Shown here: positions 1 to 64,000 of the stretch, piece after piece
How the letters are laid out: each line of letters opens with the position of its first letter
How positions within the stretch are numbered: the stretch's first letter is position 1
Position numbers and translations under genes: made by a program
Assembly (NCBI GenBank): GCA_017626055.1
Contig: JAGAJM010000023.1
Span: 17,571 to 81,570, forward strand
Direction of reading: 5' to 3'
DNA: 64,000 nucleotides
Source: a bacterium
GTDB taxonomy: Bacteria; Cyanobacteriota; Vampirovibrionia; Gastranaerophilales; Gastranaerophilaceae
The notes under the pieces: generated by a model
Databases searched by the model: none
Seen by the model: the letters and a program-made list of their open reading frames with translations, nothing else
Told to the model about the DNA's origin: nothing

Positions 1-1886
1 CCTGGAGCTAAAGGCACACCCATTTTTCTACCATCTGGAGTATTGCCTGTTTTCTTACCATAAACTACATTTGATGTAATTGTAAGAATTGACATTGTAG
101 GAATTGAGTTTCTATATGTGTGATGTTTTCTAATTTTTGACATAAAGTTAGAAACTAAATCTACCGCTAATTGGTCAACTCTATCATCGTTATTACCATA
201 TTTAGGGAAATCTCCTTCAATATCGTAATCAACAACGATACCGTTTTCATCACGAATTGCTTTTACTTTTGCATATTTAATAGCTGATAAAGAATCTGCA
301 ACAACAGATAATCCTGCAATACCAGTTGCAAAATAACGTTTTACATCTCTATCATGAAGCGCCATTTGAGCTCTTTCATAACAGTATTTGTCATGCATAT
401 AATGAATACAATTCAACGTATTAACATACAAGCCAGCAAGCCATTCCATCATATTATCAAACTTTTCCATTACTTCATCAAAATTTAAATATTCAGAAGT
501 AATAGGTTCATATTTTGGACCAACTTGTTCTTTAAGTCTTTCGTCAATGCCGCCATTAATTGCATACAGCAAACATTTAGCAAGGTTAGCTCTAGCACCA
601 AAGAATTGCATTTCTTTACCAACAACCATTGATGATACACAACAAGCAATTGCATAATCATCACCATGTGTAACTCTCATCAAATCATCATTTTCATATT
701 GAATAGATGATGTTGTAATAGAAATTTGTGCACAATATCTTTTGAAATTATGAGGTAATTTTGTTGACCAAAGAACTGTTAAGTTTGGTTCTGGAGCTGC
801 ACCCAAGTTTTCTAAAGTGTGTAAATATCTGAAAGAGTTTTTAGTAACCAACGGACGTCCATCAATACCTACACCACCGATAGACTCAGTAACCCAGGTT
901 GGATCACCTGAGAAAAGTTCATTATATTCTGGGGTTCTTGCAAATTTAACAAGTCTTAATTTCATAATGAAATGGTCAATCATTTCTTGAGCTTCAGCTT
1001 CAGTAATAATACCCTCTTTCAAATCTCTTTCAATGAAAATATCCAAGAATGTAGAAGTTCTACCAATACTCATTGCTGCACCATTTTGTTCTTTTACAGC
1101 CGATAAGTATCCAAAATACAACCATTGAATTGCTTCTTTAGAGTTTCTTGCAGGTTTTGTAATATCAAAACCATAAATTCTACCCAATTCAGCCATTTCA
1201 CTTAAAGCTCTAATTTGTTCTGAGATTTCTTCACGAAGTTGGATTCTTTCAGAAGTCATTTCGCCTTCTAAAGACTTAAATTGTTCTTTTTTATCTTCAA
1301 TAAGCCTATCAATACCATACAAAGCGATTCTTCTGTAATCACCGATAATACGACCTCTACCATAAGCATCAGGGAGCCCTGTAATAATTGCAGAGTGTCT
1401 AGCAGCTTTCATTTCTGGAGTATAAACATCAAAAACACCTTGGTTATGAGTTTTTCTGTATTTTGTAAATATTTCAGAAATTTCTGGTGAAACTTGATAT
1501 CCATATGCTTTACATGCACCTTCTGCCATTCTGATACCGCCAAAAGGTTGCATTGAACGTTTTAATGGCGCATCGGTTTGTAAGCCTACAATAGCCTCTA
1601 AACTTTTATCAATATACCCAGCACCATGCGATGTAATTGAAGATACAACATCTGTATCCATATCAACAACACCACCATTTTCACGTTCTTTTTTGAACAA
1701 ATCACAACATTCCTGCCATAATTTTCTAGTAGCTTCTGTTGGATCAGCCAAAAAGCTTGAGTCACCTTCGTATAATGTATAGTTATTTTGTATAAAATCC
1801 CTAACGTTAATTTCTTTATTCCATTTGCCCGAAACAAATTCAGATGTAGGGTAAATCTGTTTTTCGTCTAAAATTGCTTCTGTCAT
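1..1886 (-). CDS. pflB: Pyruvate formate-lyase (glycyl-radical enzyme), N-terminal ~628 aa; C-terminus lies outside the window
   Basis: Absent from ORF track because there is no stop in the window. My minus-strand translation from ATG 1886-1884 stays open to nt 1. It reads [10 protein letters not shown]...[25 protein letters not shown]...[15 protein letters not shown], which matches conserved PFL blocks. SD GGAGAAGG lies upstream. Confidence 0.9.
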
Positions 1887-1950
1887 TTTCCTTCTCCCAT
1901 AATCAATAATAATTGTATTTTTTACACGTATTATTTTGAATTCATGCAAC

Positions 1951-2012
1951 ATTATACACAATAAATCCATGAAAACTACATTTGTAACGAGAAAATTATA
2001 CAATTTGTAACG
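1951..2012 (-). promoter_or_regulatory. Candidate tandem promoters for pflB: extended -10-like TGTGTATAAT and TGTATAAT, each associated with a CGTTACAAAT repeat
   Basis: Minus strand reads CGTTACAAAT-TGTATAAT-TTTCT-CGTTACAAAT-N19-TGTGTATAAT. Plus-strand copies of ATTTGTAACG are at 1980-1989 and 2003-2012. Sequence inspection only. Confidence 0.3.
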
Positions 2013-2125
2013 TTGATAGAAAATCACCCAAAAGAGTAGAGGTTAAAGCAATTGAATTACTAATTTAGGGCATTTTATTGCTTAAGAAATAGTTTAAACT
2101 CGACATATAAACGAAAGGATAAAAC

Positions 2126-2476
2126 ATGTTGAATTTATTTTTAAAATGGATTGCATACACCCTAGCAATAATATTTGTAGCTTGGGTTATACCAGGAATT
2201 AGTGTTGAAAACTTTTTAAGTGCAATGTTTGTCTGCGTAATCCTTGCACTAATTAACACCTTCATAAAGCCAGTATTACAATTTATATCATTTCCTCTTA
2301 CAGTATTAACCTTAGGACTTTTTGCACTTGTTATCAACGCATTACTTTTGATGTTTGCAGGATGGATTGCTCCAGGGTTTGAAGTAGATGGATTTTTAAG
2401 CGCCTTATTAGGCTCAATACTTTTATCTTTATTTGCAATGGGAATAGATAGAATTGGAAAAAGAACAGATTTATAA
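2126..2476 (+). CDS. Small multi-TM membrane protein, YvlD/DUF360 (Phage_holin_4_2)-like
   Basis: 116 aa, four hydrophobic segments, WVIPGI...LALINTFIKPVL...LVINALLL pattern typical of this family. SD AAAGGA lies 6 nt upstream. Confidence 0.7.
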   Translation: MLNLFLKWIAYTLAIIFVAWVIPGISVENFLSAMFVCVILALINTFIKPVLQFISFPLTVLTLGLFALVINALLLMFAGWIAPGFEVDGFLSALLGSILLSLFAMGIDRIGKRTDL

Positions 2477-2566
2477 ATTTAAAAAATTTTAACAATACAT
2501 TAAAAATTTAGCAATATTTCGGATTGGTTTATACTTAATATACATGTAAAATTTCATGGTGAAGGT

Positions 2567-2839
2567 ATGAACTTATCTGGAATAAGGTTAGGAAACGGAA
2601 TAGCAAGACAATATAAAAACGCCAAAATTAGGCGTGGATTTTTTGTTGCTCAATCTGGATTGAGCACCTGTGCTGCGGCTATTGGCATTAAAGAAAGCGT
2701 ACCTCAAGGCACCATTATTTTTTCAGGTGCAACTGCACTATTTTTATCTATGGCAAAAAAATGTCACAAAACAATGAAATCATTAGAGCCAGCTTACCAA
2801 CAAATCGTACAACGTGCTAATCGTATTTTCAAAAAGTAA
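2567..2839 (+). CDS. Hypothetical 90-aa protein
   Basis: ORF with SD GAAGG upstream; no recognisable domain. Confidence 0.5.
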   Translation: MNLSGIRLGNGIARQYKNAKIRRGFFVAQSGLSTCAAAIGIKESVPQGTIIFSGATALFLSMAKKCHKTMKSLEPAYQQIVQRANRIFKK

Positions 2840-2856
2840 ACTTAATATTTACCACT

Positions 2857-3879
2857 CTATGAAAGAGCTTGAGAATACATTCCCATTAGAGTTGAAATTA
2901 AGTCGTTATAAGTTTGTTTATCGGCAACACCATTCATCTGTTTACGCATAATATTGCCAGTATTATAGGCTTCTTGTTCATCTTTTAGCGCTTTTACACA
3001 AATAGATTTTATTTGAGATTTAAACGCTTCCATTCCGCCATATTTTTGAATTGTTGCCAGAGCATTTGGATCTTTTTCGTACTGCATACCTTTTAATGTT
3101 TCATCAAAAATCAAATCAAATATTGCATTGATAGTCTGCTTTTGAGTTGCAGTATCTTTGCCAAACTTCATAATTTCACCAAGTTTTTCGGGTGTAACTT
3201 TATCGGTAACAGTATCCATAAACTTGTCATAATCATCCGTGTTATTTAATGGATAATTTGCTTCTCTAACAAATGCCACTCCAGAGTCTGTAACGCCTTT
3301 ATCTGTTAATCTATCAGTAATTCGCTTCTGAATAAAGTTCATAAAACGGGCTTCAGGTGTTGGTGCATAATGTGGCATAACTTCTTTTGATTTTACATGT
3401 TGAATAACGTGGGTTATTTCGTGAGTTGTTTTATCAAGGAATGCCAATACTTCATTTTTGTTATTATAATCTACATCTGGAATAAACACATCAATATTTA
3501 TCAACTTGCCAGTTGCATCATAATTCGGTCTTGTAACTGCGGCTTTTTTCATTCCAATTTCTGGACGATTTGGTTGCTGATACTCAGACATTGAATGAAT
3601 TTTTACATTATCAACCCCTAAATGTTTTTGAATAAGTTTTTGAATTTCGCCAGCAGTAGCATTTTTAGAATCAACAAGGGCGTTCAAATCCTTACCAAAA
3701 GCTAAAGCCGCTTGTTCATTAGATGATAACTGAGTTTGAACAGTCGTTGACTCAGGTTTTACTGATGGAGTAAATGTGTCTTGCTCCAAGCCTTTAAAAG
3801 CAACTTGTGGTTGAACTGGTCTAGTTGTTACGTTTAAATAAGCTGGATTTATTCCGATTGAATTAATTTTTGATATCAT
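2857..3879 (-). CDS. Hypothetical 340-aa protein with one HExxH (HEITH) zincin-like motif and the recurrent N-terminal leader (…QVAFKG)
   Basis: SD AAGGGGA upstream of ATG; motif TTHEITHVIQH; leader MISKINSIGINPAYLNVTTRPVQPQVAFKG without hydrophobic core. Confidence 0.7.
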   Translation of the reverse strand: MISKINSIGINPAYLNVTTRPVQPQVAFKGLEQDTFTPSVKPESTTVQTQLSSNEQAALAFGKDLNALVDSKNATAGEIQKLIQKHLGVDNVKIHSMSEYQQPNRPEIGMKKAAVTRPNYDATGKLINIDVFIPDVDYNNKNEVLAFLDKTTHEITHVIQHVKSKEVMPHYAPTPEARFMNFIQKRITDRLTDKGVTDSGVAFVREANYPLNNTDDYDKFMDTVTDKVTPEKLGEIMKFGKDTATQKQTINAIFDLIFDETLKGMQYEKDPNALATIQKYGGMEAFKSQIKSICVKALKDEQEAYNTGNIMRKQMNGVADKQTYNDLISTLMGMYSQALS

Positions 3880-3960
3880 TATTTCCCCTTGATTTTATAC
3901 ATATATAAAAACAATAAATGCAAAATTTTTGCCCTTAAATTAAGTCAGAACAATAATTTA

Positions 3961-3973
3961 TTACATTATGTAA
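3961..3973. promoter_or_regulatory. Perfect 13-bp palindrome TTACAT-T-ATGTAA in the divergent promoter region between 3879(-) and 4053(+)
   Basis: Read directly; shares the ATGTAA half-site with the iterons at 4851-5357. Confidence 0.3.
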
Positions 3974-4052
3974 AAACAATCTATTTATAGATTTGCAAAA
4001 GAAATTTATAGGCGGTAATATAATTGTGTGTTTATTTTAAGGAGGTCTTGTT

Positions 4053-4463
4053 ATGCGAATTAGTGCAATTAGGAACACGAATTATTGTGTTGCAAACCAA
4101 CAGTCTTGTAAAAAACCAAATGTAAACTTTAACGGATTATTTAAAAATGTGGGAAGCTCATCTGATGAGTGGGATTACCATGGAATTCCTAGTGGAAGTT
4201 CTGGTGATGGACATTATCAAGGAATGAGCACATCAAAATCATATATTTATCACCCATTTAAAGGTGAATCAGAATCACATATCAAAAAAGTTTTAGAAGA
4301 AAACAATTACCACTACGATTATGATCCAGACTCAACTGGAGGATATAGCGGTTCTGATGATTGCACAACCGAAAGAGGTAAAACCTTACCATTCACTGAA
4401 AAAGAGTGGAATAGTTTCACGGCAAAACAACAAGAATATTACAGAGAATTGTTAAACTTATAG
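4053..4463 (+). CDS. Hypothetical 136-aa protein, leader-bearing (…PNVNFNG); paralog of next gene
   Basis: Strong SD AAGGAGG; shares Y-x-PFK-x-E-x-x-S-x-IK block with 4477-4821. Confidence 0.7.
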   Translation: MRISAIRNTNYCVANQQSCKKPNVNFNGLFKNVGSSSDEWDYHGIPSGSSGDGHYQGMSTSKSYIYHPFKGESESHIKKVLEENNYHYDYDPDSTGGYSGSDDCTTERGKTLPFTEKEWNSFTAKQQEYYRELLNL

Positions 4464-4476
4464 AAAGGGAACAATA

Positions 4477-4821
4477 ATGAATGTACAATCAATATCTGCT
4501 ATAACAAACACGAGCAAACAAAATCATTTTACAGGAATTACAAAAGTAATATCAAATGATTATATAGAAACAATTGATTGCGGAGGCGGTCAAGGTGAAC
4601 TTGATATTTACGAAAAGACAGTAGAATACAGACCATTCAAAGATGAAACCCAATCAGAAATTAAAGCCGCAATTCAAAAATTAAAAAAGCAAGATGAACA
4701 TGGTGATGCAAATAGAGATTATGGCTCTAACGCATCATGGACAAAGATAAAAGTTGTCTTAGGTAAACGTTTAGACTGCACAAAAGCCGCAGCTAAAGAT
4801 ATCTTTGATACTGTTGTATAG
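4477..4821 (+). CDS. Hypothetical 114-aa protein, leader-bearing (…QNHFTG); paralog of previous gene
   Basis: SD AAAGGGA; VEYRPFKDETQSEIK aligns with YIYHPFKGESESHIK of the upstream ORF. Confidence 0.7.
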   Translation: MNVQSISAITNTSKQNHFTGITKVISNDYIETIDCGGGQGELDIYEKTVEYRPFKDETQSEIKAAIQKLKKQDEHGDANRDYGSNASWTKIKVVLGKRLDCTKAAAKDIFDTVV

Positions 4822-4850
4822 TTGTAGAAAAGCTGGCAATTCCATAGCAA

Positions 4851-5357
4851 ATGCAATTGAAAGTTAATCGCTAGAATGTTTGATTTATTTAAATTTGAGG
4901 CTAACTTCCGTCAGTACCATAACAAAATTTTATTTTTGCCACTTTTGCCGAATTTTTGCCAAACTTTTTGCCGTTTTTTCATTTGTCTTTGTTGGGGTTT
5001 GGCGATTTTTGGCTTGTGTTTTGGCTTTTCAAGATTGCAAAAATATGCAAAAAATGTAATTGAAGAAAAATTACTTCCATAAGTCGGAAATGCTTTTAAA
5101 ATAATACTTTTAGCTTTTAAAAACATAAAATTTCAATTACATTCCTACATTTATTTTATGTAATTGAAGCACAATGTAATTGAAAATCGTTCAATTGCAT
5201 AAATAGGTTAAAAGTATTACCATCGCTTAATTTAAGACAATTTTAAATAATTACATGTATTTTTGAGATTTCTCAATTTAAAACCGAGTTTCAACTACAG
5301 AAAATGTAATCGAAACTCTAAAATTTGATAAAAAAATCGAAAGAAAATGTAATTGAA
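4851..5357. repeat. Iteron-like array: 8 copies of 11-bp ATG(T/C)AAT(T/C)GAA in both orientations
   Basis: Plus-orientation copies are at 4851, 5054, 5158, 5174, 5304 and 5347. Minus-orientation copies are at 5132-5142 and 5190-5200. Pairs 5132/5158 and 5174/5190 form inverted repeats. The array lies between two convergent 3' ends. Confidence 0.75.
4931..5025. repeat. Phased T-tract repeats: 4x TTTTGCC followed by 3x TTTGGC at about 9-12 bp spacing
   Basis: tatttttgcc acttttgccg aatttttgcc aaactttttgcc ... gtttggcg atttttggc ttgtgttttggc read directly; near-helical periodicity suggests bent DNA. Confidence 0.7.
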
Positions 5358-5384
5358 AATAAAAGCAATGGAATAATTATTCTA

Positions 5385-6203
5385 CTAATATAATTTATTG
5401 AATGTATTTAAACTAATTAATTTTTGAAATTCATTATAAATTTCCAGTAAGTCATCATCTAAAAATTCTAGCGTTCTTTCTTTAATGTCTTCTGGAATTG
5501 GATAATATGCTTCTGCAATGCTTCCTGCGATTGCAGTTAAGGTGTCAGAATCTCCACCTAAAGATACAGCAAGCCTAATTACTTCTTCAAAACTACCACC
5601 CTCTAAAAAAGCTATTATAGCTTGAGGAACCGTCTCTTGGCAACTTTCAAGGTGATGATAGGTTATTCTTATTTCGTCGCAAGTTTTAGATAAATCGTAA
5701 GCATATTTTTTTATAATATAATCTTTGATCTCGCTTTTTGTTTTGCCATTTCTTGCTAGAAAAATTGCACTTGCAACAGCTTGAGCGCCTTTTATGCCTT
5801 CTGGGTGGTTATGTGTGGGTAATGCAGATATTTCTGCAAATTTTTCAACATCTTCTAAGTTATCAAAAAACCAAGCGACAGATGAAACTCTCATTGCTGA
5901 ACCATTCCCATAGCTATTATATGGTTGAGGATTATTTGAATGCAGCCAACTTTGAAAATTACAACCGTAACTCATATATGGATATTCTTTCCCAAGTTTT
6001 TGCATACATTTTGTTATTTCATCATAAGTTTTTTGAGAATCTTTTTTGCCGTTCATTAAACCTTGTGCAACTGCTAAAGTCATTATTGTGTCGTCGGTAA
6101 TTTCTGACTCTTCAGAAAACAAAGGAAAATCTGTTGTTTTGATGTTATATTTATCAAACTCATAAGGACTTCCAACAATATCTCCAATTATTGCACCTAG
6201 CAT
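5385..6203 (-). CDS. ADP-ribosylglycohydrolase (ARH/DraG) family protein
   Basis: 272 aa; MLGAIIGDIVGSPYEF, DDTIMTLA, YGNGSAMRVS, GGDSDTLTAIAGSIAEAYY are hallmark ARH blocks; SD GGGGAG. Confidence 0.85.
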   Translation of the reverse strand: MLGAIIGDIVGSPYEFDKYNIKTTDFPLFSEESEITDDTIMTLAVAQGLMNGKKDSQKTYDEITKCMQKLGKEYPYMSYGCNFQSWLHSNNPQPYNSYGNGSAMRVSSVAWFFDNLEDVEKFAEISALPTHNHPEGIKGAQAVASAIFLARNGKTKSEIKDYIIKKYAYDLSKTCDEIRITYHHLESCQETVPQAIIAFLEGGSFEEVIRLAVSLGGDSDTLTAIAGSIAEAYYPIPEDIKERTLEFLDDDLLEIYNEFQKLISLNTFNKLY

Positions 6204-6206
6204 AAG

Positions 6207-6395
6207 TTAACTCCCCATTAAAAAAGCAAAGGCAGCATAAAGATTTGCTAATCCAAAAATAATAAAAAAAATACAATGTCCAATTCTTTCTTTATACGGA
6301 ACAGAATATTTACCTAAAGCTGTTGTTTTAAAAGAAGTTCTAGCTGCTATAAAAGAACATATGCTAAAAAATAAAAATAATAAAAAACCTGCCAT
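6207..6395 (-). CDS. 62-aa two-TM membrane peptide
   Basis: Two hydrophobic helices; SD AAAGGA; 3-nt gap to the ARH gene and 21-nt gap from the upstream gene. Confidence 0.55.
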   Translation of the reverse strand: MAGFLLFLFFSICSFIAARTSFKTTALGKYSVPYKERIGHCIFFIIFGLANLYAAFAFLMGS

Positions 6396-6416
6396 ATTTA
6401 TCCTTTTTTAATTTTT

Positions 6417-7397
6417 TTATAATGCAACATTGTTAATTATCGAATTATACCAATTTTCAAATTTTGAGCGCTGATGTTCATACCAATGATTGCAAACATA
6501 ATATTTTTCACCAAAAATAGGACTATAATATCTTGGATAACCATTTTTATCATATCTGCTCTCATTCTTATTTCTTAAAAGAGGAAAACTTAAATTAAAA
6601 ACTTTTTTGCAATATTCTTCATTTTTTAGATTTAATATTTCTTCTTCCGACAAGTAATTCTTAGCAAATAGATAATTTAATTTATTTTGTACAGTTGCAC
6701 CTATTTTAAACTCATTGTATTGAGCTGTCGTATTTGTTTTTTCTTCTTTTAAATACTGTTTTTTATTAACATTTTTTTCACATAAATTACTTAACTGAAA
6801 TGCACGCATAAATAATTCTGCCGTGTCAGATACGCTAGAAGAAATTTCAACAATAGGATTTAAAATATTTTCCGTAAAACTTTTATTTGCAAATAATTTA
6901 AATTTAAATTCAAAACCTTGTGAACACATGAAATCATAAATTTGTTCTATTCTTTTTTCTAAATCATTATATATAACTGGATTAATTTTAGGAGAAGCGA
7001 AAATTATTTCACCATTTTTTATATCAAAGTAATGATATAAAACAAGAGCCGAGCGCAATAACTTTTTAGAAATTCTTTCTATCGTTTCTTCTTTTGAACC
7101 ATAATTTAAGCCACTTTCATGATATGCAATATCAATAGCATAATAATAAGGCATATTATTATCATCATAGCTTAAACCTAATACATCCAACTCTGCTTGT
7201 TTTATAACTTGTTCATAATTTGCATTATTTTTAAAAACAGGGAAATGAGTTGACATCCTTCTATAGAGTTCTTCAATAGATTGATCGTTATAGGTTGTCC
7301 AATTTGTAGACGGCTTCCAATTTAATTGGGTTATTTTACATTCTTTGGCATGTTTTAACCAAGATTGCATTAATGACTCACCCATTTCTATTTTCAT
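6417..7397 (-). CDS. Hypothetical 326-aa protein (first gene of ARH operon)
   Basis: The track ORF extends to 7469. I prefer ATG at 7397 (MKIEMGES…) because it is preceded by AAGGAG at 7-nt spacing. No domain could be assigned by eye. Confidence 0.7.
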   Translation of the reverse strand: MKIEMGESLMQSWLKHAKECKITQLNWKPSTNWTTYNDQSIEELYRRMSTHFPVFKNNANYEQVIKQAELDVLGLSYDDNNMPYYYAIDIAYHESGLNYGSKEETIERISKKLLRSALVLYHYFDIKNGEIIFASPKINPVIYNDLEKRIEQIYDFMCSQGFEFKFKLFANKSFTENILNPIVEISSSVSDTAELFMRAFQLSNLCEKNVNKKQYLKEEKTNTTAQYNEFKIGATVQNKLNYLFAKNYLSEEEILNLKNEEYCKKVFNLSFPLLRNKNESRYDKNGYPRYYSPIFGEKYYVCNHWYEHQRSKFENWYNSIINNVAL

Positions 7398-7553
7398 ACT
7401 CAACTCCTTTTTCTTTAGGGTACCATAAAAATAGAATCTATTATTATATAATATTTTATAATTTCTCAATGACAGAAACGGTCATATATTTTACTTTCAG
7501 AGATTTTAATTTCATCTGTCGGACAGTTCAAATTCAAAAGAAAAATTCTCGTT

Positions 7554-7580
7554 TTGCAGTCGGAAATTCTCAAACTGCAA
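7554..7580. promoter_or_regulatory. Inverted repeat TTGCAGT-N13-ACTGCAA upstream of the ARH operon
   Basis: Perfect 7-bp arms, each preceded by AAATTCTC; located between tRNA-Ser and the operon start. Confidence 0.3.
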
Positions 7581-7640
7581 GACAATTTATAATAGTAGTA
7601 AACAAAATTAAACTAAGTTTGAAGAACGCCAGTAAAATAT

Positions 7641-7670
7641 AAAAAACAGATAGGCTTTTGTTCTATCTGC
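7641..7670 (-). terminator. Intrinsic terminator after tRNA-Ser
   Basis: Stem CAGATAG/CTATCTG (7647-7653 / 7663-7669), flanked by an A-run and a T-run, so usable on both strands. Confidence 0.6.
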
Positions 7671-7676
7671 TTTTTA

Positions 7677-7766
7677 TGGCAGAGGGGAAGAGATTCGAAC
7701 TCTCGGTGAGGTTACCCCCACACAACCTTTCCAAGATTGCACCTTAAGCCACTCGGACACCCCTCT
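7677..7766 (-). tRNA. tRNA-Ser (anticodon GGA), 90 nt, CCA encoded
   Basis: Hand-folded: acceptor AGAGGGG/CCCCTCT, anticodon stem CAATC/GGTTG with loop TTGGAAA, long variable arm, T-loop TTCGAAT, 3' GCCA. Confidence 0.9.
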
Positions 7767-7775
7767 AGGTTTTCT

Positions 7776-7982
7776 CTAATGATTATCATTTAAACGTTGA
7801 GTTTCGTCAAGTTCTATGACTTCATTTTGATAATATTCTTCAGTTTTTTCAACAGAATGAATTTTTGCATCAGCAAGTTTTTCCAGAACTTTTGCATAAT
7901 CCATACATTTTTTGCCTTTTATACCTTCTGTTTCCATTTGTATAGAGCCATCAGGCATAAGTCTTATTTTTATTTTACCCAT
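7776..7982 (-). CDS. 68-aa single-Cys protein, DUF2997-like
   Basis: MGKIKIRLMPDGSIQMETEGIKGKKCMDYAKVLEKL…TEEYY matches my recollection of the DUF2997 pattern (dG.v…G.kG..C…eyy). SD AAGGG; 11-nt gap from the upstream gene. Confidence 0.65.
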   Translation of the reverse strand: MGKIKIRLMPDGSIQMETEGIKGKKCMDYAKVLEKLADAKIHSVEKTEEYYQNEVIELDETQRLNDNH

Positions 7983-7993
7983 AAATTGTACCC

Positions 7994-9259
7994 TTATACA
8001 TCAATTGTCAGAACTATCGAATTATCTTCCATTACAGTTTCACTTTCAAGTCGCATATTCTCTTGTTCTAAACGTTCTTTAATCTTGTTATAAGTCATTT
8101 CTTGAATATTTAACCCATACTCATCGTTCAAATCGTTAATCATGTCTTCGCACTCAGCTTTATCTGAAACTTGTGTCACATCAAGGGTATAGCCATTTGA
8201 ACCATCTTTTTTATAATAAATCATTTCCATACCAAACAACTTACAAGAAACTTCATCACCATTTTCTTGAATTTCTTCTGCGCCGTGCTCAATTAGAGTG
8301 TTTAGCAACATCCCCTTGTCTGTGTAGTTTGTTGTATATGTATAAACCGCCGTAAACATATCGTTAATCAAACGTAAATCACGACCAGCAGCAATATTTA
8401 GTTTTCTAAATATTATTTCAGCTTCCTTTGTAATAGCTGCATTATTAGAACCAGAAAACTCCGCAGTAAAATACCCATTTTTCAAAACCCAATTTAGTGT
8501 AGCATTACTATTTTTCAAAGGTGTTTGGCAATCTGCCTCATAAAACAGGTAATTTGCTTCTTTCAAATACCCTCTGAGCTCCTCTGGTTTAATATTTGTT
8601 TGGATTTTTAAATTAGTAAGACCATATGTAATATTTGTCCCCTGAACAGCACCAGAAACTCCGATATTCAAAATAGTAACTTTCTGTTCAACTTCAAGCG
8701 TGAATGTTTTATCTGAACTCTCTTTGAAATATTTAACACTTTGTCCGTTTAAAGTTGCAACAACTTCATCGTCAGTAGTTGAAAAGATTTCAGTAGCACC
8801 TTCTTTTTTTAGCGCAGAATAAATCTCAGGCATTGATTGATAAGTTGTGTCATACTGATAATAAAAATATTCACTAGACTCAATCAATCTTACATTACGA
8901 TTAGCAACCTTATCTAATTCTGTAAAAAAATGCTCTCCAAACACCTGCAAAGATTCAGAATCACAGTTACCAGTCAAGTTAGCAACCATATATTTGCCGT
9001 GATTAATCCATTGAACTTTTAACCCTGTATTCATAAAATAAGGTACGTGAATTCTTTGCTCAGGACAACCAAGTTGCATCATTAGAGATGAAAGTTCTTG
9101 ATAAGTAATATTTGTCAAAACTCTAATTCTTTTAAGATTTTGAGTTGCAACAGTTTTATTTGTAACTGTTTCATCAGCGGCGACACGAAGTTTTTCAGAC
9201 TTTGCATCTTCTGGATTTATTAAAAAAGCCATAGGGTAAGCAACTAAAGTGATAGACAT
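7994..9259 (-). CDS. 421-aa protein with internal A-B-A-B duplication; possibly DUF1257/Ycf35-related
   Basis: Two repeat pairs are visible in the protein. GATEIFSTTDDEVVATLNGQSVKYFKESSDKTFTLEVEQ aligns with GAEEIQENGDEVSCKLFGMEMIYYKKDGSNGYTLDVTQ. RVLTNITYQEL…WINHGKYMVANLTG aligns with IQTNIKPEEL…WVLKNGYFTAEFSG. The DUF1257 link rests only on genomic context and memory. Confidence 0.65.
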   Translation of the reverse strand: MSITLVAYPMAFLINPEDAKSEKLRVAADETVTNKTVATQNLKRIRVLTNITYQELSSLMMQLGCPEQRIHVPYFMNTGLKVQWINHGKYMVANLTGNCDSESLQVFGEHFFTELDKVANRNVRLIESSEYFYYQYDTTYQSMPEIYSALKKEGATEIFSTTDDEVVATLNGQSVKYFKESSDKTFTLEVEQKVTILNIGVSGAVQGTNITYGLTNLKIQTNIKPEELRGYLKEANYLFYEADCQTPLKNSNATLNWVLKNGYFTAEFSGSNNAAITKEAEIIFRKLNIAAGRDLRLINDMFTAVYTYTTNYTDKGMLLNTLIEHGAEEIQENGDEVSCKLFGMEMIYYKKDGSNGYTLDVTQVSDKAECEDMINDLNDEYGLNIQEMTYNKIKERLEQENMRLESETVMEDNSIVLTIDV

Positions 9260-9274
9260 TTACTTAATTTCCCC

Positions 9275-10903
9275 CTAAACATCCAAAGCTCTTCCGCCAC
9301 GAGAGTTGTTAACATCAGAACCATCCTCAACATTAGTTGAATATTCAGCCAAATCATCTTTACGAGTAGCTGCAACAGCTCTAACATTCGCCCATTGACG
9401 AAGCCCTAAAATCTGTTCTTTTTGAGTTACAGAAAGCGGTACAACGTTTTTAATTGTAGCCTCTAAATCAGCAAATTCTAAAGGTCGTTTATTGAAAAAT
9501 GCTTCATATAATGCAGTAATTACAACTTGTTCAATTTCCGCACCAACAAAACCTTCAGTCATATCAGCAAGTTTTTCAAGTAACTCTTCATTAACTTCCA
9601 ATTTGCTAGAAACTTCTTTATCTTTTAATCTTTTTGCTAGATGAAGCTTGAAAATTTCTTTACGTTCTCTATGGGTAGGTAGGTCAACAAAGAAAATTTC
9701 ATCAAAACGACCTTTTCTTAACAACTCAGCTGGAAGCCCGCTAATATTGTTTGCAGTAGCAATAACAAATACTGGAGCCGTTTTTTCTTGCATCCAAGTT
9801 AAGAAAGTACCAAAAATTCTTGATGAAGTCCCGCTATCACCATTTGACCCAGAACCCATACCACTTAAACTTTTTTCAATTTCGTCAACCCAAAGAATCG
9901 ATGGTGCAACAGCTTCAGCGGTTTTAATAGCTTTTCTCATATTTTCTTCAGAACTACCAACTATACCAGAGAAAATTTTACCAAAATCTAATTTCAAGAG
10001 TGGTAATTGCCATGCGGCACTCATAGCTTTTGCAGTCAAACTCTTACCACAACCAGGAACCCCAGTAATCAAAACCCCTTTTGGCGCTGGTAAGCAATAT
10101 TTCTTAGCTGATTCTGACCAAGAATTGTTACGCTTATTCAACCAGTTCTTAAGATTTTCCAAACCACCAACATCTGAAATTTTAATATCAGTATTAATAA
10201 ACTCTAAAATACCAGTTTTCTTAATTACTTGCATTTTTTCACTAAGAATAATTGACAAATCTTTGCCATCAATTTTGCCATCATTAACCATTGATAGAGC
10301 AAAAGCATTTTCAGCTTCTTGCAAAGTCAAACCTAAAGCAGCTTTGCAAAGTTTTTCTTTACCTTCATCATCTAAGTCAGAAGTATCAATTTGATTATTT
10401 TGAGTAACCATTTTATCTAACTTAGCTTTGATTTCTTCTAATGTTGGCAAAGGTAAATCAACAATAGTAATTTCTTTTTGCATAGATTCTGGAATAAGAA
10501 GTTCTGATGCCACAAATATAACATTTTTTCTAAATTTACTTGTTTTTAATTCCCCAATAATATCTCTTAAACGTCTAACAACATTATAATCAACTTGGCG
10601 ACCTTTCACCCCGAAATAAACGTGAAAATCGCACATTACAAAGACCGCATTTTTATTACAATCACGAATAAAATCAATAGCTTTATCAGGACTACTTGTT
10701 CCTTCAACTTTTTTGCCATCAAGTAAAAAACCATTAGTTTGTGTCCAAACATAAACTTCACGAGGAACACGAATTAATTTTTCTGATTTCGCAAGTTTTT
10801 TGATAACAGAAAGAGCTCTTTCTTCTTCCCACGTTGTGATATAAATATATGGAAATCTTGCTCTAAACAATTTTGATAGTTGTGATGTAATATTGTTAGT
10901 CAT
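9275..10903 (-). CDS. ycf46: Ycf46-type AAA+ ATPase
   Basis: 542 aa; N-terminus LFRARFPYIYITTWEEER typical of Ycf46; Walker A GVPGCGKSLTAK; Walker B ILWVDEIEK; second region of homology ATANNISGLPAELLRKGRFDEIFFV. Confidence 0.8.
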   Translation of the reverse strand: MTNNITSQLSKLFRARFPYIYITTWEEERALSVIKKLAKSEKLIRVPREVYVWTQTNGFLLDGKKVEGTSSPDKAIDFIRDCNKNAVFVMCDFHVYFGVKGRQVDYNVVRRLRDIIGELKTSKFRKNVIFVASELLIPESMQKEITIVDLPLPTLEEIKAKLDKMVTQNNQIDTSDLDDEGKEKLCKAALGLTLQEAENAFALSMVNDGKIDGKDLSIILSEKMQVIKKTGILEFINTDIKISDVGGLENLKNWLNKRNNSWSESAKKYCLPAPKGVLITGVPGCGKSLTAKAMSAAWQLPLLKLDFGKIFSGIVGSSEENMRKAIKTAEAVAPSILWVDEIEKSLSGMGSGSNGDSGTSSRIFGTFLTWMQEKTAPVFVIATANNISGLPAELLRKGRFDEIFFVDLPTHRERKEIFKLHLAKRLKDKEVSSKLEVNEELLEKLADMTEGFVGAEIEQVVITALYEAFFNKRPLEFADLEATIKNVVPLSVTQKEQILGLRQWANVRAVAATRKDDLAEYSTNVEDGSDVNNSRGGRALDV

Positions 10904-10925
10904 AGTTATAAACCTCTCATTGGCT

Positions 10926-11531
10926 TTATTTTACATTATTTTTGCCAAGTTGTAAACAGAAATTTCTTCTAATCTGGTCAAAATCCCCCATACCATTGAT
11001 TTCTAACTTTCCATCTTCTCCAATCCTAGCTTCTATTTTATTTTTATATCGAGAAATTATTTCTTGGTTATAAAAATCGGTTAGGAATATATATCTTTGA
11101 TTAGAGGAACCAACCCAAGGTCTTGATAAATCAAACTTATCTTGCTCGAAACCTCCATCAATAAGTAAATCAATACTAGACAAAAAAAGATTTACACCAT
11201 CATCATTTTTTGATTGTAATTCCTCTAGCGTATAACCTGTAAAACAAAGAACAGAAAGTCCTAAACCTTTTATTTTTATGGATAATTCAGCTAACTCATC
11301 TGCTTGTTCAAAAGGTTCACCACCTAAAAAAGTAATTCCTTCGATATCTTGAACTTCTTTTATCTGATTAAACAAATCATCAACAGAATATTTTGTCCCA
11401 ATCCCAAACTCCCAAGTATCTTTCGCCCAACAGTTTGGGCAGTGTTTTTTACACCCTTGAACCCAAATACAAAAGCGTTTTCCAGGACCTTCAACTTGAG
11501 TATTTTTTAAGAGTTTAAACACATCAATCAT
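10926..11531 (-). CDS. Radical SAM glycyl-radical-enzyme activase-like protein (NrdG-type)
   Basis: 201 aa; EGPGKRFCIWVQGCKKHCPNCW (CxxxCxxC cluster), GGEPF, GSSNQRYIF. The start overlaps the stop of the upstream gene (TAATG at 11529-11533). Confidence 0.8.
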   Translation of the reverse strand: MIDVFKLLKNTQVEGPGKRFCIWVQGCKKHCPNCWAKDTWEFGIGTKYSVDDLFNQIKEVQDIEGITFLGGEPFEQADELAELSIKIKGLGLSVLCFTGYTLEELQSKNDDGVNLFLSSIDLLIDGGFEQDKFDLSRPWVGSSNQRYIFLTDFYNQEIISRYKNKIEARIGEDGKLEINGMGDFDQIRRNFCLQLGKNNVK

Positions 11532-12538
11532 TAGAAATCAACAACCCTACCATCTGAAAGTTCATCGTCATCAGATTTTTCAACTGGTTTACCTATAACA
11601 ATCATTGGTTTAATTTTTTGTACAAAATGATCCTTTACATTTGCAACTGCAAAAAACTCATCATCGGATTTAAACAATCCATTCAAATCCCTGTGTTCGA
11701 CAATCTTTTTAGCTCCAACAATATTTATACCAGGCAAAATAGCAATTTCACTAGCTGTCGCAAAGTTAACATCAATTTTATTTGAACCAGAAGAAAGAAT
11801 ATCCCCTAAGTCACTAAACTGTTGAACCTCAGCTTCTTTTGGAACATATGCAACTTGCTCTTGAATATCTGAAAGATTAGTAAAAGCAACCTCTTTTTGA
11901 GCTTTCGGAACATACTGTTTTTGTTCTTGAATATTATCAATATCAACAAACCTAGCCCCTTTATCATTGACTTTGTTAGAGCCCTCAGCGAAAGAATCCG
12001 CTTGAATACCACCCATTTCAACAAATTTTGGACCTTGATTTGATCTGTCAATTCTCATTTCTTTTTTCTTTGGAGTTTCTGGCATATCAAGAGTAATTAT
12101 CTCAACATTTGTATCGTAGCTATAAAAAGTAGCCAAGGATTCTAAAGTCATATAACTATCAAAAACCTTACAAACTCTATGCCAAGCCTTATTTACATTA
12201 AGTTTACCTTTTTGCAAAGTAAACATTCTTTTTGCGCGTCTTTTATCGGCAAAATTATCCATTACAACAAGTTTTTCATCTGGGGTATAGATTATTGTAA
12301 CATTTTCATTATGCAAAGCATTATCCCTAAGTACAAACTGCCTATTCACAAGTTTAATACTTGTCTTGTATATAAGATTTAAGAAGAAATGCCTTACAAT
12401 AAAAAATGTAATAGCACACAAAACCACAATAAACAAACCCATTTTAAAGGCTTCTGGGCGTTCTAAAAACAGAGCAATAAGAAACGCAATAAGCGCCATC
12501 GCTAAGTTAAAACCATGATTTCTTCGACGATAAAACAT
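11531..12538 (-). CDS. Membrane-anchored protein with C-terminal ComEA-like helix-hairpin-helix
   Basis: 335 aa; two N-terminal TM helices; duplicated DIQEQ..YVPK segment; FATASEIAILPGINIVGAKKIVEHRDLNGLFKSDDEF resembles the ComEA HhH motif. Confidence 0.7.
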   Translation of the reverse strand: MFYRRRNHGFNLAMALIAFLIALFLERPEAFKMGLFIVVLCAITFFIVRHFFLNLIYKTSIKLVNRQFVLRDNALHNENVTIIYTPDEKLVVMDNFADKRRAKRMFTLQKGKLNVNKAWHRVCKVFDSYMTLESLATFYSYDTNVEIITLDMPETPKKKEMRIDRSNQGPKFVEMGGIQADSFAEGSNKVNDKGARFVDIDNIQEQKQYVPKAQKEVAFTNLSDIQEQVAYVPKEAEVQQFSDLGDILSSGSNKIDVNFATASEIAILPGINIVGAKKIVEHRDLNGLFKSDDEFFAVANVKDHFVQKIKPMIVIGKPVEKSDDDELSDGRVVDF

Positions 12539-12607
12539 AATACAACAATATCACAGATTACAATATTTCAATGATGTAAATAGATGATTTTATGCTAAAA
12601 TCAAACT

Positions 12608-13882
12608 ATGCAAAAGAAAGTTTCGACACTAAATAAACCTCTTAATGGTGAAATTACTATTCCTGCGGATAAATCAATTTCGCACAGAGCAGTAATGTTT
12701 TCTTCACTTGCAAAAGGTACATCTATCATTAGAAACTTCTCAGATGGTCAAGATCCCCTTACAACTCTAAAAATTTTCAACCAACTCGGAATTGAAAGTG
12801 ATATTAAAGAAAATGAGATTATTATTAAATCAACAGGCAAACTAAAACAAAATAATTTACCCCTTGATTGTGGTAACTCTGGAACTACAATGCGCCTAGT
12901 TTCTGGGATTTTAGCTGGTCAAAATTTTAATTCTGTTTTAATTGGCGATGAAAGTCTTTCAAAACGCCCTATGAAAAGAATTATCGAACCTTTAACACAA
13001 ATGGGAGCAATTATTGAAGCTAACGAATATAAAGCTCCATTAAAAATCACTGGTCAAGACTTACACGCAATTGATTACACATCACAAATAGCTTCAGCTC
13101 AAGTTAAGTCTTGTATTTTACTTGCAGGATTAGGGGTAAATGATGGAATTACATCTGTCACAGAGCCATACGTTTCAAGAAATCATACTGAACTTATGCT
13201 AAAAGCTATGGGGGCAAACATCTCAACTAATGGAACAAAAGTTTCTATCCAAAAATCCGAACTTTCACCAATAGAAATTAATATTTGCGGTGATATTTCA
13301 TCAGCTGCATATTTTATCGTTGCGGCGTTAATTGTTCCAAATTCAAAAATAATACTAAAAAAAGTTGGACTAAATCCAACAAGAACAGGAATTTTAGATG
13401 TTGCACAAAAAATGGGGGCAAATATCAAAATTCTTGATGAAAAAGAAGTTTATGGAGAAAAAGTTGGGGATATCCAAATTGAATACTCAGAATTAAATGG
13501 TTGTGAAATATCAGGTGAAATTATTCCACGACTTATTGATGAAATACCTATTATCGCAGTTCTTGCAACTCAAGCAAAAGGTAAAACTGTTATAAAAGAT
13601 GCTCAAGATTTACGTAACAAAGAATCTGACAGAATTACAGCCGTTGTAACTGAGCTAAAAAGACTTGGTGCAAATATTGAAGAAACACCAGATGGTATGA
13701 TTATCAGGGGTAAATGTAATTTATTAGGTGACACTGAAGTTGAAACTTATCACGACCATAGACTTGCTATGAGTTTATATGTTGCAGGCTTGATCTGCGA
13801 AAAAGAAATTTTAATTAACGGATTTGAATGGGTAAATATTTCATTCCCTACATTTGAAGAATTATTTAATAAGCTAATCTAA
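12608..13882 (+). CDS. aroA: 3-phosphoshikimate 1-carboxyvinyltransferase (EPSP synthase)
   Basis: 424 aa; ADKSISHRAVMFSSLA, LDCGNSGTTMRL, DHRLAMS blocks. Confidence 0.95.
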   Translation: MQKKVSTLNKPLNGEITIPADKSISHRAVMFSSLAKGTSIIRNFSDGQDPLTTLKIFNQLGIESDIKENEIIIKSTGKLKQNNLPLDCGNSGTTMRLVSGILAGQNFNSVLIGDESLSKRPMKRIIEPLTQMGAIIEANEYKAPLKITGQDLHAIDYTSQIASAQVKSCILLAGLGVNDGITSVTEPYVSRNHTELMLKAMGANISTNGTKVSIQKSELSPIEINICGDISSAAYFIVAALIVPNSKIILKKVGLNPTRTGILDVAQKMGANIKILDEKEVYGEKVGDIQIEYSELNGCEISGEIIPRLIDEIPIIAVLATQAKGKTVIKDAQDLRNKESDRITAVVTELKRLGANIEETPDGMIIRGKCNLLGDTEVETYHDHRLAMSLYVAGLICEKEILINGFEWVNISFPTFEELFNKLI

Positions 13883-13883
13883 A

Positions 13884-14708
13884 CTACTCTTTTACCCCAC
13901 CTTGCAAAATATCATTAATGAAATATTTTTTACCTAACAAAAACACGCCTACAACTGGAATTGTACAAACAACAGAACACGCTAACAAATCACCCCACAA
14001 AGTAAGTTCCCTAAAACTACCCTTAAATATTGCTAAACCAACAGGTAAAGTTCTCATAGATTCTGTATTAGTAACAATCAATGGCCACATAAAACTATTC
14101 CAAGTAGTTACAAATGTGAATATTGAAAGTGTTGCAATCGCTGGGATTGATAATGGTAATGCAATTTTGAAAAATGTAGTAAAGATATTACACCCATCGA
14201 TTTTAGCTGACTCTTCCAAATCTTTTGGCAAACCTAAAAAATATTGCCTCATCATAAATATACCAAAACCACCAAACAACCCAGGTAATATCAAGGCTTG
14301 ATAGGTATTTATCCACTCAAGTTGACGCATTAAAAAGAACAATGGAATAATATTCACTTGAGGTGGAACAAGCATTGTAATAAGAATAATTAAAAACAAA
14401 GCATCTCTGAATTTAAACGTCAATCTTGCAAAAGCATACCCAGCCAACGCAGAAAACAAAACTTGTCCAATAGTTGTAACAACTGCGACAAACAAACTAT
14501 TCACAAAATATTTCCACATAGGAATTTTTTCAAATACACTAGAATAATTTTCCAAAGTTAAAGGCGAATAAAATAATTTGCCACCTTGATTGAAAATTTC
14601 ACCATTTGGAACAAGCGAAAGATTTATCATTGCAAAAAACGGATAAAGCATTGATATAGCAATCAACACCAAACAAAAATAACCAAAAATCTTTCTCCAA
14701 TTTTTCAT
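13884..14708 (-). CDS. Carbohydrate ABC transporter permease (MalG/UgpE type), solitary
   Basis: 274 aa, 6 TM, EAA-loop ESAKIDGCNIFTTFFKIALP. No partner permease, SBP or ATPase is adjacent. Its stop is 1 nt from the aroA stop. Confidence 0.85.
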   Translation of the reverse strand: MKNWRKIFGYFCLVLIAISMLYPFFAMINLSLVPNGEIFNQGGKLFYSPLTLENYSSVFEKIPMWKYFVNSLFVAVVTTIGQVLFSALAGYAFARLTFKFRDALFLIILITMLVPPQVNIIPLFFLMRQLEWINTYQALILPGLFGGFGIFMMRQYFLGLPKDLEESAKIDGCNIFTTFFKIALPLSIPAIATLSIFTFVTTWNSFMWPLIVTNTESMRTLPVGLAIFKGSFRELTLWGDLLACSVVCTIPVVGVFLLGKKYFINDILQGGVKE

Positions 14709-14773
14709 AAAAAAATTATATCATATATTGCAAAATATTAGCAAAAATTCATCTTCACAGACTTAAAACAGAT

Positions 14774-16780
14774 ATGAGAATTCTCCCCCTTTCATATAAC
14801 TTATTTCTGCAAAATAAAATCCAGCAAAACCATTCATCTTTCACTTCCAAAACAGGTCTTAAACAAGATGAAGTGAGTTTTAGTGGAAATTCTGAGATGA
14901 GTGATGATGAGTACGCAACTAAATATAAATCCGTAACCCAACAGCTTTATACAAGACTTAAACAAGAGAACTTAGATGTTGCAAAATTCAAAGATTTCCC
15001 AATCTATCTTGAAAAAGATACTGTTGATTTTGCTCAAACTCTAATCAAAGATAAAGATTTCCCAATTCATCTTATAACAAATGTTATCGGTGAAATCAGT
15101 GGTGTAGATTTACTTAAACCATACGTAAAAGAAAATTACAAATTATACGTAAAAATGTATAACCAATGTATAAATAACCCAGATAATTATACCCCACTTC
15201 ACCAAGCTACACTAACCAAAGACGATATTGATAAATTCTTTGATAAAAAAGCAAAAGATCTTTTAATTTTATCTGGACTAGGAGATGAAGAATTAAATGA
15301 CATCATATTAAGAAAAAGATTTGATAAAGCTCCAGAATACCTAAAACAAGTATCACAATTATTCAAGTTCAAAAAATATGAACTTCTAAAACAAGGACTA
15401 AAATGTAAAAATCCAAATGGGCAACCTTTAAAACCAAACCAAAAACTTGAACTACTTGAATTGTTTAATGCTTATGGTGTAACACACACCGCTCCAACTA
15501 TCATATCTGATATGGTAAAATCTGGGACTCTAAATATCTCTCAACTAAAAGAAAATCTTTTCGATCAAATTTGGCAAAGTTGTGAATATTCAAAAGATGA
15601 TTTAGCACAAATACCTAAGAAAAAACTATATTCTTGGGATATGACATACTTATATCTAGTTCCAAGACACTTACAAACTAACAGAAGCGACTTTATCGAT
15701 ATTATAAAAATGGGAAATTCAAGGAAGAATTTCAAAACAATTATCCTTGATAAAACAAACGAATTTGGACAAAATAACGAAAAAACAAGAAATAGATTTA
15801 AACATCAAAACCTTGATTTTGCAAAATGGTTTACTCCTCCACAAGAAATTAATCGACGTCTTGTAATTAATGACCATAACGCAGGTATCCTAGAAAATAC
15901 CTGTATCCAGTTTGAAGAAAACGTTAATCTATTAAGAAAAATTCGTGTCGGAGATAAGTTTCCTGTAAAAATCTTCATTGATAAAAGGTACAAAAATTTC
16001 ATACAAGATGACGAATTTGTCGTACCTGAAGACATTAGAAATAACAGAGTAAAACTTAGACATCTTATAAGCGGCTTCAAAGAAGATATGCGCCCTGTCG
16101 CAGAAAGAACAGTTAATAACGCAAATAACAACAAAGACCACGCAACATTAGAACGTGCAATGTTAACTATGACCATACTAAATCACTTAGACGGACTAAT
16201 TGTATCTGCGTGGGAAATTCCAGAAAGTTTTGAACTTCATAGAAACTTAGACTTAACAATAAAAATGTGGGATAGAATTCCGCAAAAAGATTTATTCCAA
16301 GGAAATTATTCAACCTGTTGTATTGGTATGGGTGAATTTAACGCACAAGCAATGACAACTTATCTAAGAAATACTGCATTTAATATGATAGAAATTGTTG
16401 ATAATAATACCTCTAACACAATAGGAAATGCTTTATGTTATTACGCACTTGACGGGGACAAAAAGCCTATTTTAATCCTTGATAATATCGAAATAAACAA
16501 CAATTTCAAAGCAACACAAGATGCAAGACAACATATCCGCAATGAAATTTTTGAATACTGCAAAAACTTAAATAAAATTGTAGCAAAAGACGAAAACATA
16601 CCGATATATTTAGGTGGTTCATATAACGATGTACCAACATACGATTTAGAAGAATTTGAAGATAAACATATTACTCTACTTGGAAAAGTTGATACAAATA
16701 TGACTTACCTTGATGCGTTTAAAGGATGGGTTACAGATAAAGTAATTCAAGGTAATATCCCATTATTAAAAGCCCAATAA
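14774..16780 (+). CDS. Hypothetical 668-aa protein, leader-bearing (…EVSFSG)
   Basis: Long ORF; N-terminus MRILPLSYNLFLQNKIQQNHSSFTSKTGLKQDEVSFSG; no domain recognised. Confidence 0.7.
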   Translation: MRILPLSYNLFLQNKIQQNHSSFTSKTGLKQDEVSFSGNSEMSDDEYATKYKSVTQQLYTRLKQENLDVAKFKDFPIYLEKDTVDFAQTLIKDKDFPIHLITNVIGEISGVDLLKPYVKENYKLYVKMYNQCINNPDNYTPLHQATLTKDDIDKFFDKKAKDLLILSGLGDEELNDIILRKRFDKAPEYLKQVSQLFKFKKYELLKQGLKCKNPNGQPLKPNQKLELLELFNAYGVTHTAPTIISDMVKSGTLNISQLKENLFDQIWQSCEYSKDDLAQIPKKKLYSWDMTYLYLVPRHLQTNRSDFIDIIKMGNSRKNFKTIILDKTNEFGQNNEKTRNRFKHQNLDFAKWFTPPQEINRRLVINDHNAGILENTCIQFEENVNLLRKIRVGDKFPVKIFIDKRYKNFIQDDEFVVPEDIRNNRVKLRHLISGFKEDMRPVAERTVNNANNNKDHATLERAMLTMTILNHLDGLIVSAWEIPESFELHRNLDLTIKMWDRIPQKDLFQGNYSTCCIGMGEFNAQAMTTYLRNTAFNMIEIVDNNTSNTIGNALCYYALDGDKKPILILDNIEINNNFKATQDARQHIRNEIFEYCKNLNKIVAKDENIPIYLGGSYNDVPTYDLEEFEDKHITLLGKVDTNMTYLDAFKGWVTDKVIQGNIPLLKAQ

Positions 16781-16823
16781 ACTAAAACTTTACAAGAAAC
16801 ATTTAAAGGTTTATAATTTAGCT

Positions 16824-17321
16824 ATGAAATTTCTAGAAAAATTAAATCCTAATGATGAGTCTAAATTTTATGTAACGGGAACAATTTTCACGATTGTTGC
16901 ACTATTTGTCTTGACTGGTGTGGTATTTTTATTACTTATCGCCAACAAACTCGATATTGTAATGTCACAACCCGCAGACGAAACCTATACATATTTCATT
17001 TCAATTATGGACAAAATCCTAGGAATATTAACATTATTAGTAATTTTGCCATTATCAATTTATCAAATTTTTTCAAAAAACAAACAGGACATCGATAAAA
17101 CAATTAGTTTTGTTGCTGTTGGAATAATATTGATTTTCGTTGTTGGATTTTTTGGTGGACAACATTATTATTTCAAGAAATACGCAGAAGGGGAATTACA
17201 ATACTCAAAACTATTCTGCAAATCATCTTTTGAAACAAAAATGTTTGATAAAGTAATAGAAAAACAAGGGAAATTTCCACCTCAAATGTGCCAACCCCGC
17301 CCTAAAAAACATAAAAGATAA
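16824..17321 (+). CDS. Hypothetical 165-aa membrane protein (3 TM)
   Basis: Hydrophobic segments; no known motif. Confidence 0.6.
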   Translation: MKFLEKLNPNDESKFYVTGTIFTIVALFVLTGVVFLLLIANKLDIVMSQPADETYTYFISIMDKILGILTLLVILPLSIYQIFSKNKQDIDKTISFVAVGIILIFVVGFFGGQHYYFKKYAEGELQYSKLFCKSSFETKMFDKVIEKQGKFPPQMCQPRPKKHKR

Positions 17322-17407
17322 TATTTCATTGACATAACAACCTCTCCATAATATAACTAAATTATAGTTTTTCAGAATTAAGTTCGCTAAGTTGCGAAGA
17401 GAGGTTT

Positions 17408-19201
17408 ATGATGACCAAAGTAAGTTGCGTTGTGCCAATTTACAATGCTTTGGATGACGTAAAAATATTATTAAAATCTATTTTGGATAATTTTAACTTT
17501 GATTTAGGGGAAGTAATATTAATCAACGATTGTTCTTCTAAACCTGAAACCTCAGAGTTTCTACAAGATTACACAAAGCAACATCCTGAACTTAATTACT
17601 ATGAAAATGAACAAAATCTTGGGTTTGTCAAAACTTGTAACAGAGGGATGCAACTTGCAAGCAACGAAATCGTAGTTCTGTTAAACAGTGATACTATCAT
17701 CCCAAAAGAATTCTGTGAACGCATAATAAAATGTTTTAATTCTGATGAAAAAATTGGTATTGCATCGCCAATTAGTGCACATTCTCCAGCATATTTTATA
17801 CCTTTACCTAAAGGTATGACCATTGAAGAAATGAACCAAAAATTGCGTTCAAAACATAAATGTTCATACCCAGTAATCCCAAACGCAGAAGGATTTTGTT
17901 TTTGTATAAGAAAAGAAGTCATTGAAAAACAAGGTTATTTAGACACAGTTTGGGGAAAAGGATACCACGAAGAAGTTGATTTTGCTTATCGAGCTATCAC
18001 AAACGGCTGGAAGAATGTTTTAATTGATGATTTGTATGTTTTTCACAAAGCAGAAGCCTCATTTGGTAAGAACAACAGAAAACAACAAATTCAAAGAAAT
18101 AACGAAGAATTCAAAAAACGCTGGTGTGGATTTAGAGATAAATATAGCTTAGAAAACAATCTTGAAAACCCTATGCTTCAAATAGATAAAGAATTACACG
18201 TACTATTTCAAGATAGAGAACTTTTAAGAACTCCAGCTCAATACATTTTCTCAATAAAGAAAACTAAGACAAAAATGGAAAAAGTTTTGACTATTCTTGG
18301 TTTACAATTCAAATTAAAAAAAAACTTAAATAAACAATTCCGTTTTCTTGTACATTTACACCTTTATTATCACGAACAATTGGATTTTATGATTGAAAAA
18401 CTAAAAAACATCCAAGATTGCGATTGGGATTTGTACGTAACAATCAATGAAAATAACGAAGAAAGTTCTAAAAAAATTTTAGAATTTAAACCTGATGCAA
18501 AAATCATCCAAGTTGAAAACTTAGGTTTTGATGTATTACCATTCATTAAGGTTATAAGAAGTGTTAATATTGAAAATTATGATTATGTACTGAAAATTCA
18601 TACAAAAAACACCAGAAAAAATTGTAATATACAAGATTTTAGATACAATGGAAAACACTTAAAAGACACCTTCTGGAGAGATGAATTACTAAGCGCATTG
18701 ATAAACACAAAAAAACGTTTCTCAAAAAATATTGGAATACTTTCTCAAGATTCAAATATTGGAATGATAATTAACAAGACTTTCTTTATGAATTTAAGAG
18801 ATTATATTCCAGAAGAAACTTATTTATTAGATGAGCTTAAAACAAGATTAAACATAAATAGTTCATATAACAAATTTTTGGCAGGAACGATGTTTATCAT
18901 AAAAGCCGACATACTAAACAAAGTCATCAATTCTGACTTAAACGACAATGATTTTGTTATTGATAAAGAAATTTATAACACAGGTAGCAAAGGTACAACA
19001 GCACACGTAATCGAAAGAATTTTCACACTTCTAACAGATGAAATGGGTTATAAAATCTATGCAATACCTAATCTAAACATGGAAATTTATGGTTTTGGAA
19101 GAAGTTTAATCAAAAATATATTCTCCTTAAAAAACTCTGGAGATAAATCTCACAAAATCATCACTATACTTGGATTTAAGTTAAAAATCAAAAAGAAATA
19201 A
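17408..19201 (+). CDS. Bifunctional-looking glycosyltransferase: N-terminal GT2 domain, C-terminal rhamnan-synthesis-F (RgpF)-like domain
   Basis: VSCVVPIYNALDDV…ILINDCSS (GT2). The C-terminal FLVHLHLYYHEQLDFMIEKL region resembles RgpF family; this is from memory. Confidence 0.7.
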   Translation: MMTKVSCVVPIYNALDDVKILLKSILDNFNFDLGEVILINDCSSKPETSEFLQDYTKQHPELNYYENEQNLGFVKTCNRGMQLASNEIVVLLNSDTIIPKEFCERIIKCFNSDEKIGIASPISAHSPAYFIPLPKGMTIEEMNQKLRSKHKCSYPVIPNAEGFCFCIRKEVIEKQGYLDTVWGKGYHEEVDFAYRAITNGWKNVLIDDLYVFHKAEASFGKNNRKQQIQRNNEEFKKRWCGFRDKYSLENNLENPMLQIDKELHVLFQDRELLRTPAQYIFSIKKTKTKMEKVLTILGLQFKLKKNLNKQFRFLVHLHLYYHEQLDFMIEKLKNIQDCDWDLYVTINENNEESSKKILEFKPDAKIIQVENLGFDVLPFIKVIRSVNIENYDYVLKIHTKNTRKNCNIQDFRYNGKHLKDTFWRDELLSALINTKKRFSKNIGILSQDSNIGMIINKTFFMNLRDYIPEETYLLDELKTRLNINSSYNKFLAGTMFIIKADILNKVINSDLNDNDFVIDKEIYNTGSKGTTAHVIERIFTLLTDEMGYKIYAIPNLNMEIYGFGRSLIKNIFSLKNSGDKSHKIITILGFKLKIKKK

Positions 19202-19301
19202 AAATCTAAATAATTAAATAAAAGTTAAGTTACAATGACTTTCTGAAAAATAACGTTAAAATAAAAATACAAAGTTATTTGATGAATGGAGTTGATGTAT
19301 T

Positions 19302-21899
19302 ATGTTAGATTTTGACAAATTTACCAATTATTCACAAGAAATCCTTTCTAGTGCCAGTAATTTAATGGCTTCACACAAAAATTCTCAAATGGAGCCTGAA
19401 CACATTATGCTTGCAATGATAAAAGATAACGGAATAATTAAAGATTATCTAACGGAACTGAGACTACTAAATCAAAACTTTATCAATAAAATCGTATCAA
19501 AAGTAGAAAATTTTCCTAAAATATCAGGACCAATAAATCCTCAAGGGTTATATCTTTCAAATGATACAAGACGACTTTTAGAAATCGCAATTGAAGAATC
19601 GGAAAGAATAAAAGACGATTTTGTAGGAATTGAATCTATATTACTTGCAATGACAAAACTTGATAATAGTTATATCAAAACCTTATTACAAGATGTAAAT
19701 GTTAATTCAAATTCAGTTCTTGGTGTAATGAAAAAGATTAGAGGTAATAAAAGAGTGGACAACAAAAACGCTGAAGAAAATATGAAAGCCTTAGAAAAAT
19801 ATTCAACAGATTTAACAGATTTAGCTCGCAAAGGTAAATTAGACCCAGTTATTGGACGAGATGAAGAAGTTAGAAGAATTATACAAGTTTTAAACCGACG
19901 CACAAAAAATAACCCTGTCTTAATTGGGGAACCTGGGGTTGGTAAAACTGCTATTGTTGAAGGTTTGGCACAACGTATCATTAGAGGTGATGTTCCAGAA
20001 AGTCTAAAAGATGTTAAATTAATTTCTCTAGACTTAGGAGCATTAGTTGCTGGTGCTAAATTTAGAGGCGAATTTGAAGAACGATTAAAAGCTGTATTAA
20101 AAGAAGTTGAAGACTCAAATGGTGAAATCGTAATGTTTATTGACGAACTTCACACAGTAGTTGGAGCTGGCTCAACAGAAGGCTCAATGGATGCAGGTAA
20201 TTTACTAAAACCAATGCTTGCTCGTGGAGTTTTACGTACAATTGGAGCAACAACAATTAATGAATACCGAAAATATATTGAAAAAGACCCAGCTTTAGAA
20301 CGCCGTTTTCAACCTGTTTTGGTAGATGAACCATCCGTTGAAGATACAATTAGTATTTTGCGAGGTTTGAAAGAAAAATACGAAGTTCACCATGGCGTAA
20401 GAATTTTAGATAGTGCAATTATTGAAGCTGCAAAATTATCTGATAGATACATTACAGACAGATTTTTACCAGACAAAGCTATCGATTTAATTGATGAAGC
20501 GGCAAGTTCGCTTCGTATAGAAATCGATTCTATGCCTGAAGAAATTGACTCACTAATGCGTCAAAAAATGCAACTTGAAATCGAACGTGAAGCAATCAAA
20601 AAAGAAGAAACAGACGAAGCAAGAGCAAAAGTCGAAGATATTTCAAGACAAGTTGCGGTACTAGATAACAAAATCAACACTATGAAAACCCAATGGGAAC
20701 AAGAAAAAGCATCTATCACATCAGAAGCTGACATTAAAGATGAAATCAACAACGTAAAAAATAAAATCGAAGAAGCGGAAAGAAATACAGACCTTCAAAC
20801 TGCTGCAGAGTTAAAATACGGCAAACTATTAGAACTTGAAAAACAACTTAAAGCTTGCCAAAACAAAGAACAAGTTGAAAATAAATTCCTAAAAGAAGAA
20901 ATCACAGGTTCTGATATAGCTGAAGTTGTTTCAAAATGGACTGGAATCCCTGTTACAAAACTTGTAGAGTCAGAAAAACAAAAATTATTAAATATGGAAG
21001 AAATTTTACACAAACGACTTGTGGGACAAGAAGAAGCAGTTGATACAGTATCAGACGCTATTCGTAGAGCTCGTTCTGGTTTAAAAGATCCAAAACGTCC
21101 AATTGGAACATTCTTATTCCTTGGACCAACTGGTGTAGGTAAAACCGAACTTGCAAAATCTTTAGCTGAATTTATGTTCAACGACGAAGATGCCCTAATC
21201 AGAATTGATATGTCCGAATATATGGAAAAACACAACGTATCAAGACTTGTTGGCGCACCTCCAGGATATGTTGGATATGAAGAAGGTGGACAACTTACAG
21301 AAGCAGTTAGAAGAAAACCATATTCTGTTGTACTTTTTGATGAGATTGAAAAAGCACATCCAGACGTATTCAACATTATGCTACAAATCTTTGATGACGG
21401 ACGTTTGACAGATTCAAAAGGTCGTACAATTGACTTTAAAAACACTCTTATCATTATGACAAGTAATATCGGTTCAGACGTAATCTTAGAAAACACACTA
21501 AATGCTATGCTTTCACCTGAACAATTTAACGACACAAAAGATAAGGTTCTTGAAGTCTTAAGAGGACAATTCAAACCTGAATTTTTAAATAGAATCGATG
21601 AAACAATATTCTTTAAAGCATTGTCATTACAACAATTGAGCAGAATTGTGGATATCCAAATGAATTACTTGAGAAATTTACTAAAAGAACAAGAGTTAGA
21701 ATTCACTATCACAGATGATGCTAAAGAATTTCTTGCCACTCAAGGTTTCAACCCAGTATATGGTGCAAGACCACTAAAACGAGTAATCAGACAAATGGTA
21801 GAAAACCCATTATCTAAAGCGATTTTAGGTCAAAATTTTGCAAAAGGTGATGTAATAAAAATTGACCTTGATAACGATAAGCTTACTTTTAATAAATAA
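19302..21899 (+). CDS. clpB: Chaperone disaggregase ClpB
   Basis: 865 aa; two AAA modules ([13 protein letters not shown]; [12 protein letters not shown]) and a coiled-coil M-domain between them. Confidence 0.95.
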
Positions 21900-21913
21900 C
21901 TATACAACCGAAA

Positions 21914-21937
21914 GGGCAGGGTCCTATGACCCCGCCC
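21914..21937. terminator. GC-rich hairpin between convergent clpB and a small minus-strand ORF
   Basis: GGGCAGGGTC-CTAT-GACCCCGCCC, 10-bp stem with one mismatch; no strong U-tract. Confidence 0.45.
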
Positions 21938-21968
21938 AGCTTATATAAAATGTAATATTGCTAAGAAA

Positions 21969-22136
21969 TTATGCTAGTAATGCTTCAACGATTTTTGCGT
22001 TAGTTTCAGATCTTCTTACGTTTAGTAAGTATTTTTCAACTTGTGCTGAAATTTCTTCTTCTGTAACTGATGTATATTTAACGTCTAATGATTCTACATA
22101 AGATTTTACTGTTACCATTTCATATTTGTTTGTCAT
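21969..22136 (-). CDS. Possible 55-aa protein (below the ORF-track cutoff)
   Basis: My translation is MTNKYEMVTVKSYVESLDVKYTSVTEEEISAQVEKYLLNVRRSETNAKIVEALLA; SD AAGGGGA about 8 nt upstream of ATG at 22136. Confidence 0.45.
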   Translation of the reverse strand: MTNKYEMVTVKSYVESLDVKYTSVTEEEISAQVEKYLLNVRRSETNAKIVEALLA

Positions 22137-22340
22137 AATTTTATCCCCTTTTTATTATTTATTGTTTTTCCCTTACATTTATATAAAGTATTTTTGAATT
22201 TAATAATTGCGTAAATTGTCTATAAAAAGTATATAATTTTACATAAGTTTACATTTCAACAGTTAAAAAAATGAACCAGTTGCATTTTCTACTCGTTATA
22301 TACATGTAAGGAACGAAGAAAAAGAAAATGGAGGTACATT

Positions 22341-22595
22341 ATGAAAAAAATTATAGCTACCGCTTTATGTTTAACACTAGGCGCACCTTGCTTTGCTGCT
22401 GGACCTATGGGACCTCATCACTCTCCACGTCCTGTTGTTCATCACACAACATACGTAACTCATAATGTACCACCTCGACATAATATGCACAGAGGATACA
22501 GACATCATCACAGAATGTCACCAGGTGCAAGAACAGCAGTTACCGTGGCGGGAGTTGCAGGCTTAGCAATGGTAATTGCCGCAATCGCTGATTAA
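22341..22595 (+). CDS. 84-aa His/Pro/Arg-rich protein with signal peptide and C-terminal hydrophobic anchor
   Basis: MKKIIATALCLTLGAPCFAA signal; 13 His in the central segment (residues 21-60); C-terminal AVTVAGVAGLAMVIAAIA; SD GGAGG; locally higher GC than its surroundings. Confidence 0.6.
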   Translation: MKKIIATALCLTLGAPCFAAGPMGPHHSPRPVVHHTTYVTHNVPPRHNMHRGYRHHHRMSPGARTAVTVAGVAGLAMVIAAIAD

Positions 22596-22679
22596 AAATA
22601 ATACCTACTTAATCTTTTAACCTTAATACTATTCTTAATCTACACACCCCGAAAACTATTCCAAAACTCCATACAATGG

Positions 22680-22716
22680 AACCTCTCAGCTCTACCTGAG
22701 AGGTTTTCTTTTTATT
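22680..22716 (+). terminator. Intrinsic terminator of the His-rich ORF
   Basis: AACCTCTCAG-CTCTAC-CTGAGAGGTT followed by TTCTTTTTATT. Confidence 0.7.
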
Positions 22717-22791
22717 CTTTGTAACAAAAACTTAACAATAGAGTAAAAAAATTAAAGTTTTACAAAACAACTACCGATATATAATTTGTAA

Positions 22792-22872
22792 TCAAAACAA
22801 AACTAATTTTCCTCCTTTTCCCCTACTACTAACTAACCTACTTAAACGGAACCCACAAGGTTCCTTTTTTAT
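22792..22872 (+). ncRNA. Candidate ~80-nt C/U-rich, G-free RNA or leader, copy 1 (own promoter and terminator)
   Basis: -10 TATAAT at 22780-22785; G-free tract 22789-22847 containing UUUUCCUCCUUUUCCCC; terminator GGAACC-CACAA-GGTTCC + T6 at 22848-22870. The 81-nt core 22794-22874 is identical to 23477-23557. Confidence 0.4.
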
Positions 22873-22923
22873 TGACAAAAAATATTTTTAGAAGGTTTAT
22901 AATAAATGTTATAAGGAGAAATC

Positions 22924-23352
22924 ATGGAAACAGTAAAAATTGCCCCTATTAAAACAACAATTAAAAATAACGCAGTAGAGTTAAGACATAGCTTAGACAC
23001 AAAACAATGGCCTAGCGAAAATGTAACTGCAGTAGCATACAGAACGCATTTACAAGATAGCATAAATCACCCAACAACAACTCGTCTTGCTCGTCAAAAA
23101 TATATTGATAAGCCTTTCAAAGAATACGCTAACCAATACTGGAGAAATGAACAAATAGTTCTCAACAAAGACTCAGAAACCCAAAGGCTTTTAAAAGAAT
23201 TAAAAGGGAAAATGAATAAATTATACCCTACAACTCAAAAAGCTAGAGAATATATGGTAAAAACTGGTCGAGTTGACTTTGATACTGTTAAAAAAGCTAA
23301 AGGTTATAACTGGTTTGATAAATTAAGAATAGTTTTTACAAGAATAAAATAA
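22924..23352 (+). CDS. Hypothetical 142-aa protein
   Basis: SD AAGGAGA upstream; no domain recognised. Confidence 0.65.
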   Translation: METVKIAPIKTTIKNNAVELRHSLDTKQWPSENVTAVAYRTHLQDSINHPTTTRLARQKYIDKPFKEYANQYWRNEQIVLNKDSETQRLLKELKGKMNKLYPTTQKAREYMVKTGRVDFDTVKKAKGYNWFDKLRIVFTRIK

Positions 23353-23371
23353 ACAAACAAATAACACCAGA

Positions 23372-23400
23372 AAACGCCTCTTTAAAAGAGGCGTTTTTGT
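23372..23400 (+). terminator. Intrinsic terminator
   Basis: CGCCTCTT-TAA-AAGAGGCG followed by TTTTT. Confidence 0.7.
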
Positions 23401-23474
23401 TATGTAACAAAAACTTAACAATACACGCAAAAAATTAAAGTTATCAAAAAATGTGTCGATATATAACTTGTAAT

Positions 23475-23555
23475 TAAAACAAAACTAATTTTCCTCCTTT
23501 TCCCCTACTACTAACTAACCTACTTAAACGGAACCCACAAGGTTCCTTTTTTATT
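23475..23555 (+). ncRNA. Candidate ~80-nt C/U-rich, G-free RNA or leader, copy 2
   Basis: -10 TATAAC at 23463-23468; G-free tract 23472-23530; same terminator at 23531-23553; 81-nt identity with copy 1. Confidence 0.4.
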
Positions 23556-23606
23556 GCTAAAAATATGTGTTTCGTGTATTTTAGAAATAGAATTAGGGAT
23601 TCACAT

Positions 23607-24941
23607 ATGAAAATAACAAATGCCCCACGAAAACTACTAAGATGGTTCAAACGAGAAAATGTATGGGCTAGAGAATTAAATCAGTATTTGATAGCAAACC
23701 CACAAACAAACAGAAGAGTGGGTTCACTTCCGTATGAATGGATAAAAGACTTTGAACCAAGTCAAAGAGCAAGAGTTACACAAGAAATTTGTGATGTATT
23801 TGAACGCTTTGCAATCGAAACAAAAGACTTATGTGAAGACGATTTTTATACAACACGTATGACTGTTAAAAAGATACTTGGAATTAGTCCAGTATTTAAA
23901 GAATTACAAACAACACTTAGAAGAATACTACAAAGAAAAGATATCTTTGTAGGTTACCTGGGTCAAGGTGCTGTTAAAATGTCATCAAAAATAGATGTTG
24001 GTGGAAAAGGTTATGCTTTTTCTATATTTAAAGATAAGGGATGCAGAAAAGGCTTCAAAAGCTATTACACACCAGGACATGGAAGAGGCTATGAACCACA
24101 AAATATATTTATGTGCTATTACAAAGGTGCTCATGGTAGAAATGCTAGACCTTTTATGTCATTTATATCAAACGAAAATGTTCTCGGTGGATTCACTTTA
24201 ACAAAATACATTGACTACACACACCCTAAAAAAGGTCATAAAACCCCACTACAACGCTCAAGAGAATATATTTTCGATGGAGATTCACATAACCAAATCC
24301 ATGGTATAAGTATTGAGGCAGGTGGCAAAAGCGCTAATGAAAACTACATATTTGATAAACACGATAGAGAAATCTGGTATAGATTTGCCAATATAATATC
24401 TGGATACACTCAAGGTATGTTTTTCGTTAACGGAGTAGGTGGCATTACGACTCAAAATTTCTTATTAAAGCAAGCAAAAGCAGGTGTTGATATTTGTTCT
24501 AAACAATTCAAATCAAAATTAAGAGAAGAAATTACCAGATATTGTATCCAAGAGCATAAAAAAAGCGAAAATTTAACAGTAATTCAACAAACATTCTTAT
24601 CTTTGCTTGAAAAAACAAACTTCAACTCCAAAGGATACAATTATCTTATTAATGAAGTTGGAAAACATATTAAACCATCTAGTGTACTCAGCGGACATAA
24701 AAACTTTGGCGAACAGATTGACGATATACTAAGACGAACAAATAGAAAAGTTCATCGACAAATACGTTCTGTCGAAAAATTAAGAAAACTAAAAACTGAA
24801 CTTGAGCTTAGCGGGAATTGGGAAAGCATAAAAGCCTACCTCAACGCAGATTTTGCAAACTTAAAAGAAAGAAGTCATCAAAATTCAATGTATTATCCAA
24901 CATTATTGGAAAAAGAATTAGACATAGATTTAATCAACTAA
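23607..24941 (+). CDS. Hypothetical 444-aa protein (weak protein-kinase-like motifs)
   Basis: The track ORF starts at 23565; I prefer ATG 23607 (MKITNAP…). LGQGAV…YAFSIFK and FDGDSHNQ loosely resemble a kinase G-loop, Lys and catalytic loop. Confidence 0.65.
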   Translation: MKITNAPRKLLRWFKRENVWARELNQYLIANPQTNRRVGSLPYEWIKDFEPSQRARVTQEICDVFERFAIETKDLCEDDFYTTRMTVKKILGISPVFKELQTTLRRILQRKDIFVGYLGQGAVKMSSKIDVGGKGYAFSIFKDKGCRKGFKSYYTPGHGRGYEPQNIFMCYYKGAHGRNARPFMSFISNENVLGGFTLTKYIDYTHPKKGHKTPLQRSREYIFDGDSHNQIHGISIEAGGKSANENYIFDKHDREIWYRFANIISGYTQGMFFVNGVGGITTQNFLLKQAKAGVDICSKQFKSKLREEITRYCIQEHKKSENLTVIQQTFLSLLEKTNFNSKGYNYLINEVGKHIKPSSVLSGHKNFGEQIDDILRRTNRKVHRQIRSVEKLRKLKTELELSGNWESIKAYLNADFANLKERSHQNSMYYPTLLEKELDIDLIN

Positions 24942-24973
24942 AAAGGCTATCTATTTCATAGATAGCCTTTTTT
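24942..24973. terminator. Bidirectional intrinsic terminator
   Basis: 13-bp stem AAAGGCTATCTAT/ATAGATAGCCTTT, loop TTC, T-run; sits between convergent genes. Confidence 0.7.
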
Positions 24974-24991
24974 AATTCAATATACTAAATA

Positions 24992-25393
24992 TTATAAACC
25001 AGTTGCAGCTGCTCCTGCAGAACCAGCAGCATCAGCTCCAAGTGAACCACTTATAAATGATGCTACCAATGCTACAAATACACCCATATAAGCAATAGCC
25101 GCTAAAATTGACAATACTTGAAGTCCTACATAAGTCCAACCAAACCAGCCAACTCTTTCATAAAGTTCACTACCATCTTCGTGAGTAAAATTACCAGAAG
25201 CGAGCATAATACCATCAATAAATGACCAAACCCAAGTAACAGGAATCAAACCAATTGCTGACAAACCAAACATTGCCCAAGCTGTACCAATTTTACCTGT
25301 ATAAAATCTATGTCCACCAATAGGTCCAAAAAACCAGCAAAGTGACATTGCTGCCATCCAGTTTTTACCTTTTAATTCTTGTAATTCTGCCAT
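24992..25393 (-). CDS. TM2 domain protein (paralog 3 of 3)
   Basis: GGHRFYTGKIGTA…IDGIML…FTHEDGSEL. Confidence 0.8.
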   Translation of the reverse strand: MAELQELKGKNWMAAMSLCWFFGPIGGHRFYTGKIGTAWAMFGLSAIGLIPVTWVWSFIDGIMLASGNFTHEDGSELYERVGWFGWTYVGLQVLSILAAIAYMGVFVALVASFISGSLGADAAGSAGAAATGL

Positions 25394-25418
25394 ATAAAGC
25401 TCCTTTCACTATATAAAA

Positions 25419-25751
25419 TTAACCAGCAAACATTTTAACTAAACCTTGCAATCCCGCAAAAATAAAAGATAGAACTATAAAAAGACCAACAATCAATGCA
25501 CATCCTGCATTGTGTCCTTCTAGTTCTTTGCCATCAGCATCTCTATATGAATTCATAACAAGTGCAATATTATCAATTAATGTCCAAATACCACAACCAC
25601 CAGCTGTTAATAGTTGAATTACCCCAATAAAAACATAACCTGTATAAAAACGATGCACGCCCAAAAATCCTAAGAAAAAAGCAAGTAACAATGTTACAAC
25701 ATACGATCTTTGAGATTTTGGTGCTTGCCCCATATCATAATCCATACTCAT
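25419..25751 (-). CDS. TM2 domain protein (paralog 2 of 3)
   Basis: GVHRFYTGYVFIG…LIDNIAL…YRDADGKEL. Confidence 0.8.
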   Translation of the reverse strand: MSMDYDMGQAPKSQRSYVVTLLLAFFLGFLGVHRFYTGYVFIGVIQLLTAGGCGIWTLIDNIALVMNSYRDADGKELEGHNAGCALIVGLFIVLSFIFAGLQGLVKMFAG

Positions 25752-25763
25752 AAATTTATTCTC

Positions 25764-26105
25764 CTATATTATTCCATAAGCATCTAACAATACAAGTGTT
25801 AAAATAATAGCTATAACAATCGGTATTGTAATAGTAATAGTTACACACAAGTTATCATAATCTTGCAATTCATTTCCATTCGCATCTCGAAACTTGTTGG
25901 TCCAAAGTGAAACCAAATCAATCAAGAACCAAATACCATAGCCACCACCTGTTAAAAATTGAATTAAACCTATTAAAGTATAACCTGTATAAATCCTATG
26001 AATACCAAAAATACCAAGAAAAAAACATAATAATAAAGTTGTACCATGTGGTTTCTTCTCTTCTTCTGGACCGATTATATCGATATCTTCTTCAACTTCG
26101 TACAA
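25764..26105 (-). CDS. TM2 domain protein (paralog 1 of 3)
   Basis: GIHRIYTGYTLIG…LIDLVSL…FRDANGNEL. Confidence 0.8.
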   Translation of the reverse strand: MYEVEEDIDIIGPEEEKKPHGTTLLLCFFLGIFGIHRIYTGYTLIGLIQFLTGGGYGIWFLIDLVSLWTNKFRDANGNELQDYDNLCVTITITIPIVIAIILTLVLLDAYGII

Positions 26106-26172
26106 ATCAAATCTCCATATTTTTCTTAATTCTAATCAAAATTATCAGTGTATATTTATAGCACAAATACAA

Positions 26173-26610
26173 TTATTTACCAGTTGAACCAAAACCACCA
26201 GCACCACGAACAGTATCAGTTAGTTCTGTAACAACTTCTATTTTTGCCTGTTCATATTTTGCAATTACCATTTGAGCAATTCTTTCTTGTGGTTGAATTG
26301 TATATGCTTCATTTGAAACGTTTACAACCGCTACACAAACTTCACCACGATAATCTTCATCGATTGTACCAACACAGTTGATTAGAGTAATACCATGTTT
26401 AATTGACATACCAGAACGTGGACGAATTTGAGCTTCATAACCATGTTCTAATTCAATTTTCAAACCAGTTGGGATTAAAGTTCTTTCTAAAGGTTTTAAT
26501 GTTACAGGTTCAGAAATTGCAGCACACAAATCCATACCCGCAGCGCCTTCAGTCTTATATTCTGGTAAAACTTCATTATGTGGCAATCTTTCAATCTTTA
26601 AAATTGTCAT
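26173..26610 (-). CDS. dut: dUTP diphosphatase
   Basis: 145 aa; GAAGMDLCA, RPRSGMS, GTIDEDYRGEV, GGFGSTG. Confidence 0.95.
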   Translation of the reverse strand: MTILKIERLPHNEVLPEYKTEGAAGMDLCAAISEPVTLKPLERTLIPTGLKIELEHGYEAQIRPRSGMSIKHGITLINCVGTIDEDYRGEVCVAVVNVSNEAYTIQPQERIAQMVIAKYEQAKIEVVTELTDTVRGAGGFGSTGK

Positions 26611-26677
26611 TCTTAACTCTCCTTACTTACTAATAAACGTATAATATATTATTTTTTCAATTTTGTAAAATCATTAA

Positions 26678-26941
26678 TTAATATGATGGTCCAAAAGAAT
26701 CTTCAATATTTGCGTACGTAACATTTCTTCTTGGAACATAAACATCCGCCTCAGGAGTCCTTTCCAAAGGTTTTTTGAACGCTTGAAGTATAAAATCAAA
26801 GTGCTTATTAAAATCATCAATACTTGATTCTACAAATTCAGTAGCCTTTTGGGTAGGTTTTGCATTTTCTTTTGCCCATTGAGCAAAAGGCTTTCCAAAA
26901 AAGTATTTATCAATAGTATTTAAACCTGATTTATATGACAT
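26678..26941 (-). CDS. Hypothetical 87-aa protein
   Basis: SD AAGGAGAAGG upstream; no domain. Confidence 0.55.
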   Translation of the reverse strand: MSYKSGLNTIDKYFFGKPFAQWAKENAKPTQKATEFVESSIDDFNKHFDFILQAFKKPLERTPEADVYVPRRNVTYANIEDSFGPSY

Positions 26942-26967
26942 TTTCCTTCTCCTTTATCTGGTAATAA

Positions 26968-26989
26968 GCCCCGCAAAAAATTACGGGGC
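26968..26989 (-). terminator. GC hairpin just after alaS (weak terminator or processing site)
   Basis: GCCCCG-N10-CGGGGC; poor U-tract. Confidence 0.35.
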
Positions 26990-26997
26990 AATTATGA

Positions 26998-29604
26998 TTA
27001 TACTCTTACAGCTTTCAAATCTTCTTCAATCTTAGTTAAGATTTCATCAATTTTTGAAGCATCTTTCACACCACCTTGTGCAAAGTTTGGTCTGCCACCA
27101 CCATTTGCACCAGTGAATCTTGCAATTTCTCCAACAATTTTACCTGCGTTAACGCCTTTTTGGACAAAGTTATCAGAAACTTTAGCGATTACCATTCTTT
27201 CACTAGCAAGAACAATTACGCTATCTCCAAGCTTATTTGATAACAATTCAATACCAGCCTTAACTGCATCACCATCAAAGTTCTCAATTTTAGAGATAAA
27301 TAATTTACCACCCTCAATATCTTGAGCTCTTGAAATAAATGTTGCAAATTTACCTCTTGCTTGTTCTTCTTTGACTCTTGCAAGTTCTTTTTGTAGTTCA
27401 CGATTTTCTTCTGCTAATTTTTCAACACGTTCAACAACTTCATCAGTATGAGCTTTGAACTTAGATTCTAATTCACCCAGAACTTTTGCTTTATTATTCA
27501 AATAGCTTAAAGCGGAAGATGAAACTAAAACTTCAACACGTCTTGTTCCAGCCGCGATTGCACTTTCTGAAACAATTTTCACAAGTCTCAAATCTTTAAG
27601 TTGTCTAGCGTGAGTTCCTGCACAGAATTCTTTTGAAATACATTCACCATCTTTTTCAATCGAAACAACACGAACTTCATCGCCGTATTTCTCACCGAAC
27701 AATGCAGTTGCTCCAGTTAATTCAGCTTCTTTAATACCCATAACTTTTGTATTAACACTGTAACCTTCGCCAATCCATTTATTCATAATATTTTCAACTT
27801 TAACAATCTCATCTGATGTCATTGCTCTTGAGAATGTAAAGTCAAATCTCATTCTATTTTCTTCGACTAAAGAACCAGCTTGTTTTACTTCATCACCTAA
27901 AACTTTAATCAATGCTGATTGTAATAAGTGAGCTGATGTGTGGTGAACTCTAATTTCTTCACGACGAGCTAAATCAATAGTAGCTTTCACAACATCACCG
28001 ATTACAACTTCGCCATTCAAAAGTTCACATCTATGAACATATAAATCATTTACTTTGAAAGTCGTTAATACTTCAGCTTTCAAATTTTCAGATTCAATGA
28101 TACCACTGTCACCAACTTGACCACCACATTCAGCATAGAATGGAGTTTTATCAAGTACGATATCAACAAAACCTTCACCTTCAACTTGAGCTAAGATTTT
28201 AGCAGTAGCTTCATTTTCTGAATAACCTAGAAACTCAGTTGAACCAACTTCTTGTTCGATTTTTGCATACTTAATATCACCAGTAACAGAAATCTTAGCG
28301 GTTGCAGCTTTTGCACGTTCTTTTTGTTCTTGCATAGCAACTTTGTAACCAGCTTCATCAACTTTTAATCCATTTTCTTCAGCTATTTCACGAGTCAATT
28401 CGAATGGGAAGCCATAAGTATCATATAGTTTAAATGCACTTTCACCATCAATATCTTTTTTCGCATCGATGAATTCATCAAGCATTTTATAACCTCTATC
28501 AAGAGTTTTGCCAAATCTTTCTTCTTCTTTCTTGATAGTATCAATAACTTTTTGTTTATTAGCAACTAATTCTGGATATGCTTCACCATAGTATTGAACA
28601 ATAACATCAACCAATTTGTATAAGAATGGTAATTCCATACCTAAGATTTTTCCGTGACGTAAAGCACGACGTAAAATCATACGTAAAACATAACTTCTAC
28701 CTTCATTTCCTGGGATTACGCCATCTGAAATCAAGAAAGAAACACATCTTGCGTGGTCAGTGATAATTCTTAGAGAAATATCAGTTTTTTCAGATTTCTT
28801 GTAAGGGACACCACTCATTTCACAAACTTTATCCATAATAGGTCTTAACAAGTCTGTTTCAAAAGTTGAAGCAACGCCTTGGCACACCATTGTAATACGT
28901 TCTAAACCCATACCTGTATCAACATTTTTCTTATTAAGTGGAGATTGGTTACCTTCTTCATCTTGATATAATTCTGTAAATACCAAGTTCCAAATTTCAA
29001 CCCATCTATCACATTCACAAGTATCGATACCACAATCATCAGAACATTTGAATTGTTCACCTAAATCATAGTGAATTTCTGAACAAGGTCCACAAGAACC
29101 AGACGCCCCTGGAGGTCCCCAGAAGTTATCTTTTTTACCTTTACGTTTGATACGTTCAGCTGGAACACCAACTTCTCTCCAAATATCAAATGCTTCATCA
29201 TCAGTTTCAAAAATAGTAATCCATAGTCTATCTTTGTCTAACTTTAAAACTTCAGTTACAAATTCCCACGCCCAAGGAATAATTTCTTTTTTATAGTAAT
29301 CACCAAATGAGAAATTACCTAACATTTCAAAGAATGTATGGTGGCGAGGAGTACGACCAACATTTTCGATATCTGAATCCTTACCACCAGCACGAGCACA
29401 TTTTTGGCAAGAAGTTGCACGAGCAGGCTCATATGGGCAAGGTTGAATTTCTAAAAACATTGGTAAAAATTGCAACATGCCAGCAGTTGTCAAAAGTACA
29501 GTTGGGTTATCTGGAACCAAACTTGAACTTTCCACAACAGTGTGTTGACGTTTATTTTTAAAATAATCTAAATATAATTTTCTAATTTCGTTTCCGGTTA
29601 GCAT
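26998..29604 (-). CDS. alaS: Alanine--tRNA ligase
   Basis: 868 aa; HHTFFEMLGNFSFGDYYK, editing-domain HHTSAHLL, C-terminal DHHA1-like tail. Confidence 0.97.
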   Translation of the reverse strand: MLTGNEIRKLYLDYFKNKRQHTVVESSSLVPDNPTVLLTTAGMLQFLPMFLEIQPCPYEPARATSCQKCARAGGKDSDIENVGRTPRHHTFFEMLGNFSFGDYYKKEIIPWAWEFVTEVLKLDKDRLWITIFETDDEAFDIWREVGVPAERIKRKGKKDNFWGPPGASGSCGPCSEIHYDLGEQFKCSDDCGIDTCECDRWVEIWNLVFTELYQDEEGNQSPLNKKNVDTGMGLERITMVCQGVASTFETDLLRPIMDKVCEMSGVPYKKSEKTDISLRIITDHARCVSFLISDGVIPGNEGRSYVLRMILRRALRHGKILGMELPFLYKLVDVIVQYYGEAYPELVANKQKVIDTIKKEEERFGKTLDRGYKMLDEFIDAKKDIDGESAFKLYDTYGFPFELTREIAEENGLKVDEAGYKVAMQEQKERAKAATAKISVTGDIKYAKIEQEVGSTEFLGYSENEATAKILAQVEGEGFVDIVLDKTPFYAECGGQVGDSGIIESENLKAEVLTTFKVNDLYVHRCELLNGEVVIGDVVKATIDLARREEIRVHHTSAHLLQSALIKVLGDEVKQAGSLVEENRMRFDFTFSRAMTSDEIVKVENIMNKWIGEGYSVNTKVMGIKEAELTGATALFGEKYGDEVRVVSIEKDGECISKEFCAGTHARQLKDLRLVKIVSESAIAAGTRRVEVLVSSSALSYLNNKAKVLGELESKFKAHTDEVVERVEKLAEENRELQKELARVKEEQARGKFATFISRAQDIEGGKLFISKIENFDGDAVKAGIELLSNKLGDSVIVLASERMVIAKVSDNFVQKGVNAGKIVGEIARFTGANGGGRPNFAQGGVKDASKIDEILTKIEEDLKAVRV

Positions 29605-29701
29605 AATATTTCCTTTTCATTACTAATAAATATCTAGAAATATTATACGATAAACATACAAAACAAATTAAATATATGGCGGAATGTTAATTAGATAAAT
29701 A

Positions 29702-30886
29702 TTATTTTTTAAATCTAGCAACAAATTTATTTGCTTTTTCTAAATCATCTTTAGTTAGACACGCCATTGCTGAATCAATCACTCTTATTGCAAGTGCAAC
29801 TGTTGTATTATTCAATTCTCCTAAAATTTTCTCTTTCTGTGCAAGTTGAACTTGTTTTAAATTATCAGTAGCATTTTTTATCGCAACCCCTACACTCGAA
29901 TTTTGTACATTTTCTATAACCCTATTCAATGTAGGATTTTCTGTTTTAAATTCAACAGGCTCAGATTGCTCATTCAATTGCAAACATTTGAACTGTGGGA
30001 AATGAAGCAAAATAAATTCTGATAAGCATTTACTTTGATTTACTGGATTATTTTTATCAAAAAACCACAAAGATAAACCTTCATTTTGATTGAAATCTTT
30101 TGGTTTTCTTATAACTTTTCCCATAGTTTCTTCAGTATAATTAAATATTCCCTCGTGAGTTGTAAATAATACATTATTCAGGACTTCCATAGATGATGTT
30201 TCCCCAACAATATCTTTTAGAGGAATTGGAGTAATAAGATATCTTTGCCCAACATGTTCTCCAAACATCCCACACCAGTCATTCATTACAGAATAATTAA
30301 CTATAAATGAATAATTTAATTTCGGATTACAATCACAAACATCTAATAAATGAATACAACCAGGGGCATTAAAAGTATAAGTTTCTACTTTCTTACGATT
30401 AATGGTATATTCTTTTGCCGCTACAATTTGAGCTAATGCACCACCTAAAGATTGTCCCACAATTACAATTTTTCTTTTTGGATGTTGTTGTCTTACTGTT
30501 TTGAAAAATTTCCACGCATCATTGAATTGTTCATCAAAATTACAGGTAACTAAATTCATATCTGTCATAAAATCTTTCATTAAGGACTTTACATCGTTTT
30601 GATTTTCCCCTAACCCTGGTCTTTCTGTTCCTCTGTATGCAATTACTAATTCACCAGTAATTTTATTTTTGAATAGATTTGCCGCAAAACCTGTATTTGG
30701 ATTTTTATACGAATAGTAATCAGTAATTCCTCTTTTTGACAACAAAGAGTCAACCACTACCTCTATTTTTGAATTATTAAATACAACTTTTTTCAATTTG
30801 TAATTTTTTAATTCCAAATAATAATCTCCACCATAAGCAACTTGTGCCAATTTTAAATAATCAGGGTTAATCTTCTTCTCAAACAT
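29702..30886 (-). CDS. Class-3 lipase / alpha-beta hydrolase-like protein
   Basis: 394 aa; VIAYRGTE…; nucleophile elbow VGQSLGGALAQ (GxSxG). Confidence 0.7.
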   Translation of the reverse strand: MFEKKINPDYLKLAQVAYGGDYYLELKNYKLKKVVFNNSKIEVVVDSLLSKRGITDYYSYKNPNTGFAANLFKNKITGELVIAYRGTERPGLGENQNDVKSLMKDFMTDMNLVTCNFDEQFNDAWKFFKTVRQQHPKRKIVIVGQSLGGALAQIVAAKEYTINRKKVETYTFNAPGCIHLLDVCDCNPKLNYSFIVNYSVMNDWCGMFGEHVGQRYLITPIPLKDIVGETSSMEVLNNVLFTTHEGIFNYTEETMGKVIRKPKDFNQNEGLSLWFFDKNNPVNQSKCLSEFILLHFPQFKCLQLNEQSEPVEFKTENPTLNRVIENVQNSSVGVAIKNATDNLKQVQLAQKEKILGELNNTTVALAIRVIDSAMACLTKDDLEKANKFVARFKK

Positions 30887-30907
30887 TTTTATTCCTTCTC
30901 AAATACA

Positions 30908-31756
30908 TTATTCTTCAAGCATATATCTAGGTATTGAATCTAAGTAACAAACTTTATCAACATCCTTTGGATCTTTAGCCAATTGAGCATTTACATCTAA
31001 GTATTTACCAAAACTATACGAATAATTTCTCGCATGCTCTAGTGAACCCATATTAGCTTTGATGACCTCAATTGGTGTACCATCTTGCAAGAACTTATCC
31101 ATATCAAAAATCTTTTCAGCACCGCCACGAATTCTTGCATATACTTCCTTTAGTAAAGGAATCTTTTCGACATCAACTCCTTCATCTAAAATCGCATAAA
31201 TTTGTTCCATAAAGTCTTCTTGTCTAGTAAATTCTGGTTGACCTTTTATTGGAAAACTTTCTGCAATACGAGCAAAATCCTCAACTAAAGTCACTCCATT
31301 TTTGAAATTAGCATTAGTTTTAGGATTAACCAACAGTTCAAACTGTGCAGAATCTCTTAAAAAGAATTTTGAAGTTAATTTACCCGCTTTATTTATTACT
31401 TCCTGAGCAAAATCTAAAGCACTAGGCGATTTTCTGGCAGCAATTGGGATATGAGCCATCAATAAATCCAGAGTATTAAATGGAGGAAACTCTAACTCTT
31501 CCATCATATCTACATCTTGAAAAGAATTCGCCTTTTTCTGAGATAATTCAACAGTATCTGCAATAAGACCAAAATGTTTTGGATTCATATGATCCAATTC
31601 GGGTAAAATTTGCTTAACCTCTGGCACTCGTCTTGCCCACAAATGAATTGACTCTCTTAATTCATCTACTGTTCTTTCATCAACTGCACGCTTAAATGCA
31701 CCCATAGGCTCCCAACCTACAAATCTCATCTTTGGTGCTAATAGTTTTATAACCAT
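30908..31756 (-). CDS. Hypothetical 282-aa protein
   Basis: ORF 21 nt upstream of the lipase-like gene; start uncertain; no domain. Confidence 0.6.
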   Translation of the reverse strand: MVIKLLAPKMRFVGWEPMGAFKRAVDERTVDELRESIHLWARRVPEVKQILPELDHMNPKHFGLIADTVELSQKKANSFQDVDMMEELEFPPFNTLDLLMAHIPIAARKSPSALDFAQEVINKAGKLTSKFFLRDSAQFELLVNPKTNANFKNGVTLVEDFARIAESFPIKGQPEFTRQEDFMEQIYAILDEGVDVEKIPLLKEVYARIRGGAEKIFDMDKFLQDGTPIEVIKANMGSLEHARNYSYSFGKYLDVNAQLAKDPKDVDKVCYLDSIPRYMLEE

Positions 31757-31878
31757 ATTTAGAATTACCCCCGAATCCTTTTGTGTAAATTATAGAATGA
31801 ATAAGATAGAAAAAACCGCCAAAGTAATAAATATTAACAAACAAAACTTTTCTCAAAAATCTTGTATAATACAAAATT

Positions 31879-33117
31879 ATGGCGATTAAAAATATTATAA
31901 AAAAATACAATGAAACAAATTTAGTAGTAAAAATTACTATCGGTATTATCTTAGGTACAATTTTAGCAATTTTAGTTCCAAAACTTTCTTGGATAGAAAT
32001 GTTTGGAAACCTTTTTGTCGGTTCACTTAAAGCTATTGCTCCAATATTGGTTCTCATTTTAGTTTTAAGTTCACTTGCCCAAGGCGGCAAAAAAACTGAT
32101 GGAAGATTTAGAACTGTTGTAATTTTGTATCTTATTTCAACATTTCTAGCAGCAATCACTGCAGTTGCTATTAGCTACATTTTCCCTATTGATTTAGACT
32201 TAAATATTCCTCAGAACACATTCCAAGCCATACCTCAGGGGGTGGATGAAGTTGTCCAAAATATGTTGGTAAAAATTGTAATTAACCCTTTATCATCATT
32301 AACAGAAGGAAATTATTTAGGTATTTTATTCTGGGCAATAATCTCTGGCATTGCGCTTAAAGATATCGCAAGCGAAAATACAAAAACAATGCTACAAGAC
32401 TTAGCAAACGGCACCTCACAAATCGTAACTTGGATTATCAATTTTGCACCATTTGGGATTATGGGACTTGTTTTTAGTGCAGTTTCAACCAGCGGAATCG
32501 ATATTTTCACTCAATATGGGAAACTATTACTTTTACTTGTTGGAGCAATGTCTTTTGTCGCATTAGTAACAAATCCAATACTTGTATTTTTTGCAACAAA
32601 ACAAAATCCATACCCATTAGTTCTAAAATGCTTAAAAGAAAGTGGAATTACTGCGTTTTTTACCAGAAGTTCAGCTGCAAATATTCCAGTTAATATGAAA
32701 CTTTGTGAAAAATTAAACCTAGATAAAAAAATGTACAGTGTATCTATCCCACTTGGTGCAACTATAAATATGAGTGGTGCTGCCGTTACAATTTCAATAA
32801 TGACACTTGCCGCAGCTCACACATTAGGAATAGAAACCCCAATAACAGTTGCACTAATTTTAAGTTTACTTGCAACGTTTGGAGCCTGTGGTGCATCTGG
32901 AGTTGCTGGTGGGTCTTTGTTACTTATACCTATGGCGTGTTCACTATTTGGAATTCCAAATGATATTGCAATCCAAGTTGTCGGAGTTGGATTTATTGTT
33001 GGCGTTATTCAAGATAGTTTAGAAACCGCATTAAATTCATCAAGTGATGTTGTATTCACCGCAACTGCTGAATATTTTAAACTTAAACAACAAAGTGAAG
33101 AAATTCCAAAAATTTAA
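31879..33117 (+). CDS. sstT: Serine/threonine:Na+ symporter (DAACS family)
   Basis: 412 aa; FFTRSSAANIPVNM and the overall SstT-like multi-TM pattern. Confidence 0.8.
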   Translation: MAIKNIIKKYNETNLVVKITIGIILGTILAILVPKLSWIEMFGNLFVGSLKAIAPILVLILVLSSLAQGGKKTDGRFRTVVILYLISTFLAAITAVAISYIFPIDLDLNIPQNTFQAIPQGVDEVVQNMLVKIVINPLSSLTEGNYLGILFWAIISGIALKDIASENTKTMLQDLANGTSQIVTWIINFAPFGIMGLVFSAVSTSGIDIFTQYGKLLLLLVGAMSFVALVTNPILVFFATKQNPYPLVLKCLKESGITAFFTRSSAANIPVNMKLCEKLNLDKKMYSVSIPLGATINMSGAAVTISIMTLAAAHTLGIETPITVALILSLLATFGACGASGVAGGSLLLIPMACSLFGIPNDIAIQVVGVGFIVGVIQDSLETALNSSSDVVFTATAEYFKLKQQSEEIPKI

Positions 33118-33128
33118 TAAAAAGACAC

Positions 33129-33157
33129 TTGAAACCGCTTAAAACATACGTTATAAT
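33129..33157 (+). promoter_or_regulatory. Consensus-like sigma70 promoter TTGAAA-N17-TATAAT inside the sstT 3' spacer
   Basis: TTGAAA 33129-33134, 17-nt spacer, TATAAT 33152-33157. The only thing downstream is the terminator at 33203-33230. Confidence 0.35.
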
Positions 33158-33202
33158 ATTAATAGCAGTTAAAAATACTGTCTTTTTGTTCATTTAGAAT
33201 GG

Positions 33203-33230
33203 AAAGGGGCGAAGAGCCCCTTTTTATTTT
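33203..33230 (+). terminator. Intrinsic terminator
   Basis: GGGGC-GAAGA-GCCCC followed by TTTTTATTTT. Confidence 0.65.
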
Positions 33231-33238
33231 GTAAAAAT

Positions 33239-34045
33239 TTAATCCATCATTGATGCACTATTTTTGAAAATTTGGATTTCCGAATTCTTCTCCAATAAAG
33301 ATTTTAAAGCATCTTTAGGTAATTCAATAGGAATATTGTGTCTATCCCTTACTTCTTGAGTTAAACCATTAATGGTACGAACGCCATACATAGTTTTACC
33401 TTTATCTAAAAAGATATAAAATGCACACCTTTCATCTTCCACTGAAATTGAGGCGTATAAATTACTCAAAGTACACCAATTTGTACCAACAGACAGCGCT
33501 CTAATATCTTTTACTGTTTCTGCAGTTTTTTTAGAATCACTTGAACCTAAAAATTCAACCCAACCAGTACGATTTTCAATATCTGGGAAATACTTATTCA
33601 TTGCGGTTTCTTTTAGATATAATTCATAGTGCTTATAAAAGTTAAATTTTTCTATACCACATTTTAAACCAGCTTTAGTTTTTTGGATAGTTTTAACTAA
33701 AGCATCAAGATCTGGAAAGACCACATAAGTTGTATTCAGACGTTTTACATTTTCATAAATTAAATATTTCCAATAAATACTATTCCTATGTCTCGCTAAA
33801 TCTAATTGCTCAATACACTCTTTCCAAGGTTGTAAAACCTGTTCAATTCCAAATTTTTCGTGAGGTTTAACAAGATCTGCATACTCATCAGCAACCCAAG
33901 ATGTCAAATCATCTACTTTATTCATCTTTTCTAAAGGGGGATGATAAGTTTCACAAAACACCCGCTTAAAAGGTGTTAATTTGCTCTTTTTTAACATCCC
34001 AAAGCTAACATTATTCGAATAATAATTATTACAATCTATATACAT
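33239..34045 (-). CDS. Hypothetical 268-aa protein, leader-bearing (…NNVSFG)
   Basis: SD GGAG upstream; N-terminus MYIDCNNYYSNNVSFGMLKK. Confidence 0.65.
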   Translation of the reverse strand: MYIDCNNYYSNNVSFGMLKKSKLTPFKRVFCETYHPPLEKMNKVDDLTSWVADEYADLVKPHEKFGIEQVLQPWKECIEQLDLARHRNSIYWKYLIYENVKRLNTTYVVFPDLDALVKTIQKTKAGLKCGIEKFNFYKHYELYLKETAMNKYFPDIENRTGWVEFLGSSDSKKTAETVKDIRALSVGTNWCTLSNLYASISVEDERCAFYIFLDKGKTMYGVRTINGLTQEVRDRHNIPIELPKDALKSLLEKNSEIQIFKNSASMMD

Positions 34046-34119
34046 GAAAACTCCAAATAATTGATGTTTTCGTATTAAACCACATAAAAAAATTTTTTGC
34101 TAATTATTTTTATAATTAT

Positions 34120-35052
34120 TTATTTTACAATCAAGTACCCTAAATAAACTGCATACAACACAAGTAAAGAACAACCTTCCCATCTGGTAAGTTTTCTATC
34201 TCCACAAGTATATACAAATAGTAAAATTACAGAAATTATTGCAACAATACCATCTAAAATAAACGCAGGATCAAAACCAACAGGTTGAATTACACAAGTT
34301 AGACCCAATACAAATAAAATATTAAATATATTTGAACCGATAATATTACCAACTGCCAAATCTGGTTGTTTTTTCAATGCTGCAATTACACAAGTTACAA
34401 GTTCAGGTAAACTTGTACCGATAGCAACAATTGTTAAACCAATAATTCTATCAGAAATACTTAATCTATGAGCAATATCAATTGCAGAATTTACTGTCAA
34501 ATCACTACCATAAACCAACGCAGCTAAACCTCCAACAATGCAAATTAACATCAGCCAAGGATTCATTGGCTTTGGCAAATCTTCTTGAGGTTCATCTTTT
34601 GAGCTTTGTGCCATTTTAAATAAATAAGCAAGAAATGCCCCAAATAAAAGAAGCATAATAACACCACAAACTCTATCTAACGTCTGTAAATAATACCCTG
34701 CGCCACATAATAATAGTGTTATAAAGAACACAAACGGCATTTCATATTTTACAGAATTTTTTTGAAGTTTTAAAGCACAAATAGCAGAAGTTAAACCTAA
34801 AATCAAAAGAACATTTGCAATATTACTCCCAAAAACATTACCTATTGCAACACCAGTGATACCTTTTAAGGCAGAATTTATACTAACACTTGCCTCTGGG
34901 GCACTTGTCCCCATCGCAACAATTGTTAAACCAATAACGATTTGCGGGATTTTAAACTTCATCGCAAGAGCACTTGCACCTTTAATAAAGAAATCCGCAC
35001 CTTTTATAAGTAATACTAAACCAATAACTAAAATTAAAATACATAATAACAT
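34120..35052 (-). CDS. Ca2+/Na+ antiporter (CaCA family, YrbG-like)
   Basis: 310 aa; duplicated alpha-repeats GLTIVAMGTSAPE and GLTIVAIGTSLPE. Confidence 0.9.
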   Translation of the reverse strand: MLLCILILVIGLVLLIKGADFFIKGASALAMKFKIPQIVIGLTIVAMGTSAPEASVSINSALKGITGVAIGNVFGSNIANVLLILGLTSAICALKLQKNSVKYEMPFVFFITLLLCGAGYYLQTLDRVCGVIMLLLFGAFLAYLFKMAQSSKDEPQEDLPKPMNPWLMLICIVGGLAALVYGSDLTVNSAIDIAHRLSISDRIIGLTIVAIGTSLPELVTCVIAALKKQPDLAVGNIIGSNIFNILFVLGLTCVIQPVGFDPAFILDGIVAIISVILLFVYTCGDRKLTRWEGCSLLVLYAVYLGYLIVK

Positions 35053-35196
35053 AATTTACCTCTTCTAAATATAAATATACCATTTATATCCTAAAAAAAA
35101 TCATAAATATAATTGAAATCAATAAACACATTAACCGAAGTGACCAATGCCACTATTACTAAAAGGCTATAATCTATAACCACAAAGGAGGTAAAT

Positions 35197-35502
35197 ATGT
35201 TTTATAACGTTTTAGAAGCTAAGGATATGATTGAATTAGGTGAACAAAAATACAAGAAAGAAATTCTTTTACAAAAGGACGATAGTTGCTTTGATATCGT
35301 AGCTATTAAAAAAGAAGAAATTATGGATACCCACACCGCAGAAGCAGAAACCGCTTTGTATATGTTAGAAGGGGAAATTGAAATCCATTTTGATGCTGAA
35401 AAATTCATCGTTAAAAAAGGTGAGTTAATTATGTTTAAAAAAGACGACCAGCATAAAGTTCTGGCAAAAAAAGACAGTAAATTCTTCTTAATCAAACTAT
35501 AA
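35197..35502 (+). CDS. Cupin-fold small protein
   Basis: 101 aa; SD AAGGAGG; H…E…LEGEIEIH…GELIMF…H pattern. Confidence 0.65.
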   Translation: MFYNVLEAKDMIELGEQKYKKEILLQKDDSCFDIVAIKKEEIMDTHTAEAETALYMLEGEIEIHFDAEKFIVKKGELIMFKKDDQHKVLAKKDSKFFLIKL

Positions 35503-35518
35503 CACACGAAAAAGCTCC

Positions 35519-37090
35519 TTATTTGGAGCTTTTTGGTTCTAATAAATCACCAAATTTTTCTGTAATAAACTTTAGACGTTCTTCATTTTTACCAAACATT
35601 TTTATAAAACGCCTATAATATTTTTTAAATTCACCTCTACTACCTGCTGCGAACAACCTTGTATCTATTTGTTTCGCATATTCATATAATGCTTGCAAAC
35701 TTTTTTCGTATTCACCTTTCTCATAATAGCAATAAGCCTCAACATCTTGCATTTCTTCCATATCACTACCAGATAGTCTTGAATATATTTTCAACACATC
35801 ATCATAATTTCTCTCGTGTTTTTGCTTGTTATAATATATCGCAACCAAATAACTTAACGTAAAAGAATCAATTTCACTATCTAAATCAAACTCTTTTAAA
35901 AGCTCATTTGCCTCTTTATACTTTTTTACCCCTTGTAAAGCAAAGCATCTCATTGCCTTAAAATACAATGTGTCAGGATAAAATTCTAAAGCCTCTTCCA
36001 CTGCTTCTAACGTTTTCTTACGTTGCCCAAGTATGCCATAAGCTGATATATAATAAGCATATGCTTCTTCGTTAAAATGATCCCCGATAGATTCATATAG
36101 TTTTTTAGCTTTATTCAAATTTTTTAAAGATTTTTTAAAATCATAATAGCCAAGTGAATAAATCCCAGCTTTTACATAGTACGCATCTGGTTCATATTTA
36201 TTTAATTTTATAGCTTTATCTGTATAAGCCAAAGCTACATCATATTGACCTTTTTTATCAGCATAAATATATGCCATTCTGCAATACATGTCAGCACATT
36301 TTGCATCTCTTTTTTCAGCTAACAGAAAAGATTCCAACGCTTTGTCATAATTATCCATCAATAAATAAGCGTAGCCTTTTCGATAATAACCAGAATAATT
36401 TTCCTTATCTAAAAATATATATTTATTTGCATATTCAACAGATTTTTTATGATTACCTAATTCACCATAAGCATACGAAAATTCAAAATAAAAATCAGAT
36501 TCAGAATACCCTTTATCTTCAGCTTTTTTAAAAAACTTTATAGCATTTTCATAATCATTATTTACATAATAAATCCAGCCTTTGAAATACCAGTTGTAGC
36601 AATTTTTAGAATCTATATCAACAGCTTTTGTTGCATATTCAATAGCTTTAAGTAGATTTGATTTCCTATTATAAAGTTCTGAAATATGACGCATCATAGG
36701 TGGGTTTAAATCATATTCATTTTCTTCAGCCAAAAGATTATATTTTAAAGCATTGTCATAATCTTTTTTATCATCATACAATAACGCCATCAAACGATAA
36801 GGATATCCATATTCTTTATCAACTTTTATCGCTTTTTTAATATAATATTCAGTTAAATCATTATCTTCTTTTTCCGCATAATAAATGTACGCAATATAAG
36901 AAAACATATCTGCAGATTCGTAACCCTCTTTTTCAGCTTGAAGAAATTTTTCTAAAGCCATCAAATCTTTTTCTTGATGATAAAAATACATTCCCTCATT
37001 AAAAAGAGAATAACCTCGTTTTGAAGAACCATTATTCTTTGGTTTCTTCTTAAATTCTCTATTAAATTGGATAACTTTGTTATCTTCCAA
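35519..37090 (-). CDS. TPR-repeat protein
   Basis: 523 aa with many A..Y..A…P…Y 34-aa repeats. Confidence 0.8.
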   Translation of the reverse strand: MEDNKVIQFNREFKKKPKNNGSSKRGYSLFNEGMYFYHQEKDLMALEKFLQAEKEGYESADMFSYIAYIYYAEKEDNDLTEYYIKKAIKVDKEYGYPYRLMALLYDDKKDYDNALKYNLLAEENEYDLNPPMMRHISELYNRKSNLLKAIEYATKAVDIDSKNCYNWYFKGWIYYVNNDYENAIKFFKKAEDKGYSESDFYFEFSYAYGELGNHKKSVEYANKYIFLDKENYSGYYRKGYAYLLMDNYDKALESFLLAEKRDAKCADMYCRMAYIYADKKGQYDVALAYTDKAIKLNKYEPDAYYVKAGIYSLGYYDFKKSLKNLNKAKKLYESIGDHFNEEAYAYYISAYGILGQRKKTLEAVEEALEFYPDTLYFKAMRCFALQGVKKYKEANELLKEFDLDSEIDSFTLSYLVAIYYNKQKHERNYDDVLKIYSRLSGSDMEEMQDVEAYCYYEKGEYEKSLQALYEYAKQIDTRLFAAGSRGEFKKYYRRFIKMFGKNEERLKFITEKFGDLLEPKSSK

Positions 37091-37141
37091 CCTAAATCTC
37101 CTTTATTCTATTTTTAATGAAAATAATAAGATTTTCAAGTA

Positions 37142-37177
37142 ATAAAAAAGAGCTATGACAATTTGCCATAGCTCTTT
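37142..37177 (-). terminator. Intrinsic terminator after 37194-37994
   Basis: AAAGAGCTATG-N9-CATAGCTCTTT, with a T-run on the minus strand. Confidence 0.65.
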
Positions 37178-37193
37178 TATTCATAAAATCAAC

Positions 37194-37994
37194 TTACTGA
37201 GCATTTAAAATGCTATATGCAGCATCCCAACCACTCATACCACCTCTTGTTTTAAATTTTGAAAGAGTTGATGTGCTATTTTTCTTTGCTTTTGCCTGAG
37301 CTTTTGTATTTTTTGCATCTTGTTTTTTATTTGCTTGTCTATCAGCAACCACATTATTTGCATAAGTTAAAAAGTTTCGATACTCATTACAACCATAACC
37401 TGCTTTGACTTTTGCAGGGAAAGCATAAGCTACATAGTTATAAACATTCATAGCTCTTTCTGCATTAGCTGGTTTACCTTGTAATGTTTCCCAATAAGTA
37501 CCTGTTTGTTTTGTATTAACAACAATAAGTGCAAGTGGGTTATAACCAGCATTTACCATCAATTCAGTAGCCATAATATCAGCTTCTTTATCTTCTTTTG
37601 TTGCTTTGTAATTTGCAGCAAAAGTTGAAACAGTTTCATTTGTGGTTACATTAGCACCAGTTTGAGCTTGCAACAACTCAACAAATCTACTTCTTGTAGA
37701 ATGACCACAAATAATATGCCCTAATTCATTTGCAACAACTGCTGCTACTTCATTATCATTTCCTGCGTATGATAATTCAGATGATGAAATATTAACAACT
37801 TTATCTGTTTGATAATTTGAATTATCAACTGCACCAGACACAACTGTAAATTTTACATTAGCAGTTGTAATTCCATTTTTTGTAAGTAAATTTTGTCCAA
37901 CTTCCTGAACTCTATTTGAAGCGTTATAATCAGCTGCACTAACAGGTAACACCATAGCAACTGCCATAAACAAAGATACTAAAACTTTTTTCAT
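37194..37994 (-). CDS. Secreted M48-peptidase-like protein with NExxH in place of HExxH
   Basis: Signal peptide MKKVLVSLFMAVAMVLPVSA; VANELGHIICGH; downstream EDKEADIMATELMVNAGYNP typical of M48. The Asn codon AAT was read directly. Confidence 0.7.
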   Translation of the reverse strand: MKKVLVSLFMAVAMVLPVSAADYNASNRVQEVGQNLLTKNGITTANVKFTVVSGAVDNSNYQTDKVVNISSSELSYAGNDNEVAAVVANELGHIICGHSTRSRFVELLQAQTGANVTTNETVSTFAANYKATKEDKEADIMATELMVNAGYNPLALIVVNTKQTGTYWETLQGKPANAERAMNVYNYVAYAFPAKVKAGYGCNEYRNFLTYANNVVADRQANKKQDAKNTKAQAKAKKNSTSTLSKFKTRGGMSGWDAAYSILNAQ

Positions 37995-38090
37995 ACTTCG
38001 TCTCCTTATCTATTTCACAACAATATATTATTACAAAATTACAATAAAAAAAATAATATGCTAAGATAGATTTTACAAAAGGAGAGCAAT

Positions 38091-39131
38091 ATGAAAGCAC
38101 TTGTTTATGATACAAAATTTGATGGCAATTATAAATTAATAGAAAGAGAAAAACCCTCAATTCAAGATTCAAAAGATGCAATTATAGAAGTTACGATGTC
38201 ATCAATTTGTACAAGTGACCTACATATAATCCATGGGCAAGTTCCTCGAGCAAACAACAATATTGTGCTTGGACACGAATACGTCGGAAGAGTTGTTGAA
38301 GTCGGGTCAGATGTTAAAACTTTAAAAGTAGGCGACAGAGTTAGTGCCAATTGTGAAACTTTTTGCGGAGAATGTTTTTTCTGCAAACGAGGATTTATAA
38401 ATAACTGTGAAAAAGGCGGTTGGGAAATCGGTTGCAGAATTGATGGATGTCAAGCTGAATACGTACGAGTTCCATTAGCGGACCAAGGATTAGATAAGCT
38501 TCCAGATAATGTTACTGATAAAAACGCATTATTTGTTGGAGATATTTTAGCAACAGGCTATTTTGGAGCTGAAATGTGTGAGATCACAGAAGAAGATACT
38601 ATCGCTGTTATTGGTTGTGGACCTGTTGGACTATGTTCAATGATTTGCGCTAAAGTATTAGGTGCAAAAAATATAATCGCAATTGATATTGAGCAATCAA
38701 GACTGGACCTTGCAAAATCTCAAAATCTTGCTAATCATTACATCAATTCTTCAAACTGTAATCTTGAAGAAGAAATTAAAAACCTAACCCAAAATCGAGG
38801 AGCAGACAAAGTTATAGAAGCTGCTGGAGCAAATAACACATTTGAACTAGCTTGGAAAATTGCAAGACCAAACGCAATTGTAGCAGTTGTTGCCCTATAT
38901 GAAGAAGATCAAATTTTACCTCTTCCAAAAATGTATGGCAAAAACCTTACATTCAAAACTGGTGGAATCGATGCAATTCATTCTGCAAAACTTATTGATT
39001 TAATCTCTCAAGGCAAAATAAATACTGATTTTCTAGTAACTCACACTTACAAACTCGAAAATATTATGGACGCCTACGAAACTTTTAAAACAAAAAAAGA
39101 TAATTGTATAAAAATTGCAATTGAAAAATAA
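38091..39131 (+). CDS. Zn-dependent alcohol dehydrogenase family oxidoreductase
   Basis: 346 aa; GHEYVGRVVEVG, structural Zn Cys cluster CGECFFC, Rossmann GCGPVG. Confidence 0.9.
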   Translation: MKALVYDTKFDGNYKLIEREKPSIQDSKDAIIEVTMSSICTSDLHIIHGQVPRANNNIVLGHEYVGRVVEVGSDVKTLKVGDRVSANCETFCGECFFCKRGFINNCEKGGWEIGCRIDGCQAEYVRVPLADQGLDKLPDNVTDKNALFVGDILATGYFGAEMCEITEEDTIAVIGCGPVGLCSMICAKVLGAKNIIAIDIEQSRLDLAKSQNLANHYINSSNCNLEEEIKNLTQNRGADKVIEAAGANNTFELAWKIARPNAIVAVVALYEEDQILPLPKMYGKNLTFKTGGIDAIHSAKLIDLISQGKINTDFLVTHTYKLENIMDAYETFKTKKDNCIKIAIEK

Positions 39132-39191
39132 TTTTTATCCTATTTTTGATATATAATTAAATCGAAAAATTTTGATTTGAGGATATATAAA

Positions 39192-40898
39192 ATGGACAAT
39201 TCAAACAATAAAATAGGCATAGCTCAAATAAACACTATCTCTGGCAACATCGAATACAATGCTAAAAAAATCGTTCAAGGAATAAAAAATGCTGAAGAAA
39301 ATAACCTTGACCTTGTTGTATTCCCTGAACTGGCTTTAGTTGGTTATGGATTAGAAGATACAGTTATACGCTACCCTATTATTATTGAACAAAATAAAAA
39401 ATGGGTAGAAGAAATCGCTAAAATTACAACTTCAACAACTGCTTTAGTTGGATTTTACGACCAAAAAGATGGGAAAGCGATAAACTCTATTGCCGTTTTA
39501 AATAATGGTAAAATCCAAGAAATTATTCACAAAAATCATTATAATAAAACTGAAATAAATGGAACAACTTATAAAATTACTATTGGTGATTCTTGTTTTG
39601 AAGTAAATAATGCAGAAGTTGTTATTAATTGTAATTCTACAATATCAAAACCAGATAAGGCAGAAAAATTTGAAACCCCATATTCTCAACTTGCAAGACT
39701 GATCTCAACACCAATTATATACGTTAATCAAGTTGGTGCAGTTGATGGAAATTCCTTCGATGGCGGTAGCAAACTCTTTGATAAAAACGGACAAGTTGTA
39801 GTTTGTGCAAAATCTTTTGAAGAAGACTTTTTGATTATAGATCCATTTTTAACTTCAACAGAAATAACTACACAACCTGATAACAAGGAAAAAACTTTTT
39901 CTCTTGATTACGAACCAGATATGGAAAGAACATACCAAACACTTATCCAAGGTATAAGAGATTATTTCAACAAAACTGGACTTAAAAGAGCCGTATTAGG
40001 ATTATCTGGAGGATTAGATTCAACTGTTTGTGCAGTATTACTTGCAGATGCAATAGGGGCAGAAAATGTTTATGGTATCAGTATGCCATCAAAACTTACA
40101 AGTACAGAAAGCAAAACTGACGCTGAACTTTTAGCAAACAATTTAGGTATTCATTTTGCAGAAGCGCCAATCAAAGAAATGGTAGATACTACTAACGACA
40201 ATCTTCAAACCTTATTCAAATCAGTTGAAGGAAAATGGGATTGTCGTTACAAACAATCTTATACTATGGATAATATCCAAGCTCGATCAAGAGCAGTAAT
40301 TCTATTTGGAATCAGTAATGAATTTGCAAGCTGTATTCCTATTGCAACTTCTGACAAATCAGAATCATACATGGGCTACGCTACAATCAATGGTGATATG
40401 TCAGGTGGATTTGCACCAATTGCCGATGTTACTAAAACAAAACTATTCGCACTTGCTCGATGGTTAAACAAAAATAGAGAAATTAAAAATGCAATCCCTG
40501 AATCAATAATTCTCAAACGCCCAGGTGCAGAACTTGCAATAGATCCAAAAACAGGAAAAACACTTTGTGCTGAAGATGCGCTAATGCCTTATGAATTTAT
40601 GGATGAAATAATTTGGCGTATAGAAAACAAACACGAAACTTACAACCAAATGTTAAATTCAGAATTTTTATATGAAAAAGCTCATAACATTTCAAAAGAA
40701 CAAAAAACAGAATGGTTAGATAAATTTTACAAGAGAATGAGTACCGCAATTTATAAATGGTCAATTTTCCCACCATCTGTACTTGTCGATTCTCACTCAA
40801 TAAGTAAAAACGATTATAAACAACCAATTACATCTTCAAAAATTGATTATAAAGGGATTTCAACTTCTGAAATTCAAGAGAAAATCAAAGAATTTTAG
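39192..40898 (+). CDS. nadE: Glutamine-dependent NAD+ synthetase
   Basis: N-terminal CN-hydrolase domain (VVFPELAL) plus C-terminal GLSGGLDSTV P-loop. The track starts at TTG 39177; ATG 39192 has SD GAGGA. Confidence 0.9.
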   Translation: MDNSNNKIGIAQINTISGNIEYNAKKIVQGIKNAEENNLDLVVFPELALVGYGLEDTVIRYPIIIEQNKKWVEEIAKITTSTTALVGFYDQKDGKAINSIAVLNNGKIQEIIHKNHYNKTEINGTTYKITIGDSCFEVNNAEVVINCNSTISKPDKAEKFETPYSQLARLISTPIIYVNQVGAVDGNSFDGGSKLFDKNGQVVVCAKSFEEDFLIIDPFLTSTEITTQPDNKEKTFSLDYEPDMERTYQTLIQGIRDYFNKTGLKRAVLGLSGGLDSTVCAVLLADAIGAENVYGISMPSKLTSTESKTDAELLANNLGIHFAEAPIKEMVDTTNDNLQTLFKSVEGKWDCRYKQSYTMDNIQARSRAVILFGISNEFASCIPIATSDKSESYMGYATINGDMSGGFAPIADVTKTKLFALARWLNKNREIKNAIPESIILKRPGAELAIDPKTGKTLCAEDALMPYEFMDEIIWRIENKHETYNQMLNSEFLYEKAHNISKEQKTEWLDKFYKRMSTAIYKWSIFPPSVLVDSHSISKNDYKQPITSSKIDYKGISTSEIQEKIKEF

Positions 40899-40950
40899 CT
40901 AATTGATATAAATAATTTTTGTTATATTATAAGCTCAAAAGGATAATTTA

Positions 40951-42057
40951 ATGAAAAAAATAAGCATACTTGAGCAATTGTATAAACAGTCCCCAATGGA
41001 CTTTTACACAAAAAACAAGAAAAAAACAGTTATCAGATCAACAAATAATGCTTCGTTTCTTGGTTACAAATTTAACAGGGAATTTAGCGAAGCAGAAATT
41101 GACAACGTCTGGTCAAAAATTCGTGTTTATAAAAGGTTTTCTGTTGTTTTTGTTTTTATATTGTTCGTTGCACTTTTGTATGAATTTATATTCCCAAAAT
41201 TTGCACTGTTTATAAATAATAGTTGGTATGTCAATGCATTCATTATGTTCGGAATTCTTGTAATTGTTAGCCAATTTATTACAACAATTAGTACATTCAT
41301 TTTCGAAAAAAGCTTACTTGAAGAATATGGCAAATATGAAAAAGTATATTTTGAACATTCAAAAACTATTGATAAAAAATACTATTCATTATTTAAATCG
41401 GAGCTTATAAAAGCAAATATTGCACTTGTTTTAGTATTCATAAGCGCAACATTTTTCTCACCTTTTGAATACGCACAAAGCTTAATTAATAAACAACGAT
41501 ACAAAGATGCAATAAAAATCACAACAATAGGTGCAAAAATACTACCTGTTGTCCCAGAGTGGTACTCATTAAGAGGTTATGCAAACTTCCAACTAGAAAA
41601 CTACGACAAAGCAATCAAAGATTACGACAAAGCCTACACACTTAGCGCTGACGGATTTAATATTATGAACTTTGATAATAAAATTTTTGTAAAATACTAC
41701 TTGGGAGATTACGAAAATGCTATCGCTGATTTTGATAAAGAAATTAAAAACGCTGACAATGAAAACGAAAAAGATCAATTTTTATGGGATAAAGCACAAT
41801 TTTTATACAACATAAAAAAATATAATGATGCACTAAGTGTTTATAATGATTTAATTATAAAAGCTGAAAGTGATAGAATTTTCTTATTAAAAGACAGATT
41901 ATACTTAGAAAGAGCAGAAGTTAATAAGAAACTAAAAAAATATGATGATGCAAAAAATGATGCTCTAACAGCTGGTTTAAGTGATTTTAATTCATTTAAA
42001 AATCCGATACCAAAACCAATGTTGATGCTTGATGAAGAAACATTTTATTCATACTAA
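40951..42057 (+). CDS. Membrane protein with C-terminal TPR-like repeats
   Basis: 368 aa; 3-4 TM segments, then Y..A…Y repeats. Confidence 0.65.
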   Translation: MKKISILEQLYKQSPMDFYTKNKKKTVIRSTNNASFLGYKFNREFSEAEIDNVWSKIRVYKRFSVVFVFILFVALLYEFIFPKFALFINNSWYVNAFIMFGILVIVSQFITTISTFIFEKSLLEEYGKYEKVYFEHSKTIDKKYYSLFKSELIKANIALVLVFISATFFSPFEYAQSLINKQRYKDAIKITTIGAKILPVVPEWYSLRGYANFQLENYDKAIKDYDKAYTLSADGFNIMNFDNKIFVKYYLGDYENAIADFDKEIKNADNENEKDQFLWDKAQFLYNIKKYNDALSVYNDLIIKAESDRIFLLKDRLYLERAEVNKKLKKYDDAKNDALTAGLSDFNSFKNPIPKPMLMLDEETFYSY

Positions 42058-42065
42058 TAAAAAAA

Positions 42066-42096
42066 TAAAACCGCTATCGATATAGCGGTTTTTTAT
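42066..42096. terminator. Bidirectional intrinsic terminator
   Basis: CCGCTAT-CGAT-ATAGCGG flanked by an A-run and a T-run; sits between convergent genes. Confidence 0.7.
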
Positions 42097-42102
42097 TTTT
42101 AT

Positions 42103-45100
42103 TTATTTTTCATCATCTTTATTAAATTTATCTTTTAATTTATCAAACCAAGATTTATCATCATCTTTAACTTGACGTTTTGTGCCGACCGCAGCAGCTT
42201 GTTCTGCCCTTAATTGAATTAACTCTTCAACTGACAAACCTTCTTCACCTTCTGCTGGTACAGGGATTGTATCAACAAAATTCTGAGCTGAAGCTATTTC
42301 AGAATCTAAAGCTAACCACTTGAACGATTTAATCATTTTTAAAGGTTTTCTTGTGTCGCCACGAAGTACAATCTGGAATTTTGTAGCATACTCATCAGAT
42401 TTTCCTTCACCTAATTTTGGTAAAGCATCCATTTCTTCTTGAGAAACTTCTTCACAGAATAAAGCAAAAGTTTTTGCAGCCACAACATTTAAACCTGGAG
42501 TATTCTTAATTAAATTCACTGGGTTAATATTTGCCAATGGCCCAAGACTATCAGAAATCATTGAACCTAATTTACCACGAACTTTCATATCTGCACTACT
42601 ATCAATCAAGCCAACTTTACCTGCAATATACAACGACATAACATCACCTTGACTCTTAATTGGAGCAATATTTGCAAAACCACCATCAAAAGTCATATGA
42701 CCATATAGTTCGTTAAATCTTGAAGTATCAATTGTAACTATATTAGTAATTATTGAACCAATTGTTGATGAGAAGAATGGGTTTTCTCTGATATTTTCAG
42801 CCATCAAGAAGTTCTCTAATTTACCAAAAGGACCAAGCTGACCTTCTTTAATATTGAAATCTACGTAACCTTTCAAGCTTTCCATTTGCTCTGTCATTGA
42901 AACTCCAGAAAGTGTCACATCTGCAACGAAATTCATATCTCCAGATATCATATCTTTCATTTGCATTGCATCTAATAAAACTTTTTCCATATCAAAGTTT
43001 TTACCAATCAATTTTGCAACAATATCTGTTGTAACAAGATTCATTGACACATTACCTACAACATCACCATCAATCGGATGGGTTTTCAAATCATCTAAAT
43101 AAAACACATTATCGTGCATTGAGATTCTACCAGTGGTATTTTTTACAACAATATCACCAGTTGTAATTTTTCTAATATTTATACCACCCCTTAACACTTC
43201 AATTGGAATATCCGCAGGTTCAGATTTTACTGTTGACTCAGGAGCCTTTGGTAATGTTGCCAAAGCGGCTTCTGAAACTTTCATTAACTTATCCAAATCT
43301 ATCAATCTAGAATTTAATCGAACATCTGCTATTTTAGAAGATTTTAATAAATCCCAATTTGTTAAGATATTGATATTAAAATCTGAACTATTAGCAACAA
43401 CATCTCTAATATTAAGTGAAACATCAGTTGCACCCATATCTAGAGCAATATCTCTAACAGTTGTCATAAGTTCAGGAATACTCACGTTTCTAATATTGAA
43501 ATCCCCAGAAATTTTTGGATCTTCAATTTTGCCATAAGCGTGAACTTTACCCTTTGCACTAAATCGTGATTTTGGGAATATACAAATTGAACCATTTAAA
43601 TCTTCTTTAACCATAACTTTAAATAGATTAATAAATGGAGTTGTACTTAAATTTGAAACCATCGCTCTTAAACCGACAATTTCTCTTGCGTTGAGTAAGT
43701 TTGTAGATAATTCATTTCTAAACTCAGCATTTGATTTTCTTACATATAATCCTGATTTATAAACTTTAATTACGTCAGCATTTTTTTCTAACAAGAATTG
43801 AAGAAGCATATTCTTACCAGTAAGCTGATCTATTTTAACTGGTGTAATAAACGAATCAGCACTAGATTGCGCTTGAACAACCGCCTTCATTTTTTTGCCT
43901 TTTGAATTAAAATTAGCCTTTACAGGAATACCACCTTTTGAGTGTAAATATGGAGCAACCAATTCTCCAACTAAAGTTTTTAAATCATAATCATACAACA
44001 CACCATCAGCAACAAATTTAACATCAGGATTTGTTAGATAATCCATCACTTGTGCATTAAAAGTTATAATCGAATCTTTGTTAAGTCTTGCTCTAGAATC
44101 TCTTAGAGCAATATCCTTATCATTGAAATCCGCAATTAATAACTCATCTGCAATAACAGAATTTGTTGCGGGGATAGATAGCGCAAAACCTTGATTTTTG
44201 AATTTACCACGCAATAAAGCTGGGGTATTTATAATACCAAATCTTGCTAGTTTATTTGAAACTACAAAATTATTTAATTTATCCGCAAATACAAAATCTT
44301 CAACATCAGCCTTTGCTAACGCAATCACATCTTTGATTTCTCCAGTCATTTTAGCTTTCAAAGACAAATAACCAGATCTCAAATCATACGCATTTTTAAT
44401 TTCTTTTGGGGCAAAAGCCAAGTACAACCCAGGTAAAGGAATTCTTTCAGCATCGATTTTTACATCCGCCAAAGATGTTTCATCGATCTTACCAGATATA
44501 TTTAAAGGTTGTTTATTGATTAAAACATGAGTATCTTTAACTTGTAGCATATTATTATCTAACAAGAAATTAGCATTTATATTTTCAAATAAAAGTCCAA
44601 CATTTCTGTCGTAAATATTTCCTTCTCTGATAACAAAATTACCTTGAGATTCAAGTGTTTTAAAATTAGTTTTCACTCTAAAATCTGACTGCAAGTATCC
44701 ACCAGCCGACATATTTTCAATGCCATTTTTTATGTGAATAGTATCCATATACGCTTTTACAATTGTTAGAACATTTGCGAAATGCAATTTTGGAGCTTTA
44801 ACTGAAAAGTCAACATATGGATTTTTACCATAATTTACTTGTCCTAACAAACTAAGACTTTCGATATCAGTAACATATAAATTAGTGTCAATATCTAGAA
44901 CTTGACCTTTCGCTAAAACATTAAAGTATGATTTTGGCAATTCTAATCCAGCTAAAGTCAAAGTGGTATTGTCAATATTCACAAAACCTTTTGCACTAAT
45001 TTTTTTATCTTTTTTATTTTGTCTTACACGTAATTTCGAATTTATATCGGATTTTAAATTATAATCACGATACACTAAAACTGGATTGATAAAAGGCAGA

Positions 45101-45846
45101 GCAAATACCGCTTCATCGTCTTCTTCAACCTCTTGAGGAGTAAATTCTGGAATAAATGTTCCTAAATCTAAATTTGCAGTAATATTAACATTTTCATCAC
45201 TCAAGACCTCTGCATTAGTCTTCAACTTAGCAAATTTACCATTGAAATAACCCAATTTTAACTCTTCACCTTTAAGAGTTAAACTATGACCTGCTTTTAA
45301 ATCATTAACAATTGCTTTATAATTGTTTAATTTTAACGCTGGGACATACACTTTTATTTTTGACGGATCAAAAGGTAGGGCTTTTTCTTCTTCTACATTA
45401 CTTTGAGGATTTGCACGGCGTTCAGCTCTTTGCTTATTGATTATATCTTCATAGACTTTTGCAACTTTAAATTTCTCACCATTCATTATCTCAACATTTA
45501 GAAATGGAGTTTCAACTTCTGCACAAGTAACTCTTACACTAAGCCATAACAAACTAGGAAGAAAAACTTTTCCTTTTATTGAATCCGCGCTAAATAAAAC
45601 AGAACCATCTGGCAAAGTTATACTCAAATTTTTAATTCTTGCGCCAGCTTCTAAAATTGGACTTGTAATAACATCAACTTTCTCGAAATCTACCACAAGT
45701 TCTGTACTATCTTTAACAGCTTGTTGTATTTGTGGTTTATAAGCATTTATATTTATTGCTCTTGGCAGAACAAATAAAAATACTAAATATAAACACAATA
45801 ATATTGATAAAAATACATAACCAGTAATTTTGAAAAATTTACGCAT
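42103..45846 (-). CDS. Giant AsmA/TamB-like envelope biogenesis protein
   Basis: About 1247 aa from ATG 45846 (SD GGAGG at 5 nt; the track ORF starts earlier). It has an N-terminal TM anchor and a long beta-rich body. The family call rests on size and architecture only. Confidence 0.55.
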   Translation of the reverse strand: MRKFFKITGYVFLSILLCLYLVFLFVLPRAININAYKPQIQQAVKDSTELVVDFEKVDVITSPILEAGARIKNLSITLPDGSVLFSADSIKGKVFLPSLLWLSVRVTCAEVETPFLNVEIMNGEKFKVAKVYEDIINKQRAERRANPQSNVEEEKALPFDPSKIKVYVPALKLNNYKAIVNDLKAGHSLTLKGEELKLGYFNGKFAKLKTNAEVLSDENVNITANLDLGTFIPEFTPQEVEEDDEAVFALPFINPVLVYRDYNLKSDINSKLRVRQNKKDKKISAKGFVNIDNTTLTLAGLELPKSYFNVLAKGQVLDIDTNLYVTDIESLSLLGQVNYGKNPYVDFSVKAPKLHFANVLTIVKAYMDTIHIKNGIENMSAGGYLQSDFRVKTNFKTLESQGNFVIREGNIYDRNVGLLFENINANFLLDNNMLQVKDTHVLINKQPLNISGKIDETSLADVKIDAERIPLPGLYLAFAPKEIKNAYDLRSGYLSLKAKMTGEIKDVIALAKADVEDFVFADKLNNFVVSNKLARFGIINTPALLRGKFKNQGFALSIPATNSVIADELLIADFNDKDIALRDSRARLNKDSIITFNAQVMDYLTNPDVKFVADGVLYDYDLKTLVGELVAPYLHSKGGIPVKANFNSKGKKMKAVVQAQSSADSFITPVKIDQLTGKNMLLQFLLEKNADVIKVYKSGLYVRKSNAEFRNELSTNLLNAREIVGLRAMVSNLSTTPFINLFKVMVKEDLNGSICIFPKSRFSAKGKVHAYGKIEDPKISGDFNIRNVSIPELMTTVRDIALDMGATDVSLNIRDVVANSSDFNINILTNWDLLKSSKIADVRLNSRLIDLDKLMKVSEAALATLPKAPESTVKSEPADIPIEVLRGGINIRKITTGDIVVKNTTGRISMHDNVFYLDDLKTHPIDGDVVGNVSMNLVTTDIVAKLIGKNFDMEKVLLDAMQMKDMISGDMNFVADVTLSGVSMTEQMESLKGYVDFNIKEGQLGPFGKLENFLMAENIRENPFFSSTIGSIITNIVTIDTSRFNELYGHMTFDGGFANIAPIKSQGDVMSLYIAGKVGLIDSSADMKVRGKLGSMISDSLGPLANINPVNLIKNTPGLNVVAAKTFALFCEEVSQEEMDALPKLGEGKSDEYATKFQIVLRGDTRKPLKMIKSFKWLALDSEIASAQNFVDTIPVPAEGEEGLSVEELIQLRAEQAAAVGTKRQVKDDDKSWFDKLKDKFNKDDEK

Positions 45847-45940
45847 AAAGCCTCCGTGATATATCCCTACCAAAAGTATAAAATAAACATGGGTTAAAAA
45901 TATTAGCAAAGACTCATGAATTTACATAAAGAAATATATT

Positions 45941-46516
45941 TTATTTTGCAAAATGATATTGTTGAAAAAGGACATCCAATGCTTCTTTTTCAGTATTAGA
46001 AATTTTTGCAAATACAAACATTGTACCCTCTTGAGGATTTATAACACAAAACTTTCCACAATATTCTTTCAAGTCTTTATAAGCAATTTTATCTTCACGC
46101 AAAACAAACTTAGGAGTATCTGTATCTTCTAAAATAGTCAAATTAAAAGAGTTTGGATATTCATTCACCAAAGACTTTACCCTATCATAAAAAGCTCTAA
46201 AAGCAGGTTCATTTTTATCGATATTATCCTTAGGTTTAAAAATCATCACTGTACATTTTGGAGATGTATTATAAACGTAAGAAAAATCTTTGTTGTATAT
46301 CAAAAAATCCTCAACATAATTAGGAATATTATATACGCTATATCTTATATTTGAATTGAACAAATAAGTTGCTAGAATTTGAGGTAAAGTACCAGAATCC
46401 TCTGTTTGAAAATACTCATACCTTTCACCACTAATTGTAAACGAAAAGAAATGAGAATCTTTAAGGCAAAATAGCCCCAATAAAACAACAATTAAAAATG
46501 CCATAAAATGTTTCAT
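45941..46516 (-). CDS. Hypothetical 191-aa exported protein
   Basis: ATG 46516 with SD GAGGA; N-terminal hydrophobic signal or anchor. Confidence 0.6.
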   Translation of the reverse strand: MKHFMAFLIVVLLGLFCLKDSHFFSFTISGERYEYFQTEDSGTLPQILATYLFNSNIRYSVYNIPNYVEDFLIYNKDFSYVYNTSPKCTVMIFKPKDNIDKNEPAFRAFYDRVKSLVNEYPNSFNLTILEDTDTPKFVLREDKIAYKDLKEYCGKFCVINPQEGTMFVFAKISNTEKEALDVLFQQYHFAK

Positions 46517-46557
46517 TATAATCCTCAAATTTAAAATAAATATATCATATTTTTAAG

Positions 46558-46585
46558 ATAAAAAAAAGAGTCTCAAATGAGACTC
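46558..46585 (-). terminator. Orphan minus-strand intrinsic terminator
   Basis: GAGTCTC-AAAT-GAGACTC followed (on the minus strand) by T8. No annotated minus-strand gene lies upstream of it. Confidence 0.5.
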
Positions 46586-46754
46586 GTTGGAATTAAGAAT
46601 AGCTGGAAGTATGAAAAAGATTAATTATATTTAACCTTATAAAAAGTTTTACACCATTAACTGATTGGATATATTTTTCGTAAAAAATTATAAATAGGAT
46701 GATGACAGAATATAACTATTTGTGGTATTGTGTTGATGTCAAAAAGGGGGATTT

Positions 46755-47462
46755 ATGAAAAAACGCTACATATTAGGAGCTTTTGTTGGAATAATATTAA
46801 TTCTATTTTTTGTGAGAGTATTATATAGTTTAGACCGAAACGAAACTAAAAGAAACTCTATGATACCTCGTATTGGTCAAAAAATGTGGACTTACAATAT
46901 GAACAAATACGAATGGCGTAATTATAGCGAAAATGATTCTGAAACCTCAAAAGAAGAAATTGTCTTACAAGTAAGAATACCTGAAGGAAAAGGGGATTAT
47001 GACGGATACTATCTTCTTACCGATAACGCACAAGTTCCAAAAGAAAACGTTTGGATAGGAGAAGCTAGCCAAGAATTTTTAAGAGGCAAAAAATTATATT
47101 CATACTTCCCAAGACATTACGAATACTTCGAAGTAATTTTTAATGGCGTAAAATTTGTACCTAAAAAACTTCAAGATGATGAAATTTTATCACTATTCAA
47201 AGGTCATAAATTAATAAAAGTATCAGAGTTAGTAAAAGGTCCATTAGAAATTCCTTTTTCTAAAAAAGAAAATAAATTTGTTTTAATTAATGATATTGGA
47301 GATGATTTTTACAAATACTATATTGTCCCAAATGATAGTAAACAATTACAAATTGGAGAATTTTCAAACCTTTTCACGGTAACGGATAAAGTAAACATAA
47401 AAATCCAAAGATTAGAAGGTTGTACAAAAGCATACCCTTGTTATGAAATCAACATAAAATAA
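46755..47462 (+). CDS. Hypothetical 235-aa membrane-anchored protein
   Basis: SD AAGGGGG; N-terminal TM helix. Confidence 0.6.
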   Translation: MKKRYILGAFVGIILILFFVRVLYSLDRNETKRNSMIPRIGQKMWTYNMNKYEWRNYSENDSETSKEEIVLQVRIPEGKGDYDGYYLLTDNAQVPKENVWIGEASQEFLRGKKLYSYFPRHYEYFEVIFNGVKFVPKKLQDDEILSLFKGHKLIKVSELVKGPLEIPFSKKENKFVLINDIGDDFYKYYIVPNDSKQLQIGEFSNLFTVTDKVNIKIQRLEGCTKAYPCYEINIK

Positions 47463-47497
47463 TTATGTTTATGTTATTGTAATTTTAGGCAGGAAAT

Positions 47498-48808
47498 ATG
47501 TTATCACTAATCACAAACCCAATAATTATATCAGTTTTACTACTTTGTATTCTTTGTTTATGCAGAGTAAACGTACTATTGGCATTAATTATTTCGTCTG
47601 TTGTTGGTGGACTTATGGGGCATATCGGACTTGCCGAAGTTATGGATATTTTCATAAAAGGTATGGGTGGAAATTCTGAAACCGCCTTAAGTTATATTCT
47701 ATTAGGTGCATTTGCAGCATCAATGACTCACACTGGTCTTGCACCAATACTTTCTATGAAAATCGCAAACGCAATCCAATCTAATAAATATTTATTGATA
47801 TTTATTCTGACAGGTATAGCAATACTTTCACAAAACCTAATCCCTGTACATATTGCATTTATACCAATATTAATTCCACCACTACTTGTCATAATGAATA
47901 AATTAAACATTGATAGACGAGCAGTAGCTTGTGGATTGGCTTTTGGGTTAAAAGCACCTTATATTGTTATACCAGCAGGTTTTGGACTTATATTCCAAGG
48001 TTTAATTGCCGAAAATTTAATCGAAAATGGAGTAGTAGTTGCTAAAAATACAATTTGGCAATCAACTTGGATATTAGGTCTGGGTATGTTATTTGGATTT
48101 TTAATCTCAATATTTATTTCATATAGAAAACCAAGAACTTATGAAAATTTAGAAGTTAAATTATATCAGGAAAAAGAAGATTTAAAACTAAACAGAAACC
48201 ACTACATAACTCTTTGCGCTGCCATAATAACATTAATCGTTCAATTATGGACGAAATCATTACCACTTGGAGCTTTAGTTGGTTTGGCAGTTATTTTTGG
48301 TTTAAAAGCAATTGACCATAAAAAAATGGATAAGCTAATTAATGAAGGTGTAGGTTTAATGGGGTATGTAGCATTTGTAATGCTTGTTGCAGCAGGCTTT
48401 GCAAGTGTTATGAAAGCCACTGGCGGAATTGATTCACTTGTTAATACAATTGCACCATTTATGATATATAGCAAGGCTCTTGCTACATTTCTAATGTTAT
48501 TTGTAGGTTTGTTTATTACAATGGGTATTGGCACATCATTCGGGACAATTCCAATTTTAGCCGTTTTATATGTTCCAATTTGCGTTAAACTAGGATTCAG
48601 TGTTCCATCAATAATTATTGTTTTAGCTGCAGCCGCAGCCTTAGGAGATGCTGGTTCACCAGCTTCAGATACAACTCTTGGACCAACTGCTGGACTTGAC
48701 GCTGATGGACAACACAATCACATTTGGGACACTTGCATTCCAACATTTTTACATTACAACATCCCATTAATTATTATGGCAATTCTTTCTGTTGTAATTT
48801 TTGGGTAA
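47498..48808 (+). CDS. Na+/H+ antiporter-family (NhaC/YuiF-like) transporter
   Basis: 436 aa, about 11 TM; family call from overall resemblance, moderate certainty. Confidence 0.7.
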   Translation: MLSLITNPIIISVLLLCILCLCRVNVLLALIISSVVGGLMGHIGLAEVMDIFIKGMGGNSETALSYILLGAFAASMTHTGLAPILSMKIANAIQSNKYLLIFILTGIAILSQNLIPVHIAFIPILIPPLLVIMNKLNIDRRAVACGLAFGLKAPYIVIPAGFGLIFQGLIAENLIENGVVVAKNTIWQSTWILGLGMLFGFLISIFISYRKPRTYENLEVKLYQEKEDLKLNRNHYITLCAAIITLIVQLWTKSLPLGALVGLAVIFGLKAIDHKKMDKLINEGVGLMGYVAFVMLVAAGFASVMKATGGIDSLVNTIAPFMIYSKALATFLMLFVGLFITMGIGTSFGTIPILAVLYVPICVKLGFSVPSIIIVLAAAAALGDAGSPASDTTLGPTAGLDADGQHNHIWDTCIPTFLHYNIPLIIMAILSVVIFG

Positions 48809-48866
48809 CAAATTTGCCCTTCTCTAAGTTATTTCGTACAATATTCCTTATAAGAGGATAATTTGT

Positions 48867-49748
48867 ATGGATAATTTTGAAATAAAATTAAAAGAATTTG
48901 CTGAAAAATGCGAAGATCTGAAAAATCAAGAATTTGAAAATTTTGGACAAATGGAGCAAACATATTGCAACTTGATAAATGAAGGTAACCAATTGCGCCA
49001 ATTTTTATTACAAAACCCAGAGCTTTGTGATAAAAATTCGTTGCTTGTTTTAACTAATCAAGTCCCAGATATTTCATTACTTGATGAAAAATACAAAAGC
49101 TTAGCTAACATTATTCAATTGACAATAGCTCTTTTGCAAAAATATAGCGAATATGTTCAAACACTTTTAGCGGAACAGAAATTCGAAGAAGCTATAAACA
49201 TATACAACCAAATGTATAATTTTACAAGAAATCCTATTTACAAAAAGAACATTGCTGAAATTTATTGTTTAAACTTGAACGATAATGCTAAAGCCCTTGA
49301 AGTGTGTAATTCAATTTATGATTATGCAATCAACAATGCTCAATTTTGTCGTTTATATGCAAAAATATATTCATTTAAGTCTGATGTAGAAAAAGCGCTT
49401 TCATTCAACAAAATGGCGGATGAATTAGATATGCTTACACAAGTCAAAGAATTTATTTCAAAAGAAGATTACATAGAGGCAATTAATGTTTATGATAGTT
49501 TATTCACATTAACCAACAATTATAACTATCAAAAGGAAATTGCCAATATTCATGCGGTATGCTTATCCGATATAGACAAGGCAATTTCTCTATACAAAGA
49601 CTTAGAAAAACATCTTGGAGAAGATCCACAGTATTGGTGGCAATTATCTGAATTATATGACAAGAAAAATATAAGATACAAACAAGTTTTAAGTATTCAG
49701 AAAGCTATAAAACTTGAATTAAAAAACAAGGAGGCTTCTGCATGCTAA
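48867..49748 (+). CDS. Hypothetical 293-aa helical-repeat (TPR-like) protein
   Basis: Repeated …EAINIYNQMY…/…EAINVYDSLF… units. Confidence 0.6.
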   Translation: MDNFEIKLKEFAEKCEDLKNQEFENFGQMEQTYCNLINEGNQLRQFLLQNPELCDKNSLLVLTNQVPDISLLDEKYKSLANIIQLTIALLQKYSEYVQTLLAEQKFEEAINIYNQMYNFTRNPIYKKNIAEIYCLNLNDNAKALEVCNSIYDYAINNAQFCRLYAKIYSFKSDVEKALSFNKMADELDMLTQVKEFISKEDYIEAINVYDSLFTLTNNYNYQKEIANIHAVCLSDIDKAISLYKDLEKHLGEDPQYWWQLSELYDKKNIRYKQVLSIQKAIKLELKNKEASAC

Positions 49749-50641
49749 GATTTTCAGTAATTATACCTGTTTTTAACGTTGTAAAAGACATTAAACAATG
49801 TCTTGAAACAATAGCAAACCAAACTTTCAAAGATTTTGAAGTTCTTTGCGTTGATGATTGTGGCACTGATGGGTCAATAGACATTGTCAAAGAATTTACC
49901 CAGAAAGATTCTCGTTTTAAAGTTCTTTCACACGACTCAAATCGAGGGGTTTCGGTCGCAAGAAATACAGCATTAAAAGAAGCCCAAGGAGAATATATAT
50001 TATTCATCGACCCAGATGATTGGGTTGAACTTAATATGTTTGAAGCTATTGACAATGCAATCAAAAATTCAAATAATTCTGACGCTATTGTTTTTGGCTA
50101 TAACAATTGTTACCCAGATGGAACTGTTGAAGATCACGATTACAATGAATCGTCTTCACTAAAACTTGAGGCAAATAATATTAACTATGTTGTAGGATGT
50201 ATTTGGAATAAAGCCTTTAAAAACTCAAAAATAAAAGAACTTGGCGTTGATTTCCCTGTTGGATTAATTGTTGAAGATGCTGAGTTTTGTTTCAAGTTCT
50301 TTTCTCAAATTGATAAATGCTATATTACAAAAGGCATTTATTATAATTACAGAAAAGGAAGAGAAGGTTCATACACAACAGAAGACATTGCAGGAGAAAG
50401 AATAAATGATACATTCAAAATCTTAGAAAGAATGTATGATTTCTCAATACAAAAAGGCTTGTTTAAAAAATATAAATTAGCCTTGCTTGATTATTTTTGC
50501 CAAACAATAAAAGGGATACTGCAATGCCCAAATCAAAAAGATAACATCTTAAAAACGGCAGATACCCTTTTAGATAAAATGGATTTTCCTAATTCATTCA
50601 AAGATTTAGAAACACCTAAATTTATGTTTTGGAAAAATTAA
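49742..50641 (+). CDS. Family 2 glycosyltransferase
   Basis: FSVIIPVFNVVKDIKQCLETIANQTFKDFEVLCVDDCGTDGS; 7-nt overlap with the upstream ORF. Confidence 0.85.
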   Translation: MLRFSVIIPVFNVVKDIKQCLETIANQTFKDFEVLCVDDCGTDGSIDIVKEFTQKDSRFKVLSHDSNRGVSVARNTALKEAQGEYILFIDPDDWVELNMFEAIDNAIKNSNNSDAIVFGYNNCYPDGTVEDHDYNESSSLKLEANNINYVVGCIWNKAFKNSKIKELGVDFPVGLIVEDAEFCFKFFSQIDKCYITKGIYYNYRKGREGSYTTEDIAGERINDTFKILERMYDFSIQKGLFKKYKLALLDYFCQTIKGILQCPNQKDNILKTADTLLDKMDFPNSFKDLETPKFMFWKN

Positions 50642-50694
50642 TTTTATTTAATATTCTATTTTTTTGAAAGTCCTTGCATGGTATCATGCATGCT

Positions 50695-53600
50695 ATGGCA
50701 GATGTAGAACAACAATACGTACCGCTCCACCTGCACACTGAGTATTCGCTACTAGATGGGGCTATTAGGATTAAGGAATTACTGGAATTTTGTAAAGAAA
50801 ACAATTTTCCAGCAGTAGCCGTTACTGACCACGGGGTTATGTATGGTGATATGGAACTTTATGAACTTGCAATGAACTCTGGTGTTAAACCTATTATGGG
50901 TTGTGAGTTTTATGTTCATGATGGCGATATCACAGAACACGACAAAAATAACAATCCTTGCTACCACTTGGTTCTACTTGCAAAAAACAACACTGGCTAT
51001 TCAAACATTATCAAACTAACATCAATTGCATGGTGTGAGGGAAAATACGTTAAGCCTAGAATCAATTGGGAATTACTTGAAAAACATCACGAAGGTTTAA
51101 TATGTTGTTCAGCCTGTTTAGGTGGAGAAGTTCTTCAACGCCTACAAGAAGGTAAATACGAAGAAGCTAAAGCTGTTGCTAAAAAATACAAAGATTTATT
51201 TGGTGATGATTATTACATCGAACTTCAAGATCACGGTTTAGAGGAACAGAAAAGAACTAACCCTGATTTAATAAAAATTGCTCAAGAACTTGATATCGAA
51301 ATGGTTATCACAAACGACTCTCACTATTTGAGATTAGAAGATGCAGACATGCACGATACATTGTTATGTATGCAAACAAATAGTGATAAAGATGATCCTA
51401 ATCGTTTCCATTTTCCAAATAACGAATTTTACGTAAAAACTCCATCTCAACTTAGAGATTCTTTCCGTTGGATGGATAGCGATATGTTTGATAGATGTAT
51501 CAAAAATACTGTTGCAATCGCTGAAAAATGTCATGTTGCAATTGAAACAAAGAGCCCACTTCCAGAATATGAAGTTCCCGCAGGACACACTATTGATACA
51601 TATTTAGAATACATTGTTCATTGTGGATTAAAAAAACGTTATGGGGAAGATGTTTCAAATGATATCAAGGAACGTGTAAAATATGAACTTGGCGTAATCC
51701 AACAAATGGGCTTTTCAGCTTATTTCTTGATTACTTGGGACTTTATCCACTATGCAAAAACTCACGGAATTCCAGTTGGTCCTGGTAGGGGTTCTGCGGC
51801 GGGTTCTGTTGTAGCTTATGCACTTGAAATCACTGACCTTGACCCAATTGAACACAAACTGTTGTTCGAAAGATTCTTAAACCCAGAACGTTTTACAATG
51901 CCCGATGTCGATATCGATTTTTGTATTGAACGACGTGGCGAGGTTATTGACTACGTAACAAAAAAATATGGTGAAGATAGAGTTTGTCAGATTATCACAT
52001 TTGGTACTTACGCTGCCAAAGCTGCATTTAAAGGCGTTGCAAGAATTCTAAAAGTTCCATTTTCAGAAGCTAACAAACTTGCGGGATTAATCGAACCTGC
52101 AATTGAACTTGCTCTAAGTATCAACGACAAAGCTAAAACTCTTAAAAAAGCCATGGAGTACGATGGCTCAGAATTAAAAGCTTTGTACGATAAAGATGAA
52201 CAAATTATGATTGACCCAACAGAAGGTAAGACTGTTGGTATGAAAAAACTTATCGACTTAGCAGTTGGTATTGAGGGCTTAAAAAACAACACTGGTACCC
52301 ACGCTGCTGGGGTTATTATTGCACCAAAACCTTTGAATGAAATCCTACCAATACAACCATCAAAAGATGGCATCATTCAAACTGGTTATCCACCACATGC
52401 AGCAACAGAGTTTCTAAACCTTTTAAAAATGGACTTTTTGGGCTTACGAAACCTTACAACCATTTATAAAACAGTAGATATGATTGAACGACGTCAAGGA
52501 ATCAAAGTTGATATCAACAACATTCCACTTGACGACAAACCAACTTACGAAATGTTAATGACTGGTGATACTGACGGAGTATTCCAGCTTGAATCTCAAG
52601 GTATGAAAAACCTTGTAAAACGTCTAAGACCTGACGTTTTTGAAGATTTAGGTGCATTAGTTGCGCTATTCCGTCCAGGACCATTGGATTCTGGGATGGT
52701 TGACGATTTCGTAGAAAGAAAACATGGTCGTCAAGCAATCACATACGCTCACCCATCACTAGAACCTGTATTAAAAGATACTTACGGAACTATTGTTTAT
52801 CAAGAACAAATTATGCAAGTTTTCCAAATCCTTGCAGATTACTCACTTGGTCAAGCCGATATGGTTCGTCGTATGATGGGTAAGAAAAAAGTTGATGAGA
52901 TGGAAAAACAAAAAGGTTTGTTCATCGAAAGATCAGCAAAACATGGTATGACATCAAAAGATGCAGAAACATTATTCAACCAAATCCTAAGTTTCGCATC
53001 ATACTGTTTCAACCGTTCTCACTCAGCAGCATACGCATTTGTAGCTTATCAAACAGCATACTTAAAATGCCATTATCCTGTTGAATATTTATCAGCACTT
53101 TTATCAAGTGTTTCAAGTGACCAAGAAAAAACTCAGTTATACATTGAAGAAGCGTTGAAAAAAGGTATCAAAGTTTTACCACCAGATATCAATAACTCAC
53201 TAGCAACATTCACTCCTGACGGAGATAATATACGTTTCGGTCTTGCTTCAATCAAGCAAGTTGGTGAAGGTGTAATTGAAGATATTATCAAAGAAAGAGA
53301 AGAGAACGGACCATTCAAGTCGATTTATGATTACATCAAAAGAGTTGACATTAAATGCACAAACAAAAGAACTCTTGAAGGTTTAATCAAAGCTGGTGCT
53401 TTTGCTCAAATCGAAAAAAGCCGTAAACAGTTGATGGAGAACCTTGATTATATCTGTTCAACAGCCTCAAAAGAAGCAAAAGAAAAAGAATCAGGTCAAG
53501 GTAGCTTGTTTGATATGCTAGGTGATACTGCATCAATTGATAATGCAAAATTCAGCCTTGGCGGTTCTGATGAAGAATACGATGCTCGTCAAATTCAACT

Positions 53601-54240
53601 GTTTGAAAAAGAATTTTTAGGGTTTTACGTAACAAGTCACCCACTATCAACTATCAGAGATAAGTTGCCATTTTTAATGACACACAAAATCTCAGAAATT
53701 CCAGAAATCGCAAATGAAAAAGTTGTTACAATTTGTGGTCTTGTTACTGCTACAAAACAAATTCCAACAAAAAATGATCCGACAAAATTTGTTAGATTTG
53801 TTACTGTGGAAGATTTGACAGGAAAAATTGATACTCTTGCATTTAACTCAAAAATCGCTGAGTATAATGACTTCTTGCAAAGTGAACAAAGAATTATTGT
53901 TTCTGGAAAAGTAAGTCGTAGAAGTGATGAAGATCCACCAATTATCTTGATTGATACGATTAAGCCTGTGGATAACTCAAATATTTTCACAATTGAACTT
54001 AAAGAAGAAATGAAATATGAGGAATTGTTCTTACTTAAACAAATCCTTTGCCAACATAATGGTTCAGACCCTGTAATGTTGAAATTAAAAGATTTAACAG
54101 GGGAAGTGAAAATCCTAACGTCATCGATTTTCTGGGTAAATTCAACCAATGATTTGGTAAACCAATTGAAGAAAAGCTTTGCAGATAAAGTTGAAATATC
54201 GATAAAATCAATGGATACAGACTTAAAAGACGGAGATTAA
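50695..54240 (+). CDS. dnaE: DNA polymerase III alpha subunit
   Basis: PHP N-terminus VPLHLHTEYSLLDGA, polymerase core, OB fold. Start is ATG 50695 or 50686; the track uses TTG 50674. Confidence 0.95.
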   Translation: MADVEQQYVPLHLHTEYSLLDGAIRIKELLEFCKENNFPAVAVTDHGVMYGDMELYELAMNSGVKPIMGCEFYVHDGDITEHDKNNNPCYHLVLLAKNNTGYSNIIKLTSIAWCEGKYVKPRINWELLEKHHEGLICCSACLGGEVLQRLQEGKYEEAKAVAKKYKDLFGDDYYIELQDHGLEEQKRTNPDLIKIAQELDIEMVITNDSHYLRLEDADMHDTLLCMQTNSDKDDPNRFHFPNNEFYVKTPSQLRDSFRWMDSDMFDRCIKNTVAIAEKCHVAIETKSPLPEYEVPAGHTIDTYLEYIVHCGLKKRYGEDVSNDIKERVKYELGVIQQMGFSAYFLITWDFIHYAKTHGIPVGPGRGSAAGSVVAYALEITDLDPIEHKLLFERFLNPERFTMPDVDIDFCIERRGEVIDYVTKKYGEDRVCQIITFGTYAAKAAFKGVARILKVPFSEANKLAGLIEPAIELALSINDKAKTLKKAMEYDGSELKALYDKDEQIMIDPTEGKTVGMKKLIDLAVGIEGLKNNTGTHAAGVIIAPKPLNEILPIQPSKDGIIQTGYPPHAATEFLNLLKMDFLGLRNLTTIYKTVDMIERRQGIKVDINNIPLDDKPTYEMLMTGDTDGVFQLESQGMKNLVKRLRPDVFEDLGALVALFRPGPLDSGMVDDFVERKHGRQAITYAHPSLEPVLKDTYGTIVYQEQIMQVFQILADYSLGQADMVRRMMGKKKVDEMEKQKGLFIERSAKHGMTSKDAETLFNQILSFASYCFNRSHSAAYAFVAYQTAYLKCHYPVEYLSALLSSVSSDQEKTQLYIEEALKKGIKVLPPDINNSLATFTPDGDNIRFGLASIKQVGEGVIEDIIKEREENGPFKSIYDYIKRVDIKCTNKRTLEGLIKAGAFAQIEKSRKQLMENLDYICSTASKEAKEKESGQGSLFDMLGDTASIDNAKFSLGGSDEEYDARQIQLFEKEFLGFYVTSHPLSTIRDKLPFLMTHKISEIPEIANEKVVTICGLVTATKQIPTKNDPTKFVRFVTVEDLTGKIDTLAFNSKIAEYNDFLQSEQRIIVSGKVSRRSDEDPPIILIDTIKPVDNSNIFTIELKEEMKYEELFLLKQILCQHNGSDPVMLKLKDLTGEVKILTSSIFWVNSTNDLVNQLKKSFADKVEISIKSMDTDLKDGD

Positions 54241-54262
54241 TAATCTCCGTCTTTTATTGTTT
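54229..54262 (+). terminator. Strong intrinsic terminator overlapping the dnaE stop codon
   Basis: GACGGAGATT-AAT-AATCTCCGTC followed by TTTTATTGTTTTATT. Confidence 0.75.
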
Positions 54263-54270
54263 TATTCTTT

Positions 54271-54333
54271 GATTAAAATATTTAGAGATTCCACGGGCTA
54301 AAGCCCTCTGAATGACAACTAAATATTTTAATC
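54271..54333. repeat. Nested hairpin: perfect 15-bp inverted repeat enclosing a GC mini-hairpin
   Basis: GATTAAAATATTTAG (54271-54285) and CTAAATATTTTAATC (54319-54333), with the 33-nt spacer containing GGGC-TAAA-GCCC. Confidence 0.6.
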
Positions 54334-54341
54334 TTGGAATA

Positions 54342-54374
54342 CTTAATCTAATTCATATAGCCAATTAGATTAAG
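54342..54374 (-). terminator. Hairpin overlapping the stop of 54365-55498
   Basis: CTTAATCTAATT-N9-AATTAGATTAAG, 12-bp perfect stem; weak U-tract. Confidence 0.45.
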
Positions 54375-55498
54375 TTTACGTTTTTGGTTAAAAATCCTGA
54401 AACATCAAAAGTTCTCAAACCTTGAGCTTCAGCATTTTCAAGAACTTGAGGCAACACTTCCAAATTTTCTTGAATTTTAGCTGTATCACCTAATCTAATA
54501 TCATCTAAATTTATATCGGTATCAACCTTTGGAGCAACACTATCAACAGTATCCAAAGTCTGTTTTAATAATTTTAAGTTTTCTGGTTTTGAATCCTCAC
54601 TACATAGATGTCTTATTTGATTAAAGAAAGTTTGTTCTTTAGATCTTGGACCTAAATCCATTGATGGCATACCTTTAAGAATTGATTTAGCAAGAGGTTC
54701 AACCAAAGCTTCAGTAACTTCAGCTTGCTTTTCTGCACCTACTGGAAAATTATCTACAAATCTTTGTAAGAAGAACTTAGCATTTGTATCATCAGAATGA
54801 GAAACAACAGTTTCAGCTAAATCAATAGCTTTTGGATTAGACTTACTTAGTCCTGGTAACAAATTCAACACATAACCCATTAAAGTTGTTCTCTTTCCAG
54901 TACTTTTTGCTTGACCAATATCATTGTAATTCACAGTTGGGAAAATATCATGATTAATCATTGCATGAGTATTAGATAAATCAACAACATCATGAGCTAA
55001 ACTCAAATGACGTTGAGGCATATCACCTGCAACTTTTAAAAATTCTATAATTTCTTTTGCTTTTAACTCTGAAGCCATAACAGAGCTAGCAACATTTGAT
55101 AATCTAGTTAGAGTCTCATACTCAATTTGTTGAGCTTTTGTTAAAGTTCCACCTCTACGCAAGATATCATTTAACCCTGCAACGCAAGCATTTTGTCTTT
55201 GTATAGTTAATTCAGCTACATCTTGTCCACTATCTCTAGCTTGTCTTGCAAAATCTAAATCTTCTTCTTCTAACATTTTCAATAAATTTTTACGACCTTG
55301 TTCTGCTTTATCTGCTTGTTCTTGAGCTAACAATTTTAAAGATGAGATAATTTCTTCAGTTGTATTTGTACGCGGAGCGTGGAACGTTGCACCCATAGTT
55401 TGGAAACCACCATCACCAATAAAACGATTAGCTAATTTTTCTGCTTTTTGAGGTACTACATCTTGAACTTTTCCTGTTATTCTTGATAAAAATGACAT
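54365..55498 (-). CDS. Hypothetical 377-aa protein
   Basis: Long ORF, helical-looking; no motif recognised. Confidence 0.65.
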   Translation of the reverse strand: MSFLSRITGKVQDVVPQKAEKLANRFIGDGGFQTMGATFHAPRTNTTEEIISSLKLLAQEQADKAEQGRKNLLKMLEEEDLDFARQARDSGQDVAELTIQRQNACVAGLNDILRRGGTLTKAQQIEYETLTRLSNVASSVMASELKAKEIIEFLKVAGDMPQRHLSLAHDVVDLSNTHAMINHDIFPTVNYNDIGQAKSTGKRTTLMGYVLNLLPGLSKSNPKAIDLAETVVSHSDDTNAKFFLQRFVDNFPVGAEKQAEVTEALVEPLAKSILKGMPSMDLGPRSKEQTFFNQIRHLCSEDSKPENLKLLKQTLDTVDSVAPKVDTDINLDDIRLGDTAKIQENLEVLPQVLENAEAQGLRTFDVSGFLTKNVNLI

Positions 55499-55623
55499 TA
55501 TCGGGGTAATCCTTTCTACTTTTTCACACTAATTTTGTAGATATAAAGTCAAAACACAAATTAAATTGCCTATTTTTGAAAAAATATTACATTGAATTTA
55601 CAAAAAAAACAAAAAAAAGTTGT

Positions 55624-55651
55624 TGCATTTTATTTTTTAGCATGTAGAATA
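55624..55651 (+). promoter_or_regulatory. Promoter of tRNA-Gly (TTGCAT-N16-TAGAAT)
   Basis: Read directly; about 20 nt upstream of the tRNA 5' end. Confidence 0.5.
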
Positions 55652-55670
55652 AAGAAGTAACCCAAATATG

Positions 55671-55745
55671 CGGGGGTAATTCAGTGGTAGAATGCCTCCT
55701 TGCCAAGGAGGATGTCGCGAGTTCGAGCCTCGTCTCCCGCTCCAT
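55671..55745 (+). tRNA. tRNA-Gly (anticodon GCC), 75 nt, CCA encoded
   Basis: Acceptor GCGGGGG/CTCCCGC, anticodon stem CCTCC/GGAGG with loop TTGCCAA, T-arm GCGAG-TTCGAGC-CTCGT. Confidence 0.95.
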
Positions 55746-55751
55746 AAAGAA

Positions 55752-55778
55752 CACTCATCATAAGATGGGTGTTTTTTA
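55752..55778 (+). terminator. Intrinsic terminator after tRNA-Gly
   Basis: ACACTCAT-CATAAG-ATGGGTGT followed by TTTTT. Confidence 0.75.
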
Positions 55779-55780
55779 TT

Positions 55781-55888
55781 GGGGAGATAATGGCGAGAAC
55801 GAGCCTTTTGCGAGTTCGAACTCGTTGCTTTAACCCTTTGCGAAGAATGAGCATTAGGGATAAAGTACCTACTTGGCTCCCGCTCCAT
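55781..55888 (+). pseudogene. Decayed tRNA-Gly-like copy (no anticodon arm, about 47-nt insertion before the acceptor 3' strand)
   Basis: GGGGAGATAAT…GGCGAGAA resembles the tRNA 5' and D region. GCGAGTTCGAACTCGT matches the T-arm 16/17. CTCCCGCTCCATA is 13/13 identical to the tRNA 3' end. It cannot form a 7-bp acceptor stem. Confidence 0.45.
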
Positions 55889-55895
55889 ATAATTC

Positions 55896-57299
55896 TTATA
55901 TATTACTGTAAAAAATATTTTTGCCGTGTGAATCTAGCCCACCAGATGGTAATAACTTATTATCCAATGTAGCTTTTGTAATCATTTCTAGCCAATCCTT
56001 ACTTCTTGCAACATCTCCAAAATAAGGATAATAAAGTTCTGTGGCTAACGCTTTTTCTCCTCCTCGAACTTTAAATAATGAAATCAATGTCGTCAAATGT
56101 TTAAATGCTTCATGAGGATTTTTAATACAACTACCAATAGGAGTTAAGGCTGGGTGCGCTATTGTCATATAGCCATATTCTTGTTTTGCAATAGTATCCA
56201 TTGCATCAGACATATCCATACAATATTTTTGTAAATCTAACTTTGGTTCAAATCTTGATTGAACTCTACCTAATGTCACCAATACTGCTTTTTCTTCTTC
56301 TGGAGTTATCTTAGTTTTTACATATTCTTTCAAATAATACCAAGGATAGTTTAAACCTTCTTTTAATGTTGCTGAAAACTCTCTAGCTTCATCCATACTC
56401 AATCGAGATGCAACATCTTTAACTTGAGTATTTTGAAGTTCTGCTCTAAACTCTTCAAAGAATTTTACCGCAACATCTTTTCTTGCAACTTTTGTTGTAT
56501 CTAGAAAATCATTTAAATTTTTATCAAAAGGATTTATACAATTTACCACCATATGAATCGGGACAGGTTTTGTTAAATTATTACCCAGAACCCTATTTTC
56601 AACAGACAATTCGGTACCAAACACAACCCGTAAATTTTTATATTTTTCTGGATTTGCAGCAATAATTTTTACGGCTTCCTTACATCCATCAACTGTATCG
56701 TGGTCAGTAATTGCAATAGTAAATGGAGAATCTTCCGCCAAAACAGTCATTTTGCCTTTATTGACCTTTGCAACTTCATCCGCATATGAGGCTGCTTGAT
56801 CTAATAATTCTTGAACTGTCATTTTTCCATCAGACTTTATCGTATGATTGTGTAGTGAAATTCTAAAATCTCTATGGAAAATTCCAGTTAAATCATAACC
56901 ATCTTGAACATCTGTAAGAAGGGATTTCCCTGGGGTATATGCCTCTGGTGCATCAGCAAACTCAGACACAATCGATTTATATTCTTGTCCCCCAATAATA
57001 GAACGAATAGACATCCACTTATTTTCAGGAATACCAATAGCTTTTAGTAGTTCTTTCCTATACTCAACATCTTTTGGAAATTTCGCAGCAAAGATTTCCT
57101 CAAGCGCTTTTTCTGCCTTATGAATTTTAATATTTTTATGAATTAACAAACCTCCAATAATTGCACCAACCCCAGCCCCAACAGTTGCAACTTGTTGCAT
57201 AGCATTATTTTTATTGGCATTACTTTGTTCTGGCTCAACAGTATTGACCGAACCTTTTGACTTAAATAATATAAAATTGTTTATTGGTTGAATTTTCAT
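55896..57299 (-). CDS. PHP-domain phosphoesterase with N-terminal leader and one TM helix
   Basis: 467 aa; SLHNHTIKSDG…IAITDHDTVDG…FGTELS; TM VATVGAGVGAIIGGLLI; leader MKIQPINNFILFKSKG. The start overlaps the upstream stop (ATGA). Confidence 0.75.
   Translation of the reverse strand: MKIQPINNFILFKSKGSVNTVEPEQSNANKNNAMQQVATVGAGVGAIIGGLLIHKNIKIHKAEKALEEIFAAKFPKDVEYRKELLKAIGIPENKWMSIRSIIGGQEYKSIVSEFADAPEAYTPGKSLLTDVQDGYDLTGIFHRDFRISLHNHTIKSDGKMTVQELLDQAASYADEVAKVNKGKMTVLAEDSPFTIAITDHDTVDGCKEAVKIIAANPEKYKNLRVVFGTELSVENRVLGNNLTKPVPIHMVVNCINPFDKNLNDFLDTTKVARKDVAVKFFEEFRAELQNTQVKDVASRLSMDEAREFSATLKEGLNYPWYYLKEYVKTKITPEEEKAVLVTLGRVQSRFEPKLDLQKYCMDMSDAMDTIAKQEYGYMTIAHPALTPIGSCIKNPHEAFKHLTTLISLFKVRGGEKALATELYYPYFGDVARSKDWLEMITKATLDNKLLPSGGLDSHGKNIFYSNI

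Positions 57300-64000: not shown

Follow-up and report, generated by a model that had tools for sequence, protein, structure and literature searches.

A five-gene operon of Gastranaerophilales joins a Ycf46-type AAA+ ATPase to an activase-type radical SAM enzyme and a predicted membrane-anchored DNA-binding protein

The AAA+ ATPase Ycf46 forms, together with proteins of the DUF1257 and DUF2997 families, a core that is widespread but uncharacterised. The three-gene ycf46 operon of Synechococcus elongatus responds to severe oxidative stress and darkness with a (p)ppGpp-dependent induction (10.1101/2025.07.21.665879). Moreover, fed7, a gene for a 4Fe-4S ferredoxin, is found in a cluster with the genes for DUF2997 and DUF1257 in cyanobacteria (PMC4284462), so that an Fe-S partner recurs. 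In the locus studied here, the core is accompanied by a radical SAM enzyme of the NrdG/PflA type and by a helix-hairpin-helix (HhH) protein. The original prediction had regarded this combination as an undescribed system. Indeed, neither a function nor a published description of the five-gene cassette was found in the profile libraries and the literature searched, but the set is not peculiar to this lineage and is also present in three other phyla.

Within the window, i.e. the whole stretch of 64,000 nucleotides that was analysed, five minus-strand open reading frames extend from 12538 to 7776, with coordinates that are exact to the base: gene 1 (11531..12538; 335-aa putative membrane-anchored HhH protein), gene 2 (10926..11531; 201-aa NrdG/PflA-like radical SAM enzyme), gene 3 (9275..10903; 542-aa Ycf46-type AAA+ ATPase), gene 4 (7994..9259; 421-aa DUF1257-like protein) and gene 5 (7776..7982; 68-aa DUF2997 protein). 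The tight spacing that had been predicted, a 1-nt overlap followed by gaps of 22, 15 and 11 nt, could be read directly at the junctions, as could the purine runs ahead of the three distal genes. Genes 1 and 2 meet at TTCTAATGATT, where the stop of gene 1 and the start of gene 2 share one nucleotide of a TAATG; the stop codon TAA of gene 2 is separated from the ATG of gene 3 by 22 nt that contain GAGAGG; the TAG of gene 3 is followed by 15 nt beginning with GGGGAAA and by the ATG of gene 4; and between the TAA of gene 4 and the ATG of gene 5 there are 11 nt (GGGTACAATTT), and the purine run AAGGG extends across the stop codon. No intrinsic-terminator-like site was found on the minus strand within the operon. 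The sole promoter-like site upstream of gene 1 (12587..12614, minus strand; TTTGCA-16-TAAAAT, 9/12 matches) is located within the 69 nt that separate gene 1 from the divergently oriented aroA and is only a weak consensus match, and promoter-like sites are not more numerous than in shuffled sequence (26 vs 20 +/- 4.3). A tRNA-Ser(GGA) gene (7677..7766, minus strand; ARAGORN), 9 nt past the last stop codon, forms the 3' boundary of the operon and the beginning of a variable region, beyond which the flanks differ among relatives. In one of these (locus L002), the flank beyond tRNA-Ser contains a phage-integrase fragment. The GC content is uniform along the window (0.28-0.36), thus the cluster is not compositionally foreign. 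Genes 1 to 5 are a real five-gene operon.

Our comparative data show joint inheritance of the five parts in four phyla. The complete set was present in 22 of the 56 species-representative loci with adequate flanks, and it occurs in Gastranaerophilales, Bacillota (Bacilli/Clostridia), Actinomycetota and Bacteroidota, i.e. in at least four phyla, on chromosomes, megaplasmids and predicted prophages. Plasmids of B. cereus, Paenarthrobacter and Rhodococcus carry it as well, as do two viral contigs of IMG/VR. The gene order is kept in related Gastranaerophilales, where one clade shows synteny of the operon and 64-98% conservation; in the three other phyla the set is reshuffled, so that at least five gene orders exist. 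A census of 144 neighbouring open reading frames yielded 119 Pfam families, none of them recurrent, and the five genes are thus the unit.

The AAA+ protein consists of a family-specific N-domain of about 235 aa, a single classical AAA domain with its lid (Pfam AAA, E = 1.9e-28, and AAA_lid_3) and a conserved C-terminal tail. Its assignment to the Ycf46 type is borne out by 43-46% full-length identity to the cyanobacterial homologues and by the match to phrog_8638 (E = 6.4e-147), and its best PDB matches are VAT and the D2 domain of p97 (E ~1e-97). Every catalytic residue of the Cdc48/VAT-type classical AAA+ proteins is present, in addition to a pore-loop-like I/L/Y-V-G motif: the Walker A lysine K287, the Walker B residues D340 and E341, the sensor N385 and the two arginines R396 and R399 are invariant. 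In the Walker A sequence GVPGCGKS (10040..10063, minus strand), G281, G284, G286 and K287 are invariant in 11 diverse homologues.

The data show that gene 2 has the fold and the motifs of the glycyl-radical-enzyme activases NrdG and PflA, as had been proposed. It matches Pfam Fer4_12 (E = 4.6e-36), and PflA is its best PDB match both by sequence (E = 1.4e-7) and by fold (E = 3e-8, rmsd 2.3-3.0 A, including the peptide-bound structure 3cb8; AF2 model with a pLDDT of 81.5). The CX3CX2C motif for the [4Fe-4S]/SAM cluster (11430..11453, minus strand; C27, C31, C34) and a G70-G71-E72 motif are invariant in alignment A5, and an EGPGKR loop of the activase type, aligning with the DGPGIR loop of PflA, precedes the cysteines. 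Judged by its sequence, however, gene 2 is no ordinary NrdG. With 121.5 bits, it stays below the cutoff of the TIGR02491 NrdG model (126.1 bits), no nrdD adjoins it, in agreement with the original prediction, and it carries a DUF2997-like C-terminal module of about 50 aa that is lacking in the annotated NrdGs. The core of this module (10953..11054, minus strand; about residues 160-193) is a beta-hairpin followed by a helix, with strands at 166-170 and 176-180 and the helix at 185-190 in the AF2 model. Comparison of 38 such extensions with the DUF2997 alignment by hhalign gave a probability of 88% (E = 2.9e-6, score 32.1), as compared to best scores of 11.2 in 40 column shuffles and 11.8 with the reversed alignment; the GxKGxxC loop of DUF2997 is missing from the module. 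The plasmid matches with an annotated nrdG and an adjoining nrdD all align only up to residue 145-150, whereas cassette-type enzymes align up to residue 180-191. In a neighbour-joining tree, the bona fide NrdGs are set apart from the cassette enzymes with bootstrap values of only <=0.34. The same radical SAM subfamily is found in an operon for a PIN protein and a ClpB-like AAA protein beside ArdA on conjugative plasmids; elsewhere, it accompanies a group of DO-GTPase genes, next to which a dGTPase and an anti-phage dCTP deaminase are encoded. A plasmid locus of Treponema contains only the radical SAM enzyme and the AAA+ protein and no separate DUF2997, which is consistent with the idea that the DUF2997-like module may substitute for DUF2997.

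Gene 5 proved to be a DUF2997 protein, as had been supposed (PF11211, E = 2.6e-12, 46.9 bits vs a cutoff of 24.1); a G-x-K-G-x-x-C loop and a T-x-E-Y-Y motif are conserved among 50 aligned homologues, and no feature of DUF2997 is specific to the loci with a radical SAM enzyme. The case of gene 4 is more complex. The internal duplication noted originally is real, with halves that are 27% identical over 159 aa (E = 2e-12). The relation to DUF1257 stands only through a chain of profiles: Pfam DUF1257 itself was not detected, and no match was found in Pfam, NCBIfam, PADLOC or PHROG. Residues 305-421 (7997..8347, minus strand) are matched by an HMM built from the small cassette-type proteins (i-E = 7e-33), these small proteins match canonical DUF1257 in hhalign (probability 98.2%, E = 5e-14), and so does the gene 4 family (77%, E = 2e-5). 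By these matches, gene 4 is a lineage-specific, internally duplicated relative of DUF1257 with an N-terminal hydrophobic peptide, two clade-specific repeats of about 160 aa and the C-terminal DUF1257-like domain; the AF2 model (pLDDT 62) shows two repeated alpha/beta modules. Its homologues number 245, the best 120 of which all have a length of about 420 aa and an identity of 63% or more, and other Gastranaerophilales have versions of 175-191 aa at the same position. The cassette-type DUF1257 proteins start with MS[IV]x[IL][IV]L[IV]P[LA]A and have gained an N-terminal hydrophobic peptide, a feature that argues for association with the membrane.

The HhH protein combines, from the N- to the C-terminus, two hydrophobic helices, a variable linker in which an IQEQ..YVPK segment is repeated, an HhH domain of the ComEA type (HHH_3, PF12836; residues 252-313, 11600..11785, minus strand; E = 2.7e-13, 50.2 bits vs a cutoff of 27) and a conserved tail; the predicted helices and repeat are visible in the translation. 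The likeness to ComEA is limited to the HhH domain, and the rest of ComEA has no counterpart (TIGR01259, 41.4 bits vs a cutoff of 152.35). The Kyte-Doolittle scan places the hydrophobic segments at residues 9-25 and 32-48, within a hairpin at about residues 12-55 (12374..12505, minus strand), and shows the protein to be, by prediction, membrane-anchored. Because net positive charge flanks the hairpin on both sides (+3 on its N-terminal and +4 on its C-terminal side), the positive-inside rule suggests that the HhH part probably lies in the cytoplasm; hydrophobic N-termini with positive flanks are a feature of the HhH proteins. HhH homologues occur in every five-part locus, with N258, R283, G287, F289, R331 and D334 invariant in alignment A4, and in some loci amplification of the gene has given 2-8 tandem paralogues, the N-terminal regions of which diverge. 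The AAA+ protein and nearly all HhH proteins have a common R-x-[ILV]-[DE]-hydrophobic tail: the former ends with RGGRALDV (9278..9301, minus strand; RGGR-x-[ILV]-[DE]-hydrophobic-COOH), the latter with DGRVVDF (11534..11554, minus strand; [GE]-R-x-[ILV]-D-hydrophobic-COOH). The HhH tail is present in almost all of about 50 homologues from four phyla, and the glycine before the arginine is a glutamate in many Gastranaerophilales. Across the 56 species-representative loci, the GGR-type AAA+ tail tracks the HhH gene (both 19, neither 32, discordant 1 + 4; Fisher p = 4e-10, kinship ignored), and in the family at large a C-terminus of the hydrophobic-acidic-hydrophobic type goes along with a DUF1257 neighbour (both 33, neither 17, discordant 1 + 5; p = 4e-9, kinship ignored). 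Since radical SAM cassettes without HhH have AAA+ proteins without RGGR, this tail is tied to the HhH protein rather than to the radical SAM enzyme.

We infer the following assignments of hub, tails and docking sites from the co-occurrence of the genes and the resemblance of their sequences. The AAA+ protein would act as a hexameric unfoldase, and the DUF1257-like protein would be the hub that binds the tails common to AAA+ and HhH, thereby linking the ATPase with an HhH subunit, or several of them, in the membrane, which may keep double-stranded DNA on its cytoplasmic side. A second common site would receive both DUF2997 and the DUF2997-like module of gene 2 and bring the activase-type enzyme, the open active site of which suits a polypeptide substrate, next to the ATPase. 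There, the enzyme could abstract hydrogen from one of its protein partners or from a client that the ATPase hands over. Candidates for this abstraction are the RGGR tail, DUF2997 and DUF1257; the canonical glycyl-radical motif was found in no candidate substrate, and a canonical glycyl-radical enzyme would not be the target.

Several other explanations have to be considered. The idea that the genes are chance neighbours, with gene 2 as the NrdG of a distant nrdD, the HhH protein as ComEA and only the trio belonging together, might draw on the NrdG score just 4.6 bits under the cutoff, on the label 'anaerobic ribonucleoside-triphosphate reductase activating protein' that several public sources give to close relatives, and on the anaerobic life of the Gastranaerophilales, which may need a class III reductase. 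Yet in four phyla, and in no fewer than five gene orders, the trio is accompanied by the radical SAM and HhH genes, the DUF2997-like extension and the longer alignment are absent from all annotated nrdD-linked NrdGs, the HhH protein is far under the comEA cutoff, and it shares its C-terminal tail with the AAA+ protein. Micromonospora, Dactylosporangium and Microbacterium, all aerobic actinomycetes, are among the hosts, and in B. cereus SRCM116293 the cassette and nrdD are located on different plasmids, the latter together with an nrdG-like ORF. (In this assembly, that ORF contains an in-frame stop.) The comparative data thus largely refute chance neighbourhood, which we regard as extremely unlikely. 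It is likewise very unlikely that the single-cysteine DUF2997 is a precursor peptide modified by the radical SAM enzyme, e.g. by a Cys-to-carbon cross-link, and unfolded or exported by the AAA+ protein. DUF2997 is small, its G-x-K-G-x-x-C loop is invariant, and the enzyme's own DUF2997-like domain, which lacks exactly this loop, could pair with such a substrate; however, DUF2997 with the same loop is widespread in three-gene loci without a radical SAM enzyme, the enzyme has no SPASM or auxiliary-cluster domain, the cassette contains neither a protease nor an exporter, and the Treponema locus does without DUF2997.

A stress or redox checkpoint similar to cyanobacterial Ycf46, in which the AAA+ protein remodels targets during growth arrest and the [4Fe-4S]/SAM enzyme is mainly an oxygen- or redox-sensitive input rather than a modifying enzyme, seems unlikely to us. 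The (p)ppGpp-dependent induction of the ycf46 operon in stress (10.1101/2025.07.21.665879), the proximity of fed7 (PMC4284462) and the stable chromosomal position beside aroA in one clade of strict anaerobes would fit. On the other hand, the full conservation of the SAM-binding and activase motifs points to catalysis, the patchy, plasmid-borne spread over phyla would be unusual for a housekeeping checkpoint, and the DNA-binding membrane subunit and its amplification would have no role. That the complex is built as we propose but serves DNA handling, for mobile elements or the host, is rather unlikely as well. The HhH protein would then serve as a membrane tether for DNA that is replicating, incoming or packaged, as p16.7 of phage phi29 does, the AAA+ protein would remodel this tether, and the radical SAM enzyme might act on DNA itself, like spore photoproduct lyase. 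The ComEA-type domain stands for DNA binding without sequence specificity, the cassette is found on megaplasmids and, in a viral contig (L096), two genes downstream of the terminase large subunit (Terminase_3, E = 1.8e-21), and the AAA/DUF1257/DUF2997 core occurs on contigs of jumbo-phage size and adjoins genes for a DnaB-like helicase and Pol I in Rhizobium phage RHph_I4. But no genes for replication, partition or packaging flank the chromosomal copies, the closest relatives of the radical SAM enzyme act on protein loops rather than on DNA, and eight tandem HhH paralogues in one locus are difficult to reconcile with simple tethering.

It is tempting to speculate that the five genes form one self-contained, horizontally mobile machine for conflict or DNA surveillance on plasmids and prophages, and we tentatively consider this possible, with the role in conflict or surveillance as the weakest step of the explanation. 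The carriage on plasmids and prophages, the amplification of the HhH gene and the association of related radical SAM enzymes with other NTPase systems argue for such a role. The following observations argue against a defence role: PADLOC gives nothing beyond a generic AAA similarity to IetA, defence and phage genes are not enriched in the flanks, which gave no sign of defence islands, the operon is syntenic and well conserved within one Gastranaerophilales clade, and the three-gene core is housekeeping-like in cyanobacteria and plastids. In the clade mentioned, the cassette may have become a fixed chromosomal operon. The biological role could be in conflict, DNA handling or a stress response. 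The cassette joins a presumed protein-unfolding ATPase, an activase-type radical enzyme and a putative membrane-anchored DNA-binding protein in one operon.

The five-gene cassette at 12538..7776 is best filed as an undescribed variant of the uncharacterised Ycf46/DUF1257/DUF2997 module. Its genes lie on the minus strand exactly where the original prediction had placed them: gene 1 (11531-12538) encodes a 335-aa membrane protein with a helix-hairpin-helix (HhH) domain (Pfam HHH_3, E = 2.7e-13), gene 2 (10926-11531) a 201-aa radical SAM (rSAM) enzyme (Fer4_12 / Radical_SAM, E = 4.6e-36), gene 3 (9275-10903) a 542-aa AAA+ ATPase (AAA + AAA_lid_3, E = 1.9e-28), gene 4 (7994-9259) a 421-aa DUF1257-like protein without a Pfam match, and gene 5 (7776-7982) a 68-aa DUF2997 protein (E = 2.6e-12). 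The tight junctions were confirmed as well, i. e. a TAATG overlap, a 22-nt gap with GAGAGG, a 15-nt gap starting with GGGGAAA, and an 11-nt gap between genes 4 and 5, GGGTACAATTT, where the purine run AAGGG spans the stop codon. No terminator-like hairpin was found inside the operon on its own strand, and the 69 nt up to the divergently oriented aroA contain one weak promoter-like site, with such counts not above those in shuffled sequence. The GC content is even throughout the window. A tRNA-Ser(GGA) gene (7677-7766) starts 9 nt past the last stop codon of the operon. Since the gene content beyond this tRNA differs among relatives and one related contig (L002) carries a phage-integrase fragment there, the tRNA looks like the border of a variable, possibly integrative region. 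In the window, the stretch downstream of it (5385-7469) holds an ADP-ribosylglycohydrolase gene and a 350-aa orphan with a TTG start that has no match in Pfam, NCBIfam, PADLOC or PHROGs. Moreover, the window encodes at 58656-60569 a 637-aa protein with N6_Mtase, Eco57I and TaqI_C domains, probably a type IIG-like restriction-modification enzyme, that is not related to the cassette.

The idea that the five genes belong together is supported and considerably broadened by the comparison of gene neighbourhoods: the cassette recurs far beyond the lineage of the window. The 421-aa protein has 245 homologues, the best 120 of which each have a length of about 420 aa and an identity of 63% or more, and the contigs that encode such homologues carry the same five genes next to a divergent aroA. 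Plasmids encode full-length relatives of the ATPase, as judged by tblastn with the window protein. On megaplasmids of B. cereus and B. thuringiensis (ATPase 60% identical) the order is rSAM - 151-aa protein - HhH - AAA - DUF2997, and on plasmids of Paenarthrobacter, Arthrobacter and Rhodococcus (50-51% identical) it is AAA - 141-aa protein - DUF2997 - HhH - rSAM. A scan with the ATPase alignment across one genome per species returned at least 595 genome loci; in the best 80 of them ORFs were called and searched with HMMs from the five families. Among these 80 loci, the full set was present in Gastranaerophilales, Clostridia, Bacilli, Actinomycetota (Micromonospora, Dactylosporangium, Microbacterium, Nocardia, Amycolatopsis and others) and Bacteroidota (Tenacibaculum, Tannerellaceae), with at least five gene orders among the five-part loci. 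All five parts were found in 22 of the 56 loci that had at least 2.5 kb of flank on each side. In Cyanobacteria, Myxococcota, Planctomycetota and phages, the loci are reduced to the core, i. e. the AAA+ protein and DUF1257, with or without DUF2997. Whether such clusters are enriched in defence islands had been raised as a check, and the result was negative: a Pfam census of 144 ORFs around 19 non-melainabacterial cassettes revealed 119 families, none of them in more than three loci, and no enrichment of defence or phage genes. Since no family recurs in the flanks, the conserved unit seems to be the five genes themselves.

The cassette is also found on mobile elements. A viral contig (L096, IMGVR_UViG_3300018493_003783) carries a full Gastranaerophilales-type cassette at 2985-10423 with an ATPase 66% identical to that of the window, and a gene for the terminase large subunit (Terminase_3, E = 1.8e-21) is located two genes upstream. 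The presence of this gene next to a complete cassette indicates that the cassette can travel on (pro)phages. A further locus, L097, belongs to a Paenibacillus-like isolate and is predicted to be a prophage. Archaeal labels are attached to two contigs: CAVAPR010000029.1 (L017, Methanomethylophilaceae MAG) has a cassette that is 85% identical to and syntenic with that of the window including aroA, and SUTR01000039.1 (L032, Methanosphaera MAG) encodes a 52% identical ATPase with the RGGR-type C-terminal tail discussed below together with an HhH gene. Despite its label, at least L017 looks like a mis-binned bacterial contig.

The assignment of gene 3 to the Ycf46-type AAA+ proteins stands. The protein matches PHROGs family phrog_8638 over nearly its whole length (residues 3-520, E = 6.4e-147) and shares 43-46% identity with the proteins of cyanobacterial loci over residues 8-520, the family-specific N-domain included. 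The Walker A, Walker B, sensor-1 and arginine-finger residues (K287, D340, E341, N385, R396, R399) are invariant in the family alignment, an I/L/Y-V-G pore-loop-like motif is present, and the closest PDB matches of the AAA domain are VAT/p97 D2. We also considered that the N-domain might be a degenerate second AAA domain; the match to the AAA lid region is weak (hhalign probability 46%, E = 2e-4). The family is very large, with 5152 clusters at E <= 1e-30 in a representative-cluster search, a number that does not size the RGGR variant since clustering at 50% identity merges this variant into few clusters.

For gene 4, the predicted internal duplication was verified (halves 27% identical, E = 2e-12), and the proposed identity with DUF1257/Ycf35 holds at the level of profiles and gene position but not as a direct Pfam match. 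The 421-aa protein has no match in Pfam (E <= 0.1), NCBIfam, PADLOC or PHROGs. In other cassettes, its slot is occupied by proteins of 125-190 aa; in P. polymyxa, the gene at this position is annotated as DUF1257, and the 151-aa counterpart of B. cereus reaches 15.8 bits against DUF1257 (PF06868; E = 0.017), below the cutoff of 22.2. A comparison of these small cassette-type proteins as a family with 17 canonical DUF1257 proteins, taken from loci that have no rSAM enzyme, gave a match (hhalign probability 98.2%, E = 5e-14, 109 columns), and residues 305-421 of the gene 4 product match the HMM of the small proteins (i-E = 7e-33). The homology is visible only via these intermediates: a direct hhalign comparison of the 421-aa family with one phage DUF1257 protein gave no match (probability 0.8%). 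The 421-aa protein is, as far as profiles can tell, an expanded DUF1257 relative. It shares the N-terminal hydrophobic peptide MS[IV]x[IL][IV]L[IV]P[LA]A with the other cassette-type members; between the peptide and the DUF1257-like end it has two repeats of about 160 aa that occur only in the aroA-linked clade. Its AF2 model is of moderate quality (pLDDT 62). The Foldseek matches of this model in the PDB, TBP-like saddles, are too weak to be used (TM 0.16-0.3, rmsd 8-11 A).

To our knowledge, nearly all links described to date for the family of activase-type rSAM enzymes are with glycyl-radical enzymes. The enzyme encoded by gene 2 had been described as an NrdG/PflA-type activase, and its motifs and fold agree with this description, whereas the equivalog cutoff for NrdG is missed. 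The motifs comprise the CX3CX2C cluster, the GGE SAM motif, the [DE]GPGxR loop and GSSNQ, and CX3CX2C and the activase motifs are invariant in the family alignment. The best solved relative by sequence is PflA, with DGPGIR of PflA aligned to EGPGKR, and PflA is also the best fold relative of the AF2 model (pLDDT 81.5; Foldseek E = 3e-8 to 2e-7 for 8fo0, 3c8f and 3cb8), followed by QueE at 1.6e-4. Thus, the enzyme combines the features of the activase class, i. e. a radical SAM core, CX3CX2C, a [DE]GxGxR loop and a PflA-like partial barrel. The closest NCBIfam model, NrdG (TIGR02491), is covered completely with 121.5 bits, below the cutoff of 126.1, and the scores for the remaining NrdG models are far below their cutoffs. 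The enzyme runs about 50-55 residues past GSSNQ, as a hairpin and a helix in the model, and this C-terminal module resembles DUF2997 minus the GxKGxxC loop (hhalign probability 88%, E = 2.9e-6, score 32.1); 40 column shuffles reached a top score of 11.2, and the reversed alignment 11.8. All plasmid-encoded matches annotated as nrdG align no further than residue 145-150, and those examined adjoin nrdD; matches whose alignment extends to residue 180-191 bear, without exception, the name '4Fe-4S single cluster domain-containing protein'. NrdG of B. cereus has 149 aa and ends with GSSNQRIIRLK; the five annotated NrdGs that were fetched for comparison have 149-201 aa. In a neighbor-joining tree of the rSAM core, these five bona fide NrdGs lie outside the cassette enzymes, at bootstrap values of at most 0.34.

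The nearness of the enzyme to NrdG raises the question of a fortuitous juxtaposition of the operon with a housekeeping nrdG gene. As predicted, there is no glycyl-radical enzyme beside the rSAM gene, neither nrdD nor pfl. A Pfam scan of ten of the largest ORFs in the window did not identify nrdD, and none was seen in the comparison cassette loci. In B. cereus SRCM116293, the cassette is located on one plasmid, and nrdD and an nrdG-like ORF are on another. By the comparative data, such as the recurrence of the gene in cassettes of distant lineages and its DUF2997-like extension, the explanation by chance is largely refuted. The gene 2 product is, by its motifs and modelled fold, an activase-type enzyme and, by its NrdG score and C-terminal module, not an ordinary NrdG. 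The nrdG-like ORF of SRCM116293 (L141, plasmid unnamed2, 3501-3950) directly follows nrdD, is interrupted in the assembly by an in-frame stop (codon 129) and is absent from the gene table of the plasmid; it is either a pseudogene or the result of a sequencing error. The glycyl-radical fingerprint RVxG[FWY], searched for as R[IVTL][CSAG]G[YFW], was not recurrent in any cassette family among 11,952 ORFs; it matched one cassette-family member (a DUF1257-like ORF in locus L028) and otherwise, among clearly real genes, the pyruvate formate-lyase (PFL) fragment of L001. Two Gastranaerophilales genomes have a PFL gene 4-5 kb or less from the cassette, on opposite sides (L001, 15355-18539; L002, 1-1653), and this proximity is probably coincidental. 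In L001, a 251-aa PflA activase is encoded next to PFL, and thus the cassette rSAM enzyme is not needed for this PFL.

The HhH protein was called ComEA-like, and this is correct for its HHH_3 domain and its N-terminal membrane anchor but not for membership in the comEA family: it scores 41.4 bits against TIGR01259 with a cutoff of 152.35, and only the HhH region matches. Across the cassettes, the N-termini of the HhH proteins contain one to three hydrophobic segments, the last of which is mostly followed by a positively charged stretch; the protein of the window has two hydrophobic helices, flanked by positive charge on either side. This charge pattern suggests that the HhH domain, and in the window protein both termini, may be cytoplasmic. 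The HhH gene is tandemly amplified in several comparison loci, with eight copies in L022, three in L020, and two each in L001, L016, L028, L046 and L096; the HhH domains and C-terminal tails are kept, and the N-terminal regions diverge. In L022, from a sheep-rumen bacterium (JAFXYZ010000014.1), the eight paralogues (2299-7341) are located directly upstream of the rSAM gene, with conserved ERx[ILV]D[LIF] tails and highly divergent N-terminal regions. The fifth gene was correctly recognised as DUF2997 (PF11211), with 46.9 bits against a gathering threshold of 24.1 over profile positions 1-47 of 47.

The HhH proteins and the ATPase share their C-termini. Where an HhH protein is encoded, the ATPase ends with ...RGGRx[ILV][DE]Φ (RGGRALDV in the window), and nearly all HhH proteins end with ...[GE]Rx[ILV]DΦ (DGRVVDF in the window). 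Among species-representative loci, the GGR-type tail and the HhH gene were both present in 19 and both absent in 32, with five discordant loci that are mostly near-variants (Fisher p = 4e-10, ignoring phylogeny). In the same way, a hydrophobic-acidic-hydrophobic C-terminus, as in the cyanobacterial ATPase tail YQRMEF, tracks a DUF1257 neighbour (both 33, neither 17, discordant 1 and 5; p = 4e-9, ignoring phylogeny). Since RGGR is missing from cassettes that have the rSAM enzyme but no HhH protein (Treponema, P. polymyxa and two metagenome-assembled genomes), the RGGR tail links the ATPase to the HhH protein rather than to the rSAM enzyme. The idea that the RGGR tail is the substrate of the rSAM enzyme is weakened by this distribution and by the lack of conservation of the glycine among the tails of the HhH proteins. 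On a plasmid of Geminocystis sp. NIES-3709 (L011, 8779-9075), a gene annotated as encoding a tyrosine/phenylalanine carboxypeptidase domain is located two genes downstream of a Ycf46-type AAA gene, which is notable only because the ATPases of the family end in conserved aromatic or hydrophobic residues.

Cdc48/p97/VAT and the proteasomal AAA+ unfoldases dock their partners via short C-terminal HbYX-type tails. The cassette ATPase resembles Cdc48/p97/VAT in its classical AAA domain, its intact catalytic residues and a conserved tail at the very C-terminus that varies together with a partner gene. It differs from these proteins and the proteasomal unfoldases by its single active AAA domain and the lack of a peptidase partner, and its tail, unlike HbYX, has another motif and is common to a non-ATPase subunit. 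With the Ycf46/Ycf35/DUF2997 trio of cyanobacteria, plastids, phages and plasmids, the cassette shares the AAA+ protein, the DUF1257 relative, DUF2997, their adjacency and the hydrophobic-acidic-hydrophobic tail that the ATPases have family-wide. Beyond the trio, it encodes the rSAM enzyme and at least one membrane HhH protein; its ATPase ends in the RGGR variant of the tail, and its DUF1257 protein carries the N-terminal hydrophobic peptide and, in the clade of the window, a duplicated insertion of about 320 aa. The rSAM enzyme differs from NrdG and PflA by the additional DUF2997-like C-terminal module. The HhH protein resembles ComEA in the HHH_3 domain at its C-terminal end and the membrane anchor at its N-terminal end; unlike ComEA, it has a two-helix hairpin anchor and a conserved C-terminal tail, often occurs in tandem copies and is encoded in an AAA+/rSAM operon. 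We found no published description of the five-gene system in the searchable literature, and no single anti-phage system of PADLOC-DB v2.0.0 was matched: the AAA+ protein resembles IetA (E = 1e-20) and the rSAM enzyme pVip (E = 2e-4) in a generic manner only, the HhH protein has two marginal matches (E = 0.011 and 0.034), and the 421-aa protein and DUF2997 have none.

The rSAM subfamily, including its C-terminal hairpin, also pairs with other NTPases (custom HMM E = 1e-53 to 1e-63). On the plasmids pPNAP02 of Polaromonas (L138, 1-6606) and pW18-2-a of Moellerella (L139, 1-6576), it is the last gene of a conserved operon encoding a large AAA protein, an 821-aa PIN_4 protein, a 367-aa hypothetical protein and a 622-aa ClpB-like AAA_2 ATPase; the latter matches the PADLOC models PDC-M37B (1.7e-29) and DolB (8e-21), and the Moellerella operon adjoins ArdA, a PD-(D/E)XK nuclease and an integrase. 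This combination of PIN, ClpB-like AAA and rSAM proteins looks like an undescribed conflict system. On plasmid pGM01 of Geminocystis sp. NIES-3708 (L140, 1-12588), a gene of the same subfamily is located directly upstream of two DO-GTPase genes and hypotheticals, with an anti-phage dCTP deaminase, a dGTPase and UvrD/exonuclease fragments alongside, in what looks like a defence-island context. Both types of loci differ from the cassette in their NTPases and in the lack of DUF1257, DUF2997 and HhH proteins, and a PIN nuclease is present. Finally, plasmid pTRESU01 of Treponema succinifaciens (L007, 1-17473) has the rSAM enzyme and a Ycf46-type AAA protein only, without DUF1257, DUF2997 or HhH, and this pair sits among genes annotated as components of a contractile injection system or baseplate (VgrG/Pvc8, baseplate protein V).

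Our work has established the co-inheritance of the five parts, the catalytically intact AAA+ protein, the activase-type rSAM enzyme with its DUF2997-like module, the shared tails and the membrane anchors. From these sequence features we infer a mechanism as a whole. The ATPase would be a hexameric unfoldase, and the DUF1257-like protein would bind the shared tails and in this way couple the ATPase to the membrane-anchored, DNA-binding HhH subunits. DUF2997 and the DUF2997-like module of the rSAM enzyme may dock at one common site; the Treponema pair of rSAM enzyme and AAA+ protein fits this idea if the module stands in for DUF2997. The rSAM enzyme would then abstract a hydrogen from a protein partner or client rather than from a canonical glycyl-radical enzyme. 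It is a tentative and on the whole rather doubtful proposal that the cassette is a protein-radical system of a new kind, in which a DUF2997-like adaptor recruits an activase homologue that places a radical, or a modification derived from one, on a protein other than a glycyl-radical enzyme, presented by a Cdc48-like unfoldase at the interface of membrane and DNA, and in which the same rSAM subfamily serves as shared effector or activator of Ycf46-type, PIN/ClpB-like and DO-GTPase conflict systems.

The weakest step of the explanation is the biological role. We favour a role in conflict or DNA surveillance because the cassette is carried by plasmids and prophages, the HhH genes are amplified, and the rSAM subfamily is reused in conflict-type operons; the negative result with the defence library, the flanks without enrichment of defence or phage genes, and the stable place of the cassette on the chromosome in one clade argue against it. 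The competing explanations are less likely. DNA handling for mobile elements would also involve the putative DNA-binding subunits and the carriage on plasmids and (pro)phages. A stress or redox checkpoint resembling Ycf46 would place the cassette close to the cyanobacterial core: the ycf46 operon is stress-induced in a (p)ppGpp-dependent manner (10.1101/2025.07.21.665879), and the genes for DUF2997, DUF1257 and fed7 cluster in cyanobacteria (PMC4284462). Peptide maturation, finally, would make DUF2997 itself the substrate of the rSAM enzyme; this is unlikely, and the Treponema plasmid, which has the enzyme without DUF2997, speaks against it.

At the level of annotation, the sometimes-used label NrdG for cassette-type rSAM enzymes is a systematic problem. 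The Ycf46/DUF1257/DUF2997 trio is conserved in genomes as different as those of plastids, cyanobacteria and jumbo phages and still lacks an assigned mechanism. Testable handles on this family come from the five-gene variant, since the shared tail predicts binding partners and the adaptor-like domain predicts the recruitment of an enzyme. Should the protein substrates of the activase homologue form a new class, this would widen the scope of protein-radical chemistry and provide the first biochemical entry to the whole Ycf46 family.

What the first reader, a model, noticed from the sequence alone, without database searches (positions are those of the whole stretch)
22591..23557. Duplicated promoter / C,U-rich G-free RNA / terminator cassette with an 81-nt perfectly identical core, placed in front of two unrelated hypothetical genes
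Segments 22720-22874 and 23404-23557 are copies of one roughly 155-bp module. The upstream half is about 80 percent identical (TGTAACAAAAACTTAACAATA…, then -10 TATAAT / TATAAC). The downstream 81 nt (22794-22874 = 23477-23557) are 100 percent identical, although the flanking coding sequences are unrelated. The predicted roughly 80-nt transcript has a 59-nt tract with no G (…UUUUCCUCCUUUUCCCCUACUACUAACUAACCUACUUAAAC). That tract contains an anti-Shine-Dalgarno-like CCUCC and a CCCC run. It ends in a clean terminator (GGAACC-CACAA-GGTTCC + T6). Each copy sits after the terminator of the previous gene and about 50 nt before the next start codon (22924 and 23607). The 3' UTR of the His-rich ORF (22591-22650) is a third, diverged G-free tract sharing ACCUACUUAA, and it also ends in a terminator. 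I see two possible readings. The first is a small C-rich regulatory RNA family that targets G-rich ribosome-binding sites. The second is a shared 5' leader/attenuator whose read-through controls the two downstream genes. I do not recognise it as a known RNA family.
Basis: seen in the sequence. Interest (0 to 1): 0.65.

Follow-up and report, generated by a model that had tools for sequence, protein, structure and literature searches.

The report
Conserved anti-Shine-Dalgarno small RNA gene pair
The duplicated cassette is two copies of a previously undescribed ~83-nt small RNA gene, conserved across gut non-photosynthetic cyanobacteria (Gastranaerophilales), with a flagellar-type (sigma-28) promoter and an unpaired stretch that mimics the ribosome's mRNA-docking sequence; it probably blocks translation of target mRNAs.

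Summary

It is not a leader for the two downstream ORFs. It is a stand-alone small-RNA gene found in at least 90 distinct units from Gastranaerophilales genomes and metagenomes. It usually lies between clpB and TM2/dut/alaS genes, is often in tandem, and usually converges on the next gene.

Every unit has TAAA-N15/16-(G/A)CCGATA(A/T), the sigma-28/FliA/WhiG promoter consensus. This places +1 on a conserved G (22788; 23470). A direct-repeat box lies at about -68..-49. The RNA has an unpaired 5' region carrying the invariant UUCCUCCUUUU plus a C-run, then a GGAACC/GGUUCC terminator.

One family member lies 134 nt upstream of a FliA/WhiG sigma-factor gene.

No Rfam family matches and I found no literature on it.

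The most likely mechanism is a trans-acting RNA that pairs with Shine-Dalgarno regions. Expression, the transcription start site, sigma dependence and targets could not be tested. The claimed third copy (22591-22650) is not a family member. I class this as a new member of a known kind, of moderate interest.

The parts
22720..22739 (+). Upstream direct-repeat box of copy 1 (TGTAACAAAAACTTAACAAT). It holds the units GTAACAAA and TTAACAAT 11 bp apart, at -68..-49 from the predicted start. Probable response-regulator site.
   Evidence: Conserved at a fixed distance from the -35 element in the family (consensus tTGTAACAa..tcTtAacA). It resembles HLR1, but HLR1 has a 10-bp period and a TTACA core.
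22753..22780 (+). Sigma-28/FliA/WhiG-type promoter of copy 1: -35 TAAAG (22753-22757), 15 nt between TAAAG and the 8-mer (TAAA-N16), -10 ACCGATAT (22773-22780).
   Evidence: All 90 distinct units have TAAA-N15/16-NNCGATAN. The published consensus is -15 GCCGATAA -8 and -36 TCTAAAG -30. The scan finds no sigma-70-type promoter here.
22788..22870 (+). Predicted small RNA, copy 1 (~83 nt): +1 G at 22788, unpaired G-free region 22789-22847, terminator at the 3' end.
   Evidence: +1 is inferred from the sigma-28 geometry; that position is G in 81 of 90 units. The covariance model scores it 85.7 bits. The minimum-free-energy fold pairs only the terminator.
22809..22829 (+). Seed of copy 1: invariant UUCCUCCUUUU (22809-22819), CCCC (22820-22823), UACUAC (22824-22829). 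It resembles the anti-Shine-Dalgarno sequence.
   Evidence: All 54 copies retrieved from metagenomes with a pattern that did not specify the core keep UUCCUCCUUUU; only the C-run varies.
22848..22870 (+). Intrinsic terminator of copy 1: GGAACC-CACAA-GGTTCC followed by T6.
   Evidence: The stem sequence is nearly invariant in the family, the loop varies, and there is no covariation.
23403..23422 (+). Upstream direct-repeat box of copy 2 (TGTAACAAAAACTTAACAAT).
   Evidence: Identical to the box of copy 1.
23436..23462 (+). Sigma-28-type promoter of copy 2: TAAAG (23436-23440), 14 nt between TAAAG and the 8-mer (TAAA-N15), -10 GTCGATAT (23455-23462).
23470..23552 (+). Predicted small RNA, copy 2. 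It differs from copy 1 only at +6 (U for C). Seed at 23491-23511, terminator at 23530-23552.
   Evidence: 86.6 bits with the covariance model. Identical block 23476-23556. Terminator.
22924..23352 (+). 142-aa lineage-specific helical protein gene (family 'F6') lying between the two RNA copies. It is a frequent same-strand neighbour of the RNA but not part of the transcript.
   Evidence: In 13 of 41 loci F6 is next to the RNA, before or after it. It is absent between the copies in L014, L018 and runs X12-X17. It has no Pfam match, only 14 clusters in 5.8 billion, and no PDB fold match.
22591..22650 (+). G-free 3'UTR of the His-rich small-protein gene (22341-22595). It is not a family member.
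   Evidence: No covariance-model hit at E<=10. The 3'UTR is conserved in its own right (CUUAAUCU, UUUACCCC, ACUCCAUA) and shares ACCUACUUAA with the RNA's linker.

Best explanation
Each copy is an autonomous gene for an ~83-nt trans-acting small RNA that is specific to Gastranaerophilales (non-photosynthetic Cyanobacteria/Melainabacteria of animal guts). Shown directly from sequence: the unit runs from a conserved direct-repeat box at -68..-49, through a TAAAG-N-CCGATA promoter, to a GGAACC/GGUUCC-U6 terminator. About 60 nt of the RNA 5' of the terminator are predicted to be unpaired and carry the invariant UUCCUCCUUUU followed by a C-run. The unit occurs singly, in tandem or dispersed, at a syntenic site downstream of clpB, regardless of what lies downstream. 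Inferred: (1) transcription starts at the conserved G (22788 and 23470) and is driven by a FliA/WhiG-family (sigma-28) sigma factor, probably modulated by a response regulator bound to the upstream box; (2) the unpaired CCUCCUUU/CCCC tract, which has the same sequence as the anti-Shine-Dalgarno end of 16S rRNA (general knowledge, not checked in this organism), pairs with GGAGG- or GGGG-type ribosome-binding sites of target mRNAs and blocks translation initiation; (3) the lack of G keeps the seed from folding back on itself; (4) the two copies raise dosage and are kept identical over the transcribed part by selection and gene conversion, while their promoters drift.
For: Family and conservation. 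The 22-mer core hits 40 loci in GTDB species genomes, essentially all labelled Gastranaerophilales/Melainabacteria or uncultured gut/rumen MAGs. A metagenome scan that specified only CGATA plus the terminator gave 48 family loci, and all 54 copies keep UUCCUCCUUUU. The covariance model separates 49 hits of at least 58 bits from background of at most 29 bits.

Autonomy. Synteny is clpB > His-rich ORF > RNA (1-2 copies), then a convergent membrane protein, TM2, dut and alaS. There are tandem copies in 14 loci and variable downstream genes.

Promoter. 90 of 90 units have TAAA-N15/16-(G/A)CCGATA(A/T), and G is at the position 8 nt after the -10 8-mer in 81 of 90. This matches the published sigma-28 geometry. 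No sigma-70 promoter is called.

Sigma factor. A FliA/WhiG sigma gene passing NCBIfam cut-offs lies 134 nt downstream of a family member in L095. Homologues at >=77% identity fill more than 120 clusters. The same promoter type precedes a 51-aa ORF (L113) and a second C-rich small-RNA candidate (L120, L121) on contigs that carry that sigma gene.

Structure. Only the terminator pairs.

Paralogues. In the window the transcribed region is 99% identical and the promoter 81%. Terminator-loop variants are shared within genomes and differ between them.
Against: No transcript evidence could be obtained. Only assembled contigs were available. Bovine gut metatranscriptomes that contain the neighbouring His-rich mRNA show no contig over the RNA, although RNAs under 100 nt are usually lost from such libraries.

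No target was identified. Pairing energies with neighbouring genes' start regions do not stand out from ordinary Shine-Dalgarno complementarity.

The sigma-28 assignment rests on consensus match and co-occurrence. The window itself has no fliA or flagellar gene. Only about 25% of Gastranaerophilales have complete flagella. No flagellar gene promoter from this lineage could be examined.

The terminator stem shows no covariation, so the RNA structure is not statistically supported beyond energetics.
Confidence: 0.55

Rival explanations
1. It is the same stand-alone small RNA, but it works as a decoy or sponge for a protein (or for another RNA) that recognises C/U-rich single strands, not by masking ribosome-binding sites.
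For: About 60 nt are unstructured. The core and even the terminator stem sequence are invariant, which could reflect protein contacts. Copy number is multiple. No specific mRNA target stands out. A frequent orphan neighbour, F6, is basic and helical and could be a partner.
Against: The invariant 11-mer is exactly an anti-Shine-Dalgarno-type sequence, the simplest pairing explanation. F6 is absent from most loci that have the RNA. No RNA-binding fold was found for F6.
Confidence: 0.15
2. The RNA is real, but it is transcribed by the housekeeping sigma factor from the A/T-rich TATAAT-like hexamer. The match to the sigma-28 consensus is coincidental, or it is a binding site for something else.
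For: In the window TATAAT/TATAAC follows CCGATA. The lineage is AT-rich. Most Gastranaerophilales lack full flagella.
Against: The TATAAT-like positions vary between species, while TAAAG and CCGATA are present in 90 of 90 units at fixed N15/16 spacing. The sigma-70 scan finds nothing there. A highly conserved FliA/WhiG gene exists in the lineage and is adjacent to one family member.
Confidence: 0.2
3. It is a cis-acting 5' leader or attenuator whose read-through controls the downstream genes (22924 and 23607).
For: In the window each copy is followed about 50 nt later by a same-strand ORF. One RNA-like run has a contig that crosses the terminator into the next copy.
Against: Downstream genes differ or are convergent in most species. 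Relatives have the two copies back to back. F6 has its own conserved -35/-10. There is no alternative antiterminator fold.
Confidence: 0.04
4. It is a non-functional dispersed repeat or miniature mobile element.
For: It is multi-copy and assemblies break at it (contigs end at the copies).
Against: It has no terminal inverted repeats or target duplications. Its position is syntenic across species. Its promoter, core and terminator are under far stronger conservation than its flanks. There are no hits in viral contigs.
Confidence: 0.02

Closest known systems
Streptococcal csRNAs (cia-dependent small RNAs, ccnA-E)
   Same: They are several near-identical small RNA genes per genome, each with its own promoter preceded by a response-regulator direct repeat of 11-bp period (NTTAAG-N5-TTTAAG). 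An unpaired region is complementary to the Shine-Dalgarno sequence, and each ends in a terminator (PMC3091779).
   Different: csRNAs have two stem-loops flanking the seed and also carry an anti-start-codon CAU. They use a sigma-70 -10, with the CiaR box replacing the -35. The lineage is different and there is no sequence similarity. Here the promoter is sigma-28-type and the box lies further upstream.
Cyanobacterial Yfr1
   Same: It comes from the sister lineage. It is a short abundant RNA with an ultraconserved unpaired C/U-rich motif (ACUCCUCACAC) upstream of a terminator hairpin, and it acts by base pairing (PMC2190773).
   Different: Yfr1 is 54-69 nt and has a 5' stem-loop and a different 11-mer. 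The RNA here lacks a conserved 5' hairpin and gives no Rfam hit. A second candidate seen in L120/L121 has the Yfr1 layout more closely.
Sigma-28-dependent small RNAs of flagellar regulons (E. coli UhpU, MotR, FliX, FlgO; C. jejuni FliA-dependent sRNA)
   Same: They are small RNAs whose expression depends on FliA (PMC10578931; PMC11187230).
   Different: The E. coli RNAs are UTR-derived and belong to flagellated hosts with known targets. Here the RNA is a free-standing gene, the lineage is mostly without complete flagella, dependence on the sigma factor is only inferred, and there is no homology.
RpaB/HLR1-controlled sRNA PsrR1 of Synechocystis
   Same: It is a cyanobacterial sRNA whose promoter carries a tandem octamer direct repeat bound by an OmpR-type regulator. 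The box position decides between activation (centre -66..-45) and repression (PMC6525291).
   Different: The box here has an 11-bp period and a TAACA core, not the 10-bp period and TTACA core of HLR1. PsrR1's HLR1 overlaps the start site. A canonical HLR1 is present in the window, but in front of the neighbouring His-rich ORF.

Membership tests
Any Rfam 15 family | Score at or above the family's gathering threshold | tested here: not met
   The whole window gives only a tRNA. A permissive scan of 22550-23650 gives only sub-threshold noise, none centred on the RNA.
Yfr1 | Unpaired ultraconserved ACUCCUCACAC between a 5' stem-loop and a terminator; 54-69 nt | tested here: not met
   The motif is absent and the core is UUCCUCCUUUUCCCC. 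There is no conserved 5' hairpin. Length is 72-97 nt.
Streptococcal csRNA | CiaR box NTTAAG-N5-TTTAAG 10 bp upstream of a TATAAT -10; two stem-loops; anti-SD plus anti-AUG | tested here: not met
   There is no TTTAAG repeat; the box is GTAACA-N5-TTAACA, further upstream. The RNA has a single hairpin and no CAU next to the anti-SD. It resembles csRNAs in how it works, not by homology.
Sigma-28 (FliA/WhiG/SigD)-dependent promoter | -35 TAAA(G), about 15-nt spacer, -10 GCCGATAA/T, start about 8 nt after the -10 | tested here: met
   90 of 90 units match, with spacer 15 (24 units) or 16 (66 units), and a G at the predicted +1 in 81 of 90. Consensus.
Sigma-28 (FliA/WhiG/SigD)-dependent promoter | The organism encodes the sigma factor | tested here: inconclusive
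   A FliA/WhiG gene is present in the lineage and lies next to one family member. It is not in this 64-kb window, and the rest of this genome was not available.
Sigma-28 (FliA/WhiG/SigD)-dependent promoter | Transcription depends on the sigma factor | not testable with these tools
   This needs in vitro transcription or genetics.
HLR1 / RpaB-regulated promoter | (G/T)TTACA(T/A)(T/A)-N2-(G/T)TTACA(T/A)(T/A) | tested here: not met
   The RNA's box is GTAACAAA-N3-TTAACAAT, with an 11-bp period and an A at position 3. The neighbouring His-rich ORF does carry a perfect HLR1 at 22238-22255.
Rho-independent terminator | GC-containing hairpin followed by a U-tract | tested here: met
   A 6-bp stem, 5-nt loop and T6, at -8.8 kcal/mol.
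Base-pairing sRNA | Discrete transcript and a demonstrated mRNA target | not testable with these tools
   No raw RNA reads were available. In-silico pairing was not discriminating.

The most novel reading that the evidence does not exclude
In this mostly non-flagellated lineage the highly conserved FliA/WhiG-type sigma factor may have been repurposed. On this reading its main conserved outputs are multi-copy, G-free mimics of the 16S anti-Shine-Dalgarno tail: this family, plus a second C-rich RNA with a Yfr1-like layout seen in L120/L121. An alternative sigma factor would then act chiefly by globally throttling translation of strong-SD mRNAs through small RNAs, and these RNAs would be the melainabacterial counterparts of the cyanobacterial Yfr1 system.
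Probability: 0.12. Interest if true: 0.75.

Novelty: new member of a known kind. Interest (0 to 1): 0.5.

Why it matters
Gastranaerophilales are uncultured and widespread in human, primate, rodent and ruminant guts, and nothing is known about their post-transcriptional regulation. This gives them a first well-defined small-RNA family. The family has a precise gene model: box, sigma-28-type promoter, +1, seed and terminator. It also provides a diagnostic 11-mer and a covariance model that separates members cleanly. A highly conserved FliA/WhiG sigma factor now has a concrete, testable promoter class in a lineage where most members lack complete flagella. Practically, the 81-nt perfect repeat explains why assemblies of this locus break here.

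Tried and rejected
1. Rfam at gathering and permissive thresholds gave nothing relevant.

2. Four RNA-seq run searches and five read-laying runs returned only Logan contigs. These gave no usable 5'/3' ends for the RNA. They did show strain variants with and without the 142-aa gene and showed that the His-rich mRNA is expressed.

3. Target prediction with duplex energies on window genes and syntenic neighbours was dominated by generic Shine-Dalgarno complementarity. The His-rich ORF was the best neighbour (median -12.8 vs -6.6 kcal/mol) but not convincingly so.

4. RNA structure: RNAalifold and the covariance model find only the terminator. 5' hairpins occur in some clades but are not conserved.

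5. The F6 protein has no Pfam match, only 14 homologous clusters, an all-helical AF2 model (pLDDT 75) and no PDB match.

6. I searched the fetched loci for flagellar genes and their promoters, using motif scans and six FliA gene neighbourhoods. None was found, so the promoter class could not be compared with flagellin promoters of the lineage.

7. Minus-strand coding (GGAGG followed by a 2-codon ORF) is not conserved and was rejected. A sigma-54 reading of the upstream box was rejected because the GG/GC invariants are missing.

8. The viral contig scan returned 0 hits.

9. The NarL-type regulator next to the RNA in L024 is not a conserved neighbour.
Full report
**Observation.** The sequence at 22591-23557 is as described. 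The repeat finder reports 22747-22881 vs 23429-23563 at 89% identity and 22711-22767 vs 23394-23450 at 81%. The 41-nt C/U tract occurs exactly twice in the window, with none expected. The perfectly identical block is 22794-22874 = 23476-23556, which is 81 nt at offset 682. Each copy has a 59-nt G-free run (22789-22847 and 23471-23529). However, seven G-free runs of 59 nt or more exist on the + strand of this window, so G-freeness alone is not remarkable. Terminator-like hairpins followed by T6 are called at 22848-22864 and 23530-23546.

**Organism and context.** The window is an ordinary low-GC (~31%) chromosome segment. It carries clpB (19302-21899), three TM2-domain genes, dut, alaS, dnaE and transporters, and no flagellar genes. 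Scanning one genome per GTDB species for the 22-mer core gave 40 loci. Essentially all are labelled Gastranaerophilales/Melainabacteria/Vampirovibrio or are uncultured gut and rumen MAGs. One 'Methanomethylophilaceae' contig and one 'Clostridium' contig have the same synteny and are probably mis-binned or mislabelled.

**It is a gene family, not a local duplication.** Aligning the units shows a fixed anatomy:
- an upstream box, TGTAACA-N4-CTTAACA;
- TTAAAG;
- CCGATA;
- ATGTAA;
- a variable A-rich 5' stretch, which in some clades contains a hairpin insertion;
- the invariant UUUCCUCCUUUUCCCCUACUA;
- an optional AACUAACCUAC module;
- GGAACC-loop-GGUUCC-U6-AUUG.

A covariance model built from 44 copies contains only the 6-bp terminator helix. 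It separates 49 hits of at least 58 bits from everything else at 29 bits or less. The first scan required the core, so I ran a second scan on metagenome contigs that specified only CGATA, a gap, and the terminator. Of 72 loci, 48 are family members. All 54 of their copies keep UUCCUCCUUUU. The following C-run varies: U4-CCCC in 39 copies, U5-CCCC in 11, CCAC in 2, CC in 2 and C5 in 1. The remaining hits are unrelated and lack the promoter. The anti-Shine-Dalgarno-like 11-mer is therefore the most constrained part of the RNA.

**It is not a leader.** I clustered the flanking ORFs. The prevailing order is clpB > His-rich small protein ('F7', the window's 22341-22595) > RNA (one or two copies), then a small membrane protein, TM2 genes, dut and alaS, all on the opposite strand. 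A rumen clade has a different but also convergent context. The closest relatives, L014 and L018, share the window's outer flanks but have the two copies 168 nt apart with nothing between them. Metagenome runs show the same 12-nt junction. At least eight independent assemblies share the window's arrangement. The 142-aa ORF ('F6') is a lineage-specific family. It sits next to the RNA in 13 of 41 loci, sometimes before it and sometimes after it, and in L008/L035 the pattern is RNA-F6-RNA-F6. Where it follows the RNA it has its own conserved -35/-10. The 444-aa ORF is found only in the three closest genomes. The two 'unrelated hypothetical genes' are thus incidental neighbours.

**Promoter.** What is conserved in 90 of 90 distinct units is TAAA-N15 (24 units) or N16 (66 units), followed by (G/A)(C/T)CGATA(A/T). 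That is the sigma-28/FliA/SigD/WhiG consensus. A 2026 structural paper gives the fliC promoter as (-36)TCTAAAG(-30) and (-15)GCCGATAA(-8). Applying that geometry puts +1 on the G of the conserved ATGTAA: it is G in 81 of 90 units and A in most of the rest. In the window this is 22788 and 23470. The predicted RNA is then 83 nt, and its only G residues are the initiating one and those of the terminator.

A typed E. coli FliA query against all fetched loci hit one ORF strongly. L095:2740-3561 passes the NCBIfam FliA_WhiG and FliA cut-offs, and it begins 134 nt after a bona fide family member (63 bits). Homologues of this sigma factor at 77-84% identity fill more than 120 90%-identity clusters, some seen on hundreds of contigs. 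In six neighbourhoods the gene is free-standing, next to ompA-like, peptidase M16 and comM-like genes, and not in a flagellar cluster. On those contigs the same promoter type precedes a 51-aa ORF (L113) and a second C-rich small-RNA candidate (L120, L121). The literature says only a minority (about 25%) of Gastranaerophilales have complete flagellar gene sets. The sigma factor, and with it this RNA, is therefore probably not strictly a flagellar function.

**Upstream box.** At -68..-49 lies TGTAACAAAAACTTAACAAT, made of two units (GTAACAAA and TTAACAAT) 11 bp apart. This is typical of winged-helix response regulators. It resembles the cyanobacterial RpaB site HLR1, which is (G/T)TTACA(T/A)(T/A)-N2-repeat and activates when centred at -66 to -45. 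It differs from HLR1 in period and in one core base, so I do not call it HLR1. A perfect HLR1 does sit upstream of the neighbouring His-rich ORF (22238-22255), followed by a conserved TGAAC-N16-TCGTTATA element that looks like an ECF-type promoter. The locus may be a small stress or envelope regulon.

**RNA properties and mechanism.** The minimum-free-energy and centroid folds pair only the terminator, and the first 60 nt are open. No start codon or conserved ORF exists on either strand. The seed CCUCCUUU equals the anti-Shine-Dalgarno end of 16S rRNA of the Bacillus/cyanobacterial type (my knowledge, not checked for this organism), and CCCC matches the GGGG-type ribosome-binding sites that several window genes use. 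The simplest mechanism is occlusion of ribosome-binding sites in trans. The absence of G would prevent self-pairing of the seed. Duplex energies against start regions of window genes and syntenic neighbours do not single out a target. The His-rich ORF is the best neighbour. Pairing is therefore an inference.

**Copy identity.** Among 14 loci with paired copies, the transcribed part is on average more similar than the promoter (0.91 vs 0.85). In the window, L014 and L018 the figures are 0.99 vs 0.81-0.89. Terminator-loop variants are shared by the two copies of a genome but differ between genomes. This indicates concerted evolution of an old duplication rather than a recent segmental copy.

**What could not be shown.** No raw RNA reads were available. 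Metatranscriptome contigs cover the His-rich mRNA but not the RNA, which is uninformative for a species under 100 nt. Sigma-factor dependence, the start site, the regulator of the box and the targets are all untested.

**Third tract.** The region 22591-22650 is the 3'UTR of the His-rich ORF. It is not detected by the model. It is conserved and G-poor in orthologues and shares ACCUACUUAA with the RNA's optional linker. That shared motif is unexplained.

**Comparison and verdict.** There is no Rfam family and no literature on small RNAs of Melainabacteria. In how it works, the RNA is closest to streptococcal csRNAs: multi-copy, controlled by a response-regulator repeat, and carrying an anti-SD seed. 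It also resembles cyanobacterial Yfr1. By promoter class it joins the sigma-28-dependent sRNAs known from E. coli and Campylobacter. It fails the defining features of each of those families, so it is a new family of a known kind.

Noticed in passing
window 22341-22595 and upstream 22238-22310: An 84-aa His-rich small protein with a signal peptide and a C-terminal anchor, conserved next to the RNA. Its upstream region has a perfect HLR1 (TTTACATAAGTTTACATT) and a conserved TGAAC-N16-TCGTTATA element (ECF-like) ending in ATGTA(A/G)G. Its mRNA is present in bovine gut metatranscriptome contigs (22318-22663).
   Followed up: partly
window 22596-22710; orthologous 3'UTRs in L001, L014, L016, L018, L022, L026: The 3'UTR of the His-rich gene is G-poor and conserved (CUUAAUCU, UUUACCCC, ACUCCAUA). 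It shares ACCUACUUAA with the optional linker module of the small RNA. This could be a common binding site or a 3'UTR-derived RNA. It remains unexplained.
   Followed up: partly
window 22924-23352: The 142-aa protein belongs to an orphan family (14 clusters in 5.8 billion). Its conserved C-terminal motif is LYPKT-K-R-YII---R. The predicted fold is all-helical with no PDB match. It is repeatedly adjacent to the small RNA on the same strand, and its presence between the copies is polymorphic among strains.
   Followed up: yes
L095:2528-2606 and L095:2740-3561: On one metagenome contig a member of the small-RNA family lies 134 nt upstream of a FliA/WhiG sigma-factor gene, in the order kdtA - RNA - fliA/whiG - dnaE.
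   Followed up: yes
L120:2980-3090 and L121:3478-3600: A second small-RNA candidate with a sigma-28-type promoter (CTAAAG-N-(T/A)CGATA). It has a 5' hairpin GAAAAC-GAAA-GUUUUC, an unpaired AUACCUCCUCCCCAAG and a terminator, which is a Yfr1-like layout. It converges on prs. It has no Rfam hit and is absent from the window.
   Followed up: partly
L113 (- strand) 15790-16012: A 51-aa ORF (MIKKITTPSSNRCESVELILRG...) is preceded by the same TTAAAG-N-GCCGATAA promoter and a TGTTAACA box.
   Followed up: no
L003:6287-6357 and L027:2971-3043 (- strand): Another conserved, terminator-ended intergenic element (AAAAACUUUUUCAUACUUCCAGCUAUUC...) was picked up weakly by the model (~26 bits). It shares CUUUUUCAUAC(C/U)UCC with the L120/L121 candidate.
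   Followed up: no
L116-L121, upstream of the fliA/whiG genes; window 22306 and 22788: ATGTAA/ATGTAG recurs at predicted transcription starts of unrelated promoters in this lineage: the fliA/whiG genes, the His-rich ORF and the small RNA. This suggests a lineage-wide preference in the initiation context.
   Followed up: no
L001 (CAVAPR010000006.1) and L026 (CAZUKK010000002.1): Contigs labelled 'Methanomethylophilaceae archaeon' and 'Clostridium sp.' carry the Gastranaerophilales synteny (TM2, dut, clpB, the small RNA). They are probably mis-binned or mislabelled.
   Followed up: no
L126-L129: Several metagenome contigs of this species end exactly at the small-RNA copies. The 81-nt perfect repeat fragments short-read assemblies of this locus.
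   Followed up: no
window 24992-26105 (- strand): There are three tandem TM2-domain paralogues. One to three copies are conserved at this position across the lineage.
   Followed up: no
L067, L068, L097 (one assembly, ERZ1034913) and L044, L071 (ODKV01): Some genomes carry three or more dispersed copies of the RNA on different large contigs, all with the U5 variant of the seed.
   Followed up: no
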